DNA of 64,000 nt, taken from positions 6,043-70,042 of the forward strand of contig CAZJNI010000002.1 of the NCBI GenBank assembly GCA_964547465.1. The letters run 5' to 3'. Positions 1 to 64,000 of this stretch are shown piece after piece. Below the pieces are notes generated by a model. It searched no databases. It saw only the letters and a list, made by a program, of their open reading frames with translations, and was not told where the DNA came from. This DNA is from an uncultured Gammaproteobacteria bacterium (GTDB taxonomy: Bacteria; Patescibacteriota; Microgenomatia; Daviesbacterales; UBA10151). Every line of letters begins with the position of its first letter. Positions within the stretch are counted from its first letter, which is position 1. The position numbers and the translations under genes are program-made.

Positions 1-11
1 TGTGCAGACAG

Positions 12-680
12 TTGCTTCTTTGGAGTACACTATATAGATCTATGATTTACAACTTTGCAAAAAGATTCTTAGATATATTCGCATCAATGATAGGTTTAAT
101 TCTGCTTTTTCCGTTGTTTATAATGGTTGGGATAGCTATAATACTTGATTCTCCAGGGCCGATTTTTGCAGATACTCCCATGAGAGTTGGGAAAAACGGT
201 CGGCTTTTTAAGATGTATAAATTCCGTTCCATGATTGCTAATGCACATAAGCTTTTGCGAACTGACCCTTCTTTAAAAAAGCTTTATGAGAAGTATAAAA
301 AAAGCAGTTATAAATTAACTAAAGATCCCCGTATCACCATTGTGGGAAAATTTATCCGCAAATACTCTTTGGATGAACTGCCACAGCTTTTGAATGTTTT
401 AAGAGGTGAGATGAGTCTGGTTGGGCCAAGGGCTTATTATCCGGATGAGCTTAACGAACAACAGAAAAATTACCCCGAGACTACAAAATTTGTTAGAATT
501 ATTTTATCAGGCAAACCTGGAGTGACAGGAGTATGGCAGGTAACCGGCCGTTCTGAAATTCATTTTGACAAAAGAGTTGAAATGGATTCCCGATACGTTC
601 AAAGAAAATCTATTCTTTATGATTTTTGGATAATTTTAAAAACAATCCCCGCAGTTTTATCCGGAAAAGGAGCAGTTTAA
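12..680 (+). CDS. Bacterial sugar transferase (polyprenyl-phosphate hexose-1-phosphate transferase family); possibly 5'-partial at the window edge
   Basis: ORF track. Motifs KFRSM and [21 protein letters not shown] are typical of the Bac_transf domain. N-terminal TM helix. No in-frame stop between nt 1 and 12. Confidence 0.8.
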
Positions 681-682
681 GT

Positions 683-2545
683 ATGAAAATTGATTCAATA
701 AGCGCTAAATACAAAAAGCCAAAAAATAAATTCAGGAGAAGGTTTTTCGTAATTTTGGGTTTAATTTTACTTCTTTCTGCCATACCTTCATTTTTTACTT
801 ATATAAGTTTAAAAGGCACCCTAGCTCATGGGAAAGCATTAATTGCTGCCTATAACGGACAAGATTTTGATCTTTTAAAAAAAGAAGTAACATCAACCAA
901 AGGGGGGCTTGAAAGAGCAAACTTTTCACTTAACTTTCTGTTTTGGCTAAAGATAATACCAATTTTAGGCGGATATTACTCGGATGCTAAGGGATTTATG
1001 GGAGCAGGAGTTGAAGAATTAATTGCTTTAGATAAGTTATTAAATGAGTTGAGTCCGCATAAGGAGGAGCTTTTGTTTGATAATCATCCAAAAAAGGGAC
1101 CGGATAGGGTAACACAGGCTGTAAAAATACTGGATAAAAGTTTGCCATTTTTGGATAAAGTACAGGGGAATCTAACAAAGGCTGCAAATAATGTTAAGAA
1201 TATTAACGTTAATAAATACCCGGATACTTTTAAGGGAAAAGCAATTAGGAAAAATTTGGACGTTGCAAAAAATCTTATTATGGGAGCTTCCATTGCAGTG
1301 GGAGATGGGAGAGAGGCACTAATGGTGGCTCCACAAACTTTGGGTATACCGGCTGCTAAAAATTACCTGCTGCTTTTCCAGAATGATAAGGAAATTAGGC
1401 CAACAGGTGGATTTATAACAGCTTATGCCACACTGACTATAAATAACGGGCAAATTAGTGCCACTACTTCTGATGACATTTATAGACTTGATGAAAAATT
1501 ACTTAATGTTTGTTTAACAAAAATTTGCCCACTTACCCCCCCACCTCCTATTGTTAAATATTTGCCGGAAGTTTCCGGAAAACCTCGTTCAGCCTGGAGT
1601 ATGAGGGATTCTAATATTTCTCCAGATGTTCCAACCTCTGCAGCCCAATTTGAAAAAATGTATTCACTATTGGGAGAAGGCTTACCTTTTGATGGGATAA
1701 TTTTTATAGATTCCCAAGTGGTGGAAGAGTTAATTGAGGTAACAGGGCCAATAGATGTCTACGGCACCAAATATTCAGGAGAATTGGATAAAAGATGTAA
1801 TTGCCCGAATGTGATTTATGAGCTGGAATCATATGCGGAGATTGCTGCAAAAGGTGAGAAAGATAGAAAAGCAGTACTTGGGGTGTTAATGCAGCAAATT
1901 TTGGCACGCTCAATAGGTGCTGATATAGAAAAGATACCACAACTATTAGAAACTGTAGCAAGATTGGCGAATCACAAGCATGTGATATTTTATATGCATG
2001 ATAAATCAGCGCAAGATGCTTTTTCAGCTCTTAATTGGATAGGTCAGATCAAATCATATGACGCGGATTATCTGCACATTAATGATTCTAACTTTGCGGG
2101 AGGAAAATCTAATTTGTATGTTACCCAAACAGTAACTCAGGAAATAAGTAAACAGGGGGATAAAATAAAGAAAAAAATTACTATAGAGTATAAAAATGAC
2201 CAGCCATTTGGAGTTTGGTTAAATGGGATTAACAGAGACTATGTCAGATTTTATGTGCCAAAAGGAAGTAAGCTTATCTCTTCAAAAGGTTCAGAGGTGG
2301 CAGTTACAACAATAGAGGATGATTTAGGAAAAACCGTGTTTGAGGCATTTATACAAGTCAGGCCGCAAAATAGTAGAAAACTGGAGATAGAATATACGAT
2401 TCCTCACAAACCAAGTGGACAATATAAATTACTGATTCAAAAACAACCCGGAGCTAAGGATTTCCAGTATAAAATAAAACTAAACGGTTCCCAAAAGGCG
2501 GATTTTAAACTGGATTCTGATAAAGAATTTAAGTTCAGTATTTAG
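683..2545 (+). CDS. Membrane-anchored hypothetical protein, possibly DUF4012-like (family assignment from memory only)
   Basis: ORF 626..2545. First ATG after the upstream stop is at 683, with AAGGAG 10 nt upstream. N-terminal TM segment then a long extracytoplasmic region. Sits next to a sugar transferase. Confidence 0.5.
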   Translation: MKIDSISAKYKKPKNKFRRRFFVILGLILLLSAIPSFFTYISLKGTLAHGKALIAAYNGQDFDLLKKEVTSTKGGLERANFSLNFLFWLKIIPILGGYYSDAKGFMGAGVEELIALDKLLNELSPHKEELLFDNHPKKGPDRVTQAVKILDKSLPFLDKVQGNLTKAANNVKNINVNKYPDTFKGKAIRKNLDVAKNLIMGASIAVGDGREALMVAPQTLGIPAAKNYLLLFQNDKEIRPTGGFITAYATLTINNGQISATTSDDIYRLDEKLLNVCLTKICPLTPPPPIVKYLPEVSGKPRSAWSMRDSNISPDVPTSAAQFEKMYSLLGEGLPFDGIIFIDSQVVEELIEVTGPIDVYGTKYSGELDKRCNCPNVIYELESYAEIAAKGEKDRKAVLGVLMQQILARSIGADIEKIPQLLETVARLANHKHVIFYMHDKSAQDAFSALNWIGQIKSYDADYLHINDSNFAGGKSNLYVTQTVTQEISKQGDKIKKKITIEYKNDQPFGVWLNGINRDYVRFYVPKGSKLISSKGSEVAVTTIEDDLGKTVFEAFIQVRPQNSRKLEIEYTIPHKPSGQYKLLIQKQPGAKDFQYKIKLNGSQKADFKLDSDKEFKFSI

Positions 2546-2559
2546 TATAATCCCCAGAT

Positions 2560-3210
2560 ATGAGAGGGATAAAGGTAGAAGGAGTTATTTTAAAGAGAAG
2601 GAATTTGGGGGAGGCGGATCGGATTTTAACTGTTTTTTCGCTGCAAAAAGGTAAGATTTCTGTTTTGGCAAAAGGGGTTAGAAGAATAACTTCCAGAAGA
2701 TCAGGGAATGTGGAACTGCTTAATAGGTCTTTAATGTATCTTCATCAGGCTAAAACTTTTTTAATTTTAACAGAGGCTACAACACTAGATACTTTTTCAA
2801 AAATAAAGTCTGACCTTACTCTTTCTACTTATGCCTATCATATTTTGGAACTGGTTGATAAATTAACTGCAGAAAATCAGGAAAATAGGATTTTATATGA
2901 ACATTTAGTACAAGTTTTAAAAAGACTCGAGAAAAATCCCCGCCAGATTCTGATTCGGGCATTTGAGGCAAAGATTTTATCAAACTTGGGCTTTATTAGC
3001 TTCTTAGAGTCACACCCTGGAGTGTCAAAGGGAATACACCCCTGGGGTGTCCAATTACTGAAAAGTTTGGAGTTATCCTTGTGGGACGGGATTGAGAAAA
3101 TGGAAATTTCTCAAAAGCAGGCTATGGAACTGGAGCGTGTTTTAAGATATCATTTAGAGAGAGTGATTGAAGGATCACTTAAATCAAGAAGATTCCTAAA
3201 AAAGATTTAG
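2560..3210 (+). CDS. recO: DNA repair protein RecO-like (cysteine-free)
   Basis: N-terminal MRGIKVEGVILKRRNLGEADRILTVFS...VLAKGVRR matches the RecO N-terminal OB-fold pattern. Length 216 aa. Confidence 0.65.
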   Translation: MRGIKVEGVILKRRNLGEADRILTVFSLQKGKISVLAKGVRRITSRRSGNVELLNRSLMYLHQAKTFLILTEATTLDTFSKIKSDLTLSTYAYHILELVDKLTAENQENRILYEHLVQVLKRLEKNPRQILIRAFEAKILSNLGFISFLESHPGVSKGIHPWGVQLLKSLELSLWDGIEKMEISQKQAMELERVLRYHLERVIEGSLKSRRFLKKI

Positions 3211-3229
3211 GATTTATGATTTAAGATTT

Positions 3230-4564
3230 ATGAATAATAATTTAATGGATGAGCAAAGCTCCTCATCTTTGATGAGTAAGATAGTTGCTTTGTGTAAGCG
3301 CCGGGGATTTATATATCCCGGGTCTGAAATATATGGAGGACTTAGTGGAACTTGGGACTATGGACCTGCCGGAGCTCTTTTAAAGAAAAATATAAAAGAC
3401 CTTTGGTGGAAAGACATGGTGCAACTGCGAGAAGACATTGTAGGAGTTGATGCCGCAATCATGATGAATCCCAAAGCCTGGGAAGCATCAGGTCATGTGG
3501 AAGCTTTCAGCGACCCACTAGTTGAGTGTAAAATATGCCATGAGCGGTTTAGAGCTGATAAGGAAGATATAATTAAGAATCATGAAGCAACTCACAAAGA
3601 AAAGGTTGAATGGACAGAACCTCAACAGTTTAATCTGCTCGTTAAGGCTTATTTAGGCGTTTTGGAAGGTAAACAATCAGAAATATATTTAAGAGGAGAA
3701 ATTACCAATGGAGTTCATGTTAATTTTAAAAATGTTTTGGATTCTACCAGAGTTAAAATTCCTTTTGGAATTGCTCAAATTGGTAAGGCTTTTAGAAATG
3801 AAATAACCCCCGGCAATTTTACCTTTAGATCGAGGGAGTTTGAACAAATGGAAGTTCAATTTTACGTTAAAAATGAGAAATCAGAGGCTGAAAAGTGGTT
3901 TGAGTACTGGAAGCAAAACAGGATGGATTGGTATTTATCGCTGGGAATGAAGAAAGAAAACTTAAGGTTTAGAGAACACGCAGAAAAAGAAAGAGCACAT
4001 TATGCCAAAGCGGCATGTGACATTGAATATAATGCTCCGTTCGGCTGGTCAGAATTTATGGGGATTCATAATAGAGGTGATTGGGATTTATCCCGCCATC
4101 AAAAATACTCTGGGCAAGATATGACTTATAGAGATCCTGAATCTGGAGAGGAGTATACACCCTGGGATATTGAAACATCGGCTGGGGTAGATAGATCTGC
4201 GCTATTTATTTTGATTGATGCTTACAGTGAAGATAATGGAAGGGTTTATCTAAAACTTTCTCCAAAACTTGCTCCATACAAAGCTGCAGTATTTCCACTT
4301 CTTGCTAATAAACCGGAACTTATTAAAGTAGCCAAGAAAATTTATGATGATTTGAGAAAAGATTTTATGGTGGCTTGGGACGCCCGGGGTAATATTGGTA
4401 AAAGATATGCTAGTCAGGATGAAATCGGTACCCCTTTTTGTATAACAGTTGATTTTGATTCGCTAGGGGATGAAATGGTAACTGTCAGAGATAGGGATAG
4501 CGCCAAACAGGAAAGAGTTAAAATAGTTGACTTAAAAGATTATCTTAGTGATAGAATTAAATAA
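3230..4564 (+). CDS. glyQS: Glycine--tRNA ligase (alpha2 / GlyQS type)
   Basis: N-terminal RRGFIYPGSEIYGGLSGTWDYGPAG is characteristic of dimeric GlyRS. Class II aaRS core. 444 aa. Confidence 0.85.
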   Translation: MNNNLMDEQSSSSLMSKIVALCKRRGFIYPGSEIYGGLSGTWDYGPAGALLKKNIKDLWWKDMVQLREDIVGVDAAIMMNPKAWEASGHVEAFSDPLVECKICHERFRADKEDIIKNHEATHKEKVEWTEPQQFNLLVKAYLGVLEGKQSEIYLRGEITNGVHVNFKNVLDSTRVKIPFGIAQIGKAFRNEITPGNFTFRSREFEQMEVQFYVKNEKSEAEKWFEYWKQNRMDWYLSLGMKKENLRFREHAEKERAHYAKAACDIEYNAPFGWSEFMGIHNRGDWDLSRHQKYSGQDMTYRDPESGEEYTPWDIETSAGVDRSALFILIDAYSEDNGRVYLKLSPKLAPYKAAVFPLLANKPELIKVAKKIYDDLRKDFMVAWDARGNIGKRYASQDEIGTPFCITVDFDSLGDEMVTVRDRDSAKQERVKIVDLKDYLSDRIK

Positions 4565-5464
4565 GTGGATAAATTAAAAGTTTGGTTTGCTGCTCATAAA
4601 ACCACGGCTATCTTGGCTGTGGTATTAATATTGTTGGGGGGGTCGGGATTTTTAGGAATTCAAAAGTTTAGCTCTAAAGAAGATGGTTCAGTTGAAGAGG
4701 TTGATTTAGTTTTTGATGCAGAAGGCCCATACGCCTTAACCTTTCCCAGAAGGGATGGAAATGCTTTAATTTTAAATATTAAAAGAACAAGCTCTTATGA
4801 TTCTATATCCTATGACTTAGCATATACCTCTACTCCTGATGAAACTGTAGTTAAGGGCACTAAAGTGTTAGACGAGGGAGAAGGAGGACTAGCTGGAGGC
4901 AGTATCGATAGGGGAGTTTCAGGCCAACTAGATACGAAAGATAAAAAGGGTGAATATGAGCAGGAAATTTTGTTTGGGACTTGTTCTAAAAATGTCTGTA
5001 AATATGATAAGGGTGTTGAAAATGGAACGCTTACACTTCATATAAGAAAGGGAGATAAAGCGTATAGAATGATTACCCAGTGGCATTTGCAAAAACCAGA
5101 TGTGGCTTTGGGAAGCTTAACTTCAGGAGATAATCATTTAACTTACAAAGTGGATGGAGACAGGCAGACGCTTTCTAATATTGGATTTTCTATAATAAAT
5201 GATTTAACAGGAGTTCCAAAGTTGCCAAACGGTAAGCAAGTTTTAGGCAAAGTTTATGCCTTAAATGTGCCGATTGCCAAAGATTTAAAGAGTGGTCAGG
5301 TAAGTTTAGAGCTGGCCCAAAATCCATCTCCTGATGCCAAATTATATAGATATGATGGAAATAAGAGCAGTTGGGAGGAGTTGGATACAAAAATAGAAGG
5401 ATCTAAATTATCCTCCAAAGCCTCCGGCGCAGGTATATTTGCTGTTTTGACTTCCAAGAAATAA
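4565..5464 (+). CDS. Hypothetical membrane-anchored extracytoplasmic protein
   Basis: ORF track. Single N-terminal TM helix (TAILAVVLILLGGSGFLGI). No recognisable motif. Confidence 0.45.
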   Translation: MDKLKVWFAAHKTTAILAVVLILLGGSGFLGIQKFSSKEDGSVEEVDLVFDAEGPYALTFPRRDGNALILNIKRTSSYDSISYDLAYTSTPDETVVKGTKVLDEGEGGLAGGSIDRGVSGQLDTKDKKGEYEQEILFGTCSKNVCKYDKGVENGTLTLHIRKGDKAYRMITQWHLQKPDVALGSLTSGDNHLTYKVDGDRQTLSNIGFSIINDLTGVPKLPNGKQVLGKVYALNVPIAKDLKSGQVSLELAQNPSPDAKLYRYDGNKSSWEELDTKIEGSKLSSKASGAGIFAVLTSKK

Positions 5465-5468
5465 AAGT

Positions 5469-5903
5469 TTATAAATTTGATAAATTAGGTTGTAGTTGTG
5501 TGTTATTAACTAACCCAATATTAATATGATGTCTGTACATTAACCTATTAGCTATAATAACTCCTCCCACGAATCCTAGCATCATTGCTATGCCCCCGAG
5601 AGCACTCAAAGGACCTTTAGTTGGGAGCTCGTTTGTAAATGCTTTAGATGCTTCTGTAATTAAACCAGCCATTCCAATTGAACCTATGGTACCTCCAATT
5701 AAATTAGCAGTGAATCTACTAGTTCCCTCAACTAAGTTTTCCCAGAATCTTTTTGAACCTTTATGGCCTTGATAAATAATACTTAAGTGGCCGTTGTCTA
5801 CGAGGTCACCTCCGGATATTTCAAAGTATCTTTGTCCAATTATCTCTTCACTCATAATCAAAATTATATATGAATCTTGCGAAATGTAAATACCCCTTGA
5901 CAA
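5469..5903 (-). CDS. Hypothetical small membrane protein; the internal Met at 5855 may be the real start
   Basis: ORF track. Gly/Ala-rich hydrophobic segments. No motif recognised. Confidence 0.35.
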   Translation of the reverse strand: MSRGIYISQDSYIILIMSEEIIGQRYFEISGGDLVDNGHLSIIYQGHKGSKRFWENLVEGTSRFTANLIGGTIGSIGMAGLITEASKAFTNELPTKGPLSALGGIAMMLGFVGGVIIANRLMYRHHINIGLVNNTQLQPNLSNL

Positions 5904-5936
5904 ACAGTGTTAAAATGGCGGAAAATAGTAATAGAT

Positions 5937-5951
5937 GGTGATTTGAGGTGA
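5937..5951 (+). promoter_or_regulatory. Candidate MraZ operator: two GGTGA direct repeats at 10-nt spacing upstream of mraZ
   Basis: Sequence GGTGAtttgaGGTGA lies about 35 nt upstream of the mraZ start. MraZ proteins bind direct pentamer repeats with 10-bp periodicity in their own promoter (established for E. coli and Bacillus). Confidence 0.3.
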
Positions 5952-5986
5952 ATCAGCCATAGGCTGATAAATATTCTGCCCAGAAT

Positions 5987-6412
5987 ATGGATGTCCATAT
6001 GTTTTTGGGCGAATACAAAGTTAAATTTAGTGGTCACGGGAGAGTTATACTACCGAAAAAATTAAGAGAGGTAGTCTTTGGTGACGAGATTATATTAAGT
6101 AAAGGATTTGAAGGTTGTATTTGGGGATTTGATAAAAAGCTATGGGAAGAGCAAGCGCAAAAGCAACTTGAGATTTCGGCTGTGGAGGAAAAAGCACGGA
6201 ACTTGAGGAGATATTTATTTTCTTCGAGTATCCAGGTAGAGGTGGATGATCAAGGAAGGTTTGTTATACCAGGTAGTCTTTTGGGTTATGCGAGTCTTAC
6301 GCAAGAAGTGATAATAATTGGTGCCGGAGATCATTTTGAGGTTTGGGATAAGAATAAATGGGATAAAGAGGCAAAAAGATTGGAGAAAGAGTATGGAAGG
6401 GTATCACAGTAG
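5987..6412 (+). CDS. mraZ: Transcriptional regulator MraZ; alternative start ATG at 5999 (MFLGEY...)
   Basis: MFLGEYKVKFSGHGRVILPKKLRE plus a second repeat (QGRFVIP) give the duplicated MraZ fold. Position at the head of the dcw cluster. Confidence 0.8.
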   Translation: MDVHMFLGEYKVKFSGHGRVILPKKLREVVFGDEIILSKGFEGCIWGFDKKLWEEQAQKQLEISAVEEKARNLRRYLFSSSIQVEVDDQGRFVIPGSLLGYASLTQEVIIIGAGDHFEVWDKNKWDKEAKRLEKEYGRVSQ

Positions 6413-7319
6413 CGTTCTTTTAAAGGAGGCTTTGGGTGCACTCAATATCCGAGATGCCTGGTATATAGATTGTACTTTAGGCGACGGAGGGCATTCGATA
6501 GAAATTATAAAGCGGGGAGGGAAAGTAATCGGCATAGATGTAGACCCGCAGGCCCTTGGGCGAGTGCAAAAAAGATTTAAAGAATTGGGGTATTTGGGGA
6601 GTTTGGGGAAGAGAATAAAGCTAATTCAGGGCAATTTTAGAGATTTGAAAAAATTAATAAACCAGCAGACGGATACTGTAGGATTGAAATTTGCAGGGGC
6701 AATTTTTGATCTGGGGGTTTCCAGTTTGCAGCTTGAAACCCCGCAAAGGGGTTTTTCCTTTAGAAAAGTTGGCCCCTTGGACATGAGAATGGACCCTACA
6801 CTTGGAGTTAGGGCACTGGATTTAGTAAATGCATTATCAGGAAAGGAGCTATATGAATTATTTAAAAAATTGGGTGAGGAAAAATATTCTAAACGTCTGG
6901 CTGACTCTATTGTCAGCTCCCGTCAAGTAATTAAAACAACAAAAGACTTGGCTGGTTTGGCGGAGAAGGTGGTTGGCAAAAAGGGGAAAATACACCCGGC
7001 CACAAAAATCTTCCAGGCTTTAAGAATAGCTGTTAATGATGAGTTGGATGCATTGCAGGAGGGATTAGATCAAGTAATAGATTTAATAGAAAAAAATGGC
7101 ACAATTTTGGTTATTAGTTTTCATTCATTGGAAGATAGGATCATTAAATTTACTTTTAGAAAGTGGGAAGATGAAGGGTTGGGTGAGATTTTGACAAAAA
7201 AACCGATTGTGCCAAGAGATTATGAAGTAGCCGACAATCCCAGATCGCGTTCAGCAAAACTTAGGGTTTTTAGAGTGAATCATGGATCAAGTATCATGGG
7301 TCATATTGACATTTCTTGA
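6393..7319 (+). CDS. rsmH: 16S rRNA (cytosine1402-N4)-methyltransferase RsmH (MraW)
   Basis: YHSSVLLKEALGALNI..DCTLGDGGHS..GIDVDP is the RsmH SAM-binding region. ATG at 6393 has a GGAGAAAGAG RBS and overlaps the mraZ end. The longer ORF upstream is read-through. Confidence 0.85.
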   Translation: MEGYHSSVLLKEALGALNIRDAWYIDCTLGDGGHSIEIIKRGGKVIGIDVDPQALGRVQKRFKELGYLGSLGKRIKLIQGNFRDLKKLINQQTDTVGLKFAGAIFDLGVSSLQLETPQRGFSFRKVGPLDMRMDPTLGVRALDLVNALSGKELYELFKKLGEEKYSKRLADSIVSSRQVIKTTKDLAGLAEKVVGKKGKIHPATKIFQALRIAVNDELDALQEGLDQVIDLIEKNGTILVISFHSLEDRIIKFTFRKWEDEGLGEILTKKPIVPRDYEVADNPRSRSAKLRVFRVNHGSSIMGHIDIS

Positions 7320-7352
7320 TACCTGACACTTGATACCTTGACACATTAACTT

Positions 7353-7649
7353 ATGACAATTATTAAAAAATTTGAACCGGAGCTGCCTAAAAACGGATTT
7401 TCTAAAAAGTTAGTAATTTCTATTGGCGCATGTTTGTTTGTATTAATTCTGGCAGAGATTTGGGTTAGTAACACGGTCGTATCTTATGGTGATCAATTTG
7501 AGAAGCTCTCTTCTTTGCAAGGAGAATTAAATACTGAAAATCAAATTTTGGAAAACGAGATTGCGAAAAAATCTTCTATCATAAATGTTGCCACAAAATC
7601 CGGCGAACTTGGTTTTTCCAGAGGGAAAAGTATACAATATATTCGTTAA
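7353..7649 (+). CDS. FtsL-like small bitopic cell division protein
   Basis: 98 aa with a single TM (ISIGACLFVLILAEIWV) followed by a coiled-coil-like segment. Lies between rsmH and ftsI. Confidence 0.4.
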   Translation: MTIIKKFEPELPKNGFSKKLVISIGACLFVLILAEIWVSNTVVSYGDQFEKLSSLQGELNTENQILENEIAKKSSIINVATKSGELGFSRGKSIQYIR

Positions 7650-9353
7650 ATGCGAATTTATTGGGTAAAAATCTTCTTTGTCTTATTCTTTCTGTTAATA
7701 TCTTTGAGGCTTTTTTATTGGCAAATGATACAAGGAGAGTTTTTACAAGCCCAGGCTGAAAATCAACACTTCACCAATGTTTACGTCAAAGGAGTGAGAG
7801 GGAAGATATTCTTTAATGATGGATCCTTGCTTGTGTCAACTAGTCCTTCATATTCCATTTATGGATTACCGAAGGTTATAAAGCAGGATCAAAAATTAAA
7901 TACTGCTTACTCCATTGCCAAAGTTTTAAATGAGTCTGAATCAAAAGATGATACAGAATCTTTGGCAAAAGATATCCTGAATAAACTCTCACAGGACCTT
8001 TATTGGATACTTTTAAGTAAAAATGTAACTTTGGAACAAAGAAAAGCAATTGAACAGCTTAATTTATCCGGAATTGGTTTTGATGAGGGCAATATTAGAT
8101 TTTATCCGGAAGGTTCATCCTCTGCACACCTTTTAGGTTTTGTAGGACAAGATTCAAAGGGTGAGGATAAAGGTTATTTTGGTTTGGAAGGATTTTATGA
8201 TGGGGAATTGAAAGGAGCCTCCGGATTAATAAGACATGAAAAAGATGCTTTAGGTTTGCCAATCCTGATTGGAAATTTTCTCACATCTAACGCCAGGAAT
8301 GGTAAGGATTTGGTGCTAAATATTGACCAGACGGTTCAGTATGTTGTTGAACAAGCTTTAAAATCTGGCATGGAAAAGTACGATGCTAAAGCAGCATCAG
8401 CTGTGGTGATGGATCCAAAAACTGGCGCAATCCTTGCTTTGGCATCATTTCCAAATTATGATCCGCTAAAGTATTTTGATTACCCTAAAGAGTATTACAA
8501 AAACTCCTCTGTTGCAGATCAATATGAACCAGGGTCAACATTTAAGGTTTTGGTGATGGCAGCGGCAATAAATGAAAATGTTGTAAAGCCAGACACGAAA
8601 TGTGATATTTGCAGTGGCCCAATATCTTTGGGAGGTTTTGTTATTAGAACCTGGGATAATAAATATTTTCCTGATTCGTCCATGAAGGATGTGATTGTTC
8701 ATTCTGATAATACAGGTATGGTTTATGCCGGGAAAAAATTAGGTCTGGATAAATTCTATACGTATTTAGAAAATTTCGGATTCGGTAGCCCTACGAATAT
8801 TGATTTACAGGATGAATTTTCTCCTGATATAAGACAAAAAAGTAAGTGGGGAGAGATTGATTTAGCAACTGCTTCTTTTGGGCAGGGGATAGCTGTTACA
8901 CCTATTCAAATGGTTAAAGCAGTTTCAGCTATCGCTAATGGTGGAAATTTGATGGAGCCTCATGTTGTGAAAAAGATTGTAGATGATAGAAATAGTTTTG
9001 AAATAAAACCAAAAGTTATAAGACAAATCATAGAGGATTCAACAGCAGCGCAGATAAAAGAAATGATGGTAGCAGCGGTTAACGAGGGGGAAGCAAAATT
9101 TGCTAGACCTAAGGGTTTTAAGGTTGCCGGAAAAACAGGAACTGCTCAAATTCCAGTGGCAGGACATTATGATCCTAATAAAACTATTGCTTCATTTGTG
9201 GGATTTGCACCGGCTGATGATCCAAAATTTGTAATGCTTATACGATACGACCAACCAACTGCATCCATTTTTGGAGCAGAAACAGCAGCCCCGACTTTTT
9301 TTGAAATTGCCAAAGAATTATTTACATACTACAAAATTGCCCCAACAGAGTGA
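7650..9353 (+). CDS. ftsI: Peptidoglycan D,D-transpeptidase FtsI (class B PBP)
   Basis: Transpeptidase motifs STFK, SDN (HSDNTG) and KTGT. N-terminal TM. Confidence 0.85.
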   Translation: MRIYWVKIFFVLFFLLISLRLFYWQMIQGEFLQAQAENQHFTNVYVKGVRGKIFFNDGSLLVSTSPSYSIYGLPKVIKQDQKLNTAYSIAKVLNESESKDDTESLAKDILNKLSQDLYWILLSKNVTLEQRKAIEQLNLSGIGFDEGNIRFYPEGSSSAHLLGFVGQDSKGEDKGYFGLEGFYDGELKGASGLIRHEKDALGLPILIGNFLTSNARNGKDLVLNIDQTVQYVVEQALKSGMEKYDAKAASAVVMDPKTGAILALASFPNYDPLKYFDYPKEYYKNSSVADQYEPGSTFKVLVMAAAINENVVKPDTKCDICSGPISLGGFVIRTWDNKYFPDSSMKDVIVHSDNTGMVYAGKKLGLDKFYTYLENFGFGSPTNIDLQDEFSPDIRQKSKWGEIDLATASFGQGIAVTPIQMVKAVSAIANGGNLMEPHVVKKIVDDRNSFEIKPKVIRQIIEDSTAAQIKEMMVAAVNEGEAKFARPKGFKVAGKTGTAQIPVAGHYDPNKTIASFVGFAPADDPKFVMLIRYDQPTASIFGAETAAPTFFEIAKELFTYYKIAPTE

Positions 9354-9365
9354 TAACATTTAGTT

Positions 9366-10106
9366 ATGGACCTTAAGGGTAAAGTATTTATTTTAACCGG
9401 AGCAAAAAGAGTAGGGCAGGATGTGGCCAAAACTTTGGGTGAGAGAGGCGCCAATCTGGTTATCTCTTATAACAACTCTTTAGAAGATGCTCAAGTTTTA
9501 CAAAGGGAATGTGAATCTTCTGGTGCCAGAGCGATTATCGTTAAGGCAGATTTATCCCAAAATAAAGATATAGAATCCTTGGCGGATGAAGCATTAAAGC
9601 AGTTTGGCGCAATCGATGGACTGATCCATATGGCTGCCAATTATCCCAAAACTCCTGTTGGTGGGATTACACTGGAGGATTTTGATAAAACAATGCATAT
9701 AATTGCAGCTTCTACTTTACTTTTGGGGCAAAAAATAGGAGCGCAAATGCAAAAAAATGAGGGGGATGTTAAAGGAAAAATGATTTTTTTCTCTGACTGG
9801 TCGGTTTTGAGGAATCCTTATCCGGATTATATTGTTTATAATGGGGCCAAATCAGCGGTGGAATCTTTTACCAAAAGTTTAGCAAGACAATTTGCGCCAT
9901 CTATTACTGTTAATGCTATAGCTCCCGGGCCAATCCTTAGGCCCCCCGATTTATCAGAGGAGGATAATGAGGAAGTGATGAGTAAGACTCCTTTAAAAAA
10001 ATGGGGTGGAAGTAAGGAGATTGCCAAAGCTGTTTTATATTTACTTGATGCTGATTTTGTGACAGGGATTATTTTGCCAGTTGATGGTGGCCGGTCAATT
10101 GCTTGA
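9366..10106 (+). CDS. SDR family NAD(P)-dependent oxidoreductase
   Basis: N-terminal TGAKRVGQDVAKTL Rossmann motif. Catalytic YxxxK region (YNGAKSAVE). 246 aa. An unusual insertion in the dcw cluster. Confidence 0.75.
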   Translation: MDLKGKVFILTGAKRVGQDVAKTLGERGANLVISYNNSLEDAQVLQRECESSGARAIIVKADLSQNKDIESLADEALKQFGAIDGLIHMAANYPKTPVGGITLEDFDKTMHIIAASTLLLGQKIGAQMQKNEGDVKGKMIFFSDWSVLRNPYPDYIVYNGAKSAVESFTKSLARQFAPSITVNAIAPGPILRPPDLSEEDNEEVMSKTPLKKWGGSKEIAKAVLYLLDADFVTGIILPVDGGRSIA

Positions 10107-10234
10107 AGAAGATAGATTTATTTTTCTTTCAAGATACTTTTGTGCTTGCACATTAGCTATTGCATCAAACCTTATTAGCTCTAATTTATTTTATATCATC
10201 GACAAACTACTCACGATCGTGATAACCTTGAAAC

Positions 10235-10726
10235 ATGTATAAAAAGAAAAGTTTATCTAATTTAATTCTTTTAGTTCTGGAAAAGACGGCTGATGGTTAT
10301 GTGAGATTTGAAGATTTTACCACTCACTATTATAGATACCATTATGGTGCTCCTGAACTTAAAAAGTCTCAATTTTCCTTAACTTTGAAGAGATTAAGGG
10401 AGAATGGGTTAATTGATTTTGTTGATGATAATAAATTAATTCTTAAATTAACCGATAAGGGTAGAACGAAAGCATTGAAATCAAAAATATTATTAGAAGA
10501 TGAAAAATGGGATGGCAAATGGAGAATAGTTATCTGGGATATTCCAGAAAAAAGGAGGACAGTCAGAGATGTCTTGAGAAAACAATTAAAAAGCTGGAGT
10601 TTTACTCAATGGCAAAGAAGTGTATGGGCTACTAAGAAAAATTGCGCGAAGCCTTTAAGAGAATTCATAAATAAAACAGGAATAGACCGTTGGGTTAGGG
10701 TAATTGAATCAGATAATGTTGAATAA
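10235..10726 (+). CDS. PaaX-family-like transcriptional regulator (wHTH N-terminus plus PaaX_C-like C-terminus)
   Basis: C-terminal WDGKWRIVIWDIPEKRRTVRDVLRKQLKSWSFTQWQRSVW matches the PaaX C-terminal domain pattern. Confidence 0.5.
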   Translation: MYKKKSLSNLILLVLEKTADGYVRFEDFTTHYYRYHYGAPELKKSQFSLTLKRLRENGLIDFVDDNKLILKLTDKGRTKALKSKILLEDEKWDGKWRIVIWDIPEKRRTVRDVLRKQLKSWSFTQWQRSVWATKKNCAKPLREFINKTGIDRWVRVIESDNVE

Positions 10727-10782
10727 ATTTCAAAGTATATACGATCGTTATGAGTTTGAAACAATGTTATAATTAGCTTCAT

Positions 10783-11988
10783 ATGAAACAACTTATCAAA
10801 AAAGTTATTTCTCAAAAAATTATAAATATTTTTTATCATTTGCCAAAAGCAGTTTTAGCAAATATTTGGTATGGTTTCCCCACAAGAGGACTTAAGGTTA
10901 TTGGAGTAACCGGAACTGATGGTAAAACAACAACTGTTAATATGATTTATCAGATTTTAAAAGCTGCTGGTAAAAAGGTTTCCATGGTTTCAACTGTAAA
11001 TGCATTTGTAGCAGAAAAATCCTATGATACAGGTTTTCATGTTACCTCACCTGATCCATTCATGGTGCAAAGGTTTGCCAAGCGAGCACTTAATATTGGA
11101 GACGAGTATCTGGTGTTGGAGGTTACCTCGCATGCCCTAGATCAGTATAGATTTTGGGGAATAAAATTTGACGTAGGAATTATTACAAATATTACCCATG
11201 AACATTTGGATTACCATAAAACATTTGAAAATTATTTAAACACAAAGGTAAATTTATTGAAGAATGTAAGATTCGCAATGATTAATCAGAATTTAAGGGA
11301 AAAAATTAAAGAGAAAGTCAGAGGTAAGATTATTACTTTTGGAATAAATTCCGGGGATTTTAATCAAAAAAATGTAAAGTTAAATTTAAAAATACCAGGC
11401 GATTACAATATAGAAAATGCCTTAGCAGCTTTGGCTGTAGCTTTTAGTTTAAATATAGATAAAAAAATTGCCATAAAGAGTCTGGAGAATTTTGAGGGGG
11501 TTAAGGGTAGGATGGAATTTATAAAAAATAAAAAAGGAATTAAAATTGTGATTGATTTTGCCCATACTCCAAATGGTTTAGAGCAAGCTCTAAATTCCCT
11601 GCGTTCCCAAATTCAAAGTGGAAAATTGATTTCCCTGATAGGATGTGAGGGATACAGAGATGTGGGCAAAAGAGAGATGATGGGAGAGGTAGCTCAAAGG
11701 TTATCTGACATAGTAATTGTAACTGCAGTTGACCCAAGAGGACAGCTGGATACTATTAATAGACAGATTACTAAAGGAGCAGAAAAAAAAGGAGCAAAAA
11801 AAGAAATTAATTTTTTTATAATTAATGACCGGGAAAAAGCAATAGACTTGGCCATAAACAGTCTGGCAAAAAGAGGAGACATAGTTGGAATTTTCGGAAA
11901 AGGGCATGAAAATTCCATGAATTTGGATGGAAAAAAGGAAATTCCTTGGTCTGATGTTGAAGTAGTGCAAAAAGATTTGAATGGATAA
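10783..11988 (+). CDS. murE: Mur ligase, MurE-like (short form lacking the N-terminal domain)
   Basis: VIGVTGTDGKTTT P-loop of the Mur ligase central domain. Position after ftsI in the dcw cluster. Confidence 0.65.
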   Translation: MKQLIKKVISQKIINIFYHLPKAVLANIWYGFPTRGLKVIGVTGTDGKTTTVNMIYQILKAAGKKVSMVSTVNAFVAEKSYDTGFHVTSPDPFMVQRFAKRALNIGDEYLVLEVTSHALDQYRFWGIKFDVGIITNITHEHLDYHKTFENYLNTKVNLLKNVRFAMINQNLREKIKEKVRGKIITFGINSGDFNQKNVKLNLKIPGDYNIENALAALAVAFSLNIDKKIAIKSLENFEGVKGRMEFIKNKKGIKIVIDFAHTPNGLEQALNSLRSQIQSGKLISLIGCEGYRDVGKREMMGEVAQRLSDIVIVTAVDPRGQLDTINRQITKGAEKKGAKKEINFFIINDREKAIDLAINSLAKRGDIVGIFGKGHENSMNLDGKKEIPWSDVEVVQKDLNG

Positions 11989-12598
11989 TAAGCAAAGCTT
12001 GCCTTCGCATGGCGAAGGTAAATATAAACTAATTATAGATTCTTTTGGAAAGGAGAGATTTAAGTTTGATGAACCAATCAAAAATTATACTGCTTTTAAC
12101 ATCGGCGGGCCGGCAAAATTATTTTTTATAGCCTTCACAATACAAGAATTAATTAAAATTATATCTCAGTGCCGGGATTTAAACCTTCCTTATTTTTTAT
12201 TTGGTACTGGTAGCAAAATTATGATTTCAGATCAGGGATTTGATGGATTGGTAATAAAAAATAGGACTAAAAATATTCAAACAATTTCTGTTAAAGGTAA
12301 GGTGTCAAGACTGGGCATAGGGGTAGAGGAAGCATTAATAGAGGTAGAATCAGGGGTTAGTATGAATAAGTTAGCTGAAGATCTGGATACACAGAACCTT
12401 TTGTCTGATGGGCTTAAAGGCATATCCGGAAGCATAGGTGGGAATCTGTTTATTAGTGCATTTTTGCAAAATATGGCCAAAAGTATTAAAGTATTGGATC
12501 AAGACTCAAAAGTTGAGGAGATAGAACCTGGAACTTTAAGTCCTAAAAGGCATATAATTTTATCAGCAGTTTTTAAGGTTAAGGCAAAAAATTTATGA
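11981..12598 (+). CDS. murB: MurB-like UDP-N-acetylenolpyruvoylglucosamine reductase, short form (205 aa)
   Basis: FNIGGPAKLF..ELIKIISQCRDLNLPYFLFGTGSKIMISDQGFDGLVIKN resembles the MurB FAD-binding N-terminus. Protein is about 100 aa shorter than typical MurB. Confidence 0.45.
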   Translation: MDNKQSLPSHGEGKYKLIIDSFGKERFKFDEPIKNYTAFNIGGPAKLFFIAFTIQELIKIISQCRDLNLPYFLFGTGSKIMISDQGFDGLVIKNRTKNIQTISVKGKVSRLGIGVEEALIEVESGVSMNKLAEDLDTQNLLSDGLKGISGSIGGNLFISAFLQNMAKSIKVLDQDSKVEEIEPGTLSPKRHIILSAVFKVKAKNL

Positions 12599-12681
12599 AA
12601 TACGAAATTATTGGTGGAAAAAGACTATCTGGAGATATCATGGTCTCCGGAAATGAGCACAGCTCTTTCCTAGATTGTTAA
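12595..12681 (+). pseudogene. Duplicated 5' fragment of murA forming a 28-codon ORF (MKYEIIGGKRLSGDIMVSGNEHSSFLDC); its ATG overlaps the murB-like stop (ATGA)
   Basis: About 80% nt identity to the first ~66 nt of murA at 12692 (MKYQIIGGKKLSGEIMVSGNKNS). Seen directly in sequence. Confidence 0.5.
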
Positions 12682-12691
12682 TGGAGTAAGT

Positions 12692-13948
12692 ATGAAATAC
12701 CAAATTATTGGGGGTAAAAAGTTGTCAGGAGAAATCATGGTGTCCGGAAATAAAAACTCAATATTTCCAGCTATTGCTGCAGCTTTATTAACCAAAGATG
12801 AAGTTGTTTTAGAAAATATTTCTAAAATAAGTGATGTTGAAGTACTGGTGGAGATTTTAAAAAAATTAGGTGCTGATATAAAGAGAGAAGATTCAACTAT
12901 TATTATAAAGGCTGAAAATATTAAGATCAGCAGTTTATCTCAAAATTTGATGAGCAAGCTGCGAGGCTCGATTGTGCTAGTTGGGGCGATTTTGGCAAGA
13001 TTAGGCAAGGTTAATTTCTATCATCCTGGAGGAGATATTATTGGTCAAAGGAATATTAGCTCTCACCTGGAAGGATTTAAAAAACTTGGTGCAACTTTAA
13101 AAAAATCAGATTTGAAATTTTCGCTGCAGCTTTCAGATGATATTAAGGAAAATTGTACAATTTTTTTACGGGAGTCTTCTGTAACTGCTGCTGAAAACTT
13201 AATATTAGCGTCAGCTTTGGGTAAAAGAAAAGTAACTTTAAAAAATTGTCCGGTTGAACCTCACATTCAGGATCTTTGCAAACTACTTCTTCAAATGGGT
13301 GCAAAAATTAAGGGGATTGGATCTCACAGTCTTGAAATTGAGGGAGTGAGTGAGCTTTATGGAACCCACTTTAAAATAGGAATAGATTATATTGAAGTGG
13401 GTACATATGCAGTAGCAGCAGCAATAACAGGAGGTAAGATTAATATAAAAGGAGTTGATGAGACAGATTTGGATCCCATATTTGAACCTTTATCGAAATT
13501 CGGAATAAAGGTAGAAAAAAAAGAGGACGGAGTAATCGTTTGGACAGAAAAATTAAAATCTGTTCCAAAAATTATTACAAATATTTGGCCGGGTTTCCCG
13601 ACAGATTTAATGAGTGTTGTTATAGTGTTGGCAACACAGAGTAAAGGTGTAACGCTTTGTCATGATTGGATGTATGAATCCAGGATGTTTTTTGTTGATA
13701 AGTTAATTTCAATGGGAGCAAAAATTACTCTTGCTGATCCGCATCGTAGTTTGGTCTACGGACCTGCTAAACTTCATGGAAGGTCATTGGAAACCCCGGA
13801 TATCAGAGCAGGCATGGCGTTGGTTTTAGCAAGCTTGGTTGCTAGGGGTAAAAGTACTATCAATCAGGCAGAATTAATTGAAAGGGGTTACGAGGATGTT
13901 GTAGGGAAGCTAAAAAGTATCGGGGCAGATATAAGAAAAGAGACATAG
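12692..13948 (+). CDS. murA: UDP-N-acetylglucosamine 1-carboxyvinyltransferase MurA
   Basis: EPSP-synthase fold MurA N-terminus MKYQIIGGKKLSGEIMVSGNKNS. 418 aa. Confidence 0.9.
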   Translation: MKYQIIGGKKLSGEIMVSGNKNSIFPAIAAALLTKDEVVLENISKISDVEVLVEILKKLGADIKREDSTIIIKAENIKISSLSQNLMSKLRGSIVLVGAILARLGKVNFYHPGGDIIGQRNISSHLEGFKKLGATLKKSDLKFSLQLSDDIKENCTIFLRESSVTAAENLILASALGKRKVTLKNCPVEPHIQDLCKLLLQMGAKIKGIGSHSLEIEGVSELYGTHFKIGIDYIEVGTYAVAAAITGGKINIKGVDETDLDPIFEPLSKFGIKVEKKEDGVIVWTEKLKSVPKIITNIWPGFPTDLMSVVIVLATQSKGVTLCHDWMYESRMFFVDKLISMGAKITLADPHRSLVYGPAKLHGRSLETPDIRAGMALVLASLVARGKSTINQAELIERGYEDVVGKLKSIGADIRKET

Positions 13949-13963
13949 TGATATAATCATTTT

Positions 13964-15130
13964 GTGAATATTGAGCCGAATCTATCTGATACATCCAAAC
14001 ATAATAATAGACAGTTGCAACTTAAAAAGCCAACCTTTCTGCTTAAATATCACCTTTGCCGCCAATACGTTAAATTATATCCACAGGAAATGTTTATTGG
14101 TATCTGTGGATCATTAGGAAAAACTACAACTGTTGGATTGACTACAGCTGTTTTATCTCAAAAATTTAAAATATTAACCACTAAATCAAATAAAGATCAC
14201 GCGCTGGAAGTTCTTTCTACAATATTAAAAATAAATCCATCCTATAAGAAAATAATTTTGGAGTTAGGTATAAATATGGAAGGGGAGATGGATTTTTATA
14301 ACTCTATAATTTTGCCCAAAGTTGTAATAGTCACAAGAATTACCAATGATCAGGTTTTTAAAGAAACAACTAAACTTTTATCTGCACTTTCAAAAGACGC
14401 AGTCGCGATCTTGGACTTTGATGATATTAATAGTAAGAAACTTTCTCAATCAACTGAAGCTAGCGTGATTTATTATGGTTCGGATGCAAAAAATTGTACT
14501 GTTTGGGCAGGAAATATTCGGATTGAAAATTTTAAGACTACCTTTGAGCTAAATCTTGGAGTTGAGAGAGTAAAAGTAGAATTGGCTATGTTGGGTATAC
14601 ACCTAATTTATCCGGCATTGGCAGCAGCTGCTTTAGGGGTTGTTTATAATATTCCTTTAACAAAAATAAAAATTGCGCTGGAATCTGTTGAAGTACAAGA
14701 ACATAAACTACAACTGCTTTTTGGACCCAATAATTCTTTTATTTTAGATGACACATATGGTTCATCTCCGACTGAAATAGAGGCGGCGATTGATACTTTG
14801 ATACAAATTCCATCAAGAAGAAAGATATTAATTCTGGGGGACATGAATAATCCTATCGGGTATACCCCCAGTGATTACAGGAAAATAGCGGAGAAAATTT
14901 ACAAGGAGAAATTAGATTTTGTCTTTTTAGGACAGGGATTTATAAAGCAGGTTTCAGATGAGTTGAAGGATTTGGGTTTTTGGGAAGAAAGAATGGGAGA
15001 CAATTTAGCAAATTCTCAACTCGTTTCGAAGCTTTTAAAAACCCTGGGTAGGGGTGATGTTTGTTTGATTAAAGGATCTAAAGCAGTCAGATTGGATGAA
15101 GTAGTCAAAAGAATCGCAAAAAATAAATGA
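13964..15130 (+). CDS. murF: Mur ligase family, MurF-like (UDP-MurNAc-pentapeptide synthetase)
   Basis: GICGSLGKTTT P-loop. Lies immediately upstream of mraY, as murF does in canonical dcw clusters. The Met at 14092 may be the true start. Confidence 0.65.
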   Translation: MNIEPNLSDTSKHNNRQLQLKKPTFLLKYHLCRQYVKLYPQEMFIGICGSLGKTTTVGLTTAVLSQKFKILTTKSNKDHALEVLSTILKINPSYKKIILELGINMEGEMDFYNSIILPKVVIVTRITNDQVFKETTKLLSALSKDAVAILDFDDINSKKLSQSTEASVIYYGSDAKNCTVWAGNIRIENFKTTFELNLGVERVKVELAMLGIHLIYPALAAAALGVVYNIPLTKIKIALESVEVQEHKLQLLFGPNNSFILDDTYGSSPTEIEAAIDTLIQIPSRRKILILGDMNNPIGYTPSDYRKIAEKIYKEKLDFVFLGQGFIKQVSDELKDLGFWEERMGDNLANSQLVSKLLKTLGRGDVCLIKGSKAVRLDEVVKRIAKNK

Positions 15131-16134
15131 GTCAACTTCTGGGTTTAGTATTATTATCGTTTGTTTCAACCAGTATTTTTATGGTGCCTTTTATAGATTT
15201 TCTCTATTTTTTAAAAAGAAGGTTTGAAAGAAAAGAAAAAATTGTAAAAAGTTATGAAACTCCGATTCATGATAAATTGATGAAACAAGACGAATTAACT
15301 CCTTCAGGAGGAGGAATACTTTTAATTTTAGTTATGATAATTCTAAGTATTAGCTACACACTATTTAGTCCAATTGTGGATAGAATAAGTTTAAAAATTC
15401 TTCTTTTAACTCTGATATCTTTTGGGTCACTGGGATTGCTGGATGATATTAAACTTATTATTACCAGAAGAGAAGGTAAGTTTTTAGGATTGGGTAGAAA
15501 GAGAATGCTTTTTGTGCAACTAATTCTTGCACTGCTTATTTCCTCTTTACTTTACTTTATGGCCGGATTAAATAATCTTTATATTTCAGGACTTGGTAAT
15601 TTTGTTATTGGTTTTTGGTATATTCCGCTGGCTGCATTTGTGATAGTTTCATTTGCCAATGCCTATAATATCTCTGATGGTCTTGATGGCTTATCTGCAG
15701 GACTTCTACTGATTTGTTTATTTGCTTTTTTGGCATTGGCCTCGACCTCTTTGGATTTAACTCTGGCATCCTTTATTGGGATTTGGATAGGTGCACTTTT
15801 TGCATATCTTTATTTTAATGTATGGCCGGCCAGGATTTTTTTGGGAGACGGGGGGGCTTTTGGGTTTGGGGCAACTCTGGCAGTTGTTGGCCTTTTGACA
15901 GGAAAAATTTTGGCACTGGCGATAATTGGTGGGATGTTTGTAATTATTGTTGCCTCATCCTTTATTCAGATAATGTCAAAAAAATTTACAGGCAAAAAAG
16001 TCTTACCGGTTGCACCTATCCATATGTATTTTAAATATATTGGCTGGCAGGAACCAAAAATAGTAACCAGATTTTGGTTGGCCCAAGGATTATTTGCTAT
16101 TTTGGGACTTTGGATAGCCCTACTATCTAAATAA
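15127..16134 (+). CDS. mraY: Phospho-N-acetylmuramoyl-pentapeptide transferase MraY
   Basis: NAYNISDGLDGLSAGL and multi-TM topology. Confidence 0.9.
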   Translation: MSQLLGLVLLSFVSTSIFMVPFIDFLYFLKRRFERKEKIVKSYETPIHDKLMKQDELTPSGGGILLILVMIILSISYTLFSPIVDRISLKILLLTLISFGSLGLLDDIKLIITRREGKFLGLGRKRMLFVQLILALLISSLLYFMAGLNNLYISGLGNFVIGFWYIPLAAFVIVSFANAYNISDGLDGLSAGLLLICLFAFLALASTSLDLTLASFIGIWIGALFAYLYFNVWPARIFLGDGGAFGFGATLAVVGLLTGKILALAIIGGMFVIIVASSFIQIMSKKFTGKKVLPVAPIHMYFKYIGWQEPKIVTRFWLAQGLFAILGLWIALLSK

Positions 16135-17231
16135 TGAATCAATTAAGAGTAAGCTTGCAATTACAAAAGAGACAATTTGATCTGATACTTATTTCTGTAG
16201 TTGGAATTTTAGTCATATTTGGTCTTGTAATGGTATATGATGCTTCAGCAATTCAGGGGTTGCGGGATTTTAAGGACAGCTATTATTACATAAGACAGCA
16301 GTTAATTTGGGTCGTGTTAGGGTTATTTTCTCTTTTTTTCTTCTCTTTTTTTAAATACACCAAATTTAAAAAAATAGCCTTTCCTTTACTTTTAATTTCA
16401 CTTGGGCTTCTAGTGGCAGTTTTCATTCCAGGCCTCGGGATTTCTGGAGGAGGAGCACATAGATGGTTAAAGTTGGGTCCTGGAACTATTCAGCCAGCTG
16501 AAATAATAAAACTTACCGGAGTAATTTTTCTCTCTGCCATATTTGAGAAAAGAACCAGGATATTACCATTTTTAATTCTCTTGGGAATCGTTACGCTAAC
16601 TACAGCTGTTCTACAGAAAGATTTAGGTTCAACTATAGTCTTTGTGTTAACATCTTTAATTATATATTTCGGAAGCGGTGGCGCAATTTGGCATCTCCTT
16701 GCAATTTTACCAATAGGAGTTGTTGGGTTTTTAGGGTTAGTTCTTACTTCAAGTTATAGAAGCAAAAGAATCTTAGCTTTCTTAGATCCATTTTCTGATA
16801 CTCAAGGTTTCACTTATCATATCTCACAGGTTTTAATTGCTTTGGGATCTGGAGGTTTTCTAGGGTTAGGTTTAGGTCATTCCAGACAAAAATTTGAATA
16901 TATTCCAGAGGTGACAACTGATTCCATTTTTGGAATAGTGGGAGAGGAGTTAGGTTTTCTTGGGTCTATATTTTTAATTACCCTATTTGTAATTTTAATT
17001 TTAAGAGGACTTAGGATTTCCAAAGAATGTCCAGACAGGTTCGGTAAAATTCTCTCATTAGGTTTGACAACCTGGTTAGGCTTACAAGCGGCAATTAATC
17101 TTTCATCAATGATTGCTCTGCTGCCTTTAACTGGGGTACCTCTTCCCTTTATCTCATATGGAGGTTCAGCACTTTTGGTAAATCTGACTGCTGTTGGAAT
17201 ATTAATTAACATTTCCAAGCAATCTGCCTGA
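16134..17231 (+). CDS. ftsW: SEDS-family peptidoglycan glycosyltransferase FtsW
   Basis: Ten-TM SEDS pattern with a conserved end (PLPFISYGGSALL). Position between mraY and murG. Confidence 0.8.
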   Translation: MNQLRVSLQLQKRQFDLILISVVGILVIFGLVMVYDASAIQGLRDFKDSYYYIRQQLIWVVLGLFSLFFFSFFKYTKFKKIAFPLLLISLGLLVAVFIPGLGISGGGAHRWLKLGPGTIQPAEIIKLTGVIFLSAIFEKRTRILPFLILLGIVTLTTAVLQKDLGSTIVFVLTSLIIYFGSGGAIWHLLAILPIGVVGFLGLVLTSSYRSKRILAFLDPFSDTQGFTYHISQVLIALGSGGFLGLGLGHSRQKFEYIPEVTTDSIFGIVGEELGFLGSIFLITLFVILILRGLRISKECPDRFGKILSLGLTTWLGLQAAINLSSMIALLPLTGVPLPFISYGGSALLVNLTAVGILINISKQSA

Positions 17232-17252
17232 TTTTTTGAGTATAATCAAAAT

Positions 17253-17987
17253 ATGAAGATATTTTTGACGGGACATAAGGGTTATTTGGGAAGTGAATTC
17301 GTAAAACGTTATGGTAATAAGTATGAAATAGTAGGTTATGATCGTAAGGAAGGTGATGAACTGCTAGATTATGATAATCTGAAAAAGAAAATAAAAGGCT
17401 GTCAGCAAGTTGTTCATCTGGCTGCTATCCCTAAGCCTATGGAAGGTAAAGTATTTGAAGAATACTTTGATAATAATGTTAGGACCGTATTAAATATTGT
17501 AAAAGCTGCTGTTGAAAGTAATCTTAAAAGGATAATTTATGCAAGTTCGACAACTATATATGGAATAGAGAAAGGTATCCCATTTAAAATTCCTATCAAC
17601 GAAGACCAACTTTTTGTATCCCAGTATATTTCGGTAGATCAATTAACGTGTCGGGATGTTGACCTTTCTTATCATATTAGTAAAGTAATGGCAGAACAAA
17701 TTATGGCCTGGTATGGTTTAAATAAGAAGATTCAAACCATAGCTTTACGCTTTGGTCCTATTAATAAAGTATTTTTAGGAACGAGTGTTAGCATTAATAA
17801 TGCAACTCAAGCTATAAAATTAGCAATAGATTATACTGGTGAACTTTGGTATGAACCGTTTAGTATTGTGGATGAGCTTCTGCACATTAGCATAAGGAAA
17901 GCCAGAGACATCTTAGGATATAGCCCGAAAAAAACTAATTATACTCCTGAGCAAATTCATTCAACTCTGGAAGAGAGAACAAGGTAA
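17253..17987 (+). CDS. NAD-dependent epimerase/dehydratase family protein (short)
   Basis: N-terminal GHKGYLGSEF (GxxGxxG) Rossmann motif. YxxxK (YHISK). 244 aa. Confidence 0.6.
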   Translation: MKIFLTGHKGYLGSEFVKRYGNKYEIVGYDRKEGDELLDYDNLKKKIKGCQQVVHLAAIPKPMEGKVFEEYFDNNVRTVLNIVKAAVESNLKRIIYASSTTIYGIEKGIPFKIPINEDQLFVSQYISVDQLTCRDVDLSYHISKVMAEQIMAWYGLNKKIQTIALRFGPINKVFLGTSVSINNATQAIKLAIDYTGELWYEPFSIVDELLHISIRKARDILGYSPKKTNYTPEQIHSTLEERTR

Positions 17988-18003
17988 GTTGGGGGATAAA
18001 CCA

Positions 18004-18754
18004 GTAAGGTCAGACCTTACGAATCTAATCTTCCAATATTTTATTTTCTATCACTGAAAAATCATCATTTTCTTCTACGAATGCTTTATATGTAAGTTTA
18101 GGATTAGTTTTAGAAAAATTACTTAAAACCTCTTCTGGATGAACCCACTGCGTTTTTCTTTTGCCTAAATACTCATAATATGAGCATGGTTGAGTTTGCA
18201 AGGAGTCTCCTTGCAAAGCTAGTGCTTGTTTATGTATATAGCGGGACAGATGAAGAAATTGATTTTCATGGGTTACTAAAACTGCTTTGTATACATCTTG
18301 AAATAATGAACCTACTCTTTTGTATTTACGGTTAAAATACATGGTATACCTTGTGCATAATGATCTCATAAATTTATTAATTGTTTGGGCTGATTTTTGT
18401 TTAATAAAGAAATGAAAGTGATTAGGCATTAAACAATAGGCAATTAAAGATACTTCATCAGCAAAATTATTTAATCGAAGTATTTTTAGTATTTTATCCT
18501 TTTCTCTGTAAGAAACATTTGGATCTCCAAGTCTTTTTCTTAAAGTTTCCTCATCTTTAGGTAATAAATATTCTCTTAAATAGCCTAGTAATACTCCATA
18601 ATCTTGTTCATCTAGAAAAATTGTCCTCTTCTCAACTCCACGATTGTATAAGTGGTAATAACTATTATCCACATATAGCTTCAGAGAATTACGTGCCGGC
18701 ATAGTTTCAGTTTACCAGACTTTCGTTAAGCACACAAGGAGTCTCCTGGTGTGC
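18004..18754. mobile_element. IS200/RayT-like unit: Y1 HUH transposase gene bracketed by near-perfect palindromes (18004-18020 GTAAGGTCaGACCTTAC; 18730-18754 GCACACAAGGAgtcTCCTGGTGTGC), inserted between dcw genes
   Basis: Palindromes seen directly. An internal copy of the AAGGAGTCTCCTTG motif is at 18198-18214. REP-associated tyrosine transposases are known to be flanked by palindromic REPs. Confidence 0.4.
18025..18702 (-). CDS. IS200/IS605-family Y1 (HUH) transposase, REP-associated RayT-like
   Basis: HUH motif MPNHFHFFI and a catalytic Tyr region (RYTMYFNRKYKRVGSLFQ). N-terminal YHLYNRGVEKRTIFLDEQDY is typical of COG1943. Confidence 0.75.
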   Translation of the reverse strand: MPARNSLKLYVDNSYYHLYNRGVEKRTIFLDEQDYGVLLGYLREYLLPKDEETLRKRLGDPNVSYREKDKILKILRLNNFADEVSLIAYCLMPNHFHFFIKQKSAQTINKFMRSLCTRYTMYFNRKYKRVGSLFQDVYKAVLVTHENQFLHLSRYIHKQALALQGDSLQTQPCSYYEYLGKRKTQWVHPEEVLSNFSKTNPKLTYKAFVEENDDFSVIENKILED

Positions 18755-18796
18755 CTGTGGTTGAATCAGGTTCAGGTATAACGTATTATTACCTAT

Positions 18797-19912
18797 ATGA
18801 AGATTTTAATTACCGGGGCTCATTTTACACCTGCTGTAGCAGTTATTGAGCAGTTAAAAAAGAATTATCAGGCAGAGATTGTCTATGTTGGAAGAAAAAC
18901 TACTTTGGAAGGAGATAATACCCCTTCTCAAGAATCTCAAGTACTTCCAAAAATGGGAATAAAGTTTATTACAATTACAACCGGAAGGTTGCAGAGAGAA
19001 TTTACCATTTATACAATTCCTTCACTTCTTAAAATTCCAATAGGATTAATCCAATCACTATTTATTATTTTATTTGAAAAACCCAATGTAATATTGTCTT
19101 TTGGCGGGTATGTAGCTTTGCCGACAGTCTTTATAGGATGGCTTTTTTCAATACCTATTATTGTTCATGAGCAGACATTAGTATCCGGACTTGCCAATCA
19201 AATAAGTGCTCTATTGGCAGATAAAATTGCTTTGTCTTTTGATAAAGGCTATCAGATTAACAATACAAAAACTGTTCTAACTGGAAACCCAATCAGGGAG
19301 GAAATCAAGTCCCCTCAAAAATTTTCATTAGGCTCTGATTATAGGAAAATATTTGATTTAGCTAAAAAGAGTAATTCCCCTGTAATATTAGTTATTGGAG
19401 GTAATCAAGGTTCCCATACTATTAATTTAGTAATTGAGAACTCGTTGTCTAAATTATTAAAAATAGGGTACGTAATCCATCAAACAGGGGACACAAAATT
19501 TAGCGATTTTGAAAGATTAGAGGAAAAACAGAATGAGAAATATTTAGTGAAAAAGTGGATTGATAAGGATATAGGAATTGTTTTATCAGGTGTTGATTTT
19601 GTAATTTCAAGGGCTGGTGCAAATACTTTGGTAGAACTTGCATATTTAGGGAAACCAGTATTAACAATTCCATTCGAGCCGCTCTATAATGATGAACAGA
19701 ACAAAAACGCAAAGTATTTTGAAGATTTAGGCTTAGCGAGAATTCTACCTCAAGTTAGATTATCCTCTAAAAGTTTGTTGGAAAATATAAAAATTATGCT
19801 TAAGGATTTAGATAATCTAAAAGAAAAAGCCAGAAAAATTAGAGAAACTATAAATACAGATGCAGCAAATAGATTAGCTTTGGAGACAACGCTTTTGGGT
19901 AAAAGAAATTAG
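18797..19912 (+). CDS. murG: Undecaprenyldiphospho-muramoylpentapeptide beta-N-acetylglucosaminyltransferase MurG
   Basis: MKILITGAHFTPAVAV N-terminus and a GT28 C-terminal region (VISRAGANTLVELAYLGKP). Confidence 0.85.
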   Translation: MKILITGAHFTPAVAVIEQLKKNYQAEIVYVGRKTTLEGDNTPSQESQVLPKMGIKFITITTGRLQREFTIYTIPSLLKIPIGLIQSLFIILFEKPNVILSFGGYVALPTVFIGWLFSIPIIVHEQTLVSGLANQISALLADKIALSFDKGYQINNTKTVLTGNPIREEIKSPQKFSLGSDYRKIFDLAKKSNSPVILVIGGNQGSHTINLVIENSLSKLLKIGYVIHQTGDTKFSDFERLEEKQNEKYLVKKWIDKDIGIVLSGVDFVISRAGANTLVELAYLGKPVLTIPFEPLYNDEQNKNAKYFEDLGLARILPQVRLSSKSLLENIKIMLKDLDNLKEKARKIRETINTDAANRLALETTLLGKRN

Positions 19913-19915
19913 AAT

Positions 19916-20704
19916 ATGTTTTCTAAAAGATTAAAACGAAATACAGGATTTTTTAATAAGATCCTGATTTTTTTCACGGCAATTTTATTTTTAGTTCTTG
20001 TTTTTCTGGTTATAAAATCTTCAATTTTCGTCATTAAAAATATAGATATTGAAAAACAAAATGTGGATTGTGTTGATGATTTAAAAATCAAAGATTCTTC
20101 CCGAATTTTGGGTCAAAATTTTTTCTTAGTAGACACTCAAAAAATAGAGGGAAATCTAAAACTTAAGTTTTTTTGTATAAAAAAAGTTTTAACTAAAAAG
20201 GAATTTCCGAATAAAATAAAGCTAACATTACTGGGAAGAGAAGCAAAAGTTCTAGTTGCTCCTTTAAAAAATAAGGAAGCGACAACAGCAGCACTTTTAG
20301 AAAATATTGCCACCCCTTCTGCCCAAGATTTTTCAGATAATTTTTTTGTGGATGATGAAGGTGTTTCCTTCGGTAAAGCAAGTACCGGAAATGACCTGCC
20401 CAAGATTTTTCTTTATGGTAAGGGAATACCTTTGGGGGAGCAAAATTTACAAATTAAAGATACGATAAGAATTTTAGAAAAAATTAAGTCATTTAATATT
20501 GACATTAAAACAATGACTATTCAGGGTGATTTTCTAATTACTGAAACGCAACCTAAAATAGTATTTAATTTAGCGGGTAAGATAGACACCCAAATTGCAT
20601 CTTTACAATTAATCCTGCAGCAAGCTAAAATAGACTCAAATACTTTGGAGTTTATCGATTTAAGATTTGATAAGCCAATTGTTAAATTTGCCCCAAAGAA
20701 ATAG
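19916..20704 (+). CDS. ftsQ: FtsQ-like cell division protein (bitopic, POTRA-like)
   Basis: N-terminal TM (ILIFFTAILFLVLVFLVI). Position between murG and ftsA. Confidence 0.5.
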   Translation: MFSKRLKRNTGFFNKILIFFTAILFLVLVFLVIKSSIFVIKNIDIEKQNVDCVDDLKIKDSSRILGQNFFLVDTQKIEGNLKLKFFCIKKVLTKKEFPNKIKLTLLGREAKVLVAPLKNKEATTAALLENIATPSAQDFSDNFFVDDEGVSFGKASTGNDLPKIFLYGKGIPLGEQNLQIKDTIRILEKIKSFNIDIKTMTIQGDFLITETQPKIVFNLAGKIDTQIASLQLILQQAKIDSNTLEFIDLRFDKPIVKFAPKK

Positions 20705-20706
20705 TT

Positions 20707-22005
20707 ATGGCTAAGGATAAAGTAATCTGTGGTATAGATGTTGGATCATCAAAAATAGCAACTCTTATAGCTTCAGTTGATGAAGACGGAAAAATAAATC
20801 TTATCGGTGTTTCCTCAACTATTTCCAGGGGAGTAAGAAAAAATCAGGTTGTTGATATAGACGAAGCCGTTGCTGCAATTACTGAATCAGTTGAGGCAGC
20901 AGAGAGAATGGCAGGATATTCGATTTCTTCGGCATTCGTTTCTTTGGGTGGTCCACAAATAGAAAGTGTAAATCAACATGCAGTTGTTGCTGTTTCAGAA
21001 CCAGAAGGTGAAATAAAAGAATCTGATATACAAAGAGTAAATGATGCGGCAAGAGCACTCCCGCTTCCCTCTTCAAGAGAAATCCTGCACGTTATCCCCA
21101 GGACTTTTACAGTTGATGGACAAGAGGGGATTAAGGATCCAATTGGGATGACTGGGGTGAGACTGGAAACAGAAACACATATTATCACAGGTTCCTCGAC
21201 TTCAATGAGAAACCTGGTTAAGTGTGTTTCGCAAGTTGGCATTGATGTTTTAGAGTTAGTATTTTCAGGAATTGCCTCATCTATTGCCGTTTTAACTGAT
21301 ACTGAAAAAGAGCTGGGGGTAGTTTTGGTTGATATTGGCGGAGAGACTACTGATGTGGTGATATTTATTGACGGATCAGTCTCTTATTCCTCTGTTATCC
21401 CGATTGGTGCCCGTCATATTACATCTGATATGGCGGTAGGACTTCGGATTTCTTTGGAATCAGCAGAGAAAATAAAATTATCTTTAGCTAAAGTGGTAAA
21501 TACTCCGGCATTGGCAGATGAGAAAGAAGAAGAAAGTAAAAACGGTGCTGCCAGGAAAAAGGAAGACGGAATGCTTGATATAAAATCCCTGGGAATCACA
21601 GAGGATATACAAAAAATCTCCAGAAAAGCAGTAGTTGATGGAATAATTAGACCAAGACTCCAGGAAATATTTAAATATGTTGGCAAAGAGATTAAAAAAA
21701 GCGGTTTTGGGACTCAAATTCCTTCAGGACTTGTAATTTGTGGTGGGGGAGCGCAAACTGTTGGAATTTTAGATCAGGCAAAATATGTTTTGGGATTTCC
21801 TGCCAGGATTGGTCAAATTGAAGGATTATTTGGAATGATTGAGGAAATTGATTCTCCAACTTTTGCATCTGCCGCAGGCTTGATTCTTTATGGAGCAAGC
21901 CAGGGAACAAGAGGAGAAATACATTTACCGGTTCTCTCCGGAAACTTACCACTTAAAGGAATGATACAAAAGGGAATTTCTCTCATAAAGTCATTCCTGC
22001 CCTGA
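20707..22005 (+). CDS. ftsA: Cell division protein FtsA
   Basis: Actin-like ATPase N-terminus ICGIDVGSSKIATLIA. Immediately precedes ftsZ. Confidence 0.85.
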   Translation: MAKDKVICGIDVGSSKIATLIASVDEDGKINLIGVSSTISRGVRKNQVVDIDEAVAAITESVEAAERMAGYSISSAFVSLGGPQIESVNQHAVVAVSEPEGEIKESDIQRVNDAARALPLPSSREILHVIPRTFTVDGQEGIKDPIGMTGVRLETETHIITGSSTSMRNLVKCVSQVGIDVLELVFSGIASSIAVLTDTEKELGVVLVDIGGETTDVVIFIDGSVSYSSVIPIGARHITSDMAVGLRISLESAEKIKLSLAKVVNTPALADEKEEESKNGAARKKEDGMLDIKSLGITEDIQKISRKAVVDGIIRPRLQEIFKYVGKEIKKSGFGTQIPSGLVICGGGAQTVGILDQAKYVLGFPARIGQIEGLFGMIEEIDSPTFASAAGLILYGASQGTRGEIHLPVLSGNLPLKGMIQKGISLIKSFLP

Positions 22006-22087
22006 TGTTTGATGTTCCTTATTTAGGTACTTGATATCATTAAGTACAATCTGCTATATTCGGAGCGAAGTCTGTCCAAGAAGTATT

Positions 22088-23233
22088 ATGTTGATCAAAC
22101 CTGATGTTCAGAGATTTGCCAAGATTAAAGTCGTAGGACTTGGTGGCGGTGGTTCTAATTCTATAAGCTCCATGATTGCTCTTCAGCAAATTCAAGGGGT
22201 GGAATTTGTGGCTATAAATACCGATGCGCAAGCTTTAATGAATAATCAATCCCCCACCAAAGTACAAATTGGTGAAAGTTTAACTAAGGGTTTAGGTTCT
22301 GGTGGAGATCCGGAAATTGGCAAACAGGCAGCTGAAGAATCGACCCAAAAGTTAGAAGATGTATTGCAAGATGCTGATATGGTCTTCCTGACAGCCGGAA
22401 TGGGTGGAGGAACTGGAACAGGCTCAATTCCAATAGTTGCACAAATTGCCAAAAACGTGGGAGCTTTGACAGTAGCAGTTGTAACAAAGCCATTTTCTTT
22501 TGAAGGAACAAAAAGGATGGTGGTGGCAGAAGAAGGACTGGAGAAACTTAAGGATAAGGTTGATGCATTAATTATTATCCCCAACCAAAGGTTGCTTGAA
22601 ACCGTTGACAAAAATATCACTTTGCAGGACGCATTTAGGTTGGCAGATTCTGTCTTGGGCCAAGGGGTTCAAGGTATTTCTGATTTGATTACCATGCCAG
22701 GACTTATTAATGTTGATTTTGCAGATGTTAAAACAATCATGTCTAATGCCGGTTCTGCTTTAATGGGAATTGGTGTGGCAGGCGGGGAAAACAGGGCTGC
22801 TGCAGCAGCCAGAATGGCTATTGCCTCGCCCCTCTTGGAGGTTTCAATTGAGGGTGCCAAAGGGGTTTTGTTTAATATTGTAGGAGGATCAGATCTATCC
22901 ATGGCAGAGGTTAATGAGGCGGCACAAATTATTGCTCAAGCCGCAGATCCTGATGCTAATATTATTTTTGGTGCAACTATAAAAGAGGATCAATTGGATC
23001 AGGTTAAACTTTCTGTGATTGCCACAGGATTTGATGAAACAAGAAGAAGGCTCCGGGAATATATAGGTAGTGGAATTGGTTCATCATCCCTGCAAAATAC
23101 AGCAACACCATGGCAGGAAGAGGCTGAAGAAACTCCCGCTTCTCAAACAGTTTCTGAAGCAGAAGTGGCAGAAGAAGAGACCAAAGAGGAAGACGACTTA
23201 GAAATACCTGCTTTCTTACGTAGTAACCGCTAG
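22088..23233 (+). CDS. ftsZ: Cell division GTPase FtsZ
   Basis: Tubulin signature GGGTGTG. IKVVGLGGGGSN. Acidic C-terminal tail with DDLEIPAFLR. Confidence 0.9.
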   Translation: MLIKPDVQRFAKIKVVGLGGGGSNSISSMIALQQIQGVEFVAINTDAQALMNNQSPTKVQIGESLTKGLGSGGDPEIGKQAAEESTQKLEDVLQDADMVFLTAGMGGGTGTGSIPIVAQIAKNVGALTVAVVTKPFSFEGTKRMVVAEEGLEKLKDKVDALIIIPNQRLLETVDKNITLQDAFRLADSVLGQGVQGISDLITMPGLINVDFADVKTIMSNAGSALMGIGVAGGENRAAAAARMAIASPLLEVSIEGAKGVLFNIVGGSDLSMAEVNEAAQIIAQAADPDANIIFGATIKEDQLDQVKLSVIATGFDETRRRLREYIGSGIGSSSLQNTATPWQEEAEETPASQTVSEAEVAEEETKEEDDLEIPAFLRSNR

Positions 23234-23268
23234 AGTTAAGTCCAAAATTCTGTTAAAATTCTTTCATT

Positions 23269-26190
23269 ATGGCTAAATTGAAGAACTCGCTTCGCGAGAC
23301 CTTGCGACCCTTTCAGGGTCTAAAAAGCGTTTCTTCGCAAGTTGATTTTCCAGCTCTGGAGAGGGAACTCCTAGACTATTGGTACAAAGAGGGAATTATT
23401 GAGAAATATCTAAAAAAGAACCAGGAGGCTGAAGAAAAATTTTCTTTTCTGGATGGGCCGATTACTGCCAATAATCCAATGGGGGTTCATCATGCCTGGG
23501 GAAGAACTTATAAGGATCTTTGGCAAAGATTTTTTAACATGAAGGGTTATGCGCAGAGGTTTCAGAATGGATTTGATGAGCAAGGACTCTGGGTAGAAGT
23601 TGAAGTAGAAAAAGAACTAGGACTACATAGTAAAAAAGATATCGAAAATTTAATACCAGGAGATAAATTTAAAAGTTTGGAAAAATTTATTAATCTTTGT
23701 AAAGAGAGGGTAAAGAAATTTTCTGAAATTCAAACTGACCAAAGTAAAAGACTAGGCTATTTTATGGATTGGGATAATTCTTACCATACTTCCTCTGATG
23801 AAAACAATTTCGCAATCTGGAATTTCTTAAAAGTTGTTAATGATAAAGGCTGGCTTTATAAAGGGCATGATAGTGTTCCATGGTGTCCAAGATGCGGAAC
23901 AGCAATTTCCCAGCATGAAATTTTGACAGAGGATTATAAAGAAATTGATCATGAATCAGTATATTTCAAGTTACCCATTAGAGATAGAAAAAATGAATAC
24001 TTAGTTGTTTGGACAACTACTCCATGGACTATACCAGCCAATGTTGCTGTGGCCGTGGATCCAAAAATAAAGTATGTAAAAATAGAGGAAAATGGTGAAA
24101 TTTATTACCTAGCTGAATCAAGACTGGGCATTATAGGAAAGGGTGTAGTCATCAGTAATGCTGTATCAGCTAAAGATTTAGTGGGACTTGAATATGAAGC
24201 TCCATTTGATCATCTGCCTAGAGTTTCAGAAGCTTTGGGCGAATATATCCATAGGGTGGTAGAAACTGATGACTTAATTTTACCCATTACAACTGAAGAG
24301 GGAACTGGATTAGTCCATGTAGCTCCAGGTGCCGGGTCAGAAGATTTTAAATTGGGAAAAAAATTAGGTCTTCCAGTAATTGAGCTCATTGATGAGGAAG
24401 CAAATTATATGGACAAAATGGAGGATTTCTCTAATCAGAATGCTAAAAAACATCCGGAATTAATAATAGATTTTCTAAACAAAAAAGATGGCGGGAAATT
24501 TTTGTTTAAGACTGAAAGAATAAAACATAGATATCCAAATTGCTGGAGATGTAAATCCGAACTTGTTTGGAGAGTTGTTGATGAGTGGTACATAGCAATG
24601 GATCGTGATGACGAATCAGGAAAAACTTATCGGGAACAAATGGTGGAAGTTGTTAAAAACATAAACTGGATACCGAAGTGGGGATTAGAGCGAGAATTAG
24701 ATTGGCTTAAAAACATGCATGATTGGTTAATTTCCAAAAAAAGATATTGGGGTTTAAGCTTACCGGTTTGGGAATGTAGTAAATGTGGTAATTTTGAAGT
24801 AATTGGTAGTAAAGAGGAGCTTAAAGAAAGAGCTGTTGAAGGTTGGGATAAGTTTGAGGGACATTCTCCGCATAGGCCCTGGATTGATCAAGTCAGGATT
24901 AAATGCTCAAATTGTTCAGAAATAATTTCAAGGATTCCAGATGTGGGGAATCCCTGGCTTGATGCTGGAATCGTACCATTCTCTACCTTGCCAGAAGACT
25001 TTTTTCCAGCAGATTTTATAACAGAAAGCTTTCCGGGTCAGTTTAAAAATTGGTTTTATTCACTTATAGCTATGAGTACAGCTTTAAAAAGAGAAGCTCC
25101 ATTTAAAAACATTTTAGGTTTTGCTTCTTTACTTGATGAAAAAGGTGAACCAATGCATAAGTCTAGGGGTAATGCCATTGAGTTTAATGAAGCAGCAGAT
25201 AAAATCGGTGCAGATGTAATGAGATGGATGTACGTTACTCAAAACCCAGAATTCAATTTACTTTTTGGATATACTCCGGCTGCTGAAGTTAAGAGAAGGT
25301 TTTATCTTATTCTATGGAATAGTTATAAGTTTTTCATAGATTATGCACTTTTGAATAAGTGGGATTGCAAAGAAGAGATTGATAATCTGACAGTTTTAGA
25401 TAAATGGGTATTAGCACGCCTTACAGAAGTTGTTTTAGCGGTTAATAAGAATTTGGAGAATTTTGATGCTGCCTCATCTACCAGGGCAATTGAGGATTTT
25501 GTAGTGAATGACTTTTCAACCTGGTACATCAGACGATCAAGGGATAGAGTCGGACTTGATGTTGATAAATCCGATCGCAGCGCAGCTTTATCAGTTATGT
25601 ACGGAGTGTTAGTCACGTTATCAAAACTTTTAGCTCCCTTTATTCCGTTTATAACTGAAGAGATGTATCAAAATTTAACTGGTGATATATCTGTACACTT
25701 AAGTGATTATCCACTGGGGGACAAAACTCTACTTGATGAAAAATTAATTGAGCAAATGAAAATAGTCAGAAAAATAGCAGAAGCAGCACATGCTAAAAGA
25801 AAAGAAGCAGGAATTAAGCTCAGACAACCCTTAGCTAGTTTAACTTATAAATCCTTAGTTCAGTTAAGGCAAGATTTAGAAAAGATTTTATCAGAGGAGC
25901 TTAATGTTAAGAAGATTGAATACCAAAAATCCTCAAAGACTGAGCCTGAAGTAGAGTTGGATACAAAAATTACTCCCGCTCTTAAAGAAGAAGGTGAGGC
26001 TAGAGATTTAATCAGGCAGGTTCAGCAACTTAGAAAGGAACAAAATCTAACTTTGGTAGATAAAACAAAAATAACTGCCCCAAGTTGGCCAAAAGATTTT
26101 GAGAAACAAATTCTTGTTGGGACAGCTTCTGTCTCTATTCAAAAAGGCAATGAGCTTTCTGTTATCAAAGTAGAAGATGTTAAATCTTAA
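23269..26190 (+). CDS. ileS: Isoleucine--tRNA ligase with divergent signature motifs
   Basis: [25 protein letters not shown] matches IleS [35 protein letters not shown] matches DWCISRQRYWG.PIP. KMSKS-like PMHKS. HIGH region is atypical (GVHHAWG). Confidence 0.8.
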   Translation: [973 protein letters not shown]

Positions 26191-27241
26191 GCTTATTAAT
26201 TGGCAAATCACCCTGGCAAGTTTTTTACTTGTTTGTATTGGAATTTTAATTATTTTTTCATCATCCAGGGAACTTGCCATACAGCAGATAATCTTTAGCA
26301 TTTTAGGACTTACTTTTTTCCTGATAGTTTCACAGCTTGATTTTCATGCTTTAGTGAGCTTCATAAAGCCTGCTTATTTTTTAATAATTTTTTTACTTAT
26401 TGCAGTTTTAATCTTGGGAGTAGAAACCAGGGGAACTTTGAGATGGATACCTTTAGGGATTTTCAATATTCAACCATCCGAGTTTGCAAAACCAATATTA
26501 ATTTTATTTTTAGCAAGATTCTGGTCAAATAATATTCCCTCCTGGAGAAATATTTTTAAATGCTTGCTTTGGGTTTTACCTATTTTTATTCTAATATTTA
26601 AGCAACCAGACTTGGGTTCTGCCTTAACTATTGCAGCAATCTGGTTAGGTATGTTATTTGCAGCAAAAGTTTCCCTTAAAAAAATAATTGTTATTATATT
26701 AATTAGCGCATTTATTCTTCCCTTAGGTTGGCATCTTTTGCATGATTATCAAAGACAAAGGATTATCAGCTTTTTAGCTCCTCAAAGCGACCCATTAGGT
26801 AGGGGATATAATTTAATTCAATCAACCATTGCTGTTGGATCAGGACAGTTTTTAGGAAGAGGTTTAGGAAGAGGGACTCAATCCAGGCTTCAATTTTTGC
26901 CTGAATTTAGAACTGATTTTATTTTTGCCTCAATTGCGGAGGAGATGGGACTTTTAGGTTCAGCTGTTATTTTGAGTTTATATCTTTTTATAATTGTTTA
27001 TAGTTTATTTCTTGCCAATAAAATTTCGGATCCGGCAAATTTACTCCTAATTGTTGGGGTTGTATCAATGCTTCTTTTCCAGACTTTTGTTAATATTGGA
27101 ATGAATATGGGTCTTTTACCAATTACAGGTATTACTCTGCCTTTGATTTCTTATGGCGGCAGTTCTTTAATAGCTACTTTTATATGTTTGGGACTTATCT
27201 CATCAGCCTGGAAATTTGGGAAAAGAATTGACCACGATTAG
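26177..27241 (+). CDS. rodA: SEDS-family protein, RodA-like (second SEDS copy)
   Basis: Multi-TM protein with a SEDS C-terminal region (LLPITGITLPLISYGGSSL). Confidence 0.7.
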   Translation: MLNLKLINWQITLASFLLVCIGILIIFSSSRELAIQQIIFSILGLTFFLIVSQLDFHALVSFIKPAYFLIIFLLIAVLILGVETRGTLRWIPLGIFNIQPSEFAKPILILFLARFWSNNIPSWRNIFKCLLWVLPIFILIFKQPDLGSALTIAAIWLGMLFAAKVSLKKIIVIILISAFILPLGWHLLHDYQRQRIISFLAPQSDPLGRGYNLIQSTIAVGSGQFLGRGLGRGTQSRLQFLPEFRTDFIFASIAEEMGLLGSAVILSLYLFIIVYSLFLANKISDPANLLLIVGVVSMLLFQTFVNIGMNMGLLPITGITLPLISYGGSSLIATFICLGLISSAWKFGKRIDHD

Positions 27242-27262
27242 TTTACATGTTAAAATCTCTCC

Positions 27263-27568
27263 ATGTTAAATTATGCAATCTGTGAAATAAACGGTAAACA
27301 ATATAAGATTTTCCCTAATATTCCTTTGTTGATTGATTATCAAGGCGAAAAAAATAAGGATATAGAGGCTAATGTTTTGCTAATGGAGGATGGTAAGCTG
27401 CATTTGGGAAAGCCGTATCTTAAGGAAAAATTAAATTTAAAATTTGTTGAGAATACTCAAGGAGAGAAAGTCAGAGTATCTAAATTTCATGCCAAGGCAA
27501 ATTATAGAAAAATAACAGGTAAAAGAGCAAAATTTACCAAAGTTGTTCTGAATGTGAAAAGGGCTTGA
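27263..27568 (+). CDS. rplU: 50S ribosomal protein L21
   Basis: MLNYAICEINGKQYKI... Confidence 0.85.
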   Translation: MLNYAICEINGKQYKIFPNIPLLIDYQGEKNKDIEANVLLMEDGKLHLGKPYLKEKLNLKFVENTQGEKVRVSKFHAKANYRKITGKRAKFTKVVLNVKRA

Positions 27569-27592
27569 TACGTTCATGAGACTGAACGTATC
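27567..27592. repeat. Hairpin element GATACGTTCA-tgagac-TGAACGTATC in the L21-L27 spacer
   Basis: Perfect 10-bp inverted repeat seen directly. Related to elements at 43331 and 56724. Confidence 0.6.
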
Positions 27593-27638
27593 TTGACAAT
27601 AGTTTTCACGGAGTGTATCTTACAATTGTCTTAATGTT

Positions 27639-27884
27639 ATGGCGCATAAAGCAGGTGGTGGAAGTACCAGAAAAAATAGAGATTCGATATCAAAGCGTTT
27701 AGGCGTTAAAATTTATGGTGGAGCAAAAGTAATTTCAGGCAACATTATTGTCCGTCAAAAAGGAAATAAATTTTATCCGGGAGTTGGGACAAAGCAGGGT
27801 AATGACTACACAATATTCGCAGTGACGAGTGGAAAAATAGAATTTAAGAAAAAGTTGGGAAAAAGTTTAATTAATGTTGTTTAA
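27639..27884 (+). CDS. rpmA: 50S ribosomal protein L27
   Basis: [16 protein letters not shown]... Confidence 0.9.
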
Positions 27885-27890
27885 ATAAAA

Positions 27891-28736
27891 ATGGATGAAT
27901 CTATCTATGAGTTGGAAATAGACCTGCTGCAGCCAAATCCCCTGCAGCCAAGAGGATTGATCACACCGGAATCTTTATCTGAACTGGCAGAATCTATCAG
28001 GGCGCATGGAATTTTAGAGCCTATTGTGGTTGCTAAAACTCCTGCCGGTTATCAAATTATTGCAGGGGAGCGAAGATGGAGAGCTTCCAAAGTTGTGGGT
28101 ATTCCTAAGGTTCCGGTGATAATCCGGGAAACCACTCCGCAGGGTATGCTGGAGATGGCTATTGTAGAAAATGTTCAAAGGATAGATTTAAATCCGCTGG
28201 AGAGGGCCCAAGCTTACAAAAGATTAATGGATGAATTTACGCTAACTAATGCAGAAATTTCAGAAAGAGTTTCAAAAAGTCCATCCTATATTTCCAACAC
28301 AATAAGACTGCTGACCCTGCCTGATGCGCTTAAGGATGCCTTAATGTCCGGGGCCACCACAGAAGGTCATGCCAGAGCTTTAGCAGCCCTGGAGGATCCA
28401 CACCTTATTATAGAGGCTTATAAAGAAGTATTAAAAAGAAATCTATCTGTCAGGGGTACAGAGGATTTGGTTAGAAGGTTTAGGGCAAAGGAAGGAATCG
28501 GGCCTAAGAGGGCAGCTACTATTGAGACAATGCATATACTTTCAGAAGAATTGGATCGGGTGCAAAATGATTTAAGTTCTGCCTTGTCTAAAAAAGTAGA
28601 TAGGGCAGAAGTAAAGTGTTCACAAACCGGTCAAAAGGCAAAAGTGGAGTTATTATTGGAAGGAAATCCGGAAAAAACTACACCTGCCTTGGAAGATATA
28701 AGAGCGGCAATAGTTGGTTATTTTAATCTTTCGTAG
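27891..28736 (+). CDS. parB: ParB/Spo0J-family partition protein
   Basis: ParB box GILEPIVVAKTPAGYQIIAGERRWRAS. Confidence 0.85.
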   Translation: MDESIYELEIDLLQPNPLQPRGLITPESLSELAESIRAHGILEPIVVAKTPAGYQIIAGERRWRASKVVGIPKVPVIIRETTPQGMLEMAIVENVQRIDLNPLERAQAYKRLMDEFTLTNAEISERVSKSPSYISNTIRLLTLPDALKDALMSGATTEGHARALAALEDPHLIIEAYKEVLKRNLSVRGTEDLVRRFRAKEGIGPKRAATIETMHILSEELDRVQNDLSSALSKKVDRAEVKCSQTGQKAKVELLLEGNPEKTTPALEDIRAAIVGYFNLS

Positions 28737-28742
28737 AACTGA

Positions 28743-29336
28743 TTATTTGTTAGTTAAAAGTCCAACGCTCGGAGGTGGCCAGTATCTAAAAAAAGCTCTT
28801 CCCACAATCTCTTCTTTGGTTACCGCTCCCCATTCTCTTGAATCAGATGAGTGTTCTCTATTATCCCCAAAAACAAAATATTGATTAGGCCCGGCTTTAA
28901 CTGTTGAACCTTCCAGAAGAAATGACCCTCCATTTGTATGGATCCCTGCAGGTAAAAATGGTTGAGAGATTATCTCATCATTTACAGAAACCGTGTTATC
29001 TGCCACTTTTATTGTATCCCCGGGGACTGCCATTATTCTTTTGATAAAATCTTGAGATTCATCCCTGGGGTTTTTTAAAACAATGATGTCTCCCTTCTTC
29101 GGTGAACCAAATCTATAACTTATTTTTTCGGTAATAATATAATCCCCATTTTGCAGGGTCGGGATCATGGAGCTTCCGGAAACTTTATGAAATTGGGCAA
29201 TAAATAAATAAATAATGAAAAAAATTGCGACACAAACAACAACAGTCTCAATAATTTCTATAAAATAGCCGCCTAATTTATTAAAAAAGCCTTTTTCTTC
29301 CCCATACCCATAACTTGTATAACCTTCAGGATCCAT
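28743..29336 (-). CDS. lepB: Signal peptidase I (S26)
   Basis: SGSSMIPTL catalytic Ser box. N-terminal TM. Confidence 0.85.
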   Translation of the reverse strand: MDPEGYTSYGYGEEKGFFNKLGGYFIEIIETVVVCVAIFFIIYLFIAQFHKVSGSSMIPTLQNGDYIITEKISYRFGSPKKGDIIVLKNPRDESQDFIKRIMAVPGDTIKVADNTVSVNDEIISQPFLPAGIHTNGGSFLLEGSTVKAGPNQYFVFGDNREHSSDSREWGAVTKEEIVGRAFFRYWPPPSVGLLTNK

Positions 29337-29401
29337 TCTTAAGATTATCGCAAAATTTCAGGTTGTGATGCAAGTACTACGGTGCTAAAATGACTTCTAA
29401 T

Positions 29402-29487
29402 GGAGTCATAGCTCAGTTGGTTTACCCGTTCAAATTTTTGCAGAGCAAAAACTTGCGCGGGTAAAGAGCGCCGCATTCATCCGCGCG
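29402..29487 (+). pseudogene. Degenerate tRNA-Val-like 5' fragment (acceptor 5' arm plus D-arm) with a ~43-nt hairpin inserted in the D-loop; not a functional tRNA
   Basis: GGAGTCATAGCTCAGTTGGTT matches the start of tRNA-Val at 29778 (GGACAAGTAGCTCAGTTGGTT). An inserted imperfect hairpin at 29422-29464 is followed by a non-pairing anticodon-arm-like stretch. No 3' acceptor complement. Confidence 0.35.
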
Positions 29488-29523
29488 AATCTTAACAGAT
29501 TCGATCGGATTCACATATAAAAT

Positions 29524-29787
29524 ATGTATTATGTATACGTTCTTAGGAGCTTAAAGGATGGAAAGTTATATTCTGGGTATACATCCAATTTGAAGCAAAG
29601 ATTGGAATACCATAATAATGGTAAGGTAGAATCTACTAAATGGAGAAAACCTTTTGAGTTGATCTATTTTGAAGGGTATAATCATCATCAAGATGCAACT
29701 GCAAGAGAAAAGTTCTTTAAGACGCAATGGGGTAGGAATTATATAAGGAGGGTGTTAAAGAATTATTGGAAAGAAATGGACAAGTAG
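29524..29787 (+). CDS. Small GIY-YIG nuclease-domain protein (YhbQ/UPF0213-like); stop codon overlaps the first 10 nt of tRNA-Val
   Basis: YVYVLRS..DGKLYSGYTSNLKQRLEYHNNG is a GIY-YIG motif. 87 aa. Confidence 0.75.
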   Translation: MYYVYVLRSLKDGKLYSGYTSNLKQRLEYHNNGKVESTKWRKPFELIYFEGYNHHQDATAREKFFKTQWGRNYIRRVLKNYWKEMDK

Positions 29788-29851
29788 CTCAGTTGGTTAG
29801 AGCGTCGCATTCACATTGCGAAGGCCACAGGTCCGAGTCCTGTCTTGTCCA
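29778..29851 (+). tRNA. tRNA-Val (anticodon CAC)
   Basis: Manual fold: acceptor GGACAAG/CTTGTCC, D-arm GCTC..GAGC, anticodon stem TCGCA/TGCGA with loop TTCACAT, T-arm ACAGG-TCCGAGT-CCTGT. No encoded CCA. Confidence 0.8.
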
Positions 29852-29852
29852 C

Positions 29853-31502
29853 TTACAGGGATTTTGTTCGATTATTGTAGTATTCAGCAACTTTTTCATC
29901 AGTTGTGTACCATCTTCCTAAAAACCAAACAGCATCCAGTCTACCTCCATGTGCATGCGGGACAAGTGATTTATCAAAACTTGCAACCCTTTTGATTCCT
30001 GCTGGATAAATAATTTTATTCTCAATAGCTTTTCTAGCGATTGATAAAGCACCTGTAATACTATCTTCAGATTTGTCTAACCCCTTTTCTATATCAGTAC
30101 TTTTTTTGCCCTGCAGCTTTAAATTAACAATTTCTAATATGTAGGGAGACAAATTTACCTCTCTGATTTTCAGCCATTCATTAAATTGTCTTAGAAAAAT
30201 ATCAACTGCCAACTCAAAGTTATCTGGTTGAGGTAAATGACGTCTTTTTTTCCGAGGTAGCCTATGATCAGAAATGGCTTTAGCAGTCTTAAAAAACCAA
30301 TTCCGAAAATTCTCATGAGAATCATTTTCTGGCATATTCTCTAACTCAACTGCAGAAAAAAGTTCAATCTGTCTTTGTGATATTGAATTGATTACTTCAA
30401 TAGGTCTAATATTATTTTGTGACGCTGTGTAAGTAGTTAAAAATTCTTTCGCATCTTCTGGTTTAATAAACCACCAGCTACCTTTTTTAACTCCTGGTAA
30501 ATATCCGCTTGCTAGTGCCTCTGTTAATCTATTTTTCACAGCAGGAGTAGCTGGAAAATCACTTACTTGTTGATATTCTTTTCCGGGAGATTTTATTCTT
30601 CTTTTCGCTCTAATTCTTTTACTTCTAAATTCATTCAACCCTTCTTGGGTGATATAGATCCTTCCTTGAGTTCGGGTTAAAAGATGTTTATATCTAAATC
30701 CTAATAGGGTTCCATACTCATCTGACGTTGTTTGTTCAGCAAGAGGTAAAAATCCTTGTTCCAGCATTGATGTACTTAGTGTAACTCTTTTATAATGATA
30801 TCTTTGCACCCATTCATCCGTTGTATACCAGCGTCCTAGAAATTTTACTGCTTCTAAACCACCTCTGCTAGCTGCTGTTGCTAGGGAGCCATCTTGATAA
30901 TCAGCTAGTAGTCTAAATCCAGCTGGATAGAATAGATTTCCTTCAATTTTGTCTCTTGCCCTATACATTAAATTAAGTACTGCCCGTTGGGTAGATCCTA
31001 ACTCGTCTATAATTTCAGATATTCCTTTACCCGCTGTTCTTAGTTCTACAGCTTTTAATTGGGCGGGGGTTAGTAATTCGGTAAGTCTATCTTTAAACCT
31101 TGGCATCAAATCTATGAAAGTAGTCTCTGTTCTCTCTTTTGGTTGCCTAACAAAAGTATCCTCAAAAGATACACCACGTGTCCTGATAATTCTCCTTAAC
31201 TCCATATTTATATTTGCTCTAGCTATAGTAAATGTCCACTTGATAAATGTCTTTGTTGGATCCTTACCTTTCAGATCAAACTCAAAAGACGGAAGAGCAG
31301 CATACATTTCTGAAAGAGTATCTTGGGTAAGGTCTTCAGCTTCGTTTGGAAGACGACGTACTAAATATCTAAATAATTCTGGTCTTAAAAAACCATCTAA
31401 TTCAGCAAAAGCCCGCTCATCTCCAGCTTTTATTCTCTTAACCACCAATGGTATATCAATTGAAGGTTTTGGTGTCCCTCTGCCTTCTGCTTCTAAAGTC
31501 AT
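29853..31502 (-). CDS. ECF-type sigma-70 family factor (regions 2 and 4) fused to a ~350-aa extension. The extension carries a second region-4-like HTH, and each HTH is followed by a repeated YPAG[FI]..GG.L.AV.FLGRWYTTDE module
   Basis: Region 2: AGDERAFAEL..LFRYLVRRLPNEAEDLTQDT..WTFTIARAN. Region 4: LTPAQLKAVELRTAGKGISEIIDELGSTQRAVLNLMYRARDKI. Internal duplication seen directly in the translation. Confidence 0.6.
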   Translation of the reverse strand: MTLEAEGRGTPKPSIDIPLVVKRIKAGDERAFAELDGFLRPELFRYLVRRLPNEAEDLTQDTLSEMYAALPSFEFDLKGKDPTKTFIKWTFTIARANINMELRRIIRTRGVSFEDTFVRQPKERTETTFIDLMPRFKDRLTELLTPAQLKAVELRTAGKGISEIIDELGSTQRAVLNLMYRARDKIEGNLFYPAGFRLLADYQDGSLATAASRGGLEAVKFLGRWYTTDEWVQRYHYKRVTLSTSMLEQGFLPLAEQTTSDEYGTLLGFRYKHLLTRTQGRIYITQEGLNEFRSKRIRAKRRIKSPGKEYQQVSDFPATPAVKNRLTEALASGYLPGVKKGSWWFIKPEDAKEFLTTYTASQNNIRPIEVINSISQRQIELFSAVELENMPENDSHENFRNWFFKTAKAISDHRLPRKKRRHLPQPDNFELAVDIFLRQFNEWLKIREVNLSPYILEIVNLKLQGKKSTDIEKGLDKSEDSITGALSIARKAIENKIIYPAGIKRVASFDKSLVPHAHGGRLDAVWFLGRWYTTDEKVAEYYNNRTKSL

Positions 31503-31518
31503 GAGATCATTATATAAA

Positions 31519-31641
31519 ATGCCTATTTATAGTCAAATTAATTACATAAATCATTACGGTAAACCTCAAGATATAGAGTGGGCAATTGATGATCAGGGGA
31601 AAATTTGGATTCTTCAGTCAAGGCCAATAACTACGCTTTAA
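31519..31641 (+). pseudogene. Relic of a PEP-utilizing enzyme ATP-grasp (PPDK_N-type) gene: only the domain's C-terminal signature survives
   Basis: GKPQDIEWAIDDQGKIWILQSRPITTL matches the conserved DIEWA...G.LYILQ.RPIT end of the PPDK_N domain. Compare YEWMVDGGVKLIGIKPYTP in the 59525 ORF. The upstream part of the ORF is antisense to the sigma-like gene. Confidence 0.45.
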
Positions 31642-31696
31642 ATTTTTATATATCTACTTATCCCATATCAGGTATGAGGATAAAGATTGAGAGATA

Positions 31697-32524
31697 TTAT
31701 TTCAATTTCTTTATTGATGCACTTCCAACAAGCGATTGCATTTGTGTAATAGCAACCTCATTTAGTTGTATTAAACGCTTACTTTGGGATAGACCAAGCC
31801 GGATAAGTTCGGCATTTATACCTTCCAAATTTGCCAATACCACCAATTGAGTTACATCTGCCCAGTCGCGGATATTGCCGTTTTTATTATGATTTTCATC
31901 TCGCCACTCCTTAGCTGTTTTTCCAAACAGCGCCATGTTGAGTACGTCTGCTTCACTGGCATAGATTACATTGGTTGATTGCTTTGATAGTTGGGGAGGG
32001 ATCAAGTACGCTTTAACCGCATCAGTTTGAATCTTGTAGTTAATTTTTGCCAAAGTCCGTTTTATATCCCAACCCAAGGCTAAGCGTTGATTTTCTTCCT
32101 CTTTTAATCGTTGAAACTCTTTAATGAGAAACAGCTTGAATTCAGCGCTAATCCAACTAGCAAACTCAAAAGCAATATCTTTATGAGCGAAAGTGCCGCC
32201 GCCATATCTACCTGATTTAGAAGTCATACCTGTCGCAGCAGTAGAATCTATCCATTTTTGGGGAGAAAGGACAAATGAATTGCTTCCTGATTCATTTTTA
32301 AACCCGTCGAATTCGACCAGTTTAAAATTTGGGTTGTTTATCTTCTCCCATAAACCAAGAAATTCAATAGTACTATGGGTTCTCATCCAATTTTTTACAA
32401 CATCTGCAGGCGCATCTTTGTTTTTCAGCTTGGCAATATCAGTGAGAGAAATGAAGTCTCCCTGATCCTTTTTTAGTATATAGATCTGTATGCCCTTGGT
32501 AATTATCTTTTTCATTTTAGGCAT
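31697..32524 (-). CDS. KilA-N domain protein (phage/mobile-element-associated DNA-binding family)
   Basis: N-terminal YILKKDQGDFISLTDIAK...THSTIEFLGLWE. Central GGGTFAHKDIAFEFASWISAEFKLFLIKEFQRLKEEE is typical of KilA-N/DinD-like proteins. Confidence 0.6.
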   Translation of the reverse strand: MPKMKKIITKGIQIYILKKDQGDFISLTDIAKLKNKDAPADVVKNWMRTHSTIEFLGLWEKINNPNFKLVEFDGFKNESGSNSFVLSPQKWIDSTAATGMTSKSGRYGGGTFAHKDIAFEFASWISAEFKLFLIKEFQRLKEEENQRLALGWDIKRTLAKINYKIQTDAVKAYLIPPQLSKQSTNVIYASEADVLNMALFGKTAKEWRDENHNKNGNIRDWADVTQLVVLANLEGINAELIRLGLSQSKRLIQLNEVAITQMQSLVGSASIKKLK

Positions 32525-32664
32525 ATCTATACTTTATAACCAAATAATACCCGAAGTCAATAGAGAAAGTAGACCCACAAAAGCTAAAACTACTACAAAA
32601 GTTAATATGAAATTGTGCTAATTATTGTTAAAATAGTTGTCTAGAGATAATTTCTTCTAGGCCA

Positions 32665-34185
32665 ATGTATAAAATTTCAAAAAATATCCTTTATAATTTT
32701 TCGGGGCAAGTAACTCTACTAATTTTAACTATAGTTACAGCTCCCTTTATTATAAATTCCCTGGGTCATGATAAATATGGTATTTTTACTTTGGCTATTA
32801 CAGTTGTGGGTTATTTTTCTATTTTGGACTTAGGATTAGGTACCTCAATCATTAAATTTATATCAGATTCCCATTCAAGGCAGGATAAAGAGTCTTTAGA
32901 AAAAATTATCAACACCTCTTTAACTTCTTATACGGTAATTGGATTTTTGGGGGCAGTTTTGATTATATTATCTACTCAATTTATTGTAAGAGGGGCTCTG
33001 CATATTCCTTTAACCTTAATTCCCTTGGCCTTATCGGTTTTCTATATTAGTTCATTAGGTTTTTTTGTAAATATGATTTTGACAGTTTTTAATAGCATAC
33101 CTATTGCTTTAGAACGGATGGATATTACAAATAGCAGAAATATTATCTTTGGTCTTTTAAATACTTTAGGTATTGTTATACTTTTGATCCTTGGTCAGGA
33201 TCTTCTGACAGTAATTATATGGAGTATTTTAGTTTCAGTAGTCGCAACAGTAAGTTTTCTAAAGATAATTTTTGACCTTTTACCAAATATTAAGATAAAG
33301 TTTGGTTTTGATAAAGAAATATTTGTTAGGTTAATAAAATTTGGACTGTTTAAATCTATAGTTAATATAAGCGGTCAAATTGTTTTTCAGTTAGACAGAC
33401 TACTAATTGGTATTTTCCTTCCTATTGCATCTGTTACCTTTTATACTGTCCCTGCTATTTTGGCCCAAAGAGGTTTTTCAATACTCTTTAATGTTACAAG
33501 CGCTTTCTTTCCGGCTATTAGCTTCTCTCAAGCTAAGGATGATAAACAAAGAGTAAAAGATTTATATCTCCGTATGACAAAAATAATCATTTTGCTGATC
33601 TCCCCCCTTATGGCAATTATTTTTCTCCTTGCAGAAGATATTTTAGAGATTTGGTTAGGGTCTCAGTTTGCGTACCAAAGTACCTCAACCCTAAAAATAT
33701 TAACATTAGCTTATTTTCTAGCAGCTTTTTCTGCTCCGGGAGTAATTGTTTCAGATGCATCTAACAAACCTCAAATTCCAGCTATTTTTTCGATATTTAG
33801 TGCTGCGATAAACTTGATAGCAGCATTAATTTTAATACCGGTATTAGGCATAGAAGGTGCCGCTTGGGCACTCGTTATAAATTTTGCGGTTCAAGTTCCT
33901 GTATTTTTAATGATTGTTCATAAAAAAGTTCTAGGGATATCTCATCTTACTGTTATTGCTCAGTCAATAATAAAACCATTATTATCCGGGATTACTACAG
34001 CAGTAATTTTATATACCGCACTTAACTTCATTGATAGTCCAATCCAGCGTTTAGTAGCTATACCTATTCTTTTTGGTTTATTGTATATAGTTATAAACTA
34101 TCTTATTGGTACATTTGATGAGAGAGATAAGTTAATGGTTTTATTTTTTATAAACAGGTTTAAATTAATATTTCAAAGAAAATAA
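32665..34185 (+). CDS. Oligosaccharide flippase (Wzx/MOP superfamily, polysaccharide biosynthesis protein)
   Basis: About 14 predicted TM helices over 506 aa. Sits in a glycan-synthesis neighbourhood. Confidence 0.65.
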   Translation: MYKISKNILYNFSGQVTLLILTIVTAPFIINSLGHDKYGIFTLAITVVGYFSILDLGLGTSIIKFISDSHSRQDKESLEKIINTSLTSYTVIGFLGAVLIILSTQFIVRGALHIPLTLIPLALSVFYISSLGFFVNMILTVFNSIPIALERMDITNSRNIIFGLLNTLGIVILLILGQDLLTVIIWSILVSVVATVSFLKIIFDLLPNIKIKFGFDKEIFVRLIKFGLFKSIVNISGQIVFQLDRLLIGIFLPIASVTFYTVPAILAQRGFSILFNVTSAFFPAISFSQAKDDKQRVKDLYLRMTKIIILLISPLMAIIFLLAEDILEIWLGSQFAYQSTSTLKILTLAYFLAAFSAPGVIVSDASNKPQIPAIFSIFSAAINLIAALILIPVLGIEGAAWALVINFAVQVPVFLMIVHKKVLGISHLTVIAQSIIKPLLSGITTAVILYTALNFIDSPIQRLVAIPILFGLLYIVINYLIGTFDERDKLMVLFFINRFKLIFQRK

Positions 34186-34186
34186 A

Positions 34187-34789
34187 ATGGCAAAAAACTG
34201 GGCAACTTTTTACTCAAAATCCTTTGATTTTGAATTTTTGATCAGAAATACATATGTTCATCTTGATATGTTTAAGTCAATTTATAATGAACGCCCTAAA
34301 AGATTGCTTGAGGTTGGCGTTGGCAGCGGATCAATGTCCATCTTTTGGTCTTATTTAGGACTTAAATTATTTGCTTTGGATAATGATCCAAGAGTTTTGG
34401 AAAAAGCAAAATATATGTCAAAGAGTTTAAATGGTAATGTGAAATTTGTTTATGGGGATGCTTTTAAACTTCCATTTAAAGATAATTCTTTTGATGTGAT
34501 ATTTCATCAGGGACTCTTAGAACATTTTTCAGATGAAGAAATTATAAGACTCCTTAATGAGCAACTTAGAGTTGGAAAAGTAGCAGTTTTTAGTGTGCCC
34601 AATAATTTTTATAAGGAAAAAGATTTTGGTGATGAAAGATTATTATCTAAAAAAAATTGGGATAAATTTTTGAAAACAAATTTCAATTTAATTGAGAGTA
34701 AAAACTATAATCCTGTAAGAGAGAAGATCTTTAAAAAAATTCCATATAAAGTTGTAAATACGATGTACTATGCAAAAATAAAAAGATGA
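34187..34789 (+). CDS. Class I SAM-dependent methyltransferase
   Basis: LEVGVGSGSMS motif I. DVIFHQGLLEHF motif. Confidence 0.75.
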   Translation: MAKNWATFYSKSFDFEFLIRNTYVHLDMFKSIYNERPKRLLEVGVGSGSMSIFWSYLGLKLFALDNDPRVLEKAKYMSKSLNGNVKFVYGDAFKLPFKDNSFDVIFHQGLLEHFSDEEIIRLLNEQLRVGKVAVFSVPNNFYKEKDFGDERLLSKKNWDKFLKTNFNLIESKNYNPVREKIFKKIPYKVVNTMYYAKIKR

Positions 34790-35970
34790 AAAATATAGTT
34801 CTAGATTTAAGATCTCTGGAGAGCCCAACCGGCAAAAGAGGAATAGGTTATTTTAACAAACATCTTTTTGAGGCTTTACTTTCAAATCCCCATCCTGATT
34901 TTAAATTTAATTTATTAACTTTTCCCGGGAGCAGTTTACCCAGTAAGTTTAAGGTAGGGCCGGAAGATAAATTTAGGTCAGTACCGGCTTTATTTTGGCC
35001 AAAAAAAGGGCTGCGCAAACTTGACCCTTTTTTTTCCCTATTTTGGCAGCGAACACTAAATCAGCTTAAGAGTGAACTTGTACATATACCATCCCTTTTT
35101 GAAACATATTACCTAAATGTGCCAAATAATATTAAATCTATTGTGACGCTTTATGATCTTATCCCTCTGCTTTTTCCAAAGCAATATTTTCAAAATGAAA
35201 AAGCTCATGTTTGGTATAAACAAAGATTAGAACAAGCAAAAAATGCTTCAAAAATTATCACCATTTCGCAATCATCTAAAAGAGATATTGCGGAATTTTT
35301 AAAAATTCCATCTGAAAAAATTGAAGTTGTTTATGGTGGAGTAGATGCGCGGTTTAAACCAATAGATAAGCAAAAAGTATCAAAAATTATCCAAAAATAT
35401 AAAATTAAGCGGCCTTATATCTTAACAGTCAGCACTCACAGTTTTCATAAAAATATTTCCAGGATTTTTCAAGCGTTTAAAGAATATATTAATACATCTT
35501 TAAATAATGATTTAAATTTAGCAGTTGTTTGTAAATTAATTCCCACAGAGCTGAAAGACTGGCAAAGAGAGCTTAAACAGCTGGGAATAGAAAAAAGAGT
35601 TATCTTAACTAATTTTGTTGAAGATGAGGATTTAGCCGCCATTTATTGTGGAGCTGAAGTCTTTCTGTTTCCATCATTATACGAGGGTTTAGGGTTACCG
35701 GTTTTGGAAGCTTTTGCTTGTGGTACTGTTGTGATTACCTCAAATGTTGCATCAATGCCGGAGGTGGGGGGTGATGCTGCTTTGTATGTAAATCCGGAAA
35801 GTGTGGAAAATATTAAATCTGCGATTGCTCAACTTTTAAACGATCAAATCTTAAAGCAGCAGCTAATCAAAAAAGGTTTCAGCCAGGTTAAGAAATTTAG
35901 CTGGAATAAAGCATCCAAACAAGTAATGCAAATTTATAAAGAAATAATCCAAAATAAAATTGGGGGATAA
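34786..35970 (+). CDS. Glycosyltransferase family 1 (GT4-type)
   Basis: EGLGLPVLEAFACGTVVITSNVASMPEV is the canonical GT1 C-terminal motif. Confidence 0.85.
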   Translation: MKNIVLDLRSLESPTGKRGIGYFNKHLFEALLSNPHPDFKFNLLTFPGSSLPSKFKVGPEDKFRSVPALFWPKKGLRKLDPFFSLFWQRTLNQLKSELVHIPSLFETYYLNVPNNIKSIVTLYDLIPLLFPKQYFQNEKAHVWYKQRLEQAKNASKIITISQSSKRDIAEFLKIPSEKIEVVYGGVDARFKPIDKQKVSKIIQKYKIKRPYILTVSTHSFHKNISRIFQAFKEYINTSLNNDLNLAVVCKLIPTELKDWQRELKQLGIEKRVILTNFVEDEDLAAIYCGAEVFLFPSLYEGLGLPVLEAFACGTVVITSNVASMPEVGGDAALYVNPESVENIKSAIAQLLNDQILKQQLIKKGFSQVKKFSWNKASKQVMQIYKEIIQNKIGG

Positions 35971-37058
35971 AATAAGCTGTTAGCAAAAAAGGAATGGATT
36001 AAAAGTCCAACAATGGCGGAAATCAAAGCAGGATTTTTAGGATATGAATATTTTAAGAGACTTATCAGAAATATAAAATAGATACTAAGCCCAACTATTC
36101 CTGTAGTTGATGCAATGAATAAAAGACTGGAATCATTACCGGTTGAGCCGTGACCTTTGATGAATTCCTCGTCCCCTAAATTATATTCTTTTAAAGCATA
36201 TCTGTATGCATTAAACCCTACCCCTAAAATTGGGGATTTTTGAAAAATAGTAAAACCCTGCTGCCAGGTATCAACACGGGATGCGGCTGACTGGGTTCTG
36301 TCTATATATCTTGGTCTTGCTACTAATTCTGTATAAATTTGAAATCCGAGTAACAGAACAAAAAATAAAATAATTACTGATAAGAAAAATATTCTTGATT
36401 TTTTTAAAAAAGAAAAGGTTACACCACTGATTAAAAACATTAAATAACTTGAACGGGAAAAAGTAGCTAATAGAGCTATATATACTATTGCCATTACTGA
36501 CAGTCTAATATTGTGGAGATTCTTAAATGACATCAGTAGTAGAAATGTTAAAACAAAATAAGCACCTGCAAAATTTGGATCCAAAAATGTGGAGACCACT
36601 CTAAAATAATGCGGATCCCACCCGCTGATTGTCAAAAATTGTAAATCCGGTAAAAAAATAAACTGTAATAATCCTAAAATAGCTAAGCCAACTCCGCTGG
36701 TTAAAAATGTATTAGTAAGATTTTTTTTAAAGTCTGCAAAGGCGCCTGAATAAATTATCCAGCCGCTCAATATGTATGAAGAAAATCTGATGGTGTAAAA
36801 AAAGCTTAACAGGTATTCAGTTTTAGTTAAATGAAGTGGCGTTAAGATAAGTGATATTGTACTGCTAGTCAAAAATAATCCTGCAATTTTAATAAAAAGG
36901 GGTGGGTTTTTTAACCTGAACCTTAATTTAAAAATTCCCATAAGACAAAAGCAAATAACAAAAAAATCAAGCAGGGTAGGACCAAGATTTCCAAGAAGTG
37001 GAAACTTTATTAACTGACCTGCTAAAATCGAAAGTAGTAAACTTAAGTTAAGTAACAT
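35934..37058 (-). CDS. O-antigen ligase/polymerase-like (Wzy_C-type) integral membrane protein
   Basis: About 10 TM helices with a large periplasmic loop region. Neighbours are glycosyltransferases and a flippase. Confidence 0.45.
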   Translation of the reverse strand: MLLNLSLLLSILAGQLIKFPLLGNLGPTLLDFFVICFCLMGIFKLRFRLKNPPLFIKIAGLFLTSSTISLILTPLHLTKTEYLLSFFYTIRFSSYILSGWIIYSGAFADFKKNLTNTFLTSGVGLAILGLLQFIFLPDLQFLTISGWDPHYFRVVSTFLDPNFAGAYFVLTFLLLMSFKNLHNIRLSVMAIVYIALLATFSRSSYLMFLISGVTFSFLKKSRIFFLSVIILFFVLLLGFQIYTELVARPRYIDRTQSAASRVDTWQQGFTIFQKSPILGVGFNAYRYALKEYNLGDEEFIKGHGSTGNDSSLLFIASTTGIVGLSIYFIFLISLLKYSYPKNPALISAIVGLLIHSFFANSLFYPPILFWIISL

Positions 37059-37075
37059 GACCTAAATTATAGACT

Positions 37076-38137
37076 ATGAAACTATATCCTAACATAAGTT
37101 TAATTTTTTGTATCTGGACTTTATCGCTTTTAATGATATCTTTTTTTGGCTATTCTCTGCTTCCCCATTCTGAAAAAGCGGCTGCTGATTTTGTAAGCAA
37201 TTTATCAATTTGGGATGGAGGACATTATTTAAATATAGCAAAATATGGATACAGCGAAAAAATTCAATATGCTTTTTTCCCAATGTATCCTTTGCTAATT
37301 AGGGTTATTAATTTAGTTTTCCAAAATTACTTAATTTCAGGACTTTTAATAAGTGTAGTCAGTTCATTTTTAGCAATTCAAATACTTTATAAACTTGTCA
37401 TTTTGGATTTTGACAAAAAAATTGCTGAAAAAGTAATTCTATCTTTATTACTGTTTCCAACAGCTTTTTATTTTTTAATTGTTTACTCGGAAGGACTTTT
37501 TTTCCTTTTGACTGTTTCATCGTTCTACTTCTTAAGGAGGAATAAGCTTTTACTTGCAGTAATTTTTGCCAGTTTGGCATCTGCAACCAGGCTTTCGGGT
37601 TTAGCAGTAGTTTTGGCTATCTTAATAGATGTTCAAATAAATTATGGAATAAATAAAAAGAATTGGTTTGTTTTATTATCACCACTGGGATTTATTCTTT
37701 ATTGTTGGTTTCTTTTTCAACAAACTAATGATCCATTATATTTTCTTACAGCCGAAAACAATTGGCAAAGATATTTAACACTTCCCGGAATAAGTTTTTG
37801 GGAGTCAATAAGAAATATCTCTTCGGGTAATTTAAATTTGAATAATTTTAATATCTTTTTAGATCTTGTATTTTCTATATTTGGTTTAGGTTTTGTAATA
37901 AGAAGTTTTAGATTTTTACCATCAGTATATTCTTTTTATGGTACAATTTCTTTGGCTTTTCCGCTGTTCACTTCTACATTAATATCAATACCGAGATTTC
38001 TAGTAGTTTTATTCCCAATCTTTATTTTAATAGCGTTAATAAAAAATAAATATGTATCTTTGACTTATCAGGTAATCTCTTTAATGCTACTTTCACTTTT
38101 TGTAAGCCTTTTCATCAACGGATATTGGGTAAGTTAA
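37076..38137 (+). CDS. GT-C-type integral membrane glycosyltransferase-like protein (PIG-V/DUF2029-like)
   Basis: Multi-TM protein with WDGGHYLNIAKYGY near the N-terminus, resembling the conserved motif of GT-C mannosyltransferase-like families. Confidence 0.4.
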   Translation: MKLYPNISLIFCIWTLSLLMISFFGYSLLPHSEKAAADFVSNLSIWDGGHYLNIAKYGYSEKIQYAFFPMYPLLIRVINLVFQNYLISGLLISVVSSFLAIQILYKLVILDFDKKIAEKVILSLLLFPTAFYFLIVYSEGLFFLLTVSSFYFLRRNKLLLAVIFASLASATRLSGLAVVLAILIDVQINYGINKKNWFVLLSPLGFILYCWFLFQQTNDPLYFLTAENNWQRYLTLPGISFWESIRNISSGNLNLNNFNIFLDLVFSIFGLGFVIRSFRFLPSVYSFYGTISLAFPLFTSTLISIPRFLVVLFPIFILIALIKNKYVSLTYQVISLMLLSLFVSLFINGYWVS

Positions 38138-38865
38138 GGGGTGAAATTAATATTGCGGGAAATTTCCGTTGAATTTTGAGCGCTGTCCAAAGCCTTAATG
38201 GTAAAATTATTATCCCCATCATTTAAGGATTGATCAGAGGAAAAACTTCCATCTTGGTCAACAATTATTTGATTGCCGTTTATGAAAACTTTAGCACCTG
38301 CTTCTGTTTTACCGACAAACTTTATTTTTCTCTCACCCTGAATTTTCTTACTATCTTCAGGCTCACTTAAATCCAGAATAGGTTTTTCATTATCAAAAAT
38401 TATTTTAATTGTTTTAGAAGGTAGACTTTCATTACCCTTATCATCAACAGTTTTTCCATATATATTATTTGTGCCCAAACTTAAATCAATATTTTGAAAA
38501 TTGAATGAGCCATCAGAAGTGACATCTGCTGTTTGTTTTTCCTCATCATCCATAAAAAGTTTTACTTTCAAATCAGGTGTGGAATAGCCCTGGATATCAA
38601 TTTGGGTGCTACTGGTTGCCTCATACGGAATGTTTAAGACAGGAGGTGCCAGAGTTATTTGATTTTCTAAATTTAGTTTTTTGACAGTTGGATGAATAAA
38701 ATCCTTTACAGAACCAATTATTCCAATAAAATTTGGCAGAATCCAAAGTAAGGCGAGATAAGAAAAAATGATAACAAGTATTAAACTAATAATGAAATTG
38801 CGTTTGCTTTTGCCGGCTGCCCTTCTGATAGCACGGGGCCTATATTTATATGATCTGTAAGCCAT
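38134..38865 (-). CDS. Membrane-anchored protein with Ig-like extracellular repeats
   Basis: N-terminal TM helix then a beta-rich repetitive segment (NFQNIDLSLGTNNIYGKTVDDKGNES..). Confidence 0.4.
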   Translation of the reverse strand: MAYRSYKYRPRAIRRAAGKSKRNFIISLILVIIFSYLALLWILPNFIGIIGSVKDFIHPTVKKLNLENQITLAPPVLNIPYEATSSTQIDIQGYSTPDLKVKLFMDDEEKQTADVTSDGSFNFQNIDLSLGTNNIYGKTVDDKGNESLPSKTIKIIFDNEKPILDLSEPEDSKKIQGERKIKFVGKTEAGAKVFINGNQIIVDQDGSFSSDQSLNDGDNNFTIKALDSAQNSTEISRNINFTP

Positions 38866-38892
38866 TTGTAAATAGTATATAATAATCCAGCT

Positions 38893-38964
38893 TGCGGTGG
38901 TAGTTCAGCAGCAGAATGTCTCCTTCCCAAGGAGAAGGTCGGGGGTGCAAATCCCCTCCACCGC
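38893..38964 (+). tRNA. tRNA-Gly (anticodon CCC)
   Basis: Manual fold: acceptor GCGGTGG/CCACCGC, anticodon stem TCTCC/GGAGA with loop TTCCCAA, T-arm GGGGG-TGCAAAT-CCCCT. Confidence 0.75.
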
Positions 38965-38976
38965 TCAGCGAGATCA

Positions 38977-40524
38977 ATGCCTAAGTTTTCTTGGCTCATT
39001 CTAATTTTCTTTTTGGCTTACTTTCTGCTGGGTCTTTTTATCTTTAGAGATTACGGATCTTATTGGGATGAACCAAGGGATAGACTTACAGGTATAGTTG
39101 CCTTAAAATTTGTGCTATTTAAAGACCCGGAGCTATTTTCTTACAGGGACCGCTACTATGGAACTGCTTTTCAGCTGCCGTTGGTTGCTTTGGAAAAATG
39201 GTTGAGAATTGATAGTCCTCCTGAAATTTATTTTTTAAGACACTTTTCCACCTTTTTATTATTTTTTATAGCGGTTTTTATTTTTTACCTGCTTTGTAAA
39301 GACTATTTCAAAAACTTTTGGATTGGGGTTTTGGGTGCAACTTTTTTGATTTTAAGTCCCAGAATTTTTGCTGATAGTTTTTATAATTCAAAGGATCTAG
39401 TGTTGCTTTCTGCTTTTATCATTAGCTCTTATACAATGTATCGCTTTATCAAAAGTCCCAATATCCTTTGGTCCACCCTTCATGCAGCAGCCTGTGCCTT
39501 TGCTGTTGACGTCAGATTAGTAGGATTACTTATCCCGGGATTTACGGCTCTGTTTATATTATTTGATGTTATAGTCTCACCTGCTTTTGGTGGTTTCTTA
39601 AAAACAAAAGTAATTCCTCTTGGTATCTTCATTCTATTTTTTTGGCTATTTGTCATTCTTTTCTGGCCCTTTCTCTGGAGAAATTCCCTTACAAACTTTA
39701 TTGACGCTATCGGTTTTATGAGTAAGTTTGAAGCTTATGGAGGAACAGTTTTGTACCTTGGTCAATTTATAAAGGCAAATCAAGTTCCCTGGCATTACAT
39801 TCCTGTCTGGATCTTTTTTACTACCCCGTTGCTTTATACATTGCTATTTCTTGTGGGGATGCTGAAAACACTTATAAGACTTAGGTACCATTTGAGAGCC
39901 ACTTACCGTAAAGAAAAGATCCTCCTGCTATCACTTCTTTGGCTACTAATTCCCTGGGTTTTAGTTATTAACTCTCATAATGAGCTCTATGACGGCTGGA
40001 GACATTTTTATTTTATCTATCCGGCCTTTTTATTAATAGCTCTTTATGGTTTTTACGCTATCTGGGAATTATTTAAAAATGTAAAATTTGCAAAGGTTGC
40101 GGCCGTTATAGTTATTTTGGGTAATTTTGCCTGGGTTGGGCGCTTCATGGTTATTAATCATCCTTATCAATATCTTTATTTTAATGAGGCTATTGGGGGA
40201 ATGGAAAATGCCAAAAAGAATTTTGATCTTGATTATTGGGGTTTAACTTTTAAAAAGGGGTTAGAATTTATAGCACAAGAGGATCAGGGTAGCGCCATAC
40301 CTTATATGCTTGAATTTGGATCAGCAGGGAATGTACAAATTTTACCAAAAAAGGATTGGGAACGCTTTGTATTCATTTATGATTTCCAAAAGATGGATCA
40401 AGCTAAATATATCTTAAGCAATTATCGTTGGCATCCGCAGGATTATCAAGGTCAGAACGAGATTTATAGCCTTAAGATAGATAAGACTAAAGTTATGAGT
40501 GTATTTAAGGCTCCATTTAAATAA
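38977..40524 (+). CDS. GT-C family membrane glycosyltransferase, ArnT/PMT (GT39/GT83)-like
   Basis: N-terminal FRDYGSYWDEPRDRLTGIV is like the ArnT/PMT DE motif region. About 12 TM helices. 515 aa. Confidence 0.5.
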   Translation: MPKFSWLILIFFLAYFLLGLFIFRDYGSYWDEPRDRLTGIVALKFVLFKDPELFSYRDRYYGTAFQLPLVALEKWLRIDSPPEIYFLRHFSTFLLFFIAVFIFYLLCKDYFKNFWIGVLGATFLILSPRIFADSFYNSKDLVLLSAFIISSYTMYRFIKSPNILWSTLHAAACAFAVDVRLVGLLIPGFTALFILFDVIVSPAFGGFLKTKVIPLGIFILFFWLFVILFWPFLWRNSLTNFIDAIGFMSKFEAYGGTVLYLGQFIKANQVPWHYIPVWIFFTTPLLYTLLFLVGMLKTLIRLRYHLRATYRKEKILLLSLLWLLIPWVLVINSHNELYDGWRHFYFIYPAFLLIALYGFYAIWELFKNVKFAKVAAVIVILGNFAWVGRFMVINHPYQYLYFNEAIGGMENAKKNFDLDYWGLTFKKGLEFIAQEDQGSAIPYMLEFGSAGNVQILPKKDWERFVFIYDFQKMDQAKYILSNYRWHPQDYQGQNEIYSLKIDKTKVMSVFKAPFK

Positions 40525-40591
40525 ATTACCCAAATTTCTACATATCTACTTAATTTCTTGTATAATTTTATCTGTGCCATGGAGATTGTAG

Positions 40592-40663
40592 GCCGACTTG
40601 GCTCAATGGTAGAGCAGCTGTTTCGTAAACAGCAGGTCACTGGTTCGATTCCAGTAGTCGGCT
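40592..40663 (+). tRNA. tRNA-Thr (anticodon CGT)
   Basis: Manual fold: acceptor GCCGACT/AGTCGGC, D-arm GCTC-AATGGTA-GAGC, anticodon stem GCTGT/ACAGC with loop TTCGTAA, T-arm ACTGG-TTCGATT-CCAGT. Confidence 0.85.
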
Positions 40664-40679
40664 CAAAAATACCGTATCG

Positions 40680-42497
40680 TTATTTACTCGCCTCAATTAG
40701 GCCTTGTCTGGCAAATTGATTTTGAGGATCCAAAGATAGAACTTGATTAAAAATTTGTTTTGCTTTTTCTTTATCACTTTTAGCCAGATAAACTATCCCT
40801 AAATTATTTACTAAATTTAAATTTTTAGGATTAACCATAATGGCTTTTTGAATATATTGCAGTGCTAAATCATATTGTTTTTGGTCAAAATATAAAGCGG
40901 CTATATTTTGAAAGGACTGCCAGAGGTTTGGATTTATTTTGGCTGCCATTTGGTAACTTTCCATTGCCTTGTCCATTTGACCCATTTCCCTGTAGGTATT
41001 TCCCAGGTTATGATAAGCATCAGCATAGTTTGGTTTTAGCTCAATTGCCCTGCTAAATTCCCTCAAAGCTCCTTCCTTATCGCCGCGTCGTCCGTACACA
41101 TCCCCTAAATTATTGTGTGTATTAGGAGAAGAAGGGGAGGTTTTGCCTGTTGCTATCCAGAGATTATCTTCGTTTTGCCAGTCTATCCCTCTAAAAAAGG
41201 TTCTGACAGACAAGGCCAGAATTATTAAAACAAAAATAATATAAAGTGTATTAGTAAACTTTTTCCTAAGTAAAATTAACTTGTCCAATCCTAAAGCCAG
41301 AAGAGTGAAAATACCTATACTCGGTAAATAAATATACCTTTCTGCTACTATCCAGTTTAACCTGAATGGGGTGAGAGTTGGGGATAGAGCAATTATAAAA
41401 AAGGATAACCAGAAGAAAGTAGATTTATCTTTTTTGAATCCAACAAGAATAAGTCCAAAAAATGCCAGAGTTAATAAAGCTCTCATGGCAAATGAAAAAT
41501 TACCAAAAGCAAGTTCAGAATGATAAAGGGTTAAAATTTTGGGGAAAAATATTAATTCTGCATAAGATGAGATAGCAATTGGAATTTGAATTAAGGGATT
41601 ATCTACACCTTTTTCCTGATAATGGACAGTCTGCAAAGTTGTTTCTCTTTCAGGTAAAGCAGCAAGGTTCACAAAAACATAAACAAGAGCAAGTATTAAA
41701 AAGGGGATAAATTTAAACCAGTTCTTCTTAAGGCTTCTAAAGCAAAAATCATACAAAGGATAGATTACAAAAAGCGCTGCAGGCATCACAGGGTGCGACA
41801 TTAAAGATAGAAGATAGAAGATAGAAGATAGAATATAGAAAAGCTTTTTTTCTGAAGATAAAATATAAAACAGAAATGATAAAAGGAAAAAGAAGCTATA
41901 TTGTGCATACATGCCTCCGGAAATCCAAAGCACAGCTTCTGCGATAGCCGGATGCACTGCAAACAAGGCGGAGGCAAAAAGAGCAATTCTTTTTGATTTG
42001 TATATTAGAAAAATAATAAAGTAGACAAGATAAGAAGACAAAAGATGGAAAATTAAATTAGTAAGCCTGAACGTAAAAGGATTAACTCCTCCAATGTGTA
42101 CAGATGCCCAATAAATAAAATGTCTGATTGGCCCAAAGGGATATTGCAATATGCGGGAAAAGTCTGCTATTTCAGGTTTTTGAGCAATTTCTGCAATATC
42201 ATCAGATATAAAGGCATTATTTAGAAAATATGTATAAGTAAAAATTACCAGTAGGCTTAAGATTAAAAGGTTGATCCAGTGATTTTTAATCCAGGATTTT
42301 TTATCAATATGATTTGGAGGGGTGCGATTATTTTTGTGTCTTTTTAAGAAAATATTCAATTTTTCCTTACCCCATTTTTTGCCTAAATAACTTAAAATTT
42401 CTTCTCTGGGGAGCGTTAAATTACCGGCAATTTCCTCTATAGTTTGCTCCTTGAGGTGTTTTTTTAGATAACTTTTTTGACTATGGGTAAGTTGCAT
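40680..42497 (-). CDS. Membrane protein with a PMT/ArnT-like multi-TM N-domain fused to C-terminal TPR repeats (TMTC-like architecture)
   Basis: C-terminal TPRs (NLGDVYGRRGDKEGALREF..AIELKPNYADAYHNLGNTYREMGQMDKA..). More than 10 TM helices. Confidence 0.6.
   Translation of the reverse strand: MQLTHSQKSYLKKHLKEQTIEEIAGNLTLPREEILSYLGKKWGKEKLNIFLKRHKNNRTPPNHIDKKSWIKNHWINLLILSLLVIFTYTYFLNNAFISDDIAEIAQKPEIADFSRILQYPFGPIRHFIYWASVHIGGVNPFTFRLTNLIFHLLSSYLVYFIIFLIYKSKRIALFASALFAVHPAIAEAVLWISGGMYAQYSFFFLLSFLFYILSSEKKLFYILSSIFYLLSLMSHPVMPAALFVIYPLYDFCFRSLKKNWFKFIPFLILALVYVFVNLAALPERETTLQTVHYQEKGVDNPLIQIPIAISSYAELIFFPKILTLYHSELAFGNFSFAMRALLTLAFFGLILVGFKKDKSTFFWLSFFIIALSPTLTPFRLNWIVAERYIYLPSIGIFTLLALGLDKLILLRKKFTNTLYIIFVLIILALSVRTFFRGIDWQNEDNLWIATGKTSPSSPNTHNNLGDVYGRRGDKEGALREFSRAIELKPNYADAYHNLGNTYREMGQMDKAMESYQMAAKINPNLWQSFQNIAALYFDQKQYDLALQYIQKAIMVNPKNLNLVNNLGIVYLAKSDKEKAKQIFNQVLSLDPQNQFARQGLIEASK
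41806..41840. repeat. Tandem heptanucleotide repeat (GATAGAA x4 plus TATAGAA) inside the TPR-membrane protein coding sequence
   Basis: Seen directly in sequence. The unit length is not a multiple of 3. Confidence 0.85.
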
Positions 42498-42546
42498 GCA
42501 TTATAGATATTAAATCTTTCTTTTTTGGATGAAAAGAGTGGAAAAG

Positions 42547-43212
42547 TTATCTGGGTATAGTTAGAACCTGGCCGGGTTCAATAAGATCAGGATTTGCAAT
42601 ATTATTTGCTTTGGCAATCCGATCATAGGCGTAAATATTACCATAAGCTCTGCCTGCAATCTTTGATAGCCAGTCACCTTCGACTACGGTGTAGGTATTA
42701 GATGTAATTTCAGGACCCCAACTCTGTTGCATCATAGTGACATCCGGAGCCCCTTTTGATCCGGGTGCAGCATTAGATGGTTCCTCTATTGCAGGAGCTT
42801 CAGATAAGACTGGTACCTCTTCTATTTTTGGTATTTCCAAAACCTGACCTACCTCAATCTGATCAGGATTTGAGATATTGTTAGCTTTGGCAATTTCTGT
42901 GAATTTATATCCGTCTTTGTAATATTTTTCAGCGACAGTAAATAAGGTGTCATCTTCTTTAACAGTATATTTTCCGGGTAAATTTTCAGGGGAAACATCT
43001 TCTTCCATTTGGGTTTGTTGGGCCGGACCTAAATCTGCACTATTTTTGTTAAAGTAATTAAAAACTAAAATCCCCACAACTAAAACAATCAAAGCACCTA
43101 AAATCATGCTCAACCTTGATTGATTAGACTCAACTTGACCTTCCAGTTTTTCAACATAACTTTCATAAACTGGAGTTGCCCCATTTTTTTTATTTGAAGT
43201 TTTTCTTGCCAT
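42547..43212 (-). CDS. LysM-domain protein (two LysM repeats, N-terminal TM anchor)
   Basis: Two copies of the YTV.E.D.L..IA...Y.....IA.AN.I.NPD.I..GQVL.IP LysM pattern. Confidence 0.8.
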   Translation of the reverse strand: MARKTSNKKNGATPVYESYVEKLEGQVESNQSRLSMILGALIVLVVGILVFNYFNKNSADLGPAQQTQMEEDVSPENLPGKYTVKEDDTLFTVAEKYYKDGYKFTEIAKANNISNPDQIEVGQVLEIPKIEEVPVLSEAPAIEEPSNAAPGSKGAPDVTMMQQSWGPEITSNTYTVVEGDWLSKIAGRAYGNIYAYDRIAKANNIANPDLIEPGQVLTIPR

Positions 43213-43330
43213 TTTTTTTGGAGCAGTTTAGTTTAAGGAGCAGAATTACAAAGCATTTTTATCCTATAAACGAAAGTTTGTCAAGGGGCAATTATGTAAA
43301 CTAATTGCCTCAAGGGGGCAAATCTGCGGG

Positions 43331-43355
43331 CCACGTTCATGTAAACTGAACGTGG
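43331..43355 (-). terminator. Hairpin CCACGTTCA-tgtaaac-TGAACGTGG directly abutting and including the encoded CCA of tRNA-Asp (no U tract)
   Basis: Perfect 9-bp inverted repeat seen directly. Core ACGTTCA..TGAACGT is shared with the 27567 and 56724 elements. Confidence 0.35.
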
Positions 43356-43428
43356 CGGGGCCGACGGGAATCGAACCCGCTATCTTCTCCGTGACAGGGA
43401 GACGTGATGACCGGTTCACTACGGCCCC
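43353..43428 (-). tRNA. tRNA-Asp (anticodon GTC), CCA encoded
   Basis: Manual fold of the reverse complement: acceptor GGGGCCG/CGGCCCC, D-arm GTGA-ACCGGTCA-TCAC, anticodon stem TCTCC/GGAGA with loop CTGTCAC, T-arm GCGGG-TTCGATT-CCCGT, then GCCA. Confidence 0.85.
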
Positions 43429-43449
43429 AACTTCTGATATATTAGCATC

Positions 43450-45216
43450 ATGGAGTATTCTAATCAACGTCTGGCTAAGATGCTTAGGAGTGTGGCTGCT
43501 GCCTACACTATCAAGAAAATTGGTAATATTTTTCAAATCAGGGCTTATGAAAATGCAGCTGATTCTATAGAGAATTCAACAGTTGAAGTTTCGGATCTGT
43601 GGCAGGAAGGTAAGCTGGATCAGGTTCCTGGTGTGGGGGAAAGCCTTAAAGGATATTTGGATGAGCTTTTTAAAACAGGTCAGGTTAAACATTTTGAAGC
43701 AGTAAAAAAAGGTATACCTGATGTGGTTTTTGACCTGTTGGATGTTTCCGGTGTTGGACCCAAGACTGCTCAAAACTTAGCAAATTTGGGGGTTTCCAGC
43801 CTGGATGAGTTAAAAAGATGGATAAAGAGTGGAGAATTGGTACGAAAAGGTTTTTCTTCCAAGCTGGCCCAAAATATCATGGGTGGTTTGCATGAGTTGA
43901 ATCAGCGGGATAACAGGATGCTTTTGCCTTATGCTGCAGTCCAGGCTGAAAAGATTTTGGATTACCTTAAAAAATCAAAGGATGTTTTGGATGCTCACCC
44001 GCTAGGATCACTCCGTAGAATGGTAGCAACAGTTGGAGATTTAGATTTTTCCGCTTCCTCAAAAAATCCCAAAGTTGTGGTTGATTATTTTTGTAAAATG
44101 CCTGCTATTGCCAGAATTTTAGATCAGGGTATAAACAAGGCTACAATTGTACTTAAAAGCGGTGTTCAGGCAGATTTATTAGTTGGTGAGCCTGATTCTT
44201 ACGGAGCCCTTCTACAGCATTTTACAGGCTCTAAAGCCCACAATATTAAGTTAAGGACACTGGCAATTGGGAAAGGGTACTCTTTATCAGAACATGGAGT
44301 TAGACGAACTGAAGGTGGAAGATTGAAGGTGGAAGATGGAAAGCTCATAAAAACAGAAACAGAGGAGGAGTTTTATAAATTATTGGGTATGGATGTGCCT
44401 GCTCCGGAGTTAAGAGAAGATACTGGGGAGATTGAGGCCTCATTAGAGCATAAACTACCCCGGCTGGTAAGTTCAGATGATATTAAGGGAGATCTTCATC
44501 TTCATTCCAATTTCCCAATCGAGAAGCCATCACATGCTCCTGGAGTTGATTCCATCGAAGAAATCATTAGAAAAGCAATGAAGTTAGGCTATATGTATGT
44601 GGGCATCTCAGACCATTCTCCCAGTTTTAATTTAAGTAAGGATAAAATAGTAGCAACAATTGAAAAGAGGACAAAATTTATTCAACAATTAAAACAGAGG
44701 ACAAAAAGTATTCGAGTACTAAATGGACTCGAAATAGATATATTACCCAATGGAGCATTGAGTATTCCAGATGAGGCTTTGGAAACTTTAGATTATTGTA
44801 TTGCCGGCATTCACTCCGGGCACAGAGGCGAGAAAGATGTAATTACTAAAAGATTAATCTCTGCCTTAAATTCTCCTCATGTTGATATTATTTCTCATCC
44901 AACTAATCGATTATTAAATGAAAGAGATTCATCTGATGCAGATTGGGAAGAGATTTTTAAACTGGCAGCCAAAAATGGAAAGATTTTGGAAATTAATGCA
45001 TACCCAAACAGGTTGGATTTAAGGGATGATCTGGTAAGAATGGCCAAAAATTATGGGGTGAAATTTATTATCAACACAGATGCTCATCGAATAGAACAAA
45101 TGGATAATATGAAATTTGGGGTGGCTGTTGCCAGGCGTGGCTGGGCTGAAAAAAAAGATATTGTAAATAGCTGGAACTGGACAGATTTTGCAAAATGGTT
45201 TAAGATACAACTATGA
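43450..45216 (+). CDS. polX: DNA polymerase X family protein with C-terminal PHP phosphoesterase domain (PolX)
   Basis: N-terminal Pol-beta-like HhH/NT domain ([10 protein letters not shown]). PHP motifs LHLHSNFP and GISDHS. 588 aa. Confidence 0.8.
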
Positions 45217-45761
45217 TAACTTACATTATTGTGGGGGTTATTGTACTTTTAGCTTTCTGGTTACTCGCAACTTACAATTCTTTGATAACTTTAAGAAATA
45301 GAGTCAGGGAAGCCTGGTCTCAAATTGATGTTCAACTTAAAAGAAGGTCTTCTCTAATTCCAAATTTGGTTGAAGCTGTAAAAGGTTATGTTAAGCACGA
45401 GAAAGGTGTGTTGGAGGAAGTAACAAAGGCCCGTACATCTTTGATGAGCGCTAAAAGTCCGCATGAGGCTGCTGATGCGGATAATATGCTTACTGGTGCT
45501 TTAAAATCCCTTTTTGCTGTGGCGGAGAATTATCCAAATCTTAAAGCATCGGAAAATTTTATTAAGCTTCAGGATGAACTTTCGGATACGGAAACAAAAG
45601 TTGCTGCTTCCAGGCAATTCTATAATACTAATGTTTTAGATTTAAATAATTCTTTGGAAACTATCCCTTCAGCTTGGGTAGGATCTATGTTTGGTTTTAC
45701 TAAAGAGGATTTCTTTAAAGCCTCTGACGAAGAAAAAGCCGATATTAAGGTTAAATTCTAA
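45213..45761 (+). CDS. lemA: LemA family protein
   Basis: N-terminal TM then [35 protein letters not shown], a LemA signature. Adjacent to htpX, a common gene pairing. Confidence 0.8.
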
Positions 45762-45819
45762 ATAGATTGCTTCGTTTCGCTCGCAATGACAAGTCAGATT
45801 TGGTAAAATACATCCACAT

Positions 45820-46743
45820 ATGGCAACTATTAATACTGCATGGGATCAAGTTGGGGCAAATACTTTTAAAACATGGTTGATCATGTTTTTCTTTTCAGTC
45901 TTTACTGTAGCTGTGGTATATGTGCTAGCCAGAGGTTTTGGATATGGAGAAGTAGGGGGATTGGGAATAGTGGGATTTGCTCTGATTATGGCTGGGGTGA
46001 TGAATTTTGTATCTTACTTTTACTCAGATAAAATTGTCTTAGGAATTTCCGGAGCTAAACCAATTAAGAAAGAAGATAACCCGGAAATTTACAGAATTGT
46101 GGAGAATCTTTGTATTGCTGGGGGACTACCTTTACCTAAAGTTTATATAATTGATGACACTGCTACCAATGCTTTTGCTACAGGCAGGGATCCAAAACAT
46201 GCAGCTATTGCTTTTACTAAAGGAATTTTACAGAAATTAAATAAACAAGAGTTAGAGGGAGTTACCGCACACGAGCTTTCCCATGTTGGAAATAGAGATA
46301 CTTTGGTGATGGCTGTAGTTTCTATCTTGGTAGGGACAATTGCCCTGTTATCAGATTTTTTTATGAGGAGCATGTGGTATGGATCGCGAGACAGGGAAGG
46401 TAGAGGTAACCAGCTGTTTGTAATTTTGGCTATAGTAGCAGCTATTCTGGCTCCCCTGGTGGCAACCTTGATACAACTGGCAGTTTCAAGAAGAAGAGAA
46501 CTTTTGGCAGATGCATCAGGAGTACTTTTGACACGTTATCCGCAGGGTTTAGCATCAGCCCTGCAAAAGATTTCATCTGATAAAGAGCCTTTAGAAGTAG
46601 CAAATCGTGGCACTGCCCACCTTTACATAATTAATCCTTTAAAAGGACAGGAAGCAAAAGCCTGGTTAGCAGGACTTTTTAACACTCATCCTCCGATTGA
46701 AGCCCGTATAAAAGCCCTGCGCGAAATGGAAGGTAAGGTCTAA
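45820..46743 (+). CDS. htpX: Zinc metalloprotease HtpX (M48)
   Basis: HELSHV (HExxH). Four TM segments. Confidence 0.85.
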   Translation: MATINTAWDQVGANTFKTWLIMFFFSVFTVAVVYVLARGFGYGEVGGLGIVGFALIMAGVMNFVSYFYSDKIVLGISGAKPIKKEDNPEIYRIVENLCIAGGLPLPKVYIIDDTATNAFATGRDPKHAAIAFTKGILQKLNKQELEGVTAHELSHVGNRDTLVMAVVSILVGTIALLSDFFMRSMWYGSRDREGRGNQLFVILAIVAAILAPLVATLIQLAVSRRRELLADASGVLLTRYPQGLASALQKISSDKEPLEVANRGTAHLYIINPLKGQEAKAWLAGLFNTHPPIEARIKALREMEGKV

Positions 46744-47282
46744 GGGTTTTTTTGTCTTTCAATGAATTTTATATTTGTAACTTCATAATCTGGTTCTAGT
46801 AAATAGATAACTATCATAGCGTCTCGATTCTTAATATTTTTGTAAGTTATTATTCTTTTATCCTTTTCATTAAAAAAGGGACGGGGAAAATCATTCGGAT
46901 TAGCTGTCAAGATTACAGATTTGGAAATAAATGCTGTTGCTGCAATTATTTTATCGCAATCTGAAATTTGTGTATCTGATATTCTTTCAGCTCTATATAA
47001 ATCGGCAAGCCAAGCAGCCATAATTAAAACTTGCTTACCGGCATCTAATTGTGTAAATAAGTTAAGAGTTTTAAAAGCTTCGTCTTCTTTGGCTTCGTTG
47101 CATCTTTGGATTGCTTCGTATATGGTAACTTGAGATATTGCTCCAATGAAATTTTGATTACTTGTTAATTCTAAAATATATTTGACAATTTGACTTGATC
47201 TGTTTTGCGGAGAAGTACCTGCAAATTGAATAATATTTGTGTCAATGATAAGGTAGGATTGTTGTGGGGTTGTTTCACTCAT
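46740..47282 (-). CDS. PIN-domain protein (VapC-like nuclease with a ~45-aa C-terminal extension)
   Basis: N-terminal LIIDTNIIQ. Acidic residues in IYEA, DCDKIIAATA and TANPNDF match the PIN catalytic quartet. Confidence 0.6.
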   Translation of the reverse strand: MSETTPQQSYLIIDTNIIQFAGTSPQNRSSQIVKYILELTSNQNFIGAISQVTIYEAIQRCNEAKEDEAFKTLNLFTQLDAGKQVLIMAAWLADLYRAERISDTQISDCDKIIAATAFISKSVILTANPNDFPRPFFNEKDKRIITYKNIKNRDAMIVIYLLEPDYEVTNIKFIERQKNP

Positions 47283-47484
47283 TTAAAGATGGGGGTATAA
47301 ATGTGTCTTTATCTGCAGCCTTTTTGAAAGCATCAAGTATTTGTCTTGGGGATGAGGTTGAAGTAGAGCTTGTACCCACGCTGCTAGCACCTACCTTAAT
47401 AGTTCCAGAGGGTAAATAAATGGAGTTTGTAGAAACAAAGGGTTTTTTAGAGAGTTTTGTTTTGGAAAATTTCTTTTTACTCAT
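47275..47484 (-). CDS. Small ORF (69 aa from MSKKKF...) overlapping the PIN gene start by 8 nt; candidate antitoxin-like partner
   Basis: ORF 47275..47598 trimmed to the internal Met. Lys-rich N-terminus. No recognisable domain. Confidence 0.3.
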   Translation of the reverse strand: MSKKKFSKTKLSKKPFVSTNSIYLPSGTIKVGASSVGTSSTSTSSPRQILDAFKKAADKDTFIPPSLNE

Positions 47485-47551
47485 AGAATCATTATATATC
47501 AAATATTCAATTATTAACAGAGTGGATAAATTAAAGTATAATCCTCTTAAG

Positions 47552-47848
47552 ATGAAATTAACTAAAGATGCTGTTAAACATGTGGCCAAGTTGGCCAACT
47601 TACCTCTGACCGAAGAGGAGGAAGAAAAATATTCAAAGCAGCTTTCTGAAATTTTAGAATATATTGATCAGCTAAATTCTGTTAATACTAAAAATGTAGA
47701 GCCAACTTTTAACGTTTCAGGGCAAGAAAATGTCATGAGTAAAGATGAACTAGGGGACTGTACTATACCTTCTGATGATGCTTTATCAAATGCTTCTAAA
47801 AAGGAAAATGGATTTTTTGTAACTAAAGGAGTTTTTCAAGAGGAGTAA
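47552..47848 (+). CDS. gatC: Asp/Glu-tRNA amidotransferase subunit C
   Basis: MKLTKDAVKHVAKLANLPLTEEE..LSEILEYIDQLNSVNT..VEPT. The ORF's upstream extension is not credible. Confidence 0.8.
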   Translation: MKLTKDAVKHVAKLANLPLTEEEEEKYSKQLSEILEYIDQLNSVNTKNVEPTFNVSGQENVMSKDELGDCTIPSDDALSNASKKENGFFVTKGVFQEE

Positions 47849-47852
47849 TTAC

Positions 47853-47902
47853 TAGGTCGCACCTTAGTTCAGGTGCGTCCTAGGTTAAGGTGCGACCTGA
47901 AC
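47853..47902. repeat. Structured gatC-gatA spacer: arm AGGTCGCACCT (47854-64) is complementary to two downstream direct repeats, AGGTGCGtCCT (47871-81) and AGGTGCGACCT (47888-98); further GTTCAGG/CCTGAAC pairing
   Basis: Seen directly. Geometry permits two mutually exclusive hairpins. Confidence 0.6.
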
Positions 47903-47911
47903 AGATAAGAT

Positions 47912-49252
47912 ATGGATATTACGGGACTAACATTAACAAAGACTCTAGAAGCTCTTAAAAAAAAAGAGTTTTCTTTGAGAGAGTTAAATAAAGCTTACTT
48001 AGAAAGAATTAAAAGATATAATCGACTGCTTAATGCTTATCTTTTTATAAATGATGAAAATAATAAAATTCCGGCTGCTTTTAAAGATGTAATTTCAACA
48101 AAGGGAATTCCTACTACTGCTTCTTCTAAAATTTTAGAAGGGTATATTCCGCCATATAATGCAACAGTTATTAATTTATTATCCAGCCAAAATGTGGGAA
48201 TAATTGGCAAAACAAATAATGACGAGTTTGCCATGGGATCTTCAAATGAAAATTCAGCTTATGGGGTGGTTAAAAATCCATGGAATCTAGACAAGGTTCC
48301 TGGAGGATCATCTGGTGGATCTGCTGCTGCAGTTTCAGCTGATCTTTGTACATTTGCTCTGGGTTCTGATACAGGTGGATCTATAAGACAACCGGCCTCT
48401 ATTTGTGGAATAGTTGGTTTTAAACCTTCCTATGGAACAGTATCCAGGTATGGACTGATTGCCATGGCCTCATCTTTGGACCAGATTGGACCCATGACAA
48501 AATCTGTGGAAGACGCAGCTTTAGTATTGGAATGGATCTCAGGAGCAGATGGAATGGATAGTAATTCTAAAGGTGGTAAGTGGAAGATGGGGGGAATGGG
48601 GGAAATTAGGGGGATGAGGGTAGGAGTGCCTAAGGAATATTTTGGGGAAGGATTGAACTCAAAAGTAAAAGCAGTTATTCAGGATGCAATTAAAAAATTA
48701 GAAGAGATGGGAGCAGAAATAGTTGAAATAAACCTGCCACACAGTAAATATGCTGTTGCTGTTTATTATATTTTGATGGCTTCTGAAGTTTCCTCAAATT
48801 TAGCCCGATTTGATGGGATAAGATATGGAAAAGATAGAAATCAGTTTGGAGCTGAAGTAAAAAGAAGAATAATGCTTGGAACTTATTCCCTATCTTCAGG
48901 TTACTGGGATGACTACTACGCCCAGGCAGCTAAGGTTCGGACTTTAATAAAGGGGGATTTTGAAAAAGCCTTTGAGAAAGTGGATGCAATGGTTGGTCCA
49001 GTCTCCCCCACCACAGCATGGAATTTGGGAGAAAAAATTGATGATCCTTTAGCTATGTATTTATCTGATGTTTATACTATTCCAGCTAATTTAGCAGGAA
49101 TTCCAGCAATATCGGTGCCTTGTGGTTTTTCTGAAGGGTTACCAGTTGGGCTACATATTCAGGGAAAATTTGGTGACGATAATACTGTTTTACAAACAGC
49201 TTACGCATATGAGCAAGCAACAAATTGGAAAAAGGAAAAACCCAAATTATGA
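47912..49252 (+). CDS. gatA: Glu-tRNA(Gln)/Asp-tRNA(Asn) amidotransferase subunit A
   Basis: Amidase signature GGSSGGSAAAV. 446 aa. Confidence 0.9.
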   Translation: MDITGLTLTKTLEALKKKEFSLRELNKAYLERIKRYNRLLNAYLFINDENNKIPAAFKDVISTKGIPTTASSKILEGYIPPYNATVINLLSSQNVGIIGKTNNDEFAMGSSNENSAYGVVKNPWNLDKVPGGSSGGSAAAVSADLCTFALGSDTGGSIRQPASICGIVGFKPSYGTVSRYGLIAMASSLDQIGPMTKSVEDAALVLEWISGADGMDSNSKGGKWKMGGMGEIRGMRVGVPKEYFGEGLNSKVKAVIQDAIKKLEEMGAEIVEINLPHSKYAVAVYYILMASEVSSNLARFDGIRYGKDRNQFGAEVKRRIMLGTYSLSSGYWDDYYAQAAKVRTLIKGDFEKAFEKVDAMVGPVSPTTAWNLGEKIDDPLAMYLSDVYTIPANLAGIPAISVPCGFSEGLPVGLHIQGKFGDDNTVLQTAYAYEQATNWKKEKPKL

Positions 49253-49569
49253 TTATTGAAGCTAGGGCAGATGGGTTGAGTCAACCGATAGATGATACTG
49301 AACAGTTGGGGCATTTAGTGGTAAGAAGGTTAGATCGGTTTACCAGAGGATACATAGAACTCTCCGGTATAGTTCCTATAATAAGTGGGTATAATTATAG
49401 TAGAGAAGATGGTGAATTAACCTTTTTTAAATACTCTATAGATACAACTAACCCAGCCGAAGTAGCCTTGGCTGTAAACCAGGTAAATATCATAAGAAGG
49501 TTGCTTACAAATGGTAGGGCTAATAAAGAATTGGAGGATACTCTGAAATGGGTACTAAATATCCAATGA
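49249..49569 (+). CDS. Small hypothetical protein (~106 aa) translationally coupled between gatA and gatB (ATGA overlap with the gatA stop; its 3' end overlaps the gatB start)
   Basis: ORF 49225..49569. ATG at 49249 overlaps the gatA TGA. No recognisable motif. Confidence 0.4.
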   Translation: MIIEARADGLSQPIDDTEQLGHLVVRRLDRFTRGYIELSGIVPIISGYNYSREDGELTFFKYSIDTTNPAEVALAVNQVNIIRRLLTNGRANKELEDTLKWVLNIQ

Positions 49570-50909
49570 AATACGAACCTGTAATTGGACTAGAAGTTCA
49601 TGTGGAACTAAATACAAAATCCAAAATGTTTTGCAGATGCAGCGCTGACTATTTTGGCAAGGAACCAAATACGCACACATGCCCGGTATGCTTGGGGCTT
49701 CCTGGGGCCTTGCCTTATATTAACGAGCAGGCTATAGATGATTGTATAAAAATAGGTTTGGCCTTAAACTGCAAGATTTCTGAAAAATCCCTTTTTGAGA
49801 GAAAAAATTATTTTTATCCGGATTTACCCAAAGGTTATCAGATTTCCCAATACAGATGGCCTTTGTGTATCAATGGCTCAATTGAAGTAGAAGAATTAGA
49901 AGGAAGTAGAAGGATTAGAATAAATAGGGCTCATCAGGAAGAGGATACAGGAAAACTAACTCATCGCGGCAGCGAAACTCTAATAGATTTTAACAGATCC
50001 GGAGTGCCTTTAGTGGAAATCGTAACCGAACCTGATTTTAATAATGTAGAACAAATCAGGGATTATGCAAAAAAACTTCAGCAACTCTTTAGATATTTAG
50101 GAGTATCTAATGCCGACATGGAGCGTGGTGATATGCGACTTGAGGCGAACGTATCCGTTCGTCAGATTTCACCTAGGAGGAGTCCAAAGGCCACCTCCGA
50201 GGTGTTGCCTAATTATAGAGTGGAACTTAAAAATATTAATTCTTTTAGGTTCATGGTGGCTGCTGTTGAATATGAAATTAAGCGCCAAATTGCCGCATTA
50301 GAAAAAGGAGAAAAACTTTCTCAAGAAACCAGAGGATGGAATGAGGACAAAAAGTGTACATATCTTCAAAGAAGCAAAGAAGAGGCCCATGATTACCGCT
50401 ATTTTCCCGAACCTGATTTATCTGAATTAATTTTGAGTACAAAAAAAATCCAATCAATCAAAGAATCTCTCCCGGAATTACCATGGAATAAAGCTAAAAG
50501 GTATATATCTGAACTGGGGATTAAAAATTCGGATGCGAAAATACTTTCTGATAACAAAAATTTAGCAGAATTTTTTGAAAGTGCAGTTGAGCATGGAAAA
50601 GAACATAAAATTTCTGCTCAAGATATAGCAAACTACATAATTAACAAAAAAATCGATATAAAAAAAGCCTTACCTTTGCAGGTAGTGGAAGATGTTAAAA
50701 ATAGGGGGATAGGGGTAATTGGGGAGATTGGGGAGATAGAAAAGTTAGCCAAACAAGCCATTAAAGAAAACCAAAAAGCAGCAGAAGATTTTAGAAGCGG
50801 CAAGGAAGCTGCCTTGCAGGTATTAGTAGGAGCAGTAATGAGATTATCAAAAGGTAAAGCTGAAGCCGCTAAAGTTAAAGAAATACTACTTGAAAAACTT
50901 AAAAGTTAG
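49548..50909 (+). CDS. gatB: Asp/Glu-tRNA amidotransferase subunit B
   Basis: PVIGLEVHVELNTKSKMFC..C..C zinc-binding N-terminus. GatB/YqeY C-terminal domain. Confidence 0.9.
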   Translation: MGTKYPMKYEPVIGLEVHVELNTKSKMFCRCSADYFGKEPNTHTCPVCLGLPGALPYINEQAIDDCIKIGLALNCKISEKSLFERKNYFYPDLPKGYQISQYRWPLCINGSIEVEELEGSRRIRINRAHQEEDTGKLTHRGSETLIDFNRSGVPLVEIVTEPDFNNVEQIRDYAKKLQQLFRYLGVSNADMERGDMRLEANVSVRQISPRRSPKATSEVLPNYRVELKNINSFRFMVAAVEYEIKRQIAALEKGEKLSQETRGWNEDKKCTYLQRSKEEAHDYRYFPEPDLSELILSTKKIQSIKESLPELPWNKAKRYISELGIKNSDAKILSDNKNLAEFFESAVEHGKEHKISAQDIANYIINKKIDIKKALPLQVVEDVKNRGIGVIGEIGEIEKLAKQAIKENQKAAEDFRSGKEAALQVLVGAVMRLSKGKAEAAKVKEILLEKLKS

Positions 50910-50977
50910 CTGTTTAATTAGTTAGTCGTATATATGCTGGTGATCTTTCGAATAGCCCGGCGTAATAGGACAAAAAT

Positions 50978-53900
50978 ATGGCTAATTTTGTTCACCTTCA
51001 CGGTCACAGCGAATATTCTCTTTTAGACGGTCTTTCAAAAATTCCGGGTTTGGTAAAAACTGTTAAAGATTTAGGCATGGATGCAATAGCAATAACAGAT
51101 CATGGGGTGATGTATGGAGCAATAGAATTTTATAAAGCATGCAAAGAAGCAGAAATAAAACCAATCATAGGTGTTGAGATGTACGTGGCTAAAAGATCTC
51201 ATACAGACAAAGAGGGAAAACTGGATTCAGAGCCGTATCATTTAACAGTTTTAGCAAAGAATTACCAGGGCTATTTAAACTTAATGAAGCTAACTTCCAT
51301 TGCTCATATTGAGGGTTATTATTACAGACCAAGGGTAGATAAAAAACTCTTAAAGCAGTTTAGTGAAGGGTTAATTGCCCTGTCAGGATGTCCAACTGGT
51401 GAATTTATCCGCTCACTGGGTAATCAGGACTTAATAAAAGCGGAAGAAGTGATAAAAAGCTATTTAGAGATTTTCGGTGAAGAGAATTTTTATCTGGAGC
51501 TGCAAAACCATCCATATCAGCAATCAATAGATTTGGCTGTAGATGAAACCATTAGGCGTGATATGCAAAGACTGCTGCAGATTCAAAATAAAACTAAAGA
51601 GGCAGTTAAAGAACTATCTTCCAAGCTGGGAGTAAAAATAGTTGCCACAAATGATTATCACTATATAAAAAAGGAAGATGCGGAGGCTCAAGATGTACTT
51701 TTGTGCATACAAACAGGAAAGCTGTTATCTGAAACAGACAGACTGCGTATGATAGACACGCCAGATTATTTTGTGAAATCCCCGGAAGAAATGGAAGAAA
51801 ACTTTAGGGATTTACCAGAAGCACTGGAGAATACAGTGAAGATTGCGGAGTCAATTGATTTGGAAATACCCCTGGGTATCGCCAGATTTCCAGTATTTAA
51901 AACAGAGGGAAAAACATCGATGGAGTATTTAAGAGAGCTTACCTATAAAAAAGGTGCCGAGAGAGTAAAGATAACCGGAAAGATTAAGGAAAGGATTGAA
52001 TACGAATTAGGCGTAATTGAAAAGAAAAAATATGCAGATTATTTTTTGGTTGTAGCAGATTTTATGGAATGGGCGCATGAGAGGGGAATTATAACTAACA
52101 CCAGAGGTTCAGCTGCCGGGTCTTTAGTTTTGTATTGTTTGGATGTGACTAATTTAAATCCTTTGGATTATCTGCTGCCGTTTGAGAGATTTTTAACAAT
52201 TTATAGACCCACCTTGCCTGATATTGATGCTGATATTGCAGATGATAGACGGGACGAGGTTATTGATTATGTGATGAAAAAGTATGGAGAAGATAGAGTT
52301 GCGCACATTGTCACTTTTGGAACAATGATGGGGCGGGCAGCTGTGAGGGATGTGGGTAGGGTTTTAGGTATGGCATATGGGGAAGTAGATAGAATTGCAA
52401 AATTAATTCCCCCACCTCATCAGGGATTTCATAAACCATTGTCAGAAGCAATGAAAGATGTGCCCGAACTGGCCCAAATGTATAAAGATAATCCTCAAGT
52501 AAAAAATTTACTCAATTTGGCAGTCAAGGTTGAAGGTACTGTCAGGCATGCATCTGTTCATGCTGCCGGTATTGTTATCGCGCCTGATGATATAACCAGA
52601 TTCACTCCGCTCCAAAAAGAGGCAGATGGAGAAAGACTGGTATCCCAATATGACATGTTTGCAGTTGAAGATGCAGGCTTGGTAAAAATGGATCTTTTAG
52701 GGATCAGAAATTTATCAATTTTAGGAAAAGCTGTGGAGTTTGTCAGGGAAAATCAATACATTGCTGTCAATTTAAACAAAATTCCTCTGGAAGATAAAAA
52801 AGCCTTCAGCCTTTTAGCAAAAGGAGATACCATGGGTATTTTTCAGCTGTCTTCCTCCGGTATGACCAGATATTTAGTGGATTTAAAGCCATCCAGAATA
52901 GCAGATTTAGCGGCTATGGTGGCACTATATCGTCCAGGCCCATTATCTGTTATCCCTGACTATATCCAAAGAAAGCATAATCCAAAATTAATTAAATACC
53001 TGGATCCGAGAATGAAAGAATATATGGAGCAATCTTTGGGGCTTTTGGTTTATCAGGAAGATGTTTTATATACGGCAATTAATTTAGCAGGCTATTCCTG
53101 GGAAGAGGCTGATAAATTTAGAAAAGCTATGGGGAAGAAAAATCCCAGCGAGATGGCAAAACAAAAAGGGCATTTTGTGGAGGGTTGTATTGCAAATGGG
53201 ATAAGGAGAGAAAAAGCTGAAAAATTATTTGCATTAATTGCCCCATTTGCGGCTTATGGATTTAATAAAGCCCATGCTGCCAGCTACGCAATGGTGGCTT
53301 ATCAAACAGCCTTTATGAAAGCCAATTTTCCGGTGGAATTTATGGCGGCTGTAATGACAGCTGAATCTGATGATACAGATAAGATCGCCGCGGCGATCGA
53401 GGAGTGTAAACGTTTAGGAATTGTAGTTTTACCACCGGATATAAATAAATCAGAAGTTGGCTTTTCTTTAGAAAAGCTTACAGATTTAAGGAAAGAAGAT
53501 TTAGAAAGGAGTTTGAGTGTATCTGCTGCCTCCAAGGTAAAACAAGGTATCAGGTTTGGTTTATCTGCAGTTAAAAATGTGGGTCTTTTAGCGATTGAGT
53601 CTATTATCAAAGCCAGGACTAATGGCGAATTTAAAAGTCTGGTTGATTTAGTGTCAAGGGTTGATACAAGGTTGGTTAATAGAAAAACTTTGGAGAGTTT
53701 AATTAAGGCCGGGGCACTGGATCAACTGGGACTTAGGTCTGCTCAACTTTTGATTTTGGATCAAGTACTTGAAGAAGGTCATAAAACAGCTAAAAGTAAG
53801 TTATCCGGACAGTTTTCGTTATTTGATTCAGAGGAAGATTTGGGAGGATTGGCCATAAAATTGCCTAATGTTGAGGAGCTACCACTGGAGCAATTACTTA

Positions 53901-54523
53901 TTTTTGAAAAAGATCTGCTTGGTTTTTATTTGCATGAGCCGCCATACCTGGCAGCTTTACAAAAAATCAGTCAGTTTGTAAATTTTAAGATTTCAGATTT
54001 GCTGGATGAACATATAGGTCAAAGACTTGTTTTAGGAGGAGTGATAAGTCAGATTAAGAGAGTGTTTACTAAAAAAAGTAATGCCGAAATGGCCTTTGTC
54101 AGAATTTCTGATGGAGTATCCAGTATTGAAAGTGTAATATTTCCCGCAAACTTTGAATCAAGTAAGCATTTTCTTTTGAAGGATCAGGTAGTAATAGCAA
54201 CCGGAAGAATTGACAAAAGAGAAGAGGAGTTATCTTTTGTTGTAGATAAGATTAGCCTTTTTGAACCAGAGGGTACGAATGAACTTTTTCAAGCCCGGAA
54301 TTCTATTGAGATTTATATCCCCTTTGGAACAGATATAAGCATTTTACAAAATATCAACAGAACTTTAAGGACTTTCCCGGGAAAAGTACCGGTGGTTTTG
54401 CTTTTACCCAGTGGCAGTAGTGAACTGCGAAGAATGAATCTGCCTTTTTCCATTGACCCCAGTCCGGTTTTGGAGGGAGAAGTAAAGAAAATTTTAGGTG
54501 AAGGGGCTTTCAAAAAGGTATAG
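50978..54523 (+). CDS. dnaE: DNA polymerase III alpha subunit
   Basis: PHP N-terminus [15 protein letters not shown]. 1181 aa. Polymerase core motifs and an OB-fold C-terminus. Confidence 0.9.
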
Positions 54524-54543
54524 TTTATGTTAACATTACAGCC

Positions 54544-54858
54544 ATGATTTCGGTTAAAGTAGGGGAAACAAATTTACACACAGGGGACACCTTAAGGGTA
54601 CATGCCCAAATTGTTGAAGGCGGGAAAGTAAGGGTGCAGGTTTTTGAGGGAATTTTAATAAGGCTTAAGGGACGGGACGTAAATAAAACATTCACTGTTA
54701 GAAAAATCGGAGCAGCCGGGATAGGGGTAGAGAGAACCTGGCCATTGGATGCAAAAAATATAGTTAAAATTGAGGTAAAGAAGAAAAATTCCGGGGTTAG
54801 AAGATCTAAGCTTTATTATTTAAGAGATTTAACAGGTAAATCAGCTGTTAGAGTTTAA
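54544..54858 (+). CDS. rplS: 50S ribosomal protein L19
   Basis: [30 protein letters not shown]... Confidence 0.85.
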
Positions 54859-54876
54859 TGCAATCTATCTGCACCT

Positions 54877-55452
54877 ATGGATATTTTTCTGTTCAATTTT
54901 GTATGGATGGGAGAAAATGTTGGACTTGCATTACTCGGATTATTATTCTGTATCCTTTTTTTGCGGACAAAAAATAGTTTCTTTAAAATAATATTTTTTA
55001 TTTCCTGGGTACTTTTCGTTCCAAATACAATTTATCTTGTTACAGATATACACTATCTGCCAGAGCAACTGATAAAAGCAGATATTTTATTTAAGATTAT
55101 TTTAATCATTCAATATTTAGTATTAATTGGACTTGGGGTTGCAATTTATATTGCCTCGGTTTATCCGGTAGAGATTTTTTTTCAAAAAAATAAACGGGAT
55201 AAGGCATATACAGGACTTTTGATATTTCTTTTTAATTTTCTTATAGCATTTGCTGTGGCGATTGGAAAAATACAAAGAACCGAATCCTGGGATATAATTA
55301 TAAATCCTACCAGGGCTTTTTTTGATTTTTATAAATCTGCCTCCTCCTCGCCATTAATGCTCTTTGTAATTGTTTTTGGGTTGGTTTTAAATATTTTATA
55401 TTTTTATATTATCAGGACATTCAAAAAAGATTTGGATAAAATTTTTAAATAG
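54877..55452 (+). CDS. Hypothetical integral membrane protein (about 5 TM helices)
   Basis: ORF track. Hydrophobic profile only. Confidence 0.4.
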   Translation: MDIFLFNFVWMGENVGLALLGLLFCILFLRTKNSFFKIIFFISWVLFVPNTIYLVTDIHYLPEQLIKADILFKIILIIQYLVLIGLGVAIYIASVYPVEIFFQKNKRDKAYTGLLIFLFNFLIAFAVAIGKIQRTESWDIIINPTRAFFDFYKSASSSPLMLFVIVFGLVLNILYFYIIRTFKKDLDKIFK

Positions 55453-55456
55453 TTTT

Positions 55457-55822
55457 TTGAACATGAATTCAAAACAGTTTGGAGATTATGGGGAGGATTT
55501 GGCAGTTTGGTATTTAAAGAAGCAAGGGTATGAGATTCTGGAAAGAAATTACCGGATTAGTGGTGGGGAGATAGATATTGTGGCAATGGATGGGGAGACT
55601 TTGGTGTTTGTGGAAGTAAAGAGTAGATGGTCACATGAATTTGGCCCGCCTGCCGAATCTATGACTCCCTGGAAAATTAAATATTTAGTAAAAACCGCTC
55701 AATTTTATGTTTTAAAAATAAACTGGGAAGACAAAGAATATAGATTAGATTTTATTTCTATTGATTTTGCAGATGATCCCGAAAATCCCAAGATTGAGCT
55801 AATCAAAAATATTACTTCTTAG
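55457..55822 (+). CDS. yraN: YraN-family (UPF0102) endonuclease-like protein
   Basis: GDYGEDLAVWYLKKQGYEILERNYR..GEIDIVAMDGETLVFVEVKSR is the classic UPF0102 pattern. Confidence 0.75.
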   Translation: MNMNSKQFGDYGEDLAVWYLKKQGYEILERNYRISGGEIDIVAMDGETLVFVEVKSRWSHEFGPPAESMTPWKIKYLVKTAQFYVLKINWEDKEYRLDFISIDFADDPENPKIELIKNITS

Positions 55823-56687
55823 AGTTTCCTTCAACCGCGAATGGAATCTCTTTCCAGTCATGTACTTTCCTGATTTTTTTATCATACTTCCACATTGTTT
55901 CCAGTAAGCTATTGTCTACGCCCATTTTTTTAAACTCTCCCATTATTGCCACCAGGTCTTTGGGAAAACATTTACCTCCAAAGCCTCGCTGCGTGGTAAC
56001 TTCCAGATGATAATCTCCGATTCTGTGATCAAATGCCGCCATTTCTTTTACTTCCTCATATTTAATACCCAGCTTTTGACAGTAATCATAAAAATAATTG
56101 GCAAAAGTAACTTTCATTGACAAAAAAGCATTGGCAAAATATTTAACGCATTCTGCAGTGGTAGGGTCTGTAAAAAATATTTTTTGTTTGGGAAATCTTT
56201 GCCTGAAAATTATTCCAACACTTCTTAAAACCCAATCAGAATCTGCTCCCAAAACAGTTCTTTCCGCATTTAAAAAATCCTCCAGATAATTTGCTTCAGT
56301 TAAAAATTCCGGGTTAAAACAGAATTTAGATTTGGGATATTTCTTTTGAAATTTAGCGGTTGTCCCGGGAATTACTGTAGATTTGATGATGATTATTTTA
56401 TCTGTGTTATCTGTTAATTTGGTTATTTGGGGAATCATATCCTCAAAAATTGATAAATCTATGCCTGATTCATCAGCTTTCATAGGGGTGGGAAGACAGA
56501 CAAAAATAAAATCTGAATTCTTTATTACATTCTCCAGTGGTTCTCCGTCCTTAAATTTGTCATACCATTTTATGGTATCCAGGCCGTTTGAGACAGTTTT
56601 AAAGCCGTTGGCCACAGCCTGGCCCACAAAGCCATACCCGATGATGCCGATTTTGATGGGAATTAATAATGCATCAGTAGTATCCAT
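55812..56687 (-). CDS. Nucleotide-sugar dehydrogenase (UDP-glucose/GDP-mannose dehydrogenase family), short form
   Basis: N-terminal GIIGYGFVGQAV Rossmann motif. Active-site-like GFGGKCFPKDL resembles the UDPG-DH catalytic Cys motif GFGGSCFPKD. Confidence 0.6.
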   Translation of the reverse strand: MDTTDALLIPIKIGIIGYGFVGQAVANGFKTVSNGLDTIKWYDKFKDGEPLENVIKNSDFIFVCLPTPMKADESGIDLSIFEDMIPQITKLTDNTDKIIIIKSTVIPGTTAKFQKKYPKSKFCFNPEFLTEANYLEDFLNAERTVLGADSDWVLRSVGIIFRQRFPKQKIFFTDPTTAECVKYFANAFLSMKVTFANYFYDYCQKLGIKYEEVKEMAAFDHRIGDYHLEVTTQRGFGGKCFPKDLVAIMGEFKKMGVDNSLLETMWKYDKKIRKVHDWKEIPFAVEGNSKK

Positions 56688-56714
56688 GGCAAATAGTATA
56701 AAGTATCATGTATC

Positions 56715-57155
56715 ATGTATCAAGATACGTTTATGAAGCTAAACGTATCAAGTGTCATGAAAGTAATCCAAAAAGTAGCTTTGGCTTTTTTTAAAAATGG
56801 GAAAATGCTGCAGGTAAGAACCAAAAAGCAGAATGAGATATTTTATACCCTGGGAGGGAAAATAGAAAAAGGGGAATCTGATTTAGAGTGTTTAAAAAGA
56901 GAGGTAAAAGAGGAAATAGGTTGTGGAATTGATGATGGATCATTAAAGTTCTTAAAAGAATTTGAGGACGTGGCACATGGGGGCGGAATTTTAAATCTTA
57001 AGTTATATGAAGGGAAAATAATCGGGGAGCCAAAAGCTTCTTCAGAAATTGTAGAAATTGGATATTTTGATACTCAATCAGATCCTAAAAAATTATCTGT
57101 TATTGCACAAAGAACAATCTTTCCCTGGCTTAAGATGCATGGATACATAAATTAA
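56715..57155 (+). CDS. NUDIX hydrolase; alternative start at 56757 (MKVIQK...) would place the hairpin in the 5' leader
   Basis: Nudix box GGKIEKGESDLECLKREVKEEIG. Confidence 0.75.
   Translation: MYQDTFMKLNVSSVMKVIQKVALAFFKNGKMLQVRTKKQNEIFYTLGGKIEKGESDLECLKREVKEEIGCGIDDGSLKFLKEFEDVAHGGGILNLKLYEGKIIGEPKASSEIVEIGYFDTQSDPKKLSVIAQRTIFPWLKMHGYIN
56724..56749. promoter_or_regulatory. Hairpin GATACGTTTA-tgaagc-TAAACGTATC plus GTATCAT direct repeats in the divergent dehydrogenase/Nudix control region
   Basis: Perfect 10-bp inverted repeat seen directly. Sister of the 27567 element, with a compensatory C/T change. Confidence 0.5.
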
Positions 57156-57173
57156 GGTATAATTTCAAGGTTT

Positions 57174-57247
57174 GGCGCCATCGTCTAGTGGCCTAGGACG
57201 CTGGGTTTTCATCCCAGAAATCACGGGTTCGACTCCCGTTGGCGCTA
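57174..57247 (+). tRNA. tRNA-Glu (anticodon TTC)
   Basis: Manual fold: acceptor GGCGCCA/TGGCGCT, D-arm GTCT-AGTGGCCTA-GGAC, anticodon stem CTGGG/CCCAG with loop TTTTCAT, T-arm ACGGG-TTCGACT-CCCGT. Confidence 0.85.
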
Positions 57248-57258
57248 CACTTAAAGTT

Positions 57259-57330
57259 GGTCCGGTAGCTCAGCGGTAGAGCAGGAGCCTTTTAAGCTCT
57301 TGGTCCTCGGTTCGAATCCGAGCCGGATCA
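57259..57330 (+). tRNA. tRNA-Lys (anticodon TTT)
   Basis: Manual fold: acceptor GGTCCGG/CCGGATC, D-arm GCTC-AGCGGTA-GAGC, anticodon stem GGAGC/GCTCT with loop CTTTTAA, T-arm CTCGG-TTCGAAT-CCGAG. Confidence 0.85.
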
Positions 57331-57331
57331 C

Positions 57332-58291
57332 ATGAATCAGCTAAATTGGGTTGATTTGGTGATTTTAGGAACCCTGGTTCTCTTTGCACTGGAGGCAATA
57401 GGCAGACCTTTTATTGTTGAAGTGCTGGATTTGGCAAGCTTTCTGGTAGCTTTTGTTTTTTCTTTTAACTTTTATAATCTTCCTGCCAAATTTTTTGAAA
57501 CTCAATTTAGAATTCCTCACGGGCTGTCTTTAGTTTTGGGATTCATGAGTATGTGGTTTATTTCAGAATTTATTTTTTATTTCATAGTGAGGATATTTAT
57601 TCCCAGGATTCCAAAAATTAAGATACCCTGGGGAGGAACATTATCTGTTATTCCTGCCCTTTTGAGATCTTTAATTTTTATCGCTTTATTTTTGGTTATG
57701 GTTGCCACTTTTCCAATACAGCCTACTATTAAAAAAGCTGTTTTGGATTCTAAATTAGGGAGTGAAATCCTAAAGTATGCTTACGGGTTGGAAAAGCCTG
57801 TAAAGAATGTTTTTGGTGGAGTGGCAAACGATTCCTTAACTTTTCTAACAATTAAGCCAAAAACAGATGAAAGAGTAGATTTAGGATTTCAAACAGCTAA
57901 ATTTTCAGTGGACGAGACATCAGAAAATACCATGATTACTTTGGTTAATAAAGAAAGAGAAAGCAGGGGAATAAAGGCTTTAGTATTTGATGTAAGGCTA
58001 AGAGAGGTGGCAAGGGGCCATAGCGAAGATATGTTCAAAAGAGGTTATTTTTCCCATTATTCCCCGGAAGGTAACTCTGTTGCAGATAGGGCTACTGCTG
58101 CCGGAGTAGATTTTCTGGTAATTGGAGAAAATTTAGCATATGCTCCGGATGTAAATCTTGCACACAGCGGGTTAATGAATTCACAGGGGCATAGAGAAAA
58201 TATTTTATCAAAAGATTATGGCAAAATTGGAATCGGGATAATTGATGGTGGTATTTATGGCAGGATGTTTACCCAGGTATTTAGCAATTAG
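57332..58291 (+). CDS. CvpA-family membrane protein fused to a C-terminal CAP (SCP/PR-1-like) domain
   Basis: N-terminal CvpA-like TM region (MNQLNWVDLVILGTLVLFALEA). C-terminal GHSEDMFKRGYFSHYSPEG...GHRENIL has CAP-domain motifs. Confidence 0.55.
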   Translation: MNQLNWVDLVILGTLVLFALEAIGRPFIVEVLDLASFLVAFVFSFNFYNLPAKFFETQFRIPHGLSLVLGFMSMWFISEFIFYFIVRIFIPRIPKIKIPWGGTLSVIPALLRSLIFIALFLVMVATFPIQPTIKKAVLDSKLGSEILKYAYGLEKPVKNVFGGVANDSLTFLTIKPKTDERVDLGFQTAKFSVDETSENTMITLVNKERESRGIKALVFDVRLREVARGHSEDMFKRGYFSHYSPEGNSVADRATAAGVDFLVIGENLAYAPDVNLAHSGLMNSQGHRENILSKDYGKIGIGIIDGGIYGRMFTQVFSN

Positions 58292-58365
58292 TAGTAAGTA
58301 TTAAGTAGTATGTATTATGGTGAGTCGCATAATACTTAATAAATGATACATAATACAAATTCTGA

Positions 58366-58953
58366 ATGATTAATAATACTAAATTACTAGTAATAGCAAG
58401 TTTATTGATCATAATTTCAGGTTTTAGTTTTCTTTGGTTTGGCCTGAAACCTTCGACTACTTCTCTTTCTACTTCACTCTTCAGCCCATCTCCTGTTGTG
58501 GAATCTGTTGAAGTTGCCACAAGCTCTGTGGTAGCCGGGCTGGATGGAGAAAGAGCCCGGGTTACAAAAGTTGTGGACGGGGACACATTTCAAATTAACG
58601 GGGAATTAACTGTCAGGTTTATTGGCATAGATACTCCGGAAACTGTTGACCCAAGGCGGCCGGTTGGTTGTTTTGGCAAAGAGGCCAGCAGTGAAACAAA
58701 AAGTCTGCTTTTCGGCAAAACTGTGATTTTACAAAAAGACATTTCAGATAAGGATAAATATGGAAGATTACTGCGGTATGTTTTTTTACCACTTGATGAC
58801 GGGAGGATCCTTTTTGTGGATGATTATTTAGTGAGAGAAGGATTTGCAAAAGTTTTAACTTATCCTCCGGATGTAAAATATAATGAGCAGTTAAGGGAAG
58901 CGGAAAAAGAAGCTAAGGAAAATGAGCGGGGGCTTTGGAAAGCATGCCAGTAA
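58366..58953 (+). CDS. Secreted/membrane-anchored thermonuclease (SNase-like) family nuclease
   Basis: VVDGDTFQINGELTVRFIGIDTPE...YGRLLRYVF...GLW is the staphylococcal-nuclease fold signature. N-terminal signal anchor. Confidence 0.8.
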   Translation: MINNTKLLVIASLLIIISGFSFLWFGLKPSTTSLSTSLFSPSPVVESVEVATSSVVAGLDGERARVTKVVDGDTFQINGELTVRFIGIDTPETVDPRRPVGCFGKEASSETKSLLFGKTVILQKDISDKDKYGRLLRYVFLPLDDGRILFVDDYLVREGFAKVLTYPPDVKYNEQLREAEKEAKENERGLWKACQ

Positions 58954-58983
58954 ATTTAAGGATATGATAAACTAAATTTAGTA

Positions 58984-59475
58984 ATGAAAAAGTTTATAGT
59001 TCAGTTTGTTTTTTTAATAATTGTAATAGGTATAGCTTTAGTTTTCTTTGGTCCCACAGGCGGAGGTAAAAATTTTGAGATCCCTTTCATACCTCAAAGA
59101 ACAACTTTGCAAACTCTGGAAATTGGGGCAAATAAAATTCAGGTAGAGGTTGCAGATACACAGGGTGAAAGAAGCAAAGGTTTGGGAGGCAGACAAAATT
59201 TAGCGCAAGATCAGGGAATGCTATTTATTTTCGATCATCCTGATAAATACCCATTTTGGATGAAGGGCTTAAGTTTTTCACTGGATTTTATTTGGATAAA
59301 AGGAAACCTGGTGGTTGATATTTTGCCAAATGTTCCACCACCGGTTGAAGGACAAGCAGACTCATCCTTACCTATTTACCAGCCAAAAGTTGAGATAGAT
59401 AAGGTTTTAGAGGTAAATGCAGGTACTGCTCAAAGATTAAATATAAAAGTGGGGGACACAATAAGTATAAAGTAA
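58984..59475 (+). CDS. DUF192 (COG1430) family secreted protein
   Basis: GLGGRQNLAQDQGMLFIFD...PFWMKGLSFSLDFIWI matches the DUF192 pattern. N-terminal signal peptide. Confidence 0.65.
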   Translation: MKKFIVQFVFLIIVIGIALVFFGPTGGGKNFEIPFIPQRTTLQTLEIGANKIQVEVADTQGERSKGLGGRQNLAQDQGMLFIFDHPDKYPFWMKGLSFSLDFIWIKGNLVVDILPNVPPPVEGQADSSLPIYQPKVEIDKVLEVNAGTAQRLNIKVGDTISIK

Positions 59476-59524
59476 AAAATTCTAAGTAGAAAATTTTTTT
59501 CTTTTTACTTTTGACTTTGAACTT

Positions 59525-61048
59525 ATGATCGAAATACTGCCTATAAGATTACTGATTCCGGAAGACAGCCAAATTTTTGGTAAAATGGCTGTTTCTTTGG
59601 GGAAACTTCACAGAGCTGGATTGGCTGTGGCTTCTGGTGTGGTGGTGACTCCCCCGCTTTTAAAGCTGAAAACTGTTTTGGAACATTATGATTTTAAATC
59701 TAAAGAAGTTTTTGAACAGTCCTTAACTTTAGTAAAAAAAGAGATCAAGTCAATTCCTATACCTGATCTTTTAACTCGCGAGCTAGGCAAACATCACCAT
59801 TTTTTAGTTAATGAAAAGATTTTCAAATCTGTTAAGGAAGTTTGGATTGCTCTTTTAGATACCTGGTTGGAAGAAATTAAAGACAGACTTTGGAAAGAAG
59901 GGTTTCAGCAGGGGATGACTGAAAACCTGGAACCCCAGATTATTATTTTTATAAAAAAGATGGAAAGTTTAGGTTTAGCATATTTTGATAATCTGGCAGA
60001 TGACACAGTGATAAATGTTAAAGAAGGTAAGCTACATCCAAATGATTTAAAAAAATTGGATGAGTTGGTTAGGGAAGCGAATAAAAAATTATTTATCCCC
60101 CACCAGTATGAGTGGATGGTAGATGGAGGAGTAAAGTTGATTGGGATAAAGCCTTATACTCCAAGTCCGGATATGTCTACCTATCCCATACCAAACGTGG
60201 ACTCATCGCCCAAGGGCATGGGTAAAGAAATATATAAAGAGCTTTTGCCAAACGAAGCGAGAAGTACTATTAAAGTCTTCTTAGATTTATCATCAGGGTT
60301 AGTAGTAGAAAGAGAGGTTGACGGGGTTTATATTGCTTCTGAAAAAATATTTGATTTAAATAAAACTCAAGATTCTTTTGAAAATTTGGTTTTTAAAATT
60401 GTGGAAGCTGCCATAACTTTTCCAGACTCTCCGGTTTTGGTAAAGCTGGCAGATAAATCTGAAGGAATGGGTAAGGTAAGAGGAACTTTGCGGCTTTTGC
60501 ATCAGAAAAATTTATTTGATCCAATTGTCGATGCTCTGGATTTTGCCAGACACAAAAAAGCTCTGACCAATGTTCACATTGTGGTGCCATTTATCAGAGG
60601 AGTAAATGAGTTACTTCAGATCAAACGCGAGCTGGCAGTGAAAAAGTTATCAAGAAAAAATTCTTTGCAGCTTTGGATGGAAGTTTGCACCCCGGAAAAT
60701 ATAATAAATCTGGAAGATTATTTAATGGTAGGACTGGATGGGGTAGTCCTAAACTTAGATGAGCTAGTGTCTTTCTTAAATGGTTTTGACAATAGTGAAG
60801 GGGAATTAATTGCTTATAAAAATGAACTAAGTGGTTTATTAAAATTTTTGGAGGATGGATTAAAGTTGCTTCATAAATCCAAGATTCCTTTTATAGCCTA
60901 CGGAAGTTTAAGTTTATATCCACAGGTTCTGGAATTTTTAGTGGAAAAGGGAGTTTATGGAGTGGTGGTAGAGCGCTATGAAGCTCCTTCTGCAAAAGAG
61001 TTCTTACATCAGGTAGAGAGAAGATTAATTTTACGAAGAGTATCCTAG
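59525..61048 (+). CDS. Protein with an N-terminal PPDK_N-like ATP-grasp (PEP-utilizer N-domain) and no obvious phosphohistidine domain
   Basis: FGKMAVSLGKLHRAGLAVASGVVVTP start and YEWMVDGGVKLIGIKPYTP end-motif of the PPDK_N type. The remaining ~290 aa are unassigned. Confidence 0.4.
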   Translation: MIEILPIRLLIPEDSQIFGKMAVSLGKLHRAGLAVASGVVVTPPLLKLKTVLEHYDFKSKEVFEQSLTLVKKEIKSIPIPDLLTRELGKHHHFLVNEKIFKSVKEVWIALLDTWLEEIKDRLWKEGFQQGMTENLEPQIIIFIKKMESLGLAYFDNLADDTVINVKEGKLHPNDLKKLDELVREANKKLFIPHQYEWMVDGGVKLIGIKPYTPSPDMSTYPIPNVDSSPKGMGKEIYKELLPNEARSTIKVFLDLSSGLVVEREVDGVYIASEKIFDLNKTQDSFENLVFKIVEAAITFPDSPVLVKLADKSEGMGKVRGTLRLLHQKNLFDPIVDALDFARHKKALTNVHIVVPFIRGVNELLQIKRELAVKKLSRKNSLQLWMEVCTPENIINLEDYLMVGLDGVVLNLDELVSFLNGFDNSEGELIAYKNELSGLLKFLEDGLKLLHKSKIPFIAYGSLSLYPQVLEFLVEKGVYGVVVERYEAPSAKEFLHQVERRLILRRVS

Positions 61049-61063
61049 GGTGTCAATCTATAT

Positions 61064-61813
61064 TCACCCCAGGGGTGTCCAAATTACAGGGGTGTCCAAA
61101 TTAAATAGTAGGGTATATTCTCCTTTGGGTCTGCCAGCTGGCAGATTTAGGGTTTCCAGCCAGTTACTAATAGTTTTCTTTTCCACACTTTGGTGAATTT
61201 TAGTTAATTCTTTTGCCAAAACTACTTCTATATCCCCAAAAACTTCTTTCATATTTTCCAGGGTTCTGAAAAGTTTATGTGGTGAAACAAACATTATATA
61301 TGTAGCTTTCATATTTTCATTATCTTCGCGGTCGCGAATAATTTGAAATAATTTTAATCTGTGGCCTGGTTTTTCCGGAGGATAACCTAGAAAGAAAAAT
61401 TTATCAGGTGGAAGACCGGAAAGTGTGAGGGCTGTAATAACAGAAGATGGGCCAGGAAGAGAGTCTACCTCAATCCCCTGGTGGATACACTCTCTGACTA
61501 ATTTATATCCAGGATCAGAGATAAGTGGAGTACCAGCATCAGAAACTAGAGCCAGGTTTTCACCAGACTTAAGTCTTTCTATAATTGCTGGAAAAGATTT
61601 AAATTCGTTGTAGTCATTTAGCACGATGAGCTGTTTATTAATTGGATTCCCGCCTTCGCGGGAATGACGGGAGAAAATTTTGTAATGATTTAAAAGGAGA
61701 GATGTCCTTCTGGTATCTTCACAAATTATTCCGTCCACGTTTTTTAAAACTTCAAGCGCTCTTAAGGTAATATCCCCTAAATTACCAATTGGGGTTGCAA
61801 TAATGTATAGCAT
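61064..61813 (-). CDS. rsmI: 16S rRNA (cytidine1402-2'-O)-methyltransferase RsmI
   Basis: MLYIIATPIGNLGDITLRALEVLKNVDGIICEDTRRT is the tetrapyrrole-methylase-like RsmI N-terminus. Confidence 0.8.
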   Translation of the reverse strand: MLYIIATPIGNLGDITLRALEVLKNVDGIICEDTRRTSLLLNHYKIFSRHSREGGNPINKQLIVLNDYNEFKSFPAIIERLKSGENLALVSDAGTPLISDPGYKLVRECIHQGIEVDSLPGPSSVITALTLSGLPPDKFFFLGYPPEKPGHRLKLFQIIRDREDNENMKATYIMFVSPHKLFRTLENMKEVFGDIEVVLAKELTKIHQSVEKKTISNWLETLNLPAGRPKGEYTLLFNLDTPVIWTPLG

Positions 61814-61833
61814 ACGCTAAAAAATGAAGAAGC

Positions 61834-62313
61834 TTATCTTGTGACTGAAACTGGAGGAGTAATCATGCTTGGGGCTGTCACAGTTACTCTTCCACTTGAG
61901 TCCTTTTTAATGTTATATCCGGTTACATTAAGCGCCGGATCTTCATTACAAGTAGTAATTTCTGTGCCATTATTTACCCCTGGGTCTACTGGTAAAGCAG
62001 ATATATAAGTTGTCACAAGATCTGTACAAATCATTCCAGCATCTTTATCTGTGTCTGTAATTCCTGGAAGACTTCCTCTGTTATTTGCGGCGAATGCTCC
62101 GACTGCATTTAAAATTGCATTAATGTCATTTCGTCTTTTGGTATCATCTGCTTGACCGAATTGTTTAGATGGATTAATGGCAATTAAGACAATTGAAAGA
62201 AGTACTGCTAAAATTCCAATAACAACCAGCAGTTCAATTAATGTAAAACCTTTTTGTTTTATTTTCGGTACTAAATTTAGCATATTCTGACCCTTATTAT
62301 GCCATAAAAACAT
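61834..62313 (-). CDS. Type IV pilin / pseudopilin (prepilin N-terminal methylation domain)
   Basis: KGFTLIELLVVIGILAVLLSIV is the class III signal and hydrophobic alpha-1 helix. Confidence 0.8.
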   Translation of the reverse strand: MFLWHNKGQNMLNLVPKIKQKGFTLIELLVVIGILAVLLSIVLIAINPSKQFGQADDTKRRNDINAILNAVGAFAANNRGSLPGITDTDKDAGMICTDLVTTYISALPVDPGVNNGTEITTCNEDPALNVTGYNIKKDSSGRVTVTAPSMITPPVSVTR

Positions 62314-62326
62314 TACTTGTCAAGAA

Positions 62327-63118
62327 CTATTTTGTTGGAGTAATTTTTGCCGAAGGGGTAGCTGACTCCGATGCTTGCGGGTTGGGTGTAACTGCTTGTT
62401 GGCGAGTGTAAACTGTGGGAGTTAATGAGGGTTTTGATTGTGGACCTAGAAATCTATTGTATGAAAAAATAAAAAGGATTATTAGTAAGATTACAAAAAT
62501 ACCTGTTAGTATAACCAGCCTGGTATTTTTAAAAGAAGACATATAATTGGTATAGGATCTTTCCCGGTTTTCTGAACTAGAAATAAGACTATACTGTTTT
62601 ATTATATTAGTTTTATTAAGAAGTGCAAGCAGGGAAAATTCATCCTTGAGTTTGGGAATTATTTCCTCAAGTGTAGATACAGAAGTTATTGCTAAAACGC
62701 TAAATCCTTCTTCTTCAAATATATTATTGATTTCCTGGCAGAAGTTTTTATTTACTACTATAATTTTTTCTTTTTTTTGGATCTTGAAAGTTTTACTCTG
62801 TGTTTCTTCAAAAGGGACAATATCTAAAAACTTATTGATTTCGCTGTGTCGATCAGAGGCAGGTATACCTGAAATATCTTTTTCAAAGGTGGTATTTTTG
62901 CCAAGCAAAATAAAGACATTCATAGGCTCTATCTTTTTATTTTTTAAAAATTCCCGGATAAATTCTGTTAATTTTTCTGTACTAACTATTTCCAAATGAG
63001 AAAAAGCATTTTTCGGGATATCCAGCTCTAAGGATTTGGATTTCGGGACATTTGTTAAAAATAGTCCTTTATTTTTATCTATATAAAACAAAGCTTCGCT
63101 CTTTTTAGAAAAATTCAT
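62327..63118 (-). CDS. Hypothetical bitopic protein in the pilin cluster (cytoplasmic N-domain, one TM near the C-terminus, Pro/Thr-rich tail)
   Basis: ORF track. TM segment LVILTGIFVILLIILFIF. Genomic context only. Confidence 0.35.
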   Translation of the reverse strand: MNFSKKSEALFYIDKNKGLFLTNVPKSKSLELDIPKNAFSHLEIVSTEKLTEFIREFLKNKKIEPMNVFILLGKNTTFEKDISGIPASDRHSEINKFLDIVPFEETQSKTFKIQKKEKIIVVNKNFCQEINNIFEEEGFSVLAITSVSTLEEIIPKLKDEFSLLALLNKTNIIKQYSLISSSENRERSYTNYMSSFKNTRLVILTGIFVILLIILFIFSYNRFLGPQSKPSLTPTVYTRQQAVTPNPQASESATPSAKITPTK

Positions 63119-63120
63119 TA

Positions 63121-63504
63121 TTAGATTTCCTTCCAGGAGGAAATAGTGATCTTACCATCAGTATACACTGTTTGAATACGGATTTTCCTGTTGGCAGTCA
63201 CGGCAGTCCCGGCTCTACCAGTAGATACTATAGTTCCAGCTACACTGTCTATTTCAACTGTTGCATCAATTCCTTCTGTGATATCATATGAACCTGAATA
63301 GTTTGGGTCACGCAAACGGCGCAAAAGTCCATCTTCTGCCCCAGCTTCGCCGGCGTAGTAAGCCTCAAGGCCCAGTTCACTGTTTGTTGTTGAAAGATTA
63401 TTTGTAAAAACCACAGATACAGCAGCAGTGATAATTATTACAGCAATTACTGTAAAAAATATTAATGTTATTAAAGCTTGTCCTTTTTCAGTATTTTTTT
63501 TCAT
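63121..63504 (-). CDS. Minor pilin-like protein (PilX-N-like hydrophobic N-terminus)
   Basis: MKKNTEKGQALITLIFFTVIAVIIITAAV resembles the PilX/pseudopilin N-terminus. Lies between two pilin genes. Confidence 0.45.
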   Translation of the reverse strand: MKKNTEKGQALITLIFFTVIAVIIITAAVSVVFTNNLSTTNSELGLEAYYAGEAGAEDGLLRRLRDPNYSGSYDITEGIDATVEIDSVAGTIVSTGRAGTAVTANRKIRIQTVYTDGKITISSWKEI

Positions 63505-63510
63505 AAAACG

Positions 63511-64000
63511 CTACCTTGTACCGATTGTTGTCTGGAATGTTTCAGTCTGATTGTTCCCGCCTGTTTTTATAACTTTACTTTTAATAATAAAGCTGACTTG
63601 AACTGTATTATTTGTACCTCCGGAAATGCCGAGTGTTGTAAAGTTGAGATTAGAAATTGTGGTATCTGCGCTATTTAATTGATCAACTGTGGGGTTTGTA
63701 ATCAGCAAATTATTATTCCCATCAAGTGAATAAGTATAGTTTGTTCCGTCAACAATAATTTGTAGAGAAGCAGCTGAATTGCCAATAGCTGGACTAACAA
63801 TTGAGCTAGCCCGGTGAATATCATAGGAAAGTCTGGAGGTAATAAATCTGCCATCCTGGGTGACACTGGAAGTGGCTTCAGACTCCAGTTTTACATCCAA
63901 AATAGAACCAAAAAACCGCATTAAGGTAACCAGCAAAATAGAAAAAATTCCCATATACAAAAGCATTTCTACAAGACTGAAGCCACGTTCATGTGATAAA
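63511..64000 (-). CDS. Type IV pilin-like protein, 5'-partial (start lies beyond the window end)
   Basis: Extending the frame past the annotated Met gives ...HERGFSLVEMLLYMGIFSILLVTL, i.e. a G/FSLVE prepilin cleavage motif. No stop before nt 64000. Confidence 0.7.
   Translation of the reverse strand, partial: LSHERGFSLVEMLLYMGIFSILLVTLMRFFGSILDVKLESEATSSVTQDGRFITSRLSYDIHRASSIVSPAIGNSAASLQIIVDGTNYTYSLDGNNNLLITNPTVDQLNSADTTISNLNFTTLGISGGTNNTVQVSFIIKSKVIKTGGNNQTETFQTTIGTR

Follow-up and report, generated by a model that had tools for sequence, protein, structure and literature searches.

Whether a short heptanucleotide repeat lying inside a membrane glycosyltransferase-like gene of a Daviesbacteria genome serves as an ON/OFF switch, operated by slipped-strand frameshifting, or is kept for some other reason, is the question raised by this locus. 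An earlier note on the same DNA had likened it to the classic phase-variable genes of bacterial surfaces. To our knowledge, ON/OFF switching by frameshift-prone repeats has been described almost exclusively in cultured pathogens that are adapted to a host. In the accessible parts of the literature which joins phase variation and the Candidate Phyla Radiation (CPR), no repeat-based switch in a CPR bacterium is reported, and the repeat described there is an in-frame one of 9 nt (PMC6851277). Below, the whole 64-kb stretch of DNA that was analysed is referred to as the window.

The repeat and its host gene

Four GATAGAA units followed by TATAGAA occupy positions 41806–41840 of the plus strand, and Tandem Repeats Finder delimits the repeat at 41804–41840, with a period of 7, 5.3 copies and 96% matches; both agree with the description of the repeat in the earlier note. 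Read on the minus strand, the tract at 41804–41840 is TTCTATA (TTCTATC)x4 TT, that is, five units of which the first is imperfect, together with a 2-nt continuation. Its perfect part comprises 23 consecutive period-7 matches, whereas in 300 Markov-1 simulations of the window, scored at periods of 4, 5, 7 and 8, the longest run did not exceed 14. No further tandem copies of the TTCTATC heptamer occur elsewhere in the 64-kb window. Tandem repeats of other kinds were recorded by the same program in the gene of a PolX-type polymerase (43450–45216), which holds a 29-nt unit in 2.6 copies and a 7/14-nt repeat (44639–44713 and 44310–44341, respectively), and at 61070–61103, where a 17-nt sequence is perfectly repeated twice.

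The gene that carries the heptamer repeat extends over 40680–42497 on the minus strand, including the stop codon, and encodes a protein of 605 aa. The tract corresponds to nucleotides 658–694 of this ORF, beginning in phase 0, and spans codons 220–231, encoding FYILSSIFYLLS, and the first two bases of codon 232. Structure prediction yields a multi-pass membrane domain with a GT-C fold (aa ~66–450; 41148–42302, minus strand), and the C-terminal part of the protein (aa ~455–605; 40683–41135, minus strand) is a TPR domain. Nearly the whole of a predicted transmembrane helix (aa 218–231; 41805–41846, minus strand; local pLDDT ~88–92) is encoded by the repeat, and in the predicted structure this helix pairs with another, aa 197–213, via the short loop EKK. 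A Ser98-Asp99-Asp100 motif, located after the first transmembrane helix (42198–42206, minus strand) and falling in invariant columns of 30 aligned homologues, is a candidate for the acidic catalytic loop of a GT-C enzyme.

A GT-C fold is also found in the PMT and TMTC-type protein O-mannosyltransferases, the latter with C-terminal TPRs, but the sequence similarity of the window protein to these enzymes falls below the Pfam thresholds. No match to PMT_2, PMT or DUF1736 above the gathering score was obtained for the window protein, two of four homologues reached 24–25 bits for PMT_2, short of its cut-off of 26.1, and the NCBIfam models matched by the protein were exclusively those for TPRs. Since ALG12, STT3, PglB and ArnT score nearly as well, only the fold class is established, and the product is best regarded as a probable glycosyltransferase with a GT-C-fold membrane domain and TPRs. 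The placing of the repeat by the earlier note, within the membrane region of a minus-strand glycosyltransferase-like/TPR protein of 605 aa, is upheld at this level, with the PMT likeness remaining sub-threshold.

The repeat-bearing gene is conserved and syntenic and is not accessory. A gene for a LysM-domain protein lies directly upstream on the same strand (42547–43212, minus strand), and this neighbour is kept in orthologous loci. On its other side, the gene adjoins a second GT-C-like gene (38977–40524, plus strand; PMT_2 20 bits, sub-threshold), and, in the region 38894–43428, both GT-C-like genes are bracketed by genes for tRNA-Gly (38894), tRNA-Thr (40592) and tRNA-Asp (43353). A helical, cytoplasmic extension at the N-terminus (aa 1–58; 42324–42497, minus strand, in the window) distinguishes the long forms of the protein from the short forms of about 538 aa, which lack it. 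The extension has a faint helix-turn-helix-like similarity only (UPF0122/YlxM, E 0.004, one homologue), and the annotation YlxM-like has been given to one JGI fragment. Two occurrences of the peptide FYILSS are present in the window protein, at aa 210–215 and 220–225 (region aa 210–225, 41830–41869), and in some homologues (P0010, P0019, P0073, P0062 and P0117) the loop immediately preceding the repeat helix contains an in-frame duplication, of either 12 or 8 residues.

Nucleotide conservation among orthologues

In an alignment of 30 proteins, the peptide encoded by (TTCTATC)n, FYLLSSIFYLLS, was present at the same place in several homologues that are not the closest to the window protein, and the closest homologues are without it. 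A comparison of repeat presence in orthologues, as suggested in the earlier note, was then made on DNA from 22 distinct lineages. This DNA was obtained by exact-protein look-ups, by a metagenome scan anchored on two units and the conserved downstream ATG-TCN-CAY-CC, which is blind to the reading frame, and from three relevant matches of a genome scan with (TTCTATC)x3. The latter scan retrieved mostly unrelated taxa and, among the matches listed, those in this gene are L051, L056 and L060.

A perfect (TTCTATC)x5 occurs at the same codons in eight lineages (P0012, P0043, P0074, P0102, P0085, P0038, P0067 and L056), the proteins of which share 59–77% identity with one another. Five lineages, namely the window, L051, L131, L132 and P0110, match at 34 of the 35 bases, and the tract is progressively decayed in the remainder. 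Judged from this distribution, the tract is ancient and not a local accident.

Conservation of the tract greatly exceeds that of its surroundings. At positions where two orthologues agree in amino acid, their codons are identical at a rate of 0.89 within codons 220–231, compared with 0.48 in the rest of the gene; all the top-ranked 12-codon windows overlap the tract, and the best value elsewhere is 0.68. The boundaries are sharp, with synonymous sites scrambled in codons 205–219 and 234–245, including those of the invariant Ser234-His235-Pro236. A recent recombination tract was ruled out as the source of the conservation because, in all lineages, it stops exactly at the boundaries of the repeat, and codon preference was ruled out because the tract uses minor codons (TTC 14%, CTA 9% and ATC 13%). 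Given the peptide and the codon usage of the window, the probability of the exact codons is about 1e-8 per lineage. The repeat is conserved at the nucleotide level far beyond the need of the protein.

The phylogenetic distribution carries a similar message. In a neighbour-joining tree of 120 homologues, the perfect motif occurs in dispersed lineages, which often stand beside sisters that retain only 2–5 of the 12 residues. When 141 full-length homologues were compared with the peptide encoded by the repeat, the distribution of identities was bimodal, peaking at 4–6 and at 9–12 residues, and eleven of the peptides are exact. Because helix identity is bimodal and sister lineages have diverged, the protein constraint on the helix must be weak and is not the sole holder of the sequence. 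In a subset of lineages the tract is kept intact by something that acts on the nucleotide repeat itself, and the helix diverges fast once the repeat is lost. Tracts with at least two variants all have a variant in the central unit 3, and three of the five single-variant tracts are altered in unit 1, a pattern which fits an initial interruption stabilising the microsatellite, followed by decay.

Copy number and reading frame

A 7-nt unit is not a multiple of three and, consequently, one unit gained or lost truncates the protein. The frameshift foreseen in the earlier note was reproduced by simulation: with one or two units fewer or more, the protein terminates at aa 229, 236, 244 or 251, and changes of three units in either direction preserve the reading frame. 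The stop codon met after loss of one unit, or gain of two, is the TAA at 41801–41803, which forms part of a TAATG sequence (41799–41803, minus strand) with the ATG of Met233 (41799–41801), and an alternative-frame ORF of 61 aa ends at 41801. The ATG is located 4 nt past the tract, and the methionine is conserved in at least 90% of homologues. If translation re-initiated at this codon, OFF alleles could yield an enzyme in two parts.

In 20 of the 22 lineages with DNA, the tract is exactly 35 nt long and in frame. The frame-blind DNA searches yielded 15 loci, among the matches listed, and all 15 have five units in frame (ON). For the species represented by P0012, six of six contigs have five units; they derive from at least five different samples and include one amino-acid variant strain. 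Among the homologues in which this region could be placed, about 110 of the first 120 and 141 of 160 full-length ones, no in-frame allele differed by three units in either direction. The indels present among these proteins are confined to the loop before the helix and, in the 108 of the first 120 with recognisable flanking anchor motifs, none of them is a step of 7 aa.

A profile search with the N-terminal segment alone brought up short proteins, two of which come from genes split at the repeat. One of these two, P0127 at locus L144 (ENA ERZ27276474, contig k141_5543367), derives from a single short contig without coverage information; the tract reads TTCTATT (TTCTATC)x3 and then TTTCATG, and is exactly 7 nt short. 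Beyond the repeat, the frame that enters from upstream closes after a further 12 codons, and a second ORF opens at the conserved ATG (1258–1264), which the gene caller takes as its start. When one unit is re-inserted, a frame of 379 aa is open to the end of the contig with no other lesion. The ON ancestor would have carried one imperfect and four perfect units, the same architecture as the tract of the window. For the species of L144 no ON counterpart was recovered, the nearest relative being 77% identical. The second example, P0129 at L145 (Logan SRR22388059, 315–1915), is 10 nt short at the tract and split into three ORFs, with one in-frame stop in a later membrane helix, and it looks like either a recent pseudogene or a low-quality assembly.

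Several well-studied systems provide a measure for these observations. In the opa genes of Neisseria, CTCTT pentamer repeats in the region coding for the signal peptide cause translational phase variation. They resemble the present tract in having a non-triplet unit, in being translated within a hydrophobic segment and in that slippage shifts the frame to OFF. However, opa copy number varies widely from strain to strain and from cell to cell, since a leader peptide of any in-frame length is tolerated, whereas the Daviesbacteria tract has been seen ON only at five units; moreover, the opa products are adhesins of a pathogen and the Daviesbacteria tract encodes an internal helix of a conserved fold in a CPR enzyme.

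Heptanucleotide repeats of Haemophilus influenzae are located in the hmw1A/hmw2A promoters, and there is an intragenic (AATTTTG)14 (PMC2651432). The likeness lies in the 7-nt unit and, for the intragenic example, in the link to frameshifting, but proven heptanucleotide phase-variable tracts have 13–38 copies (PMC2651432), in variable number, compared with a fixed five in Daviesbacteria. Phase-variable glycosyltransferase genes of H. influenzae and Campylobacter contain tetranucleotide or poly-G tracts at lipooligosaccharide or capsule loci (PMC2651432, PMC6321876), G9 accounting for 53% and G10 for 26% of the Campylobacter tracts (PMC6321876). There too, the repeat lies in the 5' portion of a glycosyltransferase ORF and is conserved across strains, but the tracts are long or highly mutable, OFF is common in genomes, and the enzymes are soluble and not GT-C membrane proteins. 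With regard to length, the PhasomeIt cut-off for longer repeat units is at least five units (PMC6321876), and a permissive survey of H. influenzae accepted at least three (PMC2651432). The window, with four perfect units and one imperfect, passes the lower threshold and lies at or below the higher one, and the perfect orthologues have exactly five. The Daviesbacteria tract differs from the known switches in its fixed low copy number, its location in an internal GT-C helix, its retention across deeply diverged species and the rarity of OFF.

The heptamer itself is widespread. Tracts of (TTCTATC)n with 3–29 copies are present in at least 120 unrelated bacterial genomes (L005–L124 among the matches listed), examples being L032 3204–3256, L072 2463–2538, L016 4593–4617 and L067 5979–6006. 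Many of them lie within a long ORF at a distance of 15–35 codons from the preceding stop, which places them in a hydrophobic segment at the N-terminus, and they resemble classical signal-peptide repeats; their copy number is variable, unlike that in the Daviesbacteria gene.

The likening to a classic phase-variable locus stands, then, in part. The non-triplet unit within an ORF, the retention at the nucleotide level and the allele of L144 that lacks one unit all speak for it, and the fixed copy number and the conserved, syntenic gene speak against it. Uniform copy number across strains, named in the earlier note as what would tell against such a switch, is largely what the lineages and contigs considered above show. 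Because copy number is uniform, the unit count low and the gene conserved and syntenic, this is not a "classic" hypervariable contingency locus but, at best, a low-rate switch held ON.

Explanations for the retention of the tract

The explanation that we favour, to which we attach a probability of roughly 0.4, is that the slippage-prone tract is retained by selection and constitutes an ON/OFF switch of low rate that mostly stands ON. The tract would be an ancient coding microsatellite, prone to slippage, whose sequence at the same time encodes the transmembrane helix aa 218–231 of a GT-C/TPR glycosyltransferase. As this helix belongs to a conserved fold, no count other than five units would preserve both its length and the reading frame. 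If slipped-strand mispairing removed or added a unit, the protein would end prematurely at aa 229–251 (OFF), and recovery of the five units would bring it back (ON). The many lineages of Daviesbacteria in which 35–37 nt are kept letter-perfect, though the encoded helix is otherwise free to vary, would owe this to selection for keeping a mutable tract, and the contingency switch would operate at a low rate, with almost every population in the ON state. We infer slippage as the mechanism of mutation, together with reversibility and adaptive value, while retention of the repeat by selection, beyond the needs of the protein, is indicated by the sequence comparisons. In favour of the switch, L145 is frameshifted at the same tract as L144. 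Against it, the identity of the unit in every lineage is left unexplained by second-order selection for mutability alone.

The chief rival, possible if rather doubtful, is that the tract is a mutational hotspot without adaptive value, an old coding microsatellite homogenised by occasional copying from unit to unit. Such copying might occur by slippage followed by restoration, or by misaligned repair, with selection on the helix purging alleles that do not have five units and with off-frame alleles being deleterious or pseudogenising. The constancy of five units in 20 of 22 lineages accords with this, as do the conserved and syntenic nature of the gene and the second lesion of L145, which resembles that of a decaying pseudogene. 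A hint of unit copying is provided by L125 and L143, in which units 2 and 3 share a double variant at unit positions 2–3. Nevertheless, the shared variants are weak evidence (estimated p ~0.1), several of them being synonymous and towards preferred codons, and we rejected them as proof of copying. Neutral homogenisation should also let the unit drift between lineages, and yet all keep TTCTATC; the one candidate for takeover by a variant unit, P0105, with a peptide such as (TTTTATC)5 would encode, carries point variants only at the DNA level. Finally, the cost of frameshifts would be expected to select for interrupted tracts, but in eight deep lineages the tract is still perfect.

A different kind of explanation, and an unlikely one, is that the 35–37 nt form a cis-acting nucleic-acid element in which purifying selection acts on every base, wherever a partner factor is kept, and slippage is incidental. 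The element might be a platform for binding of a protein or RNA, a translational pause, or a signal for recoding or membrane insertion. It alone would cover a unit that stays identical, a copy number that stays fixed, sharp boundaries, constraint that is equal at synonymous and non-synonymous positions, the minor codons and the bimodal loss across the tree. However, such an element has no known precedent or partner and no second copy of the tract exists in the window, and the preference for edge variants in nearly perfect tracts is not predicted by it. Neither an RNA structure nor a known RNA family was found: no Rfam family was matched, folding of the mRNA is predicted to leave the tract unpaired, and the stability of the region does not exceed that of shuffled sequence (z −0.42). 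In the unlikely event that a cis element is present, the invariant ATG 4 nt downstream would allow re-initiation on loss of frame, and the element would be a new kind of conserved tandem heptamer inside a membrane-protein gene.

Ordinary constraint on protein or codons, with selection preserving either the helix FYLLSSIFYLLS as such or rare codons clustered so as to retard translation while the protein enters the membrane, is very improbable. The exact peptide is kept with synonymous changes in P0083 (three) and P0110 (one), five of the 12 codons are rare, and tyrosine and serine recur with a 7-residue period on one face of the helix. Set against this, the 2–6 identities of 12 in the helices of sister lineages imply that great variation is tolerated, the common codons TAT, TCT and CTT are kept as strictly as the rare ones, and non-synonymous changes are as frequent as synonymous ones in the single-variant tracts (3 versus 2); the synonymous constraint above that of other conserved peptides, considered earlier, points in the same direction. 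As to a chance event, or a recent lineage-specific duplication without significance, for which the low copy number and nothing more can be adduced, both are refuted by the run of period-7 matches in excess of any simulated and by the many divergent orthologues that carry the same tract.

In a probable cell-envelope glycosyltransferase of Daviesbacteria, a frameshift-prone repeat is found letter for letter across orthologues in which the synonymous sites are otherwise scrambled, and one contig, L144, is one unit short. Should the switch, as favoured here, prove true, ultra-small and probably symbiotic bacteria would use stochastic surface variation. Should it not, the strict nucleotide conservation of a coding microsatellite of fixed length would be a constraint that itself needs explanation.
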